A DNA stretch of 40,040 nucleotides, taken from the IMG/VR virus record IMGVR_UViG_2547132278_000009; one strand, given 5' to 3'. A program made the position numbers and the translations under genes. This DNA comes from a virus (lineage: Duplodnaviria; Heunggongvirae; Uroviricota; Caudoviricetes). This document shows, piece by piece, positions 1-40,040 of this stretch. Under the pieces are notes generated by a model that saw only the letters and a program-made list of their open reading frames with translations, made no database searches and was not told the DNA's origin. The stretch's first letter is position 1, and the number at the start of each line of letters is the position of its first letter.

Positions 1-2496
<2,496 letters not shown>

Positions 2497-2509
<13 letters not shown>

Positions 2510-3294
2510 GTCTCATCTCCCTTGAGCAAGTCTCTGTGACGCAAGTGATGCGTCGTATGTTTCTGATACATTCCGCCGTAATAAGCACGACAACTTAGGC
2601 GGTCGATCTGGTGATGAAGAATCATTCCATCGCCGATATAAACCGCGCAGTGGTCAGGCATTTTCCCGTATTGGATAAAGAATACGTCCCCACGTTGAGG
2701 CTCTGTTCCGGGCGCAAGACGCACCAATCCCTCGTTACGGTAGTTCTGATCGAGAATGTCGTTATCGCCGGTGTACCACGATGGAATATGCAGGTGTGCG
2801 TTCGGGTTTAGTTCGACGTTAAACTCACGCTTCAAATAGTCCCGACACAACATCCAGCAATCGAATACGCCAAATACATACGGTCTACCCAGGTATGGCA
2901 TTTCGAAACCATCAGGTGTGATCACATTCATCTCGCTAAAATGGAAAGGGGCATCTCCCTCAACATTCTTGCGAATAGCCAGAATCATCCACGGAACTTC
3001 CGTCGCTTCACAGCCTGCACGATCGGCATCAGATGCTTCTGCTGATTCATCAGTATGTGAATGCCAGATTGCGATTACGTCACCTGCATCCTCTGCCGCT
3101 ATAATGTCGTCAACGTGCATTACAAAAGTGTTCTGCGGGTTCTCCGAAACATTTCGCGCTTCCATAAAGCGATATTTGTCGCCATTAGTTCTCACCAGAA
3201 AGCCACACGCTTCATTAGGGTAGCGATTTATGGCGCAGAGATAGATTTGCTGCATAACATCAGAGCCAAGCTCAGGGATTGCTTTATTACCCAT
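2497..3294 (-). CDS. Tail protein K-like (MPN/JAB metalloprotease-like plus NlpC/P60-like domains)
   Basis: ORF 2497..3321; JAMM-like EACGF...HSHTD...S..D and Cys/His NlpC-like region; start probably internal ATG (about 3294 or 3255), overlapping the end of L. Confidence 0.7.
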
Positions 3295-3985
3295 ATCGCG
3301 TAGCTCCAATAAACCCGCCAAAATGGATCACTCCGTTGGCAAAATAATTCCGACGCGCATTACAGGCGTCATAACGTTTTGTGCAGTAATCAGCACCAGA
3401 CATAGACGTCTGCTGGTTATTTTTGTCGAAATATGGACCGGTATAGCCGCATTCTGGCCCTCGGTATTTCCACGGGCAGGTGTTTTTAATGATCTGACGA
3501 TACGGCAGTTGCACCCCCATCAAATCGAACACACTGGACAACTCAAACTCGACAACCTGATGAGTTTCGAGCGTTTTCTGTTCGATAAACCACATTTCAT
3601 CCGGGAAATGTTGGTTTGGATCTGCTGTTGGATTACCGTCTTTAAAATTAACGGCATCGAGGAAGCGAGCCAGCGTCATCTTGCGAATAATGCGGCAGCC
3701 AACAAGATCGTCGTTCGCCTGAACTTCCGCAGAGACGGTTCCGGCAAAGTTCGATACCTGAATTTTTGGACGTGGCAACGTTCCCTGGCCAGTTTTGTCA
3801 AAGCCTGATGCTTTGATTGGCCACGGCTCGTATGTCACTCCTTGCCAGACGACCGGTTGCATCAGTTCGTTTGTTCCGGCGTGGAAGAATAGCTTCCCCC
3901 CTGAAGTTGTGTTCGACATATCCAGTACGAACAACTCAATGAGTGCAGAGGGAGATAAGCTCTGAATATCAGCTTTAATTCCCAT
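3287..3985 (-). CDS. Minor tail protein L
   Basis: Strong similarity to lambda gpL (WQG..Y.P.PI, RFLDAVNF, NTCPW.YRG.ECGY.GP, FGGF); start chosen at MGIKADIQ by spacing to the WQG motif. Confidence 0.85.
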   Translation of the reverse strand: MGIKADIQSLSPSALIELFVLDMSNTTSGGKLFFHAGTNELMQPVVWQGVTYEPWPIKASGFDKTGQGTLPRPKIQVSNFAGTVSAEVQANDDLVGCRIIRKMTLARFLDAVNFKDGNPTADPNQHFPDEMWFIEQKTLETHQVVEFELSSVFDLMGVQLPYRQIIKNTCPWKYRGPECGYTGPYFDKNNQQTSMSGADYCTKRYDACNARRNYFANGVIHFGGFIGATRYG

Positions 3986-4067
3986 TGTTTCATCCTTGAA
4001 ATAAGTAGGCGCTAACATCCTGTCAGCGCCACAATGATAGTAAATTAGTACTTACTTATCCAGATAC

Positions 4068-4403
4068 TTAAGCCTCAAATACTTGTCTGAATGTAGCAGT
4101 TAAGACACAGTACCCCTGATATCGCTTGACCGTATGACTGTCACATACAACTACAATCCGTTTTCCTCTTGGATTAACCCAATAGAACGACTCAACGCCT
4201 GCTCGCTCAGTCAGGAAGTCATCGATTGCATTAATTTCGTTGTATGATCTGGTAAAGGTTAACGACCATTCTTCTTTAATACGATTAAGACCTTGAGCCT
4301 GTCGCTGCTCGTAGTCATCACCAAAATTAAGTACCGTGACATTCGGTTTTACGCTCTTTTCAGATTCGTAATCTGGATACCAATTAAACGTTTGTCTTTC
4401 CAT
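4068..4403 (-). CDS. Minor tail protein M
   Basis: 111 aa; FGD.Y.QR...GLN and F.W..P motifs as in lambda gpM; conserved position. Confidence 0.75.
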   Translation of the reverse strand: MERQTFNWYPDYESEKSVKPNVTVLNFGDDYEQRQAQGLNRIKEEWSLTFTRSYNEINAIDDFLTERAGVESFYWVNPRGKRIVVVCDSHTVKRYQGYCVLTATFRQVFEA

Positions 4404-4445
4404 CTCACATCCTTGTGAGACTGCCCCGGTCGGGACAGTCGATAG

Positions 4446-7400
4446 TTAGTTACGTTGAGTGTTTGGGTTGAGTGATCCGCCAGGGCGTTTCTCTTGAGCG
4501 ATAGTCTCAAGCGCGATTGCTTTCATCCGTTGAGCGGCATTGTTCCATATGCTTTCTGTATCGCCGGATTCTGTCGTGCTACCGTCACTATGGACGTTGA
4601 TCTCAATTGATACAGGAGAAAGAACATTTCCTCCTCCACTCATACCATCGGTACTTAGCGTTACAGGGATTGTTCGACCATCAGGCAATGGAACATACGC
4701 CTCATTCATATCGCCTTCCCCAAACAACGCCAATTGAGGTGAGTTGGCGATACCGCCTTTCTGGTATGCCCGGAGCGGGATCACGCCGTCTTTTCCGAAT
4801 ATTCCTCCATTTGCAAACTTCGGGATTGCAGGAATGCCTTTAGTTCCGTCAGCCACACTGCTGGTTGCGGTTTTAGCAGAGCTTGATGTCACGCTGTCGA
4901 AACCACCGCCAGCCCAAGCTGAAACAAGACCAGATGCAACCGTTGCTCCAAAACTCAACCACTTATTACCAGAGCCTGAAGCATTAGCTCCAAGCATTGC
5001 AAACGCGGCAGACAGAGCGCCGGTAACAGAGCTGAGGTTCTGCATCGAGAAGATGGAGTCCTTCACTGCTTTTGTCTCAGCATCTTTGGCTTCGGTGCTA
5101 TCAAATAGCCCCGATACCCAGCTACCAATCGCATTTGTTGCTGTGCCAATTGCGCTGGTGGTCTGCTGTGTTGTTTGCCCCAATCCAGTTACCGAACTGG
5201 ACGTCTCCTTCGTGGCTTCTCCTACAGACTTGTCGCCGTTAACAGTGTTGCCCATTCGTACCCCTTGATTGGCAACGGCGGAAGCAACCCCGGTCAGCAA
5301 ATTACCACTCTGTGAACTACCAGCAGCGGTGGTTCCCATCCCCAACATGTTCATTAGAGGCAGCGTGATCTGCGACTTCACGACCATATTGGTGATATCT
5401 TTCAAAATGGACTGAGATAGGCTGGAGAAGCTCATCTTCCCGTTAATAACGAAATCAGTCAGGACATCAGTTAAGCCACTAAACAAATCAGTCCAGGTGC
5501 TTTCGATCTGCTCTGCCAGGTTTTCGTATTCCAGTGCCAACTTCTGCGTCGCAGTCCCCGTCTCTTTAATAAGCGCGGTATTGCCAGCAGCAATCAGTTG
5601 ATTGATTTTCTTTGTATAAAGCGCCACAACTTTAGGATCAGACGCCTTATCACGAAGTTCTATCAACGCTTTGAGATTGCGGTTGTAGGTGTCTTCGAAA
5701 TCAGCAACTTTCTCTTCGCGAGACGGCGTATAGCCAGCACTAATAATGGAATCCGCCTCCGGTGCCCAAGTGGAGATCATCTGCTCAACATTGCGGCGAT
5801 TAAACATCTCGCGATATTCAGGTGTCGCATTTTTGAGGTCTTCAAGACGTTTTTTCGCCTTGTCGATCATCTCTTGAGTGATGAACTCGTTAGGTACCGC
5901 ATTAGCCAAATCTGTCAGCGATTTCGTTGTATCGCGAAGAGACTGATCAAACGATACCGTAGCCTTAGAGCTTTCACCCATTTGCCCCATAAGCTGATCG
6001 GCTTTGTCCAGAGCCTTCTGGTATCCGGCTGCCAGTTTCTGTTGCGCTGCCTGTTCCTTCTTGGCCGCACGCTGCGAGGCGTTAGCTGATCGTTGGGCTG
6101 CTTTCTCGGCAGCTGCTGCATCCTGTTCACGAGCTTTAGTCAGTGCAGCAATGGCTGCGGCACGCTCTTCATCGCTCATTTTCTCCAGAGAGCTGGCGCT
6201 GGATGCTTTCTGCAAATTAAGCTGCGTCTTGAGTTGTTTAGGCCCAATAATCGGCTTACCTTCGAAGTCCATCATCGGAGTGCCGTCAGGCAAAGTACGC
6301 TGATAAGTCGCAGAATCCATCTGGTTTCGCATATATTGCGCCAGCGCCTTCTTAGCCGCTTTATCAGTTGTACCTAACCCAAGAACAGTCCCCTGGTTTG
6401 ACATTACGCCCTTACCAGTTTTGGCCGCGTTATCTCTCTCGAACTCTGCCTGAGTCAATTCCTGAGCAACGGCTTCCAAATGCTCCTGATAACCGCGAAT
6501 ACTGCCTTGCAGTTTCTGGATCTGCTCGGTATTTCCATCCTTTTTGGCTTTTTCAAGCTGATCATTAAGAGTCGCAATTTGCTTCTCGGTCGCATTCTTA
6601 CGAGAAGAAAGTGAATCAACCAGTTTTTGCGCAGGCTCCAGATAGCTTTTGTTTACCGTTTCACGTAACGGTGCCAATAGCTTGTTCTTTTCGTCATCTG
6701 AAAGTGAACCGTCATCATTGATTTTCTGGATCTTATCCAGAGCCTCTTGCCGGGCTTTCACGAATGTTGCCGCGAAAATCTGGTTTTCCGCTCGAATTTT
6801 CTCAATCTGAGATTCGGCAGCCTCTTTAGCCAAACGCTTTGCTACAGCGCCGTCACCAAGAGCTATCGTGCCGGTTATCTTTTGATACTCCTCCTGATTT
6901 TTTTTCAGGCGTGCTTCGATGTCAGCCTTCGACTCTTTGTGAGTAATAACACCGGCAGAGTTAGATACGTAATTAACACCCTCACCAGTTTTTAATGCTC
7001 GTTGATCAGCAAGAATCTGCTTTTCGAGCTTTTCTGCGCGGTCGGCCATTTGTGCACGTTTGGCCGCTGTCATCGCTTCTGGTATTTTCCTAATCTCGTC
7101 AACGACCTTTGAAGTTTCGCTGCGGAGCATGGTCATGTACGTGATTAGGCCAGCAACAGCTACAGTGGCAACTGTAAATGCTGCCCCTATAGGGTTTGCT
7201 GCAATGAACGCCGTTAATCCAGCAAAAGCGCCTTTAAGCCCCGTAATCGCCCCACGGATGGCGAAAATAAGAGAGGGGATCGGAGCCAGCCCCATACGTG
7301 CCGCACGATTGAATCGAGTTACTGCTGTAGCGCCGAGGTTAAATGGAGTCTGTATGGCGGTCGCCATCGTGGCAAAGGTGCTAACCATCTGGCTCCCAGC

Positions 7401-9020
7401 GCCAACTACCCCCATGATCCCTGCTCGCATCAGTTTGAACGCAACCATCGCGGCCACGACCTTACCGAGATTAATTACCAGCTCTTGGTTCTTTGCTAAC
7501 CATTGAGCAAGCTGACGCAACCCATCGATTGCCGTTGTTAACCCCGAACCTAAAGAATTGGCAAACGAAATCCCTTCGGCGCTATTCATGATTGAAGCCA
7601 GTTCTTTCATCCCCTTCGATAGAGAATCCAGATATCCGGCCTGACCAACCCGATCAGCAAATAACGTGAATGACGTCTGAAGTTGCGCCAGCGCACCTGT
7701 GTAGGTTTGCATCATGTCTTTCGCTGCGTTCTCATTCTCCGCACGCAGACCAACAAACATCAGAGACAACGCCTGTTTTGCCTCAACCGTACCGCTGGCA
7801 ACGGCTTTAGTCAGTTCCCCCATAGTGATGCCTGCGGCGTCTGCCATTGCCTGCATCGCGTTAGGAACGGCTTCACCTAATTGCTGACGTAGCTCTTCCA
7901 TTGACACAACGCCCTTACCGGACATCTGCTGAACGGCCACAGCCGCACGTTTCAACAGCTCACTATCACCACCAAAACGAGCAACGGAGTCCACCAGCGC
8001 CTTCAGAGAACCATCGGTTGGATCTAAGCCAGCAGAACGAAACTTCACGAAGGAGTCTGTTAACGCCTGCATCGCGAACGGCGCATTTTGAGCCATGTCT
8101 ACGATGTACTTCATGTCATCGGCGGCAGCCTGGCCAGGGTTGGACTTCTCCTTATTCAACCCTCGAAGCATCACCCGCATACGTTCCATTTCGGCCGCAG
8201 CTTCAACAATAGGCTTCTGCCACCCAAACATGATGTCAGTAACCGTTCTGGCTGCATCTCCGATCTCGCCAAGCAGGAAAATGTTGCCACGAAGGCCAGA
8301 GAACATACCTCCTTCGTTACTTTTACCGCTATGGCCAGAAGCGCCGCTACGCCGCCCGCTACCACCATCGCCACTTCCAGATGTACGAACGCGTACCGGC
8401 TTGCTAATCAGTTGCTGACGTCCGATAACTTCGTCCATCTGCTCACGAACCTTTTTCAGTCCCTCGGCAGCCTGACTCGTTGTGACACCCCAATTACTGA
8501 GTCGCTTCGTCGTGGTATTAAGGCGCGTATTCATGCCACTCACGGACGCAGAGGCTTCTTTGACCTCCGTACCAAAGCGGCTTGCGCTTTTGCTTGCATA
8601 GGTCGCCCAATCAGAGAAATCATTTAGCTCTGATTGCACTTTACGTAATGACGCGGTGAGTTTATCTACTGAAGAAGCTGTCGTATCGACGCGCTCAATC
8701 AGGGCTTTAAGACCAGAATTGAGGCTGGTGATGTTGCCACGCATTTTACGCGTAGCATCTGAAGCAAGCTCAAAACCGGCAGCTACATCCTGTAGTTTAT
8801 CTGCCGTAGAATCGAGCTTGCTTTCCAGAACGCCAATGATACGGGCGACCGAACCCAAAGAGCGTTCAAAGGTTTGGATTTTTTGAGCAGGCTTTGTTAC
8901 CTGCTCACCAAATCGAGTAAGCAGTTTCCCCGCACGATCGATTGACGCTGTAAACTGTTTGTCTTCCAGCGACAGGATAAACTCTACGTTTTGTGACATT
9001 CCCTTGTCATCCTCTGCCAA
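4446..9020 (-). CDS. Tail tape measure protein
   Basis: 1524-aa mostly alpha-helical/coiled-coil ORF with Gly/Ser/Thr/Ala-rich segments, located between G/GT and M as in lambda H. Confidence 0.85.
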   Translation of the reverse strand: MAEDDKGMSQNVEFILSLEDKQFTASIDRAGKLLTRFGEQVTKPAQKIQTFERSLGSVARIIGVLESKLDSTADKLQDVAAGFELASDATRKMRGNITSLNSGLKALIERVDTTASSVDKLTASLRKVQSELNDFSDWATYASKSASRFGTEVKEASASVSGMNTRLNTTTKRLSNWGVTTSQAAEGLKKVREQMDEVIGRQQLISKPVRVRTSGSGDGGSGRRSGASGHSGKSNEGGMFSGLRGNIFLLGEIGDAARTVTDIMFGWQKPIVEAAAEMERMRVMLRGLNKEKSNPGQAAADDMKYIVDMAQNAPFAMQALTDSFVKFRSAGLDPTDGSLKALVDSVARFGGDSELLKRAAVAVQQMSGKGVVSMEELRQQLGEAVPNAMQAMADAAGITMGELTKAVASGTVEAKQALSLMFVGLRAENENAAKDMMQTYTGALAQLQTSFTLFADRVGQAGYLDSLSKGMKELASIMNSAEGISFANSLGSGLTTAIDGLRQLAQWLAKNQELVINLGKVVAAMVAFKLMRAGIMGVVGAGSQMVSTFATMATAIQTPFNLGATAVTRFNRAARMGLAPIPSLIFAIRGAITGLKGAFAGLTAFIAANPIGAAFTVATVAVAGLITYMTMLRSETSKVVDEIRKIPEAMTAAKRAQMADRAEKLEKQILADQRALKTGEGVNYVSNSAGVITHKESKADIEARLKKNQEEYQKITGTIALGDGAVAKRLAKEAAESQIEKIRAENQIFAATFVKARQEALDKIQKINDDGSLSDDEKNKLLAPLRETVNKSYLEPAQKLVDSLSSRKNATEKQIATLNDQLEKAKKDGNTEQIQKLQGSIRGYQEHLEAVAQELTQAEFERDNAAKTGKGVMSNQGTVLGLGTTDKAAKKALAQYMRNQMDSATYQRTLPDGTPMMDFEGKPIIGPKQLKTQLNLQKASSASSLEKMSDEERAAAIAALTKAREQDAAAAEKAAQRSANASQRAAKKEQAAQQKLAAGYQKALDKADQLMGQMGESSKATVSFDQSLRDTTKSLTDLANAVPNEFITQEMIDKAKKRLEDLKNATPEYREMFNRRNVEQMISTWAPEADSIISAGYTPSREEKVADFEDTYNRNLKALIELRDKASDPKVVALYTKKINQLIAAGNTALIKETGTATQKLALEYENLAEQIESTWTDLFSGLTDVLTDFVINGKMSFSSLSQSILKDITNMVVKSQITLPLMNMLGMGTTAAGSSQSGNLLTGVASAVANQGVRMGNTVNGDKSVGEATKETSSSVTGLGQTTQQTTSAIGTATNAIGSWVSGLFDSTEAKDAETKAVKDSIFSMQNLSSVTGALSAAFAMLGANASGSGNKWLSFGATVASGLVSAWAGGGFDSVTSSSAKTATSSVADGTKGIPAIPKFANGGIFGKDGVIPLRAYQKGGIANSPQLALFGEGDMNEAYVPLPDGRTIPVTLSTDGMSGGGNVLSPVSIEINVHSDGSTTESGDTESIWNNAAQRMKAIALETIAQEKRPGGSLNPNTQRN

Positions 9021-9393
9021 ATATTTGCATCAGTTGCTCTTTGGCGTCAGGGTCTGCCTTATCCTGGCTTGGATCGTAGACTTTATCTGTTACGACAGGT
9101 CTTCCAATCCTGAGTTGCAAACCCTCCATGAACGCCTTCACAGCCTCGCCATCCGCCTGGGACGCACGAGCGACTTGTAAGTTGCGGACATCCTCTTCCG
9201 CACGCAGACGGTCTATATTGCGACTGAGCATCCAGAACATCGTGAGAGGAACGTTCAGTAGCTCTAATGGCGACACGGCGTAGTGAGCAACTACACGACT
9301 GAAATAGAATCCGAGATCTATTGAGACGGTCCTTGTCCCGGATTCATCGCGGGAAATTACTTTGCCCCTTCGCCAGCCGCTTTTTCGTTTTCT
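9007..9393 (-). CDS. T-like -1 frame extension of the tail assembly chaperone (G/GT pair)
   Basis: ORF 9007..9276 is in the -1 frame relative to G; by hand translation that frame stays open upstream to about 9393, overlapping the last ~12 codons of G. Confidence 0.5.
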   Translation of the reverse strand, partial: RKRKSGWRRGKVISRDESGTRTVSIDLGFYFSRVVAHYAVSPLELLNVPLTMFWMLSRNIDRLRAEEDVRNLQVARASQADGEAVKAFMEGLQLRIGRPVVTDKVYDPSQDKADPDAKEQLMQIFGRG

Positions 9394-9674
9394 TCATCAA
9401 TCACTTCCATAGCGAAGGTGAAGATCTGCTGGAGTTGCGGAACAGTCAGTTTTTCAAGAACTTCGTCAGGTACTGAAGGGATAACCTTACGAACCAGATC
9501 TGCATAAGCTGTCACTTGCTCAACAGGAGACATGTTCATGAGATCTTTGCCTTCCATCTGCTTGATGGAAACAAAGAGGCCGACGGTCATTTCAACGATG
9601 GGATATTCTTTGCCACCAAATTTGATGCTTTTTTTCGGCGGCAGAATGGAGTCGAGATCGAGTAATTTGGTCAT
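9357..9674 (-). CDS. Tail assembly chaperone G-like
   Basis: 105 aa, acidic C-terminus, immediately upstream of tape measure and overlapped by a -1 frame ORF. Confidence 0.65.
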   Translation of the reverse strand: MTKLLDLDSILPPKKSIKFGGKEYPIVEMTVGLFVSIKQMEGKDLMNMSPVEQVTAYADLVRKVIPSVPDEVLEKLTVPQLQQIFTFAMEVIDEENEKAAGEGAK

Positions 9675-9700
9675 GGTTTAAATCCTTTTAAACTCATACA

Positions 9701-9720
9701 GAGGCCCATCCATGGGCCTC
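9701..9720. other. Perfect stem-loop GAGGCCCAT-CC-ATGGGCCTC between major tail gene and chaperone gene (possible attenuator or RNA stability element)
   Basis: 9-bp inverted repeat read directly; no strong U-tract on either side. Confidence 0.4.
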
Positions 9721-9735
9721 TTGGGTTATCACAAT

Positions 9736-10482
9736 TTAGCTTGCGGCAGTTACAGAGACGGCTTTGGTCGCCTTCTTGGCACCGTCATTAGTTGTGAAGG
9801 TGATATTGGCTGAACCGACAGCTTTACCAGTTACCAGTCCGTTCTGATCTACGGTCGCTTTATCAGTCGCATCAGAGCTCCACACGCCAGTCTTATTGGT
9901 TGCATCGGCCGGGGTGAAGGTTGCGCTCAATTGAACTTTAGTGCCCACTTTTACGGTCGGTGAAGACGGGGTCAGCGTGACGCTCTCAACCGGCTTTGGG
10001 AGGCTCATTTTCCCCAACACGCCAGCGTCGTCCGGGTAAGCGGAAAACTCAACTGAGAACACGCGAACGTCGTCAGACTGGTAGGTCATGGTGAAGTTAC
10101 CCGCGGTTGCTGCTTTAGGGATGGTCAGAACATAATCCGTCGCATCCTGCGGGGTCAGCACCAACTCTTTCGCAACGTCGATCAGGTTCACTCCCTGCGC
10201 AGACGTGATGGTTACGGTATCTTCGCCAGAACTCAGCGTGGAACCTGGCATCAGATCGACCATGTTTTTCAACACGGATTCAGCCAGCGGCGCAGTAATG
10301 GTGATGTTGCGGCCCTGGATCAGCTCGGAGATCGTGGTCTGGCCCAGCTGGTCTACGGTCACTTTCAGCGTTTCGGTTGCGATTTCAACCTGAACACCAC
10401 CTTTGGTGTAACCCAAATCCACACCACCAAACGACACCTTACAGGCACCAAGTTTGATGTTTTTTACATGGGTATTAGACAT
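9736..10482 (-). CDS. Major tail protein V-like with C-terminal Ig-like (Big_2-type) domain
   Basis: ORF 9736..10518, likely start MSNTHVKN at 10482; C-terminal repeat VTLTPSSPTVKVGTKVQLSATFTPADATNKTGVWSSDATDKATVDQNGLVTG typical of Big_2 domains, as in lambda gpV. Confidence 0.75.
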   Translation of the reverse strand: MSNTHVKNIKLGACKVSFGGVDLGYTKGGVQVEIATETLKVTVDQLGQTTISELIQGRNITITAPLAESVLKNMVDLMPGSTLSSGEDTVTITSAQGVNLIDVAKELVLTPQDATDYVLTIPKAATAGNFTMTYQSDDVRVFSVEFSAYPDDAGVLGKMSLPKPVESVTLTPSSPTVKVGTKVQLSATFTPADATNKTGVWSSDATDKATVDQNGLVTGKAVGSANITFTTNDGAKKATKAVSVTAAS

Positions 10483-10556
10483 TGATGGAAAACTCCTTTT
10501 TCCGTTAATTCTACGCATTCATTGCGCTAATAGTAAGTATATACTTACCAATTGAG

Positions 10557-10913
10557 TTAATTCAATAAATAGCCAGCAAATTCAACAGGAATGCCTGCTT
10601 CTATTAATGCCCCATCATTTTTGGGATAAATGATTGGCATCGCCATCGGTCGCACCAGTCGAAAATAAACACCACCAGATTCCGTTTCCTCTACTGGAAA
10701 CATCTCAATGATTTTATTGGCTTTCTCAACCGTCGTAGTAATTGACGAACCACGCACAATTATTGTGAATGATTCGTGGTAAAAGCCCTGTAGCTCATGA
10801 TCGATGCTGATACCGGTATTTGGGTTAATAAGCAGGACGCCAGATTTCACATTGGCAGGCAAGTAGTGACAGAAAATGTCAGTCCCGACCGTGCCAATCT
10901 TTGCCTTCTGCAT
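10557..10913 (-). CDS. Tail component, U-like position (tail terminator candidate)
   Basis: Position between V and the head-tail joining genes; start chosen at internal MQKAKIG to avoid overlap with the upstream gene; no motif recognised. Confidence 0.4.
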   Translation of the reverse strand: MQKAKIGTVGTDIFCHYLPANVKSGVLLINPNTGISIDHELQGFYHESFTIIVRGSSITTTVEKANKIIEMFPVEETESGGVYFRLVRPMAMPIIYPKNDGALIEAGIPVEFAGYLLN

Positions 10914-10941
10914 CAAACTTGCAAACGCTTCAATAAACACA

Positions 10942-11415
10942 TTAACCTCTCGTAAAACCGGCTTTTCTGGCAGCCTCAAGAATCGCTTCTGAGAACTGCT
11001 TCTCGCTAATTTCCACCGCTCTTTCCAGAAAGTGTGGCCCAACACGAGGTTTAACACCGGCAATTGGTGGGTTTGTCACGTTCTTCATTCGAGAAAGATA
11101 ACCGAGTCGGTATTTACCCAGCTCCATGTACTTAGCATAGTCACCGACTTCTACGCCCGGATGCCCCTGACGTGGTTTTGCTCCAGACACAGAAAGCTCA
11201 ATGCGCAGCCCTGAATAACCTTCTTTAATCACCCTGGCAAAGATGGCTGTCTCCAGAGATCCGGTTTCCAGCGGGGCCATTGCACGGCTGAGACGCTCAA
11301 CCAAACGCGCCAGCTTTTCCATGTCCCGAATAAGATATCGCTTAAATGCTTTCTGGCTGTTGTTGAGTCGATTCCCCGCACGTTTGAACTGATGCGCATC
11401 GTATTTCAGACCCAT
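10942..11415 (-). CDS. Tail completion / head-tail joining protein (Z-like position)
   Basis: 157-aa ORF in the conserved slot; assignment by synteny only. Confidence 0.4.
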   Translation of the reverse strand: MGLKYDAHQFKRAGNRLNNSQKAFKRYLIRDMEKLARLVERLSRAMAPLETGSLETAIFARVIKEGYSGLRIELSVSGAKPRQGHPGVEVGDYAKYMELGKYRLGYLSRMKNVTNPPIAGVKPRVGPHFLERAVEISEKQFSEAILEAARKAGFTRG

Positions 11416-11750
11416 ATATTCGCCCCCACTTCAAGATGCCCTGGTCTTCCTCGTAGCCCCCAGCGGCGATGAACACTGGACACCTTTAATTTTTGACCTT
11501 CAAGGATCAGTACATCATCAAGTTGTACAGCCGCTTCCAAAGGGACAACTAACACAGCATCAAACAGTTCCAGGCTCGCCTTACCACGACTACCAGAGCT
11601 ATCAGCACGAACTGACGATTTCTCATTACTCTGTTCGAACTTAACCACGCCGACATTCGTCTTCCTGACGAATTGTAATTGCGCCTCACCGTAAACGTTC
11701 TTTGCGCCAAAGCGGTAGATCGCAATTTCTGTTTGCCATGAAATATTCAT
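11406..11750 (-). CDS. Head-tail connector candidate
   Basis: ORF 11406..11846; likely start MNISWQ at 11750 preceded by GGGAGAG Shine-Dalgarno; synteny only. Confidence 0.4.
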   Translation of the reverse strand: MNISWQTEIAIYRFGAKNVYGEAQLQFVRKTNVGVVKFEQSNEKSSVRADSSGSRGKASLELFDAVLVVPLEAAVQLDDVLILEGQKLKVSSVHRRWGLRGRPGHLEVGANIWV

Positions 11751-11829
11751 GCTCTCTCCCTGTTGTTGTCGGTCGCTCTCATTACTGGCCAAAAACCCTT
11801 TAGACCAAAAGTAAATAATGCGACTGGCG

Positions 11830-12663
11830 TTACGCACGGCGAACAATCATACGGTTGTTGATGTAACTGACCAGCAAGCGCCAGGTACTACGAGCCACAT
11901 GCACGTTTGCAGCTTTACCGGTACGGTACATGTTGGTTGTTTCACCGATGGACTCTGACAAAATGCCATCCTCTCGTGCTGCGGCTACATCATTGCCATT
12001 TGCGATCTCACACGCTTCGTTGACAACGGCAAGCATCAACGCTTCTTTGAAGTAGTCAGGGAACTCTTCAAACTTCTCCTGCGTCATCTTTTCCCAATCG
12101 ACTAAATCATGCCGGTACGCTCCATCTGCTCCCCACGGAATGTCATACACATTCAGCATATTTTGAGGGCGATCGTATCGGTCAAAGTCGATACGTAGAA
12201 TTTTGCGGATTGAGAACGGTAAAGTTTTAATTCGTCTGGTAGCCTCAATGAGACGCTTGCGCATTAAGCCTTCACCATCCGACAGCAAAGTGTCCCCATT
12301 CAGCATATCGATCGCCTGCATTTGAGCATCAGCGACAGTTGCAAACGACTGTTCTGGTATCGACAGTTCAAAACTATTCAGCAGAACATACATTTGCCGC
12401 TCTTCATGCGTCAGACCCGATGCAACCGCCTTCACAATGACGTACCGCAGATCGCGTTCTTTCTCAGAGAGCTGGTTATATTCAGCCGACACGACAACCG
12501 GAATCGACATTTGACCGCTGGTAATTTCTAGCGGCTCGCCATCAACGAGAATAGCCCCGGTGCTGTCCTTTACTGTGTAGGTAGCAGATTCGATATCCAG
12601 CACGTTGAAGGCAAATGAAAGGGAAACAGCTTCACCGCTACGATACGAGTCGATCTGCGCCAT
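11830..12663 (-). CDS. Hypothetical structural protein (277 aa)
   Basis: Long ORF within the head/tail joining block; start codon overlaps stop of upstream gene. Confidence 0.45.
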   Translation of the reverse strand: MAQIDSYRSGEAVSLSFAFNVLDIESATYTVKDSTGAILVDGEPLEITSGQMSIPVVVSAEYNQLSEKERDLRYVIVKAVASGLTHEERQMYVLLNSFELSIPEQSFATVADAQMQAIDMLNGDTLLSDGEGLMRKRLIEATRRIKTLPFSIRKILRIDFDRYDRPQNMLNVYDIPWGADGAYRHDLVDWEKMTQEKFEEFPDYFKEALMLAVVNEACEIANGNDVAAAREDGILSESIGETTNMYRTGKAANVHVARSTWRLLVSYINNRMIVRRA

Positions 12664-13097
12664 TACTCACCGCCTTGTGCTTTCAGGATGCCTTCAATCA
12701 TCTCGACAATTCCTTTCGCTTTGACACCAACCTGATTACCAATCACACGTAGACCGGCAATGCCTTCATTGTCTGCAATTGACTCCAACTCTTCTCGTGT
12801 GAAAGTCTGGATCTGTTTGGCCGGTTCATCGGGTGTCCCACGTTTCATTGGCACAATGTCAGGTGCTGCTGGCTCGGTAATCAGGTCTGCGGTCAACTCG
12901 CCACGATCACTGTATGCGGCAGACGGAGAAACATTTTTGCCCTCGACTGTTGATGCTCGCATTGAGGCACAAATCCTTTGCTGATCGATAAAAGGCAACT
13001 CCGCTACGGACACCCCGTTCTCGAACTGAACGCCGCACAACATTCCCGAATAACCGGAAAATTGCGGTTCTAATAAAACAATTTTTGCTGGTTTCAT
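12663..13097 (-). CDS. Hypothetical structural protein (144 aa)
   Basis: ORF between decoration gene and the 277-aa gene; no motif recognised. Confidence 0.4.
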   Translation of the reverse strand: MKPAKIVLLEPQFSGYSGMLCGVQFENGVSVAELPFIDQQRICASMRASTVEGKNVSPSAAYSDRGELTADLITEPAAPDIVPMKRGTPDEPAKQIQTFTREELESIADNEGIAGLRVIGNQVGVKAKGIVEMIEGILKAQGGE

Positions 13098-13141
13098 AAC
13101 GCATTCTCTCTACATGGGCGGCTTTCGCCGCCCAATATTGA

Positions 13142-14062
13142 TTATTCCTGTGCAGCAGTGACTTCTACGGTCGCTGTCGCTTTGTGGCTACCATCTTGGG
13201 TAGTAACCTCGATTGTGGCAGTACCAGCCGCAACACCAGTTACAACACCGGTTTCGCTGTCAACCGTTGCAAACTCGGTATTTTTAGATTCCCAAGTAAC
13301 GGTTTTATTTGTGGCTCCTGCCGGCTCGACATTTGCTGTCAGCTGAACAGTTTTGTTTGCCTCAACGGTTGTGCTATTTGGGTCGATTTCGACGCCGGTA
13401 ACAGCCACAACAGGCGCAGTTACTTCCACCGTTGCAGTTGCCTTTTTGCTACCATCTTGGGAAACGATCTCAATCGTCGCAGTGCCAACTTCTACACCAG
13501 TTACGTTCCCGCTCTGGTCTACCGTTGCCTTATCTTCATTTTTGGAAGACCAGGTAACAGCCTTATTCGTCGCATTTGACGGCTGAACATTCGCTTTCAG
13601 ACTGACTGATTTTCCTTTCTCAACAGAGGTTGAGTCTGGCGTTACCGTTACGGATTGAACGGCTACCGGATTTACGGTGACTTCCACTGAAGCGGAAAGC
13701 TGGGTTTCCTGATCAGTTGCAGTAATTTTTACTTTGCCTGGGGCTACGCCAGTTACTAATCCAGTGCCGTTAACGGTTGCAATTTGGTCATTGGCTGACT
13801 TCCAGGTGAATGAACTGGCACTCTTACCCATACTAATACCTGCACTAAGTTGAACAGTTTTCCCAACCAAAACTGATGGTGAAGCCGGAGTTATGTTTAC
13901 GGATTGGGAGAAGGGAACCGCCTGCAAACAAGCAGATAGCTGACTTTGTTGCCGCTCGGTTAAAGGTTCATCGGAGATAGAATTGGTAAATCCGGCGCGG
14001 CACATATGCCCCGTAAAATCCGAAAATGCCTCTTCCGTAATCTTCATCTTTTGTTCTGGCAT
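13142..14062 (-). CDS. Ig-like (Big_2) triple-repeat protein, candidate capsid decoration protein
   Basis: 306 aa with three tandem ~80-aa repeats of the form VxVTPxSxxVxxGKxVxLxAxVxPxxATNKxVTWxSxNxxxATVDxxGxVTGV...TATIxV; immediately downstream of the major capsid gene. Confidence 0.6.
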   Translation of the reverse strand: MPEQKMKITEEAFSDFTGHMCRAGFTNSISDEPLTERQQSQLSACLQAVPFSQSVNITPASPSVLVGKTVQLSAGISMGKSASSFTWKSANDQIATVNGTGLVTGVAPGKVKITATDQETQLSASVEVTVNPVAVQSVTVTPDSTSVEKGKSVSLKANVQPSNATNKAVTWSSKNEDKATVDQSGNVTGVEVGTATIEIVSQDGSKKATATVEVTAPVVAVTGVEIDPNSTTVEANKTVQLTANVEPAGATNKTVTWESKNTEFATVDSETGVVTGVAAGTATIEVTTQDGSHKATATVEVTAAQE

Positions 14063-14074
14063 TTCTTGCTCCTA

Positions 14075-14106
14075 CAAAAAGGGTGGGCGTATAGCCCACC
14101 CTTTAA
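14075..14106 (-). terminator. Rho-independent terminator/attenuator downstream of major capsid gene
   Basis: Minus-strand hairpin GGGTGGGC-TATAC-GCCCACCC followed by TTTTTG, then the RBS of the next gene. Confidence 0.6.
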
Positions 14107-14135
14107 CATAGATAACTACTTATCTACTATACTGA

Positions 14136-15011
14136 TTAAATTTTTACATTGGTCAGTGCAGCGATAGCCTTATCGTGCTTATTCGCCAGAGAGCAGTACC
14201 ACTTCACACGGGTACGTACTGCGTCTTTGTTCTGTACAGTACCAATGTTTTCAACAACGATACCTGCGTTGTCGCCGCCATACAGACCAGTAACGCCGTT
14301 CTCTTCTGACAGATGCAGGCAGTAGATGCTTGCTTTGCCAGAATCGGTCGGGATGAAGTCGTTGATGATGAACGGAACGCCGTTATGACACAGCATCGGA
14401 CGACCGAAGTTCTCCATCATGATTTCAGACGGACCTACGTTTACTGTACGCAGCAGCGCACGGTAAGCACGCAGGTGCTCTGAACGCATCATGATGCAGT
14501 CAGCACCAAGATCTTTCACCGCATCGACCAGTTCGTCGAACATAGAGAAAGTCATAGATGCACCGGCGATATCGATCTTCTGATCTGCGTGCATCAGGCG
14601 TGGAATGCCGTCAAACGCCTTGTTGTTGGAGCTGGAGTCACCCAAAATCAGGTTGCGACGGAACGCACGAGCCAGACCTTTAACTTTCTGACGAACCTGA
14701 ATAGCCAACTGGTTGTTGGTGTCGGCCATAGTGGTCGCCAGGAATTTATCAACGTCTACGTCACCAGCCAGAATACGCAGTTTCGCAACGCATTCTTCGA
14801 AGGTTGCTGCACCTTCAGGGATGGTGTCGTTAACGTCGATGAAGGTAGCTTCACTCAGCGTTTTTTCACGGTTGTACAGATATGCCTTTGAATTAATTTT
14901 CATAAAAGGCAGGATGGCAAACAGGTCATCGCGATCGATGATAGTTTCGATCACACCCTGTTCAAGTTCGTTGTTAGACAGCTTTTCAGCTTCTTCACGC
15001 AGTAATGGCAT
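14136..15011 (-). CDS. Major capsid protein (candidate)
   Basis: 291-aa ORF following the scaffold gene and followed by a terminator; assignment by gene order and size. Confidence 0.55.
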   Translation of the reverse strand: MPLLREEAEKLSNNELEQGVIETIIDRDDLFAILPFMKINSKAYLYNREKTLSEATFIDVNDTIPEGAATFEECVAKLRILAGDVDVDKFLATTMADTNNQLAIQVRQKVKGLARAFRRNLILGDSSSNNKAFDGIPRLMHADQKIDIAGASMTFSMFDELVDAVKDLGADCIMMRSEHLRAYRALLRTVNVGPSEIMMENFGRPMLCHNGVPFIINDFIPTDSGKASIYCLHLSEENGVTGLYGGDNAGIVVENIGTVQNKDAVRTRVKWYCSLANKHDKAIAALTNVKI

Positions 15012-15036
15012 CTATCAATTCCCTTTGATTTAGATG

Positions 15037-15924
15037 TTACTTAAGTCCAATTTTCCCCAGACCGGAGGCCAACTTATCCATAGTCGACTTGTTCTTCGGT
15101 TGGGATATTGTGTAGGTCGATTTGGAATGTGAGCCTACACCCTGCTTGGCTTCGCTACGCATCAATGCGTCAGCTTCCGGATCTGCCCGCACAATGCGTT
15201 CAATCGCGGATTCAAACGGCAACGGCTTACCTTCACCGTCAACCAGAACAGCTCGTTCTTTATGACCTGCCGGTTTGTCATAACCCACTACGCTACCGTC
15301 TTCACCCACTTCAAAATGAGAACCGTAGATCACGCGGGCTTTTGCCGGGGTCATCAGAACTTTGTCACGTAGGAAGAGAGAGTTACTGAAGGAAGCGCCC
15401 ACGGTCATCTCGACTAATTGAGATTTCAGTGATGCGTTTTCACTTTCCAGTGCTGCATAACGTTCGTCACGCTGTGCCAGCTCTGCCTGGTGTGCTTCGA
15501 TCATCTGTTTTTTAACAGCATCGAACTCACCACGACGCTCCAGTTCAGCTTGCTCCGCCTCACGACGTGCATTTTCTGCGGCCTGTTCAGCTTCTAAAAG
15601 CTGGCGAGCACGAGCCGGATCGATATCACCGTACTGAGCAAGCTGATCGGCCAATGTGCGCTCTTTCTCTTTGCGCTTCATGTTCTCCTTCAGCAGTTCA
15701 GCACCAGCTTTCTTGGTTTTACGAAGTTCGGCCAGTAACTCTTCCTGAGTCATGCCAGCGTATTCGTCATCGCCCTTCGGCTGCTCTTTTTGTTCACCCT
15801 GTTTGTCAGGATCTTGTGTACTCTGCTCATTATCAGCAGCTACACCGCCAGCGCCTCCACGCTCATGCGCTTCAGCGACATCCATCAGACCACGACGGGC
15901 CAAAAGCATTTGCCACAGATTCAT
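15037..15924 (-). CDS. Capsid scaffolding protein (candidate)
   Basis: 295 aa, highly charged and helical (EAEQAAENARREAEQAELERR), between portal and capsid genes. Confidence 0.55.
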   Translation of the reverse strand: MNLWQMLLARRGLMDVAEAHERGGAGGVAADNEQSTQDPDKQGEQKEQPKGDDEYAGMTQEELLAELRKTKKAGAELLKENMKRKEKERTLADQLAQYGDIDPARARQLLEAEQAAENARREAEQAELERRGEFDAVKKQMIEAHQAELAQRDERYAALESENASLKSQLVEMTVGASFSNSLFLRDKVLMTPAKARVIYGSHFEVGEDGSVVGYDKPAGHKERAVLVDGEGKPLPFESAIERIVRADPEADALMRSEAKQGVGSHSKSTYTISQPKNKSTMDKLASGLGKIGLK

Positions 15925-15945
15925 AAAAATTCCTTTTGTTACTTA

Positions 15946-17520
15946 TCACTCGTTCTCTTGAGTAGATGAGTCCCCATTCCCTCGGGGTTGATCTTGCCCG
16001 CTTTCTTGGGCTGCACCACGATCATAAGTAAGTGATGACTTATTTTCAAGGGTATTTAGATCATTTTTTGGAGGAAAATTCAAGAGATCTTTATCAAATT
16101 CCTCTTTCATCGCCTCAGTAATGTTCGGGAAAATCTTCTCAATAAGCATTTCCATCTGGTGACGACGTACAGAGTCCGGTGCCTGAAGTAATGACAGTTT
16201 CTCGGCAACAGAAAATTCATCAGTAAGGCCACGAATATCGAAACTTTCTGGATACGCAATTAAAGAGTGGTCTTCGTCCAGATCTACCCCCATCCATTTC
16301 GCAACCAGTAGCATGATTTGGCGTTCAGCCCTTTCCAGACGCTCTGCTTTTGTGACAAGCAAGCTATTTACACGCTGGAAGTCATACATTTTTGCGGCAC
16401 CAGATGAGTTATCGATTCCCTGTGCGTTGTCCTGCTTCGTTCGCTCACCAGCTACACCAACTGAATGGTAGATTTCGTTAATCACCGTCTTAATCGTAGT
16501 GATGATCATCTGAGCTTGTTTCGGGTCTGGTGACAGATAAAACGGCTGGTTTCCACCTTCAGAATCGTAGGTGAAGACTCGCTTTGTGCCCATTTCAAGC
16601 ACTTTAGTGTGGTTTTCATCACCAGGTAAAAGCGACTGTACTGGTATAGCCAACTGGCTAAATGTCTGATCCTGAATAATGGCATCAAGGTTTGACAGAT
16701 AGTTTGCAACCGCACGATCAAGATAAGCGATATCATCGATCAACGATGGGCTGAAATACGGTGATTCACTTTCTCCAATACAATCAACAGGAAACACAGG
16801 AACTACGCCGAGATTATGCTCACCGCTATCCTCTAAAATAACTTTTGCCTGACGGCGACCTGCTCCACCAGCGCCCTTCTTCACTTCCTCACGGAACAGA
16901 TACCACTCGTTTTGTGTCCACAGACGATAACGTTGGTATTCCTGACCTGTAGAAGTAAAAGGATCTGCGTCATCGCGAGCGACTTCCACAATTAACGCCC
17001 ATAACATATTCCCGTCGTCGTCCCATGCCACATCCAGCATTTGCTGAGGTGAAATCCAGTAGGCGTAGGCGCGAGCATCTTTCTTTTTCTCGTCAGCTAC
17101 TGACTCAACATCACCACTCATCGTGCTATCGACAACAACCCATATGCGACCGTAAATAGACGACTGCAAATCAATAGCGGCCATAAATGAGTCAATAGAG
17201 GCATTCTGGCGAGTCGCACGTTTCCAGAAATTGCGGATCTGCTCTGGTGCCTCTTCGATATTTCTATGAATGTCTTCTTTAAAGAGATATTTGTTGATGA
17301 GGTTTACCACCTCACGAGTGTGGTTGAAGCGATAAGCACGTTCAACTCGCTCCTTAAACTCCTGATCTCCCTCTTTAAAGTAACGAAAGATATTGTCTGT
17401 AAACCAACCACGCCCGCCAGCGTAAGTGCTGGCGAGGAAGTCCCAATGTTCTTTTTTCTTTTCGTATTCCGGGTGGCGTCGCGCCACCAGATCCTTAATT
17501 TGTTTGTCGTTCAATTCCAT
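15946..17520 (-). CDS. Portal protein (candidate)
   Basis: 524-aa ORF immediately downstream of terminase large subunit; size and position typical. Confidence 0.6.
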   Translation of the reverse strand: MELNDKQIKDLVARRHPEYEKKKEHWDFLASTYAGGRGWFTDNIFRYFKEGDQEFKERVERAYRFNHTREVVNLINKYLFKEDIHRNIEEAPEQIRNFWKRATRQNASIDSFMAAIDLQSSIYGRIWVVVDSTMSGDVESVADEKKKDARAYAYWISPQQMLDVAWDDDGNMLWALIVEVARDDADPFTSTGQEYQRYRLWTQNEWYLFREEVKKGAGGAGRRQAKVILEDSGEHNLGVVPVFPVDCIGESESPYFSPSLIDDIAYLDRAVANYLSNLDAIIQDQTFSQLAIPVQSLLPGDENHTKVLEMGTKRVFTYDSEGGNQPFYLSPDPKQAQMIITTIKTVINEIYHSVGVAGERTKQDNAQGIDNSSGAAKMYDFQRVNSLLVTKAERLERAERQIMLLVAKWMGVDLDEDHSLIAYPESFDIRGLTDEFSVAEKLSLLQAPDSVRRHQMEMLIEKIFPNITEAMKEEFDKDLLNFPPKNDLNTLENKSSLTYDRGAAQESGQDQPRGNGDSSTQENE

Positions 17521-17546
17521 TTGAATAACCTTAGATAATTACTTAC

Positions 17547-18803
17547 CTATCGAGAACCACCAAGAATAACACGGTTTTTGACTGGATACCTACGATGTAC
17601 TGGATAGCCCAATGCGTCTGCACTATGCTCAATGCCACCTGTCTTATCCATATCTCGTGTTCCAGGCTTGTAGATGACTTTTTCCAGTGAATCAATCAAA
17701 TGCTTGCACTTCGGATCGATATACAGCCGGATATCTCCAGATGCGGTCATCAGCATTCGGTTAACAGCATTAACACGATCCGCAATTGGCGGGTGCTTTT
17801 TCGAATAATCGACACGTAAGAATCCCTTCTCTTTGAATATGTCTACGTCAGACTCCCCACGAGCATGTTGGCGATAAGCACCTGCCGGATCTGGAAATAC
17901 CGTTACCTGTGATTTCCAGCGCCAGAAGCGTCTCTCAAGCTCATCACAAACTTCTGCCGTGTTAGAGGAAAAGAGCACCAATTCATCAATTGCCCATAGC
18001 TCACCATTTGGCTGAGGTTGCAAAATTACTGAAGACATCGGGTCAATGTTGAAGTCCTGCCCTACCCATATAGGCAACCGAGGGTTGAACTGAAGCGGTT
18101 TTACATGCACGTTACGATCGAACGGGTAGTAAACGCGCCCGGACATGTTCTCAAAGCTGGCCAGGTACTCCTGAGCGAACGATTTGGGGTCCATATCGTT
18201 CTTAGCAGCTTCAATTTCCGCCGTAGGTACAAACGGAGAATCGGCAGTTACAAACTGCCAGCTCTTCCACTGTCCCTTTCTTTGCAGCTCTACGTTCTGG
18301 CCTATAGTCCACAGTTTGTGAAATTCCGAGAAGCCTTTTGGCGTACCAATGATCAGTGCACCGCCGCGTGTCGATGAAAGAGTAGGTCGTAACACCTTGT
18401 ACCAGGTGTCAGCCTTCATATCCTGAAATTCATCAAGCACTACAAAATGCAACGCTACGCCGCGCAGAGTGTCAGGCTTATCAGCACCTTTGAGGGCGAT
18501 CTCCGAACCGTTCTTCAACACGATTGTCATCGTGGTGTCGTTCTTTTTCCTAACCCACTTACGAGGCAGAACTTCCTGTAGATCGTCCCACAAAATCTGG
18601 CGAGCCATCTGGTAAGTAGGAGCGACATACCAGACCCTTTGCTTTTTTTCCTTTGCCGCCGCACGAATAATAGTGGAGATCGACAACCGGGATTTTCCCC
18701 AGCGTCGACCAGCACAAACAACTTTAAATCGATGCGGAGACTGGAAGACTTTCATCTGTCCAGAATGCAGTTGCACAAGACTGAGCGAGGACGGGATTGC
18801 CAT
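17547..18803 (-). CDS. Terminase large subunit
   Basis: 418 aa; Walker A CAGRRWGKS, Walker B VVLDEFQD, C-terminal nuclease-like region; start overlaps stop of the small subunit gene. Confidence 0.85.
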   Translation of the reverse strand: MAIPSSLSLVQLHSGQMKVFQSPHRFKVVCAGRRWGKSRLSISTIIRAAAKEKKQRVWYVAPTYQMARQILWDDLQEVLPRKWVRKKNDTTMTIVLKNGSEIALKGADKPDTLRGVALHFVVLDEFQDMKADTWYKVLRPTLSSTRGGALIIGTPKGFSEFHKLWTIGQNVELQRKGQWKSWQFVTADSPFVPTAEIEAAKNDMDPKSFAQEYLASFENMSGRVYYPFDRNVHVKPLQFNPRLPIWVGQDFNIDPMSSVILQPQPNGELWAIDELVLFSSNTAEVCDELERRFWRWKSQVTVFPDPAGAYRQHARGESDVDIFKEKGFLRVDYSKKHPPIADRVNAVNRMLMTASGDIRLYIDPKCKHLIDSLEKVIYKPGTRDMDKTGGIEHSADALGYPVHRRYPVKNRVILGGSR

Positions 18804-19435
18804 TATTCGTCCTCCCCTTCACTTCCATCATCTGTCGCATCAAATTCGCTTAGAGCTTCTTCTTCCAACGTCTCAAGCAATTCGTCATCGATGATTTCAG
18901 GCTCGTCGTCTTCCTGACGTAATTTCGCCACCTGGGAAGGCGTAAGCTCACCAAATACCAGGTTCGGAATTTCTTCCTCGTCATTTTCCGCATGATCCAT
19001 GCCCAATGCTTTGGACGAAACTTCAAAGCATTTTGCAAGGGTATTACTGGCTCTCTGTAAGCTCTTGAGAGAATCCTCAATCGCCCCTAAAGGCTTACCC
19101 TCACGTTTGGCCGTAGTGACTTCGACCATCACCATCTGCCCCAACGCATACGCCCAGCCGTCATAACGTGTACGACGTTCTTCTATCTTTTCCGCACGGG
19201 CTTTAGCGCGAAGCTCTGCGTCAGATTTAAGAGACTCACGAACCATCTTCCCAACAGAGTCCGCGCCTTTCTCTAATCCTCGCTTTTTGAAATGTCTGGA
19301 GAGTGTTTCACGACGAATGCCGTACTCTTCCTCCAGCTTTGAGAGTGTATATTCGCCTGACGTCCATTTGGCTTCAGCTTCGGCCCACTCCGCTGGTGTC
19401 AGGCGAGTTTTTACCTCGTCTTTTTCGACCGTCAT
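18803..19435 (-). CDS. Terminase small subunit (candidate)
   Basis: 210 aa, N-terminal HTH-like region, very acidic C-terminus; directly upstream of the large subunit. Confidence 0.6.
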   Translation of the reverse strand: MTVEKDEVKTRLTPAEWAEAEAKWTSGEYTLSKLEEEYGIRRETLSRHFKKRGLEKGADSVGKMVRESLKSDAELRAKARAEKIEERRTRYDGWAYALGQMVMVEVTTAKREGKPLGAIEDSLKSLQRASNTLAKCFEVSSKALGMDHAENDEEEIPNLVFGELTPSQVAKLRQEDDEPEIIDDELLETLEEEALSEFDATDDGSEGEDE

Positions 19436-19474
19436 AGATCCCTCTAAAACACACAGAGCGCGTCCATGCGCTCT

Positions 19475-19517
19475 AAAACAACTTGTTTACTGCATCTGCT
19501 AACCAACTTGTTTTCTG
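19475..19517 (-). promoter_or_regulatory. Two copies of the palindromic operator family (AAAACAA-N-TTGTTT) upstream of the terminase small subunit gene
   Basis: AAAACAACTTGTTTAC (19475-19490) and AACCAACTTGTTTTCTG (19501-19517), with adjacent inverted repeat AGAGCGC-N6-GCGCTCT. Confidence 0.45.
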
Positions 19518-19630
19518 GGGTGTTTAATTAGATCTGGCATGTCTTACGAAGCCTGCTTCCGTATATATTTAATAAGTTACTTATTATTTATATATATAGA
19601 TGCAGGTCTTTAAATAAGCTCCCAGACCGA

Positions 19631-19897
19631 TTACATCACCAGTAACTTCGCTTTGGCTCGACCTAAAGTGGTTAACCCAAGAGTTCGGCGGTGATAGCGA
19701 TTGTCACTGCGTTGGCGCGTATGCCCTTTCTCCACCAGCCCCTTTTTTATCAGAGCGCGAATTGAGAACTGGATACTTTGCTTGGTTGTCTTGTACGGCA
19801 AAACTTCAAGCAATTCGTCCAGATCAAGTAGATGACCTCGCTCATAACCGAGATTGAGCGTTTTGATTATGTCCTTTTGTTTGTCGGTTAACGTCAT
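19631..19897 (-). CDS. Small basic protein, possibly winged-helix DNA binding
   Basis: 88-aa ORF 9 bp downstream of the GNAT-like gene; basic C-terminus; no firm motif. Confidence 0.35.
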   Translation of the reverse strand: MTLTDKQKDIIKTLNLGYERGHLLDLDELLEVLPYKTTKQSIQFSIRALIKKGLVEKGHTRQRSDNRYHRRTLGLTTLGRAKAKLLVM

Positions 19898-19906
19898 GGC
19901 AAATCC

Positions 19907-20797
19907 TTATGCCGGTAAAGCAATTTCTAACGGTTTATCCAAAGGTTGTTTGTCGAATGCCAGCAGTGGCAGCGTGTCAGGCAGTCGACGGCCAAAGTCA
20001 GGGTTTCGGTACACACCATACAACGGAGACGTAAAGCTCAGGTTGTGAATGTCCTTGAGCAGCTTCACAATGCTGGCCTCGTCCACCAGACTGTCGGCAA
20101 TGTCCTGAATCGTCGTGCCACGATTCCGCCCAGCTTTTGCCAGAGAACTGTTCTTGTGGTAGTCCGCCACCAAATCGCGCAGCGCACGGCGACGACGAGA
20201 CTCGCTCATAGCGAACAACTCTTTGACGATCGCCTCGTTATCACCCGGGTCGGAGCGGAAATGGCGCTGGAACACACGCAGTGCACTTTCATAGCTCTTC
20301 GGTCGCTCAGGGCGGATGAACTTAAACCCTGCTTTCATGGCGAAGGGATTGTATTTGCTCATCGAGGACTGGATCTCAATGATTGGCCGGTCATGCATCC
20401 TGCTAACCAGGTTAATCATTCGATAAGAGACGCCTACGCCACGATACTGAGTATCCACAACTGAGCGACTGATCACCGCAAAGTTGTTATTCACGTACCG
20501 ACCCCAGTACTGGTTAGCCACGGTGGTATTAGTGGTTGGTTTCAACTTAGGAAACATGCGGTGGCGAGGTGCCAACAGTAGTTTCGGGTAAGCCATAACC
20601 ACGACGCCCACCAGACGGTCATCAAGTTCGCAGCGATAGTAAGTTGGCGCGAAAGGTTTGCCGTCTGTTTTGTAGTGAAGCGACTTAAGAGCGTGCCAGT
20701 CCTCTACAGTTCCCTTTGTAACAGTCATTCGCTCCAGAAAGTCCAGATGACGCGGAAACTCTTCAGGGCGGTAGCGTTTAATGATGATGTCCGTCAT
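19907..20797 (-). CDS. GNAT-like acyltransferase-fold protein with extra C-terminal domain (hypothetical)
   Basis: 296 aa; YRGVGVSYRMINLV resembles GNAT motif A (R/Q-x-x-G-x-G/A); start overlaps the ATPase stop by 4 nt. Confidence 0.4.
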   Translation of the reverse strand: MTDIIIKRYRPEEFPRHLDFLERMTVTKGTVEDWHALKSLHYKTDGKPFAPTYYRCELDDRLVGVVVMAYPKLLLAPRHRMFPKLKPTTNTTVANQYWGRYVNNNFAVISRSVVDTQYRGVGVSYRMINLVSRMHDRPIIEIQSSMSKYNPFAMKAGFKFIRPERPKSYESALRVFQRHFRSDPGDNEAIVKELFAMSESRRRRALRDLVADYHKNSSLAKAGRNRGTTIQDIADSLVDEASIVKLLKDIHNLSFTSPLYGVYRNPDFGRRLPDTLPLLAFDKQPLDKPLEIALPA

Positions 20798-21459
20798 GAA
20801 TGGACCTCATCATGACTACCATTGTGATATTCCACCTTCACGCGTTCTTTGTAGTGCTTGGTGATCTGCATATCCGGGCGCAGCGCGTTCTTCAGGTCTT
20901 CGTGAGTCGTCGCCACCATTACCGTCGCACCAACCTTTCGAGCGGCACGCTGGAGGTTAGACGCCACAACCTGAGCGGTTACACGGTCGAGAACAGCGCC
21001 GAACTCGTCAGCAGCCCATACTTTAGCGCCTGACTCAATCAGTTTGGCAATCTTGAGACGATATTTCTGGCCGTCTGACATTTCAGAAGGCTTGCGAACA
21101 AACAGATATGCATCGTTCAGACCAGCCATAGATAACAACCCAAGCGCATCACTGGTCGTTTTGCCCAACTGATCGATGACGTTAACCTCATTATCGAAGG
21201 TAAAATCATCGATGGAGGCTACAGAAAGCCCTTCATCCTTCATCTGGCGTTGCAACTCGCGCAGCACAACGGATTTGCCGGAACCGGATTGGCCGGTGAT
21301 GTACACCACATCGCCCTGCTTCACTTCCAGCTCCAGATTGTCGTAAAGCGTCCACTCTTTTTCGTCCAGGCCAAGCCCGAACGACTCAGCGATTTCCAAC
21401 GTGCGCGTGGTTTTATTTACGCGTGTCTGAAACGATACGTTGATGATGTATTTGCTCAT
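20794..21459 (-). CDS. Minimal ABC-type ATPase (stand-alone nucleotide-binding domain)
   Basis: 221 aa; Walker A GQSGSGKS, signature-like SDGQKYRL, Walker B VWAADEFGAVLD, H-loop ATTHEDL; overlaps both neighbours by 4 nt. Confidence 0.7.
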   Translation of the reverse strand: MSKYIINVSFQTRVNKTTRTLEIAESFGLGLDEKEWTLYDNLELEVKQGDVVYITGQSGSGKSVVLRELQRQMKDEGLSVASIDDFTFDNEVNVIDQLGKTTSDALGLLSMAGLNDAYLFVRKPSEMSDGQKYRLKIAKLIESGAKVWAADEFGAVLDRVTAQVVASNLQRAARKVGATVMVATTHEDLKNALRPDMQITKHYKERVKVEYHNGSHDEVHS

Positions 21460-22124
21460 GCAGCCATCTCCCCGGAAGAGATCTTCTCCGCATATGCCAC
21501 AAATGCGTCTACCCCGCTTTCTCCCGTCATTTCTTCCATGTGGGCAAGCAAATCACCAACAACAATGGCAGAGCCAGCAGGGAGCGTTTTAAAGCCCAAT
21601 ACGTCGACAACACGTACTTCTTCCGCTGCAACTTCACGACTGATCTCGGTGTGTTCATCCTTCTGTCGTTTAGTTTCTTCGCCAAGATCGATAACTAGCG
21701 AATCGGTGTCCATTTCTTCTGTCATACTGCCAACGAGAACATTCAACTCACGCTCTTCAAAGCCGAAAACCTCGATATCGTCCAGAACAAGCGACTCAAG
21801 CTCTTTCTGTAGCTTAATTGCATCGTAATCAATGCTGGCAAGTCGGTTATCTTCAAGGCGCTTCGCACGAACCTCGTCATCACTGAGATCATCGCGAACA
21901 ATAACCGGTACGCGCTCAAGTCCAGCAAAAATTGCAGCCTCACGGCGGCCGTGGCCAGTAATAATTACGTCGTTCTTATCGACCGTAATTGGCTGGTCAA
22001 ATCCGCGCTTTTTAATGGCTGCGGCCAGATCTCGGATCTGCTGTTCATCATGCTTTTTGGCATTCATCTCATAGGGAATAAGATCTGCCGGGTCGCGATA
22101 TACGATTTCAAACTTTTTGGTCAT
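21456..22124 (-). CDS. ParB/Srx-like N-terminal domain protein (second of two)
   Basis: ITGHGRREAAIFAG matches the ParB arginine motif (GxxRxxA); probable start MTKKF overlapping the upstream stop as TAATG. Confidence 0.65.
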   Translation of the reverse strand: MTKKFEIVYRDPADLIPYEMNAKKHDEQQIRDLAAAIKKRGFDQPITVDKNDVIITGHGRREAAIFAGLERVPVIVRDDLSDDEVRAKRLEDNRLASIDYDAIKLQKELESLVLDDIEVFGFEERELNVLVGSMTEEMDTDSLVIDLGEETKRQKDEHTEISREVAAEEVRVVDVLGFKTLPAGSAIVVGDLLAHMEEMTGESGVDAFVAYAEKISSGEMAA

Positions 22125-22822
22125 TACATACGCTCCTTGTAGTAGTCGACCAGCCACACCAGAGCCTCACCAGCGTTCTCCATTTCATTACCGGTGTTAA
22201 TAGCCTGCTCTTTGATGATGTTTTTTATGGTTTCTGCAACACGATCTGACGCATCGAAAGTTACTTTGAAGCGCATGGTCTGATGTTCCGCACCCACACG
22301 TTCGGTTTTCTCTCGTTTGTCGGTATCGACAGGCTCATCACTACCACGAGACAACGCCTCCAGTGCTTCAAGGTCGATTGCCGCCTCTTTTGCTAAAACC
22401 ATCGAGATTTCGTCGTCATACGGGGCGATTTCAGACAGTTGATAGTCAAGTTCTGACTGAATTTCTTCAATGAAGCGTTGCAATGCGATTTGGTCGTCTT
22501 CACCGTATCGCTCGTTGTCCACCAGTGACATCTGTTTAGCTACGACATCGCTAATTTTGCCCACAGAAAGCACCGGAACCGTTGAAATTCCTTGCTCAAT
22601 AGCAGCACGCCAGCGATGTTCGCCGCCGAGGATTTCAAAAAATCCATCTTCAAGTTCACGAGCCAAAATTGGCTTAAAAAAGCCCAATTTTTCGATAGAA
22701 CCTTTCAGTTTTTCAAAATTCTGCGCACCAACCGAATTGGTGTTCCAGGTATTCGGGCGAAGGTTGGCAACATCAACCTGCAAAATCGTGATTTTTACAT
22801 CCATTTTATTGCTACAATCCAC
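22124..22822 (-). CDS. ParB/Srx-like N-terminal domain protein (first of two)
   Basis: ILGGEHRWRAAIEQG matches the ParB arginine motif; first gene of the operon, divergent from the helicase. Confidence 0.7.
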   Translation of the reverse strand: MDCSNKMDVKITILQVDVANLRPNTWNTNSVGAQNFEKLKGSIEKLGFFKPILARELEDGFFEILGGEHRWRAAIEQGISTVPVLSVGKISDVVAKQMSLVDNERYGEDDQIALQRFIEEIQSELDYQLSEIAPYDDEISMVLAKEAAIDLEALEALSRGSDEPVDTDKREKTERVGAEHQTMRFKVTFDASDRVAETIKNIIKEQAINTGNEMENAGEALVWLVDYYKERM

Positions 22823-22840
22823 TAAGTAATCACTTACTTA
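22823..22840. promoter_or_regulatory. Inverted repeat TAAGTAA-TCAC-TTACTTA in the divergent promoter region between the ParB operon and the helicase
   Basis: Read directly; followed by TATTATAAT (-10-like); member of a recurring TAAGTA/TACTTA palindrome family. Confidence 0.4.
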
Positions 22841-22886
22841 TTATAATAGCCAAATAACATACAAAAGGCACTAAGGAAAGAGGTTT

Positions 22887-24446
22887 ATGACTGTTCGGAT
22901 TGTATCTAACGCAGTTAATGCGCTTATTTCTGGCGCAGATGACAAGGTAAAGCAACTGGTGCAACAGATGTTGAGCTACGAAGTCGAGACTGGCGACTGG
23001 AAGGGCACAAGCACGATGTTCAACTGGAGTAAAAACTCGTTCCCTGCTGGCTTTGCCAAGCCTGTAGCGGCGAACTTGAACAAGGCGGGCATCAAATGTG
23101 TTCATATCCGCAAAGACAAAGCCCCGGCGCTTGGAAAGCCAAATCCGGCGGTTAACCCATTCCCATACAATCCTGATTATGCATATCAGGATCAGGCTGT
23201 GGAAACACTAGTTCGCGAGGGAATGATGATTGCCCAGATCGCTACTGGTGGTGGGAAATCTAACGTTGCCTGCAAAGCAGCTGCACGTATCGGTCGAATG
23301 ACATTATTTTTAACAACCCGCTCTGTTCTGATGTTTCAGATGGCCGAAAACTTCCAGAGATCCATCGACTACCGCGCCAAAAATGGCGAACCGTGGTTAA
23401 AAGACCAAAAGGTTGGAGTCATTGGCTCGGGTGAGTTCCAGGTATCGCGACATATCAACGTCGCTACAGTTCAAACTCTTGCAAGTTTCCTCGAAGAACC
23501 ACCACGCGATGCAACACCAGATAAGAAAAGCTACCACCTCAAACGTCGGGAGTTGGTGAAACGCTTCCTTTCAAGTGTCTCTCTTCTTATTCTGGAAGAG
23601 GCGCATGAGTCTTCAGGCTCTAATTTCTATGACATTGCCAGATTATGTGCGAACGCAGACTATCGCCTGGCGCTTACGGCAACGCCGTTCATGAAGGATT
23701 CTACGGAAGCCAACATGCGCCTGATGGCGGTGGCCGGGCGAATTGAAATTAAAGTCACAGAAAAGTACCTGATTGATCGAGGCATTCTGGCAAAGCCGTA
23801 CTTCCTTTATCATAAAGTTGCCTACAAACCAGACGAGGCCAGAATCAAGGCAGAGCTTGCCAACAAACACCTCAATTTTAGAGTAGGTATGAGCACTGCC
23901 TACCAAAAGGCTTATCAGTTGGGGATCGTGTATAATTTGGGACGTAACGAGGCCATTGTGCGCGAGGCATTGCTTTATAAGCAACATTCACTCAACTGCA
24001 TGACTCTGGTTCGTCTTAAACGCCACGGGCAAATCCTGATGGAGATGATGAAGGAGTCAGGTCTTAAAGTTGATTTCATCTATGGGGAATCTAACCAGAC
24101 GACAAGGCAAGCAAAGCTGAATAGTTTAGCGTCTGGTGAAATAGATGTTTTAATAGGCTCGACTATTCTGGATGTTGGTGTTGATGTGCCAAGCGTTGGT
24201 GCGGTCATTCTTGCTGGTGGTGGGAAAGCAGAAGTTGAAATGAGACAGCGTGTCGGTCGTGGCTTACGAGCCAAAAAAAATCAGGCAAACGTGTGTTTTA
24301 TCACTGATTTCATTGACATTAGCAACAAATACCTGTTGTCTCACTCTTATGAGCGAAAACACATCATCGACACCACACCTGGCTTTGCAGAAGGTGTATT
24401 GCCTATTGATGGAGCATTCGATTTTGGAGTTCTGAAACGAGATTAG
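22887..24446 (+). CDS. Superfamily-2 DEAD/DEAH-type helicase
   Basis: 519 aa; motif I AQIATGGGKSNVA, motif II LILEEAHE, motif III LTATP, motif VI QRVGRGLR; AAGGA RBS upstream. Confidence 0.85.
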   Translation: MTVRIVSNAVNALISGADDKVKQLVQQMLSYEVETGDWKGTSTMFNWSKNSFPAGFAKPVAANLNKAGIKCVHIRKDKAPALGKPNPAVNPFPYNPDYAYQDQAVETLVREGMMIAQIATGGGKSNVACKAAARIGRMTLFLTTRSVLMFQMAENFQRSIDYRAKNGEPWLKDQKVGVIGSGEFQVSRHINVATVQTLASFLEEPPRDATPDKKSYHLKRRELVKRFLSSVSLLILEEAHESSGSNFYDIARLCANADYRLALTATPFMKDSTEANMRLMAVAGRIEIKVTEKYLIDRGILAKPYFLYHKVAYKPDEARIKAELANKHLNFRVGMSTAYQKAYQLGIVYNLGRNEAIVREALLYKQHSLNCMTLVRLKRHGQILMEMMKESGLKVDFIYGESNQTTRQAKLNSLASGEIDVLIGSTILDVGVDVPSVGAVILAGGGKAEVEMRQRVGRGLRAKKNQANVCFITDFIDISNKYLLSHSYERKHIIDTTPGFAEGVLPIDGAFDFGVLKRD

Positions 24447-24448
24447 TT

Positions 24449-24727
24449 ATGAGTGAAAAGAAAACAACTTACTGTCAGGTAGCATTGTCTGATAAGGCCA
24501 ATGACAAACTTGGAAAGTTTCAAGTGAAACTAAAAGAAAAAAATATCAAAATGTCTAAGGCTGAAGTCATAAATACCATTCTGGAACAATTGACAATGGC
24601 CGACTTTGACAAGGTTATATCTTCTGTCGGGGCTTCCGCTAAGACTCGTGAGAAAATCATGCGTATCTATGAGAACTCTAATATGACAAAGGAAGATCTC
24701 GAAACGCTATTAAGCAGATTAAAATAA
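24449..24727 (+). CDS. Hypothetical protein (92 aa)
   Basis: ORF starting 3 nt after the helicase stop; lysine-rich; no motif recognised. Confidence 0.45.
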   Translation: MSEKKTTYCQVALSDKANDKLGKFQVKLKEKNIKMSKAEVINTILEQLTMADFDKVISSVGASAKTREKIMRIYENSNMTKEDLETLLSRLK

Positions 24728-24795
24728 TCACGCTATCAATTAGGGAGACAAAGATGAAGTCTCCCATACTGTTCACTTTCTGTTCTAAAACTATC

Positions 24796-25218
24796 ATGAA
24801 ATACTCGCTTCTCCCTCTACTAACGTTACCAGTGTTGATGCTTACCGCGTGCCAATCACGCCCAATATCAATCCATGACGCCAAACCAGCACCGCAGGCC
24901 AAAGTGTTCAAGTATCAAAGCGCAGCGCCAGCTACGTTGGTGGTAATGAGAGACACAGGTTTTGTAGGAGCTGGATGTGATGCTTCCATTTTCATCAACG
25001 GCGAAACTGTCGCAAAACTGGCTACAGGCGAAAAAGCGACTTTCCATTTAAATGCCGGAGAATTAATTGTGGGTGCATCTCTTGAAGGTGCAGGTTTATG
25101 TGCTCTAAACCCCGCTCGTCAAGAGCGAGAAACGACTCTGAAGAATGGAGACACAAAAGCGTTCAGGGTGTTCACCAGCAATTCTGGTGACATCGACATT
25201 CTGCCAACAACTCTGTGA
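24796..25218 (+). CDS. Putative lipoprotein
   Basis: ORF 24754..25218; signal peptide MKYSLLPLLTLPVLMLTAC with lipobox L-T-A-C; preceded by GGGAGA RBS. Confidence 0.55.
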   Translation: MKYSLLPLLTLPVLMLTACQSRPISIHDAKPAPQAKVFKYQSAAPATLVVMRDTGFVGAGCDASIFINGETVAKLATGEKATFHLNAGELIVGASLEGAGLCALNPARQERETTLKNGDTKAFRVFTSNSGDIDILPTTL

Positions 25219-25747
25219 TGACATGACAACCAAAGATATTACCTACGGTATCCAAGCTGAACTCTGGCCGCGAGATTACACTAACGTTGAAAAACTACTG
25301 ATGTTCTGGCGCAGAGAACAAATTCCTGTAAGGGTCACTCTCGAAGATGGCCAGGCGTTTTGCATGTACGTTTATGGCCTCATGCCATCTCGTAACAAAG
25401 TTGACCTTTGCCCAGCCCCTTTTGACAAAGAAAATCGTATAAGGCTCCCACTTGAACGCATTAGTACAATTGAATCAGGTGTGGTTGACAGTATCGCTCA
25501 CGATTTCAAAGGTCGACTAACAGTTCACCCTGATTATGTCGATAATCGGCCATCACGCCGCGATTTTTTTGCAATTTGCAACCAAGCCTACAAAGCAAAC
25601 AAATCTATAAGGGTGTACATGGCGGATGGCCGTGAAATTGAGGGGGTGTCAGCAGGCGCAGATGCTTGTCAGGTTACACTACGTGTCGAGAACGGTAGAA
25701 AAATAGTTGTTTTGTTCGATTGGGTTGAACGAATTTTGCCTTTTTGA
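25214..25747 (+). CDS. Hypothetical protein with apparent internal duplication
   Basis: ORF 25145..25747; likely start MTTKDITYG overlapping the lipoprotein stop; two similar segments (IPVRVTLEDGQAFCMYVYG / IRVYMADGREIEGVSAG). Confidence 0.45.
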   Translation, partial: CDDMTTKDITYGIQAELWPRDYTNVEKLLMFWRREQIPVRVTLEDGQAFCMYVYGLMPSRNKVDLCPAPFDKENRIRLPLERISTIESGVVDSIAHDFKGRLTVHPDYVDNRPSRRDFFAICNQAYKANKSIRVYMADGREIEGVSAGADACQVTLRVENGRKIVVLFDWVERILPF

Positions 25748-25750
25748 GTT

Positions 25751-26059
25751 ATGAAATCGATATTGTTACCACCATTATTTTTACTTTGCTCAGTTGCGGC
25801 AAATGCAATGGACTATAAGCCTGTCATTCAGTCGCTGATGAATGACGTGTGCTCAACGTCTCAGAATGTATCAGTTTGCATGTATCAATTTTCGGCAGCC
25901 GTAAAAGCAGGAAAAGCGATAGGTGAGAATGTGGAACTGTGTAAGAAAGTGGCAAATGAAGAACGGGCAATGTTGGATTGCGAATCTAGCGAGTCATCGG
26001 CACAGTTCGTTGATGCGCTATTTGACACCAATCGTAAGGCTGTAGAGTCTGTTCAATAA
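25751..26059 (+). CDS. Small secreted/periplasmic protein with signal peptide
   Basis: MKSILLPPLFLLCSVAANA signal-like N-terminus; several cysteines; followed by terminator. Confidence 0.5.
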   Translation: MKSILLPPLFLLCSVAANAMDYKPVIQSLMNDVCSTSQNVSVCMYQFSAAVKAGKAIGENVELCKKVANEERAMLDCESSESSAQFVDALFDTNRKAVESVQ

Positions 26060-26071
26060 ATCTATAAGGTT

Positions 26072-26101
26072 AATAACCGGCTAAGTCCGGTTATTATTTT
26101 T
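26072..26101 (+). terminator. Rho-independent terminator
   Basis: AACCGG-CTAAGT-CCGGTT followed by ATTATTTTT. Confidence 0.65.
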
Positions 26102-26249
26102 CACATCACTTCTTTATATCTACAAATCAAATAACCTAAATATATATAAGGTCTAAAGCCGCAATCGATTATTTATTTAGGGAACACCTTCGACGATCTC
26201 GCTTTTATTTCTAGGACTTTCATCCCTGCAAAAAATTTAAAAAAAACAC

Positions 26250-26278
26250 TTGCAATCTTTTTTCGCGTATCGATAATT
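26250..26278 (+). promoter_or_regulatory. Sigma70-like promoter for the AT-rich three-gene operon
   Basis: TTGCAA (-35), 16-17 bp spacer, GATAAT/ATAATT (-10), about 60 nt upstream of the ATG at 26343. Confidence 0.5.
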
Positions 26279-26342
26279 GAACTCGTCGAAAGCGAAGACG
26301 CTAACGACAATAAATTTTAAATTTACATAAGGAAAAATTATC

Positions 26343-26993
26343 ATGGCTAACATTATCATTTCTAAAAAATCCATCATTGAAGCTGCATCTATTGTATCCG
26401 ATGAACTGCGCGAAAAAGCAGATCTGGCAACTCAAACATATAACGAACATTATAAAAATGGTACGCACACTAAAGCAGACAAAGCAAATATGCAAGCTGC
26501 GACCACTAAACTTGCTTACTTCATCAACAACGTCGTAAACGCAGTAGAAGACGAAAAATTATGCTCTGTTTTCTACTATGCGATTAAAGCAAGCAAACAA
26601 GCGCCAGAAGTATTTTTCCGTGATGCAATGACTAATAGTTATTCTCTGGAAAAACTGGTTTATCTGGTTAAATCAATTAAATCTGGTAAATGCGTTTATT
26701 CCATCGCTGATATGTCAGGATCTCGTGTATTCGCTTTAATCGATATGATTAACGACGAGATCGACACGTTCACCAATGGCGCTGTTTTCGATTTAATGAA
26801 TGAAGCTAAAAAAGCGTGTGAAATTAAATTGGACGCTGGCTATACTCAAGCCAACCAGTTGATCAATCTTTGCGAACGTCTTGGACTTGTTGAAAAAGTC
26901 AAAGGAGCTGGGAGCGCGAAAGCTGGTACTCAGCAATATCGCTTCATTAAAAATGATTTCTACAATTATTTAGCTGATGCTTTCAAAGCGTAA
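26343..26993 (+). CDS. Hypothetical protein (216 aa), first gene of AT-rich operon
   Basis: ORF with AT-rich codon usage unlike flanking phage genes; GGAAAAA RBS-like; no motif recognised. Confidence 0.6.
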   Translation: MANIIISKKSIIEAASIVSDELREKADLATQTYNEHYKNGTHTKADKANMQAATTKLAYFINNVVNAVEDEKLCSVFYYAIKASKQAPEVFFRDAMTNSYSLEKLVYLVKSIKSGKCVYSIADMSGSRVFALIDMINDEIDTFTNGAVFDLMNEAKKACEIKLDAGYTQANQLINLCERLGLVEKVKGAGSAKAGTQQYRFIKNDFYNYLADAFKA

Positions 26994-27005
26994 TTAATGG
27001 AATCA

Positions 27006-27024
27006 AGCGCCCACTATGGGCGCT
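27006..27024 (+). other. Intra-operon stem-loop AGCGCCCA-CTA-TGGGCGCT (copy 1)
   Basis: Exact copy of the hairpin also found at 27503-27521; here followed by an AGGAG RBS rather than a T-run. Confidence 0.55.
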
Positions 27025-27041
27025 TTAAAGGAGCTTTAAAA

Positions 27042-27245
27042 ATGGTCAGCTATGACAAGATCCGCGCGGAATATCGCGCAAAGTATCGCGCTTATAAACT
27101 GGAATTAATCGATGATTTAATCGCGCAACGCGACCAATTAAATTTTACGTTTTCTGATTTGCTTAACAGCAAGCGAGATTGCAAGCGCAAACGTGAATAC
27201 TTACGTTTAAGCGCATTAATCGGAAAACTTCAAAATTCTATTTAA
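27042..27245 (+). CDS. Hypothetical small basic protein (67 aa)
   Basis: ORF 26997..27245; start at 27042 preferred because of AAAGGAG RBS 8 nt upstream; rich in K/R. Confidence 0.5.
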   Translation: MVSYDKIRAEYRAKYRAYKLELIDDLIAQRDQLNFTFSDLLNSKRDCKRKREYLRLSALIGKLQNSI

Positions 27246-27266
27246 TTTTTTTTAAGGAGCTTAATC

Positions 27267-27497
27267 ATGTTTGTTCTTATCGCTGGCGTTAACGTCCATA
27301 ATGAATATTATGTTAATCGCATCGCTGGGATCGCTGGTTACGCTGGGCGCGCAGTCGAGCTTATAGATGAAACGACGCGCAAAATTGACTTATTGAGCGA
27401 CCAGGAGCGAAAAAAAGCAGACGTGAACGACGCTGATATATTTTTAATGCTAAAAGCGTTTGTAGAAATGGGATTTAAAATCAGTTTACACAAATAA
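27267..27497 (+). CDS. Hypothetical small protein (76 aa)
   Basis: ORF preceded by TAAGGAGC RBS, followed by two terminators. Confidence 0.5.
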   Translation: MFVLIAGVNVHNEYYVNRIAGIAGYAGRAVELIDETTRKIDLLSDQERKKADVNDADIFLMLKAFVEMGFKISLHK

Positions 27498-27502
27498 AAT
27501 CG

Positions 27503-27530
27503 AGCGCCCACTATGGGCGCTTTTTTCGTT
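27503..27530 (+). terminator. Rho-independent terminator (hairpin copy 2 plus T6)
   Basis: AGCGCCCA-CTA-TGGGCGCT followed by TTTTTTCG. Confidence 0.7.
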
Positions 27531-27547
27531 TCCAATACTCCCACCAT

Positions 27548-27577
27548 AACGCGCCAATGATGGCGCGTTTTTTATTG
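27548..27577 (+). terminator. Second tandem rho-independent terminator
   Basis: GCGCCA-ATGATG-GCGCG followed by TTTTTTATT. Confidence 0.6.
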
Positions 27578-27986
27578 TCTTTGATTCACTCCAACAACAT
27601 AAAAACAAGCGCCAAAATAACGCCATAGACGCACTTTTATATCCTTACCAGTACATACCCATTACTTAACACATTAACGCGCTTAAAACGCGTTATATTG
27701 CGCTATAGCGCATAATTAATCATTGGCTTTTAGTCTTGCTATGTGATCCGCGTTTAATTGTCGGCGCGGATCGGCATTTTGTTTTGTTCCGTATCCGCTC
27801 GCGTATTATGTGCGCGTGATTTTCACATAATCACACCACTTAATCACGTATGTGATTATGCTACGAAAGAAATCTGGATGTCTCAGGCGACGAAAGTCAT
27901 CATAATTTTCCCCGCTCACCTGTCCGACAACCGCTGGTTGGATTCCACCAGCTTCCCGATGTTTTTTCTACATAAAGGCGAATGCA

Positions 27987-28099
27987 GCCGTTTCCCGAAA
28001 AAATCCTGGCCGTTTCCCGTCGGCTCATGAATACGTTCCTCGCCGTTTCTGAAAATTTCCCTGCGGCAGCTGGTGTCTATAGAGAAAGGGCCGTTTCTG
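27987..28099. repeat. Iteron-like direct repeat array A (GCCGTTTCC/GCCGTTTCTG, 4 copies)
   Basis: GCCGTTTCCC at 27987 and 28009 (22 bp apart), GCCGTTTCTG at 28042 and 28090. Confidence 0.6.
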
Positions 28100-28112
28100 G
28101 CCCTCTTCTCAG

Positions 28113-28595
28113 TTACACGCCATCAAGGATGTGGATGCGGTTGCTTGCGTATACATTCAGCATAAAGTTAGCGCAAAACAGTTTCCATGTATCAACGCCA
28201 GCGGCATACGTAATGTTTTTGCATTTTATTGCATTGTTGGCGATCCGCATCCCCTGTGATACTGCTTCATCGTCGGAAAATTTGAACGACGATTGAGTTT
28301 TAATCCAGACAGAAATCTGCGTAGCGAACTCAATCAGCTTGGACTGGCAGAATCGCCCGGAGCGCACCGGAAAGACGAACGTTCCGAATCCAGAATTTAC
28401 CACATACGCTTTCTCAAATACCCGCGAGTAACGACGATTGCCAATGATGTCGCGTGCAATAATGCATTTTTCTTGTGCTGACAGTTCTACCGTCTCATTG
28501 TCGCGCCATGCACCAAGTACTCGTTTTTCAATGTCAGAGAACGTTACAGCGATATTGCCATGTGCGGGTGCGTTTACAGTAGCGATAAAATTCAT
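28113..28595 (-). CDS. Hypothetical protein (160 aa)
   Basis: ORF with GGAAT RBS-like and the palindromic operator 20-40 bp upstream; no motif recognised. Confidence 0.5.
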   Translation of the reverse strand: MNFIATVNAPAHGNIAVTFSDIEKRVLGAWRDNETVELSAQEKCIIARDIIGNRRYSRVFEKAYVVNSGFGTFVFPVRSGRFCQSKLIEFATQISVWIKTQSSFKFSDDEAVSQGMRIANNAIKCKNITYAAGVDTWKLFCANFMLNVYASNRIHILDGV

Positions 28596-28612
28596 GATTA
28601 ATTCCTTATCGT

Positions 28613-28632
28613 AAATAACAAATTGTTTTCTT
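28613..28632 (-). promoter_or_regulatory. Palindromic operator copy (AACAAATTGTT core) upstream of the 160-aa gene
   Basis: AATAACAAATTGTTTTCTTG read directly; flanking TTAATTAACACCAACAAG block is shared with the site at 31143. Confidence 0.45.
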
Positions 28633-28797
28633 GTTGGTGTTAATTATCGTTGTACGAATAAGGCGTCAAAGTGGAAAGTTGCGGTAGCCGGACGGGAACA
28701 GGTGGGTTTGTCGGTTGCCTGGAGGTAAGAGGTTGGTGTTATTAGCCTGAGGGAAACAGGATGGTCATTTAAGACCACCAATGCTGGTGGCCTTAAT

Positions 28798-28943
28798 AAT
28801 TATCGCACGATTACGCTAAGGATCTTTTCCTCAACTGATTTGTTGTTGCGACTAAACTGCCTTGCGTATCTGATGACAGAAGAGGCGTTTTGCTTTCTGA
28901 CCATCTCGGCTCTTTCCTTCAGGCGTTTCTTGAAATCGCCCAT
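28798..28943 (-). CDS. Possible small basic protein (48 aa), below the ORF-track cutoff
   Basis: Hand translation MGDFKKRLKERAEMVRKQNASSVIRYARQFSRNNKSVEEKILSVIVR; ATG 2 nt after the upstream stop with GGTGG upstream. Confidence 0.3.
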
Positions 28944-28945
28944 AT

Positions 28946-29320
28946 TTACCACCAGGCGCAGAAGGTCAGTCTGTTATTGTGAAAGTCGTGGTTCTTAATC
29001 AGGTCTTCCACAAGCTCTTTCAACTGCCCCACATCATGCCAGTAACCTTCATCGTACTCCTGACTGCCGAAGAAAAAACCTTCCCGGGTAGGCAAGTACT
29101 CTTCGCAATTACTTTCGTTTATGTGCATCAAATGAGCCTTCAGAAAACAAATGTCATTCATCGTTAATTCTAAAAGCTCACAATTTTCGACTTCACCTAC
29201 GTTGCGCTCCATCCACCCAACGAGCGCATTGAACTTACGGAAGTAAGCAACCTGCTTTCTGGATGCCTCGTTATTCAGATCGTTTTTAGGCTGTGTCTCG
29301 ATATAGATATCAAGTCCCAT
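28946..29320 (-). CDS. Hypothetical acidic protein (about 124 aa)
   Basis: ORF 28946..29362; probable start MGLDIYIETQ; operator copy and hairpin upstream. Confidence 0.5.
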   Translation of the reverse strand: MGLDIYIETQPKNDLNNEASRKQVAYFRKFNALVGWMERNVGEVENCELLELTMNDICFLKAHLMHINESNCEEYLPTREGFFFGSQEYDEGYWHDVGQLKELVEDLIKNHDFHNNRLTFCAWW

Positions 29321-29375
29321 GATGGTTTCCTTATTAACTTGCTTCAGTGAAATCATTTTCACAAATCAGATAAGG

Positions 29376-29395
29376 CAGAAAACAAATTGTTATCG
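29376..29395 (-). promoter_or_regulatory. Palindromic operator copy upstream of the acidic 124-aa gene
   Basis: CAGAAAACAAATTGTTATCG; adjacent hairpin GGCGCG-N6-GCGCC likely terminator of the upstream gene. Confidence 0.45.
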
Positions 29396-29437
29396 GGCTT
29401 AATAAAATGGCGCGGTTTACGCGCCATTTAAAGAGGA

Positions 29438-29833
29438 TTAAGCGAATACGCTTTCAGGGATTAAGGTGTCGGCAGGAATGCCAGAGGTAATGCGCAGGCC
29501 GTACTGACCAATCCAGGTAGTGTTGGTATTCAGGCTGGAGGCGAATACGGTGTTAACCATATTCATCATGGTTTCAAACACCTCTTCATCAACCTGGCGG
29601 AAGTAGTTCTCGATTTTCAGCAGCAGCGGGTCAGTTGCATCGAGAATGGACTGGTATTGAGTCGCGTACTCGCCGCCGGAGGCATCACCTTTACGCACGA
29701 TCGTACTGGCCTGGACTTCGGCACCAGTTTCGGTGTTGTACGTAACAACGGTGATTTTTGCCACATTCTTACCTTCGGCGGTTTCAGAGGCATAGTAAAC
29801 ATCAACTGTCAGTTTTTCGCGTTTAACGGTCAT
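29438..29833 (-). CDS. Hypothetical protein (131 aa)
   Basis: ORF with GGAGAGTG RBS-like sequence upstream; no motif recognised. Confidence 0.5.
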   Translation of the reverse strand: MTVKREKLTVDVYYASETAEGKNVAKITVVTYNTETGAEVQASTIVRKGDASGGEYATQYQSILDATDPLLLKIENYFRQVDEEVFETMMNMVNTVFASSLNTNTTWIGQYGLRITSGIPADTLIPESVFA

Positions 29834-29959
29834 TTCACTCTCCGTAGTGTATTGGTTATTTTTCTATTCTATGATCGTAAGTATGTACTTACAATACAAA
29901 AAAGCCCCGTAAGGATGGCGGGGCTGTCGTACTGTCGACTAATTGCCACTTGCACATTA

Positions 29960-30271
29960 TCAGGCTATTGCCATCACTGATGCTCTCTGAATCTCTTGCT
30001 GGGCCACGCGGTTAACTTCCATCAAAGCCAGTTCGAGCTGATGTTCCGGCCACATTCTTTGAAATGCCACCCAGCCTTTTCCACGCTGGCGACGAACATT
30101 CATTACATAACGAGTAAAGGTGTTTTTATCGAAAGACACCGCTGTTTCACGGAACAGACGAATAGAGGTTCCATTGGCAACGATGTCCAGCAAAGTTAAT
30201 TGAGCAACCAGCGCAGGCTTCTCTTTTCTCTTCTGGTCTTTGTCCAGACCAAGAACCAATGATTTTTTCAT
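29960..30271 (-). CDS. Hypothetical basic protein (103 aa), possible DNA-binding protein
   Basis: ORF 29960..30301; start MKKSLVLG at 30271 with GGAG RBS; K/R-rich. Confidence 0.5.
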   Translation of the reverse strand: MKKSLVLGLDKDQKRKEKPALVAQLTLLDIVANGTSIRLFRETAVSFDKNTFTRYVMNVRRQRGKGWVAFQRMWPEHQLELALMEVNRVAQQEIQRASVMAIA

Positions 30272-30280
30272 TACAACTCC

Positions 30281-30299
30281 GTAAACAACTTGTTTTCTC
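30281..30299 (-). promoter_or_regulatory. Palindromic operator copy (GAAAACAA-G-TTGTTTAC) in the 5' leader of the basic-protein gene
   Basis: Read directly; lies within a ~60-bp module duplicated at 30765-30840. Confidence 0.5.
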
Positions 30300-30424
30300 A
30301 ATGGCGTAAATAATACCAGTAAGAAAACGGCTACAAAGCATATTGATCAGGCGCATGAGCGATATGCAGGTTCTTCCCTGCGGCTATAGAGAAATTAAGC
30401 CAGCAATGCTGGCTTTGGTTGGGG

Positions 30425-30754
30425 TTACTCGAATACTTCAAGAAACTCCTGAACGTCCCAATGCTGGACAAGGTGAAGATAGACCTTAGAAATAACGTCA
30501 TTCTCGCTATCGCATGTGAAGTAGAACTTCTGGCTGCGGTTGTATGTGTCCACACAAAATTCGCTCATATCCATAAAGTCAGCATCATCACCCAGGTCGC
30601 AAATCATCAAAGCAGGAGCATCATCACGAGTCATCAGCTCAAGCACCCAGCGCGAATTGATCAGCGTGGAAGACCAACCTTCTAACTCATAAAACTGGTC
30701 AAACTCTTTTTGAGTCATTTTCTTGATTTGGTTGATGTCGATATTTGCAAACAT
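30425..30754 (-). CDS. Hypothetical acidic protein (about 109 aa)
   Basis: ORF 30425..30820; start MFANIDINQ at 30754 with AAGGAT RBS; net acidic, D/E-rich. Confidence 0.5.
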   Translation of the reverse strand: MFANIDINQIKKMTQKEFDQFYELEGWSSTLINSRWVLELMTRDDAPALMICDLGDDADFMDMSEFCVDTYNRSQKFYFTCDSENDVISKVYLHLVQHWDVQEFLEVFE

Positions 30755-30764
30755 AACGCAATCC

Positions 30765-30783
30765 TTAAACATGTTGTTTTCTG
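30765..30783 (-). promoter_or_regulatory. Palindromic operator copy (GAAAACAA-C-ATGTTTAA) upstream of the acidic 109-aa gene
   Basis: Read directly; part of duplicated promoter module. Confidence 0.5.
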
Positions 30784-30892
30784 AATTGCGTAAACAATAC
30801 CAGTAAGAAAACGGCCACAAAGTATATCGTTACGGTGCTGCGCTGCCCGGAGGTTAATAGCGACAAAAGCCACCGTGCTGGTGGCCTCACTC

Positions 30893-31111
30893 TTAATCTT
30901 CGTCGCCCGGGAACTCGCTGTGTACCGCGTCCACCAGCTCCCGCTTTTCATCTTCACTCAGCAGGTGCCAGATATCCTTCCCTTTGGGCGATTCCCCTTC
31001 TGCCGGGACGAACGACCACAACTTGCGGTACAACTCCGGCCCCACTGCATCCAGACACTCAGCCAGGGATTCCACGCCCCACACCTCAACCGTCACAGGC
31101 ATCTTAATCAT
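30893..31111 (-). CDS. Hypothetical small acidic protein (72 aa)
   Basis: ORF with GAGGATGAAGAG RBS-like leader; acidic C-terminus EFPGDED. Confidence 0.45.
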   Translation of the reverse strand: MIKMPVTVEVWGVESLAECLDAVGPELYRKLWSFVPAEGESPKGKDIWHLLSEDEKRELVDAVHSEFPGDED

Positions 31112-31142
31112 CTCTTCATCCTCACTTCGTTTATATAACGTC

Positions 31143-31159
31143 TAAACATGTTGTTTACT
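31143..31159 (-). promoter_or_regulatory. Palindromic operator copy upstream of the 72-aa gene
   Basis: TAAACATGTTGTTTACT with the same flanking TTAATAACACCAACAAG block as the site at 28613. Confidence 0.45.
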
Positions 31160-31491
31160 TGTTGGTGTTATTAACGCAATAAGACAAAGGCGAAAAAGGA
31201 TTTTATTCCGGTGAATGTGGTTTTGGCAGTGAGTTTTCAGGTTCAGTACCGAGTACACTTTTTACATTATTCTGATTTAGTGGCCGAAAGTGGCTGGTGG
31301 CAGAGTAATCCTCTCCCCAAAAACCTACTGAAATCGATTGTGCCCCGTTGGCTGTCTGGCACAATTACGCTGTAGCTGGGCATTCAGAGGGAATCCAGCG
31401 GTAAGCAAGCCCGCCTACGTGAGCGCCTCTCTTCTTCCCGCACATTACAGGTGGGTAGCCGCAACTCTCCCTCTCGCTATACCGGTACGCC

Positions 31492-31622
31492 GCCGTTCCT
31501 GAACCGGCATCGAGCCTTTTCCCGAAATCCACACAGGCAACTCGACCGTTTCCCTGAAAATCCCCAGCCGTTCCCCGAAGGCAACCCAGCCGTTTCTGTA
31601 GCGGGATGCAACCTTTTCCCTG
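31492..31622. repeat. Iteron-like direct repeat array B (6 copies of G/A-CCGTTTCC-type units at about 22-bp spacing)
   Basis: Units begin at about 31492, 31514, 31545, 31567, 31589, 31610; several followed by GAAA. Confidence 0.65.
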
Positions 31623-31699
31623 TATGGACCGAAGACTGACCGTAGGGGTGTTACGGGGGGATAAAATCAGGAGTTGAATAAATACGAAAAAGGAGGCGA

Positions 31700-32600
31700 C
31701 ACCCCTCCTTCCCTCCCCACTTATACATACCTGGCTTCTTCGCTATACATGTTGTGTTTTATCTGTCTCAACCTCTCTATAGGCGTTAATGCTCACTCCT
31801 TCCAGAATGTTCTATACGGCGACTATTTCTGTTGGTGAATTGGGTGTGTTGTTTTCTCTGTCGGTGTATGTGGTTTCGTTCGTTTTGCGGTGGTTCTTCT
31901 ATGGGGTGTTCTCGTCGTTTTGGTGATTGTTCTTCTCCGTGTATGGAGTAATGGCAGGTGGGCGATTGCTTTCGTTATTGTGTTTGAGTTGTTTGTCTGG
32001 AGTGTGTGAAAGGCTTTTGTAGTTATTCGTGTATTGGGTAATGGCGTTTCCCGTGATTGTTATGTTTCGTGTCTTTTGGGATTGAGAGAAACCTTGCGGT
32101 TATAGGCTTCGTTGGGTTTTCAGTGATTCTGGTGTTTCTTCGCTGTTTGGGGAATGGCGTGTCGTGGGTATTGCGCGTATGAATGTTTTCGGATTGCCTG
32201 TGAAAGTTAGGTTGGCTGTCCGGTAGCCTGGGGAGAAGAGGTGGGTCTTTTCGGTAGCCTGCCATAAAGAGGTTGGTTGTTTTTGGGAATGGCATTTGTG
32301 TTATTTAGTTGTTTTGTTATGCCTGAAAATAAGTTGTTTATATGGTTGTGTAACGCAACGGGAGCGATTTTGAGCGTGTGTTTTTGTTGGTAGTGTGTTG
32401 GGTCGTCTGTGGTGAAAATTGGACGCTGTGGCGCTGTCTGCTGCGTAGAATTACGGGTATAAGAAGTGATGTGTGAAAACGTCAATTTTTTAGACCAAAT
32501 CGGGTGAAAGCGTTGATGTTTCGTTGATCTGTTATTCAGTTGTTTTCTTGATTGTATAAACAACTATAACTTATTGATATTTAAGGATGTGATTGCGGGT
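31700..32600. other. About 0.9 kb ORF-free tract with extreme G+T richness on the plus strand
   Basis: Long runs of G/T-only words; recurring GG(G/T)AATGGC units near 31951, 32037, 32143, 32287; only low-complexity ORFs. Confidence 0.6.
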
Positions 32601-32682
32601 ATGGAAAGGGAGTAGTGGCGATCAACGGATTCTTATAGAAAAGAATCAAATTGTGACCGCCATTATCAATGAGTTGCAACCG

Positions 32683-33252
32683 TTAGTTGTTCAGATAAAC
32701 ATTTGGAACACGGACGTAGAAGTTCCTGTCGCCGGTAAGTTCCAGAGTAATGTTAATGTCATTACCATTGTCTAGTGTAGCCGTTGCTCTATAGAACTTA
32801 TCCGTCACCTTGTCCTCTATTGTCACCTTCATACATTTTGGTGCAGTCGAACCGTTATTCTCTTTCAGAATAGTTGTCACGAGAGGGCAGGCTGCTTCTT
32901 CAAGAGCAACCTCGTCCTTGTGTGGGATGCCGATGAAGATAATCCAAGCCAGCGACGCAACGATTATGATAAATGGCACTCTGCTGCCTTTTGTAATAGT
33001 CGCGCGCTTCCAGAGATAGACAGGCAGGAGGAATACCCCCCATAGAATTGAAGGTGGTTCACAGCCAGACTCCGATAGAGCCATTCTGTCAGCTACTAAC
33101 AAACCGATGGTAGTTACACCCCCAATTATAATAGCGTAATTGGTATACTCTTCCGGCGATACTCCAAAGAAGAAAGGCATGAACGCTAGAATCCACGCAT
33201 AAATGTTATTCAGAGGTTTTGTTTGTTGGTTCTGGGTTTCCATCACATCCAT
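32683..33252 (-). CDS. Membrane protein (about 3-4 predicted transmembrane helices plus C-terminal soluble domain)
   Basis: 189 aa; hydrophobic segments IYAWILAFMPFFFG, AIIIGGVTTIGLLV, ILWGVFLLPVYLW, FIIIVASLAWIIFIGI. Confidence 0.55.
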   Translation of the reverse strand: MDVMETQNQQTKPLNNIYAWILAFMPFFFGVSPEEYTNYAIIIGGVTTIGLLVADRMALSESGCEPPSILWGVFLLPVYLWKRATITKGSRVPFIIIVASLAWIIFIGIPHKDEVALEEAACPLVTTILKENNGSTAPKCMKVTIEDKVTDKFYRATATLDNGNDINITLELTGDRNFYVRVPNVYLNN

Positions 33253-33404
33253 TCCATCACATAAAAATCGCGTTTATATATTATCAATTTTCTCACTTGT
33301 ATAACCTAAATACGCATCCGTTTATCAATTCACCTTCCACAAACATCAGCTTTAGCTATGAAAAATAACAATCTCAAAGTGAAAACCATTATCATAGGAA
33401 ACGA

Positions 33405-33590
33405 TTAGATGAGATGGTCTAATTCATCATCTATCATTGCTTTAACACTTGAGTCATTAACCCCGTATTGATTTATGAACCGTTTCAGCTCCGGTGAAAA
33501 CTGAAGGTAGATATCGTGAGCGTTTTTCACTGTAGGTTCAACGCCACGCATTTCAAGCGCCTTTAGTAGATATGAGTCTTCTTTAAGCAT
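33405..33590 (-). CDS. Hypothetical small protein (61 aa)
   Basis: ORF downstream of the 102-aa gene, likely co-transcribed. Confidence 0.4.
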   Translation of the reverse strand: MLKEDSYLLKALEMRGVEPTVKNAHDIYLQFSPELKRFINQYGVNDSSVKAMIDDELDHLI

Positions 33591-33626
33591 AAATTCTCCG
33601 TTGTCTAGTATGAAGCGATTGCCGGA

Positions 33627-33935
33627 TTACCATTGCCAGCACTCTAGCCCTTCAACGACCGGTGCACCACAATCAAAATGTACAGAGTCAAAGCCTACAT
33701 CAAGTACTTTCTGAATGTTAGCAATCGCGCCTTCGGATATACCATATCGACGCAAGTCCTCTTTCCAGACATCATCCTGTAACCCGGCGTGGACAATACA
33801 ACCGCCGTCAATTTGTGAAACCCAATCCAGCTCATTGCTTGCGATCATGAATCGGCGAGCATCTTCCTCTGATGTATGAGATGAACTGATCAATGCCACC
33901 TGGTAGGCTTGGGTAATGTTCAACATTTCAACCAC
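33627..33935 (-). CDS. Hypothetical acidic protein (102 aa)
   Basis: ORF preceded by two operator copies; acidic composition. Confidence 0.5.
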   Translation of the reverse strand: MVEMLNITQAYQVALISSSHTSEEDARRFMIASNELDWVSQIDGGCIVHAGLQDDVWKEDLRRYGISEGAIANIQKVLDVGFDSVHFDCGAPVVEGLECWQW

Positions 33936-33937
33936 TC

Positions 33938-34007
33938 CAAAACAATTTGTTTTCTTATGTGGCTTATTATCTCAATCAACAAAAGGTAGAAAACAAATTG
34001 TTTTAGG
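33938..34007 (-). promoter_or_regulatory. Two perfect or near-perfect copies of the 17-bp palindromic operator
   Basis: CAAAACAATTTGTTTTC (33938-33954) and GAAAACAAATTGTTTTA (33991-34007), just downstream of the metG terminator. Confidence 0.5.
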
Positions 34008-34029
34008 GCTTGTGTAAATCAGGAGGGAT

Positions 34030-34060
34030 TGTGTCTATATGAAAATGCCCAGCGTGTTGC
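34030..34060 (-). terminator. Probable metG terminator
   Basis: Minus-strand hairpin GCCCGGCAACACGCTGGGC followed by ATTTTCAT, a few tens of bp after the metG stop; coordinates approximate. Confidence 0.5.
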
Positions 34061-34087
34061 CGGGCATTGCGAAGAGAGGTTGTTTAA

Positions 34088-36121
34088 TTACTTAACCTGA
34101 TGGCCTGGTTTAGCACCGGCATCCGGGCTTAACAGGAAGATATCTTTCCCGCCGGGGCCAGCAGCCATCACCATGCCTTCAGAGATACCGAAGCGCATTT
34201 TACGCGGAGCCAGGTTAGCCACCATAATGGTGTGACGACCAATCAGTGCCTGTGGATCTGGATAAGCGGAACGGATGCCTGAGAAGACATTACGCTTTTC
34301 ACCACCGAGATCCAGCGTCAGGCGCAGCAGTTTGTCAGAACCTTCGACAAACTCCGCGTTTTCAATCAGCGCCACACGCAGGTCAACTTTGGCGAAGTCG
34401 TCAAAGGTGATGGTTTCCTGAATCGGGTCGTCAGCCAGTGGGCCAGTTACCGGTGCAGCTGTGGCTTTCACTTCTTCTTTGGATGCTTCCACCAGTGCTT
34501 CCACCTGTTTCATATCGATACGGTTATACAGTGCCTTGAACGGATTCACTTTATGGCCCAGCAGCGGTTGCTGGATACCATCCCAGGTCAGTTCTGTATT
34601 CAGGAATGCTTCTGCACGTTCAGTCAGTTTCGGCAGTACCGGTTTCAGGTACGTCATCAGCACGCGGAACAGGTTAATGCCCATAGAGCAAATCGCCTGC
34701 AGATCGGCATCGCGTCCTTCCTGCTTCGCCACCACCCACGGAGCCTGTTCATCGACATAGCGGTTAGCCAGATCAGCCAGCGCCATGATTTCACGAATCG
34801 CTTTACCAAATTCGCGGCTTTCCCATGCTTCACCAATCACTTCAGCGGCATCAGTAAAGGTTTTGTACAGTTGCGGGTCAGCCAGTTCGCCTGCCAGCAC
34901 ACCGTCAAAACGCTTATTGATAAAGCCCGCGTTACGGGACGCCAGATTCACCACTTTGTTCACGATATCGGCATTCACGCGCTGAACGAAATCCTCCAGG
35001 TTGAGATCGATATCATCAATGCGCGAAGAGAGTTTCGCAGTGTAGTAGTAACGCAGGCTGTCAGCGTCAAAATGATTCAGCCAGGTGCTGGCTTTAATAA
35101 AGGTGCCGCGAGACTTGGACATCTTCGCACCGTTCACCGTCACATAGCCATGAACAAACAGGTTGGTCGGCTTGCGGAAGTTGCTGCCTTCCAGCATGGC
35201 AGGCCAGAACAGGCTGTGGAAGTAAACGATATCTTTACCGATGAAGTGGTACAGCTCGGCGGTGGAGTCTTTCTTCCAGTATTCGTCGAAGCTGGTAGTG
35301 TCGCCGCGTTTGTCGCACAGATTCTTGAAGGAACCCATGTAGCCAATCGGTGCGTCCAGCCAGACGTAGAAATATTTGCCCGGTGCGTTCGGAATTTCAA
35401 AACCGAAGTACGGCGCATCGCGGGAGATATCCCACTGTTGCAGGCCAGATTCAAACCACTCCTGCATTTTGTTTGCCACCTGCTCCTGCAACGCACCGCT
35501 GCGGGTCCATGCCTGCAACATTTCGCTGAAAGAGGGCAGATCAAAGAAGAAGTGTTCGGAATCACGCATTACCGGCGTAGCACCAGAAACTACCGATTTC
35601 GGCTCGATCAGTTCAGTCGGGCTGTAAGTCGCGCCGCAGACTTCACAGTTATCGCCGTATTGATCTGGCGCTTTACATTTAGGACAGGTGCCTTTTACAA
35701 AACGGTCCGGCAGGAACATGCCTTTTTCCGGGTCGTACAACTGAGAGATAGTGCGGTTTTTAATAAAACCGTTCTCTTTCAGGCGAGTATAGATAAGCTC
35801 AGACAACTGACGGTTCTCTTCGCTGTGCGTCGAGTGATAGTTGTCATAGCTGATGTTAAAGCCTGCGAAATCAGTCTGATGTTCCTGACTCATTTCGCCA
35901 ATCATCTGCTCCGGTGTGATACCAAGCTGCTGTGCTTTCAGCATGATCGGCGTACCGTGGGCATCGTCGGCACAGATGAAATTAACCTCGTGGCCGCGCA
36001 TTCGCTGGTAACGAACCCAGACATCAGCCTGGATGTGCTCCAGCATATGGCCGAGGTGGATTGAGCCGTTAGCGTACGGCAGCGCGCACGTCACCAGAAT
36101 TTTCTTCGCGACTTGGGTCAT
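34088..36121 (-). CDS. metG: Methionyl-tRNA synthetase
   Basis: Near-identity to E. coli MetG as I recall it (start [36 protein letters not shown] motif present); ORF-track N-terminal extension discarded. Confidence 0.97.
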
Positions 36122-36278
36122 AGTAGGCATTACTTCTTTGTAGTGAAAAGGGGCTTGATAGTAACAAAATGGCCTTATGTCTGCCATGTGATAACAGCAT
36201 TTCTCATAAATGATTAAATGTCGTAGCTGGAGTACACTACAAGGCGACAATTGCGCAAATTAAAATAAAGGAGACGGG

Positions 36279-37379
36279 ATGAGCGAGTCCAAATCGCCGG
36301 ATGCCCTGAGAGCAATGGTAGCCGGTACGCTGGCTAATTTTCAGCACCCAACCCTGAAACACAACCTGACTACGCTTAAAGCGTTACACCATGTTGCGTT
36401 GATGGATGACACACTGCATGTCGAACTAATCATGCCTTTCGTGTGGAATAAGCCTTTTGAAGACCTGAAAGAGCAATGTAGTGGTGATCTGCTCCGTATC
36501 ACTGGCGCAAAGGCTATTGACTGGAAGCTGTCGTACAACATTGCCACGCTTAAGCGTGTCAAAAACCAACCAGGCATTAATGGCGTTAAGAACATTATCG
36601 CCGTCAGCTCAGGCAAGGGCGGCGTGGGTAAATCCTCCACGGCGGTAAACCTGGCACTGGCGTTGGCTGCTGAAGGTGCGAAAGTTGGTATTTTGGATGC
36701 CGATATCTATGGTCCATCAATTCCAACCATGCTGGGCGCGGAAAACCAACGTCCAACCTCACCTGACGGTACTCACATGGCACCTATCATGTCTCATGGC
36801 CTGGCAACCAACTCTATTGGTTATCTGGTCACCGACGACAATGCAATGGTGTGGCGTGGACCGATGGCCAGCAAGGCGCTGATGCAGATGTTGCAGGAAA
36901 CTCTATGGCCTGATCTGGACTATCTTGTTCTCGATATGCCGCCGGGCACTGGTGATATTCAGTTGACGCTGGCGCAGAACATTCCTGTAACTGGTGCTGT
37001 TGTGGTAACTACGCCGCAAGACATCGCGCTGATCGATGCGAAGAAAGGCATTGTGATGTTCGAAAAAGTCGAAGTGCCGGTACTGGGTATCGTCGAAAAC
37101 ATGAGTGTGCATATTTGCAGTAACTGCGGTCATCACGAGCCAATTTTCGGCACCGGTGGCGCAGAGAAACTGGCCGAGAAATACAACACGCAGTTGTTAG
37201 GCCAAATGCCACTTCATATCTCACTTCGTGAAGATCTGGATAACGGAACACCAACCGTTATTAGTCGTCCAGATAGCGAATTTACGGCTATTTATCGTGA
37301 CCTCGCAGATCGCGTTGCTGCCCAAATGTATTGGCAAGGTGAAGTAATACCTGGCGAAATCGCATTCCGCGCAGTGTGA
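36279..37379 (+). CDS. mrp: Mrp/ApbC iron-sulfur cluster carrier ATPase
   Basis: Near-identity to E. coli Mrp as I recall it (P-loop SGKGGVGKSS, CSNCGHHE motif); divergent from metG. Confidence 0.95.
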   Translation: MSESKSPDALRAMVAGTLANFQHPTLKHNLTTLKALHHVALMDDTLHVELIMPFVWNKPFEDLKEQCSGDLLRITGAKAIDWKLSYNIATLKRVKNQPGINGVKNIIAVSSGKGGVGKSSTAVNLALALAAEGAKVGILDADIYGPSIPTMLGAENQRPTSPDGTHMAPIMSHGLATNSIGYLVTDDNAMVWRGPMASKALMQMLQETLWPDLDYLVLDMPPGTGDIQLTLAQNIPVTGAVVVTTPQDIALIDAKKGIVMFEKVEVPVLGIVENMSVHICSNCGHHEPIFGTGGAEKLAEKYNTQLLGQMPLHISLREDLDNGTPTVISRPDSEFTAIYRDLADRVAAQMYWQGEVIPGEIAFRAV

Positions 37380-37383
37380 TAAA

Positions 37384-37405
37384 AAGGCGGTGCATTGCAC
37401 CGCCT
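37384..37405. terminator. Bidirectional terminator between mrp and the UmuD-like gene
   Basis: AGGCGGTGCA-TT-GCACCGCCT stem-loop flanked by A/T runs. Confidence 0.6.
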
Positions 37406-37416
37406 AATCAGTTCTC

Positions 37417-37806
37417 CTACATCACGGGACAATCATCAAACTCGCCACTTCTTGCGTCGTTGATAATGTGAGTGATCACACCAAACACGGCATTGCTGCC
37501 CGTGCATCCATCGTCATCCTTTGGCAATGCTTCCTTCTTACCGGTTCTTAAATCCTCCAGATGCTGACGTGGATACTTCCGGTATCTTTTTACGCGATAT
37601 TCCCCATCCAGAGCGCATACAAGCAGAGAACCATCAACCGGGGTAAGTGAGGAATCGACCACCAGCAATGCACCCTGTAATATTCCCTCACGATGATGAC
37701 TATCAGCTGCCCTCATGAAGTAGGTCGCTGAAGGATGTCTAATTATCTGCTGATCAAGAGAAATACGGCTCTCAGCATAATCCGCCGCAGGAGAAGGGAA
37801 GCCCAT
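37417..37806 (-). CDS. UmuD-like S24 peptidase-family protein, without an adjacent umuC
   Basis: 129 aa; GFPSPAADY..., HPSATYF and GVITH match E. coli UmuD; Ser and Lys of the S24 dyad appear present (DSH..., VKR). Confidence 0.8.
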   Translation of the reverse strand: MGFPSPAADYAESRISLDQQIIRHPSATYFMRAADSHHREGILQGALLVVDSSLTPVDGSLLVCALDGEYRVKRYRKYPRQHLEDLRTGKKEALPKDDDGCTGSNAVFGVITHIINDARSGEFDDCPVM

Positions 37807-37822
37807 AATACTCGCCTCTTAA

Positions 37823-37842
37823 TACTGTATACACATACAGTA
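37823..37842. promoter_or_regulatory. LexA (SOS) box
   Basis: TACTGTATACACATACAGTA, i.e. CTGT-N8-ACAG, 17 bp upstream of the UmuD-like start codon. Confidence 0.85.
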
Positions 37843-38140
37843 TATATTGAAGCTATATATTTTTGAACTCTATCTCTTAAAAAAGATGTTAATAAGATGC
37901 TAACTATTGAAAGGCATAAATATATACAATTCAAACAAACGTTATTTTTAACAAATTTTTTCTTCCCATTGACTTTTTCGAACGCCTTGTCCGGTCTAAA
38001 GTGCGCAGAAGTCACTTTTTCCTTCCTGAGTTATCCACAGGCTTATGCACTTGCATGAAAAATCTATTCACACTATCTTAATTCGCAAGACACTGATGTT
38101 GCAGTATTGAGGGTATGTTGGGTTAAAAATAGACATTAAA

Positions 38141-38170
38141 AAGCCCAGTTGACTAGGCTGGGCTTTTTAA
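38141..38170. terminator. Bidirectional rho-independent terminator
   Basis: AAAAAGCCCAG-TTGACTAG-GCTGGGCTTTTT. Confidence 0.65.
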
Positions 38171-38468
38171 AAGGAAACAGAGTTTGCGGCTCTGTTCCTG
38201 AGCCATAAGTATCTGGCGACTGAATTAAGATTAACCGAATGTACTGGATTCATCAAGAAACGTTGAGTGGTCATACTAGGTAATAATGACCATTTACTAA
38301 ACATCGTTGTTCTCAAAGAAGATTTAAGTCCAGGTTTTTGGTGACTCTAAAACCTTACCTTAACTCGAAATCGTGCCGTAAGTATCTGGCGACTACAGAT
38401 ATTGCAACTGCAAAGGCAAGCCCAAAGGTATTTGCAGCTAGGCGCGATAAAACTAAGTGAGGCCTGTT

Positions 38469-38552
38469 ATGGTTAACTTACTGTTCAAAATCGTGCCGCC
38501 GATGTTCGCGATTATCAAAGCGATCATTGAGTACGTAAACCAGCGTCCATAA
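38469..38552 (+). CDS. Possible small hydrophobic peptide (27 aa)
   Basis: MVNLLFKIVPPMFAIIKAIIEYVNQRP with GTGAGG RBS upstream and a stem-loop (GGCCCCAT-N7-ATGGGGCC) downstream. Confidence 0.3.
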   Translation: MVNLLFKIVPPMFAIIKAIIEYVNQRP

Positions 38553-38607
38553 CGCTAGTTGCTACAGGCCCCATCAAGAGCATGGGGCCTCTTTATCGTA
38601 CTATTGC

Positions 38608-39234
38608 TTATTTTTTACGGACTGAGTTGTTCACTGCTCTGGCAATTTTCTCCCGCAATTGCTGCGCTCCGTGGTACTGAACCGCAATATCCCGCAACTC
38701 GTTCACCAGTTCTCTAATCTGGTGATCTTTAAGCTCATTATTTGGGTGATGGGTAACAACTCTGGTTAATTCACCCTTGTCTTTTGCTCTTACGTATGCA
38801 GCTCTTGTGCATTCGACCCATGTATTACCGCCTACATTAACTTCGTAGATTAGGCTGGACTTATCTGTCAATTCGGAACAAATACGGGCCGTGGTCTGGC
38901 AACTAGAGCATTCGCAGTTATCGCGGAAACCGTGATCTACCGGTCGAGAAAGAGGTTTAACTTTTTCATCCAACTTCATCACAGCATCGTGATAAGCGTT
39001 CCAGCCGTCATCTTTACCAAGTTGATAAATCTCTGAAGGCTCCATGTAGTCTATATCGCAACCTTCTTCATCCGATCTATCTGGTCGCTTCCCTGGTAAT
39101 CGCTCATAAAAACGATTTCTGTCTCGACGTTCGGCTCTCAGTGCTAACGCAAGAAGTTGCTCAAGCGAGGTATTTGCACCAGCAATAATTTCATTGAGAA
39201 TATCTTCTGTGAGATCTTTCGCTACCGTGCTCAT
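38608..39234 (-). CDS. Hypothetical protein (208 aa)
   Basis: ORF overlapping the upstream 127-aa ORF by 4 nt; CxC...C.SC cysteine cluster; no family recognised. Confidence 0.5.
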   Translation of the reverse strand: MSTVAKDLTEDILNEIIAGANTSLEQLLALALRAERRDRNRFYERLPGKRPDRSDEEGCDIDYMEPSEIYQLGKDDGWNAYHDAVMKLDEKVKPLSRPVDHGFRDNCECSSCQTTARICSELTDKSSLIYEVNVGGNTWVECTRAAYVRAKDKGELTRVVTHHPNNELKDHQIRELVNELRDIAVQYHGAQQLREKIARAVNNSVRKK

Positions 39235-39614
39235 TTATCTCTCTCAGTATGTTGCGATGGCGTAAATTTGACGACATCAAATATTTTGGATGGCATCAAC
39301 TTTATCCGCGAGCTTAGTTCGGCTCTTCTCTGTAATGCGGTTAATAATGTTTTCGTTCTGACGCCTTCGTGTATCCTCATCCCTGGCACAAGAACTACAT
39401 CGCAGGGGAGATGCTCAGGTGACAAATCATTTTGGGCATCGCTAATCAGTCGTGTAATCTCTCTTTCAAGCCGACCGCCTAGCTCTGTTTTAGTGCAATG
39501 TTCTGACCAATCGCCAGCCTCAAGCAGCGCGAGAATGCTTAAAATATCGTCCAATAGATCAGTGGTATTATCGACTTCCTTCTGAAACTCACCGGCTACT
39601 GATTTATGCATCAT
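39231..39614 (-). CDS. Hypothetical protein (127 aa)
   Basis: ORF translationally coupled to the 208-aa gene. Confidence 0.45.
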   Translation of the reverse strand: MMHKSVAGEFQKEVDNTTDLLDDILSILALLEAGDWSEHCTKTELGGRLEREITRLISDAQNDLSPEHLPCDVVLVPGMRIHEGVRTKTLLTALQRRAELSSRIKLMPSKIFDVVKFTPSQHTERDK

Positions 39615-39894
39615 TCGTCATCCTCATCCGAGTCATCCTCATCACAGGATGAGAGTAGTGGGTTAGTCATTCGCCCTACTTGAGTGGCGTAGCCACGCCG
39701 ACAGAGATTGCGCAGCACACTGTATATTTCGAACATCTCGGTTCGTTCATCGCCAACATCAAGCTCAGATGCTATAGCGTGGCATTCAGTCGCGAGAGCC
39801 GATATTTTCGTAAGCGTAAAGCCAATGCCGTCTGTAACACCTGCTCCTTGCAGACTAAATTAGAGCTCCTTCTAAATTAGACGGAGTTCTATTG

Positions 39895-40040
39895 ATGGAT
39901 AAACCTACAGACTGGCGCTCCGGAACCCGCCGGATATTTTCTAATGAATTTAAACTTCATATGGTTGAACTGGCTTCGAAACCAAATGCCAATGTTGCAC
40001 AACTGGCCCGGGAACATGGCGTTGATAACAACCTGATTTT
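39895..40040 (+). CDS. IS3-family transposase OrfA-like HTH protein, N-terminal part (partial, continues off-window)
   Basis: MDKPTDWRSGTRRIFSNEFKLHMVELASKPNANVAQLAREHGVDNNLIF fits the IS3-family OrfA pattern (R-x-FS-x-EFK ... VAQLARE.GV..N.L). Confidence 0.65.
   Translation, partial: MDKPTDWRSGTRRIFSNEFKLHMVELASKPNANVAQLAREHGVDNNLI

Follow-up and report, generated by a model that had tools for sequence, protein, structure and literature searches.

A candidate antisense-RNA and small-peptide module with type I toxin–antitoxin architecture in a phage-plasmid of the SSU5/Cyrano type

Within the window, which is the whole 40,040-nucleotide stretch of viral DNA analysed here (IMG/VR record IMGVR_UViG_2547132278_000009), a 460-bp unannotated gap was found by sequence analysis to hold two divergent small genes. 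Comparison with relatives indicates that the two genes constitute a conserved and so far unannotated pair of antisense RNA and small peptide with type I toxin–antitoxin architecture. The anatomy of this module, comprising two genes, their pairing sites, RNA folds and an open reading frame (ORF) under selection, is assigned with high confidence, and we estimate at roughly 75% the probability that the module works as a type I toxin–antitoxin pair in plasmids and phage-plasmids of the Enterobacteriaceae. In layout it is of the dinQ/agrB and zorO/orzO type, and as judged from sequence it represents a new family that is found in no curated library tested. A preliminary description of the region had likened it to loci of small membrane peptides or type I pairs with antisense RNAs. 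The comparative evidence speaks for that suggestion in the form of an RNA gene on the minus strand whose promoter and terminator are conserved, co-varying complementarity between the 5' end of this RNA and the 5' untranslated region (UTR) of the peptide mRNA, and purifying selection on the ORF.

Over the 821 bases surrounding the module, identity is 100% to E. coli plasmids of ~108–110 kb and 96.8% to phage Cyrano (pLF82) and phage CMS-2020a. These elements belong to the SSU5-like phage-plasmids (PMC9928086), and the window derives from an E. coli phage-plasmid of this ~108-kb SSU5/Cyrano-like kind. The module lies between a gene for a HumD/UmuD'-like S24 peptidase on its left (37417–37806, minus strand) and a gene for a hypothetical protein of 208 amino acids on its right (38608–39234, minus strand). 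A single LexA box, CTGTATACACATACAG, is situated at 37825–37840 in the promoter of the peptidase gene, and the 254 bp upstream (37805–38058) share ~79% identity with the stretch preceding humD in phages P1 and P7. Homologues of metG (full-length, methionyl-tRNA synthetase) and apbC/mrp are carried by the phage-plasmid itself at 34088–37379 of the window, and both genes are also annotated in plasmid p1_20409 and phage Cyrano. At the far end of the window (39895–40040) lies the start of an IS3-family transposase OrfA (HTH_Tnp_1), cut off by the window end; as the otherwise identical p1_20409 has no transposase there, the window copy carries an IS insertion.

The module was found in 118 of 5426 complete E. 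coli genomes (~2%), mostly on plasmids of ~108 kb. Distant blastn matches at 68–83% DNA identity place it in unrelated backbones as well, including a 91-kb Enterobacter hormaechei plasmid, a 261-kb Klebsiella IncFIB plasmid, Citrobacter plasmids of 84–99 kb, and MOBF conjugative plasmids of Kosakonia cowanii and Enterobacter sp. R4-368. Further relatives were retrieved with a pattern built on an invariant hairpin of the 5' UTR, which returned contigs of Citrobacter sp. NCU1 and Kluyvera georgiana, together with 23 loci from metagenomes, a few of them matched by chance, and 30 viral-collection loci. In total, ~29 distinct modules were assembled from several enterobacterial genera, spread over plasmids, phage-plasmids and metagenomes. 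Their mean column identity in the alignment is 66%, so they are not recent copies of one sequence, and preservation of the whole arrangement across them indicates that its features exceed chance. Some plasmid copies adjoin replication genes and other addiction genes. The gap carries no annotated feature in any database record examined, the listed E. coli records included. The preliminary description had proposed a search of small-protein and sRNA databases; this search returned no known sRNA for the region, and neither the RNA nor the peptide is represented in Rfam, Pfam, NCBIfam or PHROGs.

The predicted antisense sRNA gene occupies 38137–38221 on the minus strand and would give an RNA of ~85 nt, in which a single-stranded 5' pairing region is followed by a middle hairpin and then by an intrinsic terminator; its ends were placed from the promoter and the T-run. 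The promoter is of the sigma-70 type (38228–38256, minus strand) and is composed of a -35 element TTGATG (38256–38251), a 17-nt spacer and a -10 element TAATCT (38233–38228). In all 27 of the 27 distinct relatives scanned with a promoter matrix it falls in the same column of the alignment, with sequences in the range TTGATG/TTGAAG, 17 nt, TAATCT/TAAGCT, and the same arrangement can be read by eye in two Kosakonia-type modules (L006 and L007). Transcription from this promoter is predicted to start ~7 nt past the -10 element, at ~38221, which is exactly the outer edge of the first copy of the direct repeat considered below. A perfect 10-nt inverted repeat, ATCTTAATTC / GAATTAAGAT, flanks the sRNA gene on both sides (38075–38084 and 38222–38231); it is absent from the close relative L009 and is thus probably due to chance.

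Two terminator-like hairpins had been reported at the borders of the region, and both are present, at 38136–38170 with perfect arms of 13 nt and at 38566–38590 with arms of 9 nt. The hairpin with a 10-bp stem said to lie between them also exists, as GGAAACAGAG / CTCTGTTCC at 38173–38198, with ~9–10 bp and one bulged A. The left terminator and this hairpin belong, however, to the minus-strand RNA and not to the plus strand. In the relatives the left terminator has a good T-run solely on the minus strand, where a 13-bp stem precedes the U-run (38136–38170), and compensatory changes include GC to AU exchange, in either direction, at two stem positions. The stem of the middle hairpin (38173–38198, minus strand) is similarly maintained by compensatory changes. 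The predicted 85-nt RNA folds with z = -5.0 into a free 5' end, the hairpin and the terminator. In a consensus structure for 21 distinct sequences, 96.6% of cells are paired and 28 cells are double-changed, versus 10.4 in shuffles. A covariance model built from the relatives gives 72–73 bits to Kosakonia and Enterobacter copies on which it was not trained; it gives the window 98 bits by construction, as the window sequence is in the model. One metagenome contig (L027, OLHG01029296.1, positions 400–660) has the peptide and the 5' UTR target without a recognisable sRNA gene upstream, and could represent an orphaned toxin or a copy altered by rearrangement.

The 16-mer TAAGTATCTGGCGACT occurs exactly twice, as the preliminary description had it, with each copy one base further along than the starts it gave (38205 and 38378). 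The copies are at 38206–38221 and 38379–38394, ~173 bp apart, and 0.01 such matches would be expected in the window by chance. With one difference allowed, the match is 20 nt long, and 20–24 nt pair if G·U is allowed. The first copy is the DNA for the 5' end of the sRNA (38197–38221, minus strand), and the second would be its target in the 5' UTR of the peptide mRNA (38370–38394, plus strand), 75–99 nt upstream of the ATG. Complementarity takes the form of a direct repeat on the DNA because the RNA is transcribed divergently from a place other than its target. Loci of this kind often occur as partial tandem duplications, as the preliminary description remarked, but the repeat is not to be read as the relic of one; its copies correspond to the 5' end of the antisense RNA and its mRNA target.

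Eight variants of the repeat are found among the ~29 modules, each with matching changes in both copies, and the sequences that flank the two copies are unrelated. These variants are TAAGTATCTGGCGACT, AATGTATCTGGCGACT, GTTGTTAACCGGCGAC, ..GGCAGC, ..ATCCGG.., GTAAAACACTGGCGAC, ..GGCTACA and GTATGTGTCTGCCAGC. In the intermolecular helix of 24 pairs, 94.9% of cells are paired over 17 distinct pairs, and double changes are seen at 15 of the 24 positions, a level reached by none of 500 shuffles. Of the differences between the copies, 35 cells are compatible with a G·U pair when the RNA is read as the reverse complement of copy 1 and the mRNA as copy 2, and just 3 cells are so in the reverse arrangement. 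Within the 19-nt core, all five differing positions are of the G·U-compatible kind. Gene conversion could in principle keep both copies identical; identity at the level of DNA would not yield the G·U asymmetry, which disfavours both gene conversion and a protein-binding site, and gene conversion also would not account for the co-varying arm of the 5' UTR helix P3 described below. Self-matches aside, nowhere in the 40-kb window is the sRNA 5' end predicted to pair better than at the target site, with -38.5 versus -30 kcal/mol for the next. Duplex prediction with the full-length RNAs gave no informative result.

On the plus strand, the motif AAGTCCAGG followed by a 5' hairpin, HP1 (38332–38355), spans 38326–38355 and is the likely 5' end of the mRNA, primary or processed; AAGUCCAGG is likely to serve as the mark of such an end. 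Three pairs of HP1 carry double changes, and its G·U pairs fit a plus-strand RNA only. Promoter-matrix scans of the relatives found no conserved canonical promoter on the plus strand, and a weak -10-like hexamer, (G/T)AA(A/T)TT, adjoins HP1 when the alignment is read by eye. A possible promoter TTCATC-17-CATACT (38249–38277), back-to-back with that of the sRNA, was set aside as specific to the window and not conserved.

Downstream of HP1 the 5' UTR is predicted to adopt a conserved fold (38371–38447, plus strand) made up of the helices P2 (38371–38377 with 38441–38447), P3 (38382–38387 with 38397–38402, with GGCGAC in its loop) and P4 (38408–38414 with 38431–38437). In this fold 96.4% of cells are paired, and 6 pairs are double-changed versus 1.9 in shuffles. 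P4 (38408–38437) is unchanged in 16 aligned sequences and shows a compensatory change from C-G to U-A in the Kosakonia-type copies. The 3' arm of P3 co-varies with both copies of the repeat in three relatives (L004, L034 and L006). The Shine-Dalgarno sequence GAGG (38459–38462, plus strand) is predicted to pair with codons 3–5, the probability of its being unpaired amounting to 0.02–0.33 in fold predictions for four members.

The preliminary description had also pointed to a repeated word, AAATCGTGCCG, which is indeed present in two copies (38368–38378 and 38488–38498, with 0.04 expected). The second copy lies within the ORF on the plus strand, where it encodes K-I-V-P, and is predicted to pair with GGCGCGAT at 38441–38448; it is lineage-specific and is not kept at the nucleotide level in relatives. 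A dinQ-like swap of P2 between the UTR and ORF copies of AUCGUGCC was considered and rejected, because blocking the target in silico left the accessibility of the Shine-Dalgarno sequence and AUG unchanged in four members and because the ORF copy is not conserved. No structural switch is evident from folding with the target blocked.

The 27-codon ORF with a plausible ribosome-binding site was also confirmed: it encodes MVNLLFKIVPPMFAIIKAIIEYVNQRP, a putative toxin (38469–38552, plus strand), with its ATG at 38469, its stop codon ending at 38552 and the GAGG six bases before the ATG. Over 14 distinct 27-codon versions, pN is 0.11 and pS is 0.39, which corresponds to purifying selection. Variable sites are distributed as 16/6/23 over the three codon positions, and the signal is missing in the other two frames. 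An intrinsic terminator follows the ORF (38566–38598, plus strand), and in every relative a terminator comes after the last small ORF. The ORF is not a leader peptide, since the terminator directly follows it and the next gene is on the opposite strand. The peptide has one hydrophobic stretch (best 17-residue hydropathy window ~2.0) and a basic C-terminus. Its GRAVY value is 0.86, compared with 1.4–1.8 for DinQ or ZorO, and it has Pro-Pro in mid-helix as well as charged residues.

In many relatives two tandem paralogues, type A (MQMLLLFLKLAHPVAVIIMTLLGYWKDR) and then type B (MVSLLLKILPPLVAIITTIIDYINKR), are found on one predicted mRNA, and their alignment indicates that the two types are homologous. 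Tandem A–B ORFs stand behind a single sRNA target site in L003 (1641–1831), L004 (1656–1846), L005 (1652–1846), L010 (5033–5221) and L006 (1361–1545). The window has type B only and two Citrobacter plasmids have type A only; type A was either lost from the window or never there. No credible match for five of the peptides was found in Pfam, NCBIfam or PHROGs. The peptides are essentially absent from a collection of 15 billion proteins, in which an exact look-up gave 'hypothetical' entries only and a concatenated A+B query matched one unnamed protein of 58 amino acids. A literature search by peptide strings found no mention of them, and no curated database record was found.

The same anatomy would also suit a peptide that is an sRNA-controlled small membrane protein, regulatory or accessory to the plasmid or phage-plasmid and acting, for instance, in membrane-protein modulation, exclusion or lysis timing and not in addiction. 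The toxicity of the peptide is only presumed, its hydrophobicity is lower than that of classical type I toxins, it carries Pro-Pro and charged residues, and it has no similarity to any toxin family. These properties have to be set against a self-contained cassette that moves between unrelated plasmid backbones and adjoins replication and addiction genes, against a layout that copies those of dinQ/agrB and zor/orz, and against the tandem toxin paralogues and many pairing-specificity variants, which are typical of antisense-controlled killers. On balance we regard a function other than that of a toxin as rather unlikely.

It might further be supposed that the repeat copies are DNA binding sites, operator or iteron-like, for a protein of the element, and that the hairpins are the terminators of neighbouring genes. 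A pair of direct repeats spaced by ~173 bp, lying between genes and close to the humD promoter on a replicon rich in DNA-binding proteins, would fit such a proposal. It does not explain why the module looks the same in backbones that have no neighbouring genes in common, why G·U-compatible differences are biased to one orientation (35 versus 3), why the 3' arm of P3 co-varies as a third element in the manner of an RNA stem, or why copy 1 begins exactly at the start predicted from the promoter in 27 of 27 relatives; we judge it very improbable. Still less credible, and given the lowest weight here, is the notion of a decaying remnant of a duplication or former gene, in which ORF and hairpins have no present function. 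The lack of annotation in every record examined and the shortness of the ORF would agree with it, but they are outweighed by an ORF under purifying selection, by compensatory changes in the intermolecular duplex as well as in three RNA structures, and by conservation across genera at 68–83% DNA identity with a mean column identity of 66%.

If the module is a type I toxin–antitoxin pair, its operation can be envisaged as follows. Conservation, co-variation of the pairing sites, RNA structures and coding constraint are, like the anatomy, shown by the comparison, whereas transcription, toxicity, the mechanism of repression and the role in addiction are inferred. The plus strand would be transcribed into an mRNA of ~270 nt or somewhat longer with a structured 5' UTR, encoding the hydrophobic, C-terminally basic peptide of 27 amino acids, which is presumed to be membrane-active and toxic. 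The sigma-70-type promoter on the minus strand would drive synthesis of the ~85-nt RNA, the first ~20–24 nt of which would pair 75–99 nt upstream of the start codon. Pairing probably starts where the sRNA, with its free 5' end, meets the GGCGAC loop of P3, and would then zip through ~20–24 bp into helix P2, leaving the peptide unexpressed. By analogy with tisB/istR-1, zorO/orzO and dinQ/agrB, repression may proceed through a block of the standby site, where ribosomes load upstream, through cleavage by RNase III, or through both. Upon loss of the element the sRNA would no longer be resupplied, so that the peptide would be made and would damage the membrane; in this way the cassette could stabilise its replicon.

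Several properties that define type I systems are recognisable in the module. In T1TAdb, the corresponding class has the antisense RNA 5' of the mRNA, no more than 300 nt away and without overlap, and the two interact over 15 nt or more (PMC8594479); here the sRNA is predicted to start at ~38221 and HP1 begins at 38332, leaving a gap of ~110 nt, and the interaction is 16–24 nt. More generally, there is a hydrophobic ORF of fewer than 60 amino acids with a Shine-Dalgarno sequence and under selection, a computationally predicted gene for a separate antisense RNA, furnished with a promoter and terminator of its own, and predicted base-pairing between antisense RNA and mRNA that is perfect over 16 nt in the window.

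A scan of 4227 Rfam families was carried out at the sRNA locus of eight members (the window, L002–L006, L008 and L009). OrzO-P and/or AgrB were the best or among the best matches in the window, L002, L003 and L006, and no match was obtained for L004, L005, L008 and L009. Scores for AgrB (RF02891) were 27.6 bits in the window and 20.5 in L006, below the gathering cut-off of 40, which a dqlB-linked RNA on a plasmid passed as positive control with 47.8 bits. Those for OrzO-P (RF02083) were 34.2 bits in L003, 26.4 in L002 and 24.0 in L006, below the gathering cut-off of 60. Matches to Thr_leader, RNAI, DapZ and istR were discarded as look-alikes of terminators or hairpins that fell below the gathering score.

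The closest parallels in organisation are with dinQ/agrB and the dinQ-like dqlA/dqlB loci (dql), known from the E. coli chromosome and from IncX3 and further enterobacterial plasmids, where likewise a divergent, non-overlapping sRNA lies 5' of a toxin mRNA whose 5' UTR is long and structured, the target is ~75 nt upstream of an ORF of 27–31 codons, and an sRNA of ~85 nt is composed of a 5' pairing region, a hairpin and a terminator. In dinQ/agrB, dqlB and zorO/orzO the complementarity also takes the form of a direct repeat once the loci are laid out in the same orientation. More locally, the Kosakonia copy has a terminator, CCGACTGATGAGGTCGG, almost the same as the one of the dqlB-linked AgrB, CCGACTGGTGAGGTCGG, the motif AAGTCCNGG...GGTG is common to the module 5' UTR and those of dinQ, dqlB and zorO, and the AAGTCCAGG motif of the module resembles CAAGTCCTGG in the same three 5' UTRs. 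Counted from predicted -10 boxes, AAGTCCNGG...GGTG falls where the processed +44 dinQ and Δ28 zorO mRNAs start, the latter form being named in PMC11264685. DqlB begins with MINLL and the module peptide with MVNLL, and only M(I/V)NLL is shared: no DinQ/DqlB match exists in NCBIfam or Pfam even at E <= 10, and the family HMM gives DqlB 2.3 bits. Genes of the dinQ/dql kind are described as having an mRNA 5' UTR strikingly similar to that of dinQ (Kristiansen et al. 2016, PMC5066626). A profile of the module 5' UTR (nhmmer) had no match in the dqlB or zorO loci at E <= 10, and its two matches in the dinQ locus (E 0.2–0.5) both lie outside dinQ and its 5' UTR. The pairing region of the module is ~20–24 nt, compared with ~31–34 nt for dinQ/agrB and dql. 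Unlike dinQ and tisB, which are SOS-controlled with a LexA box at the promoter, the putative toxin gene has no LexA box; the only CTG-N10-CAG site within 37700–38700 is the one at 37825–37840, ~500 bp away. DinQ-type antisense-controlled toxins are themselves very common plasmid cargo, as E. coli plasmids carry AgrB-like sequence at 763 places and 1684 plasmids in PLSDB, most of them conjugative, match the sequence of the dinQ/agrB locus, with most of the listed rows annotated dqlB or dinQ.

The architecture of zorO/orzO (zorP/orzP) is also the same, OrzO-P being the top Rfam match for L003 and L002, and the terminator loop CUCAYCAG is common to the module sRNA and OrzO. The motif CAAGTCCTGG falls, on a count from predicted -10 boxes, where the active, processed 5' end would be expected. 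The similarity to OrzO is mostly in the terminator, however, and ZorO has no similarity to the module peptide. Moreover, zor/orz is a chromosomal locus in nearly all cases, with 4 of 7068 places on plasmids, whereas the module is plasmid-borne. In tisB/istR-1 and shoB/ohsC a trans-acting divergent sRNA pairs, as proposed for the module, far upstream of a closed ribosome-binding site, and no sequence relation of either to the module was detected. Control of tisB by IstR-1 combines blocking of the standby site with RNase III, and in zorO/orzO and dinQ/agrB the antisense RNA blocks upstream ribosome loading, triggers RNase III cleavage, or does both. By this analogy, tisB/istR-1 is the likely functional model for the module. 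The hok/sok system resembles the module in being plasmid-borne and in specifying a small membrane peptide, with the antisense RNA made from a good promoter and the mRNA from a weak one, and plasmid maintenance is the likely role in common. It differs in that its RNAs overlap in cis and that it has a leader ORF (mok) and 3' processing, whereas the RNAs of the module are non-overlapping and its putative toxin is half the size. Taken from sequence comparison, the resemblances to AgrB, OrzO, dqlB and zor are a lead for distant common ancestry and do not amount to membership.

A broader proposal, which we offer tentatively and would hold as possible without favouring it, is that the module represents a plasmid and phage-plasmid branch of a wider dinQ/dql/zor superfamily. 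The eight sRNA–target 'specificity alleles' would then be orthogonal recognition classes, functioning as an addiction and exclusion marker under diversifying selection, and some members would silence two tandem toxins with one sRNA. If this were true, orthogonal classes would prevent a plasmid's antisense RNA from neutralising the killer encoded by its competitor. The weak likeness to AgrB, OrzO, dqlB and zor bears in any event on the relation of dinQ/agrB to zor/orz, a question of kinship recently raised (PMC11264685). The natural set of matched sRNA and target variants amounts to a ready collection of compensatory mutants for the study of specificity in antisense recognition. The module also fills a gap in annotation on plasmids of E. 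coli, Citrobacter, Enterobacter, Klebsiella and Kosakonia and on a Kluyvera contig. SSU5/Cyrano-like phage-plasmids have so far been credited with protein toxin–antitoxin pairs only, such as KacT, RelE and HicAB (PMC9928086), and to these the module would add an antisense-controlled maintenance system.
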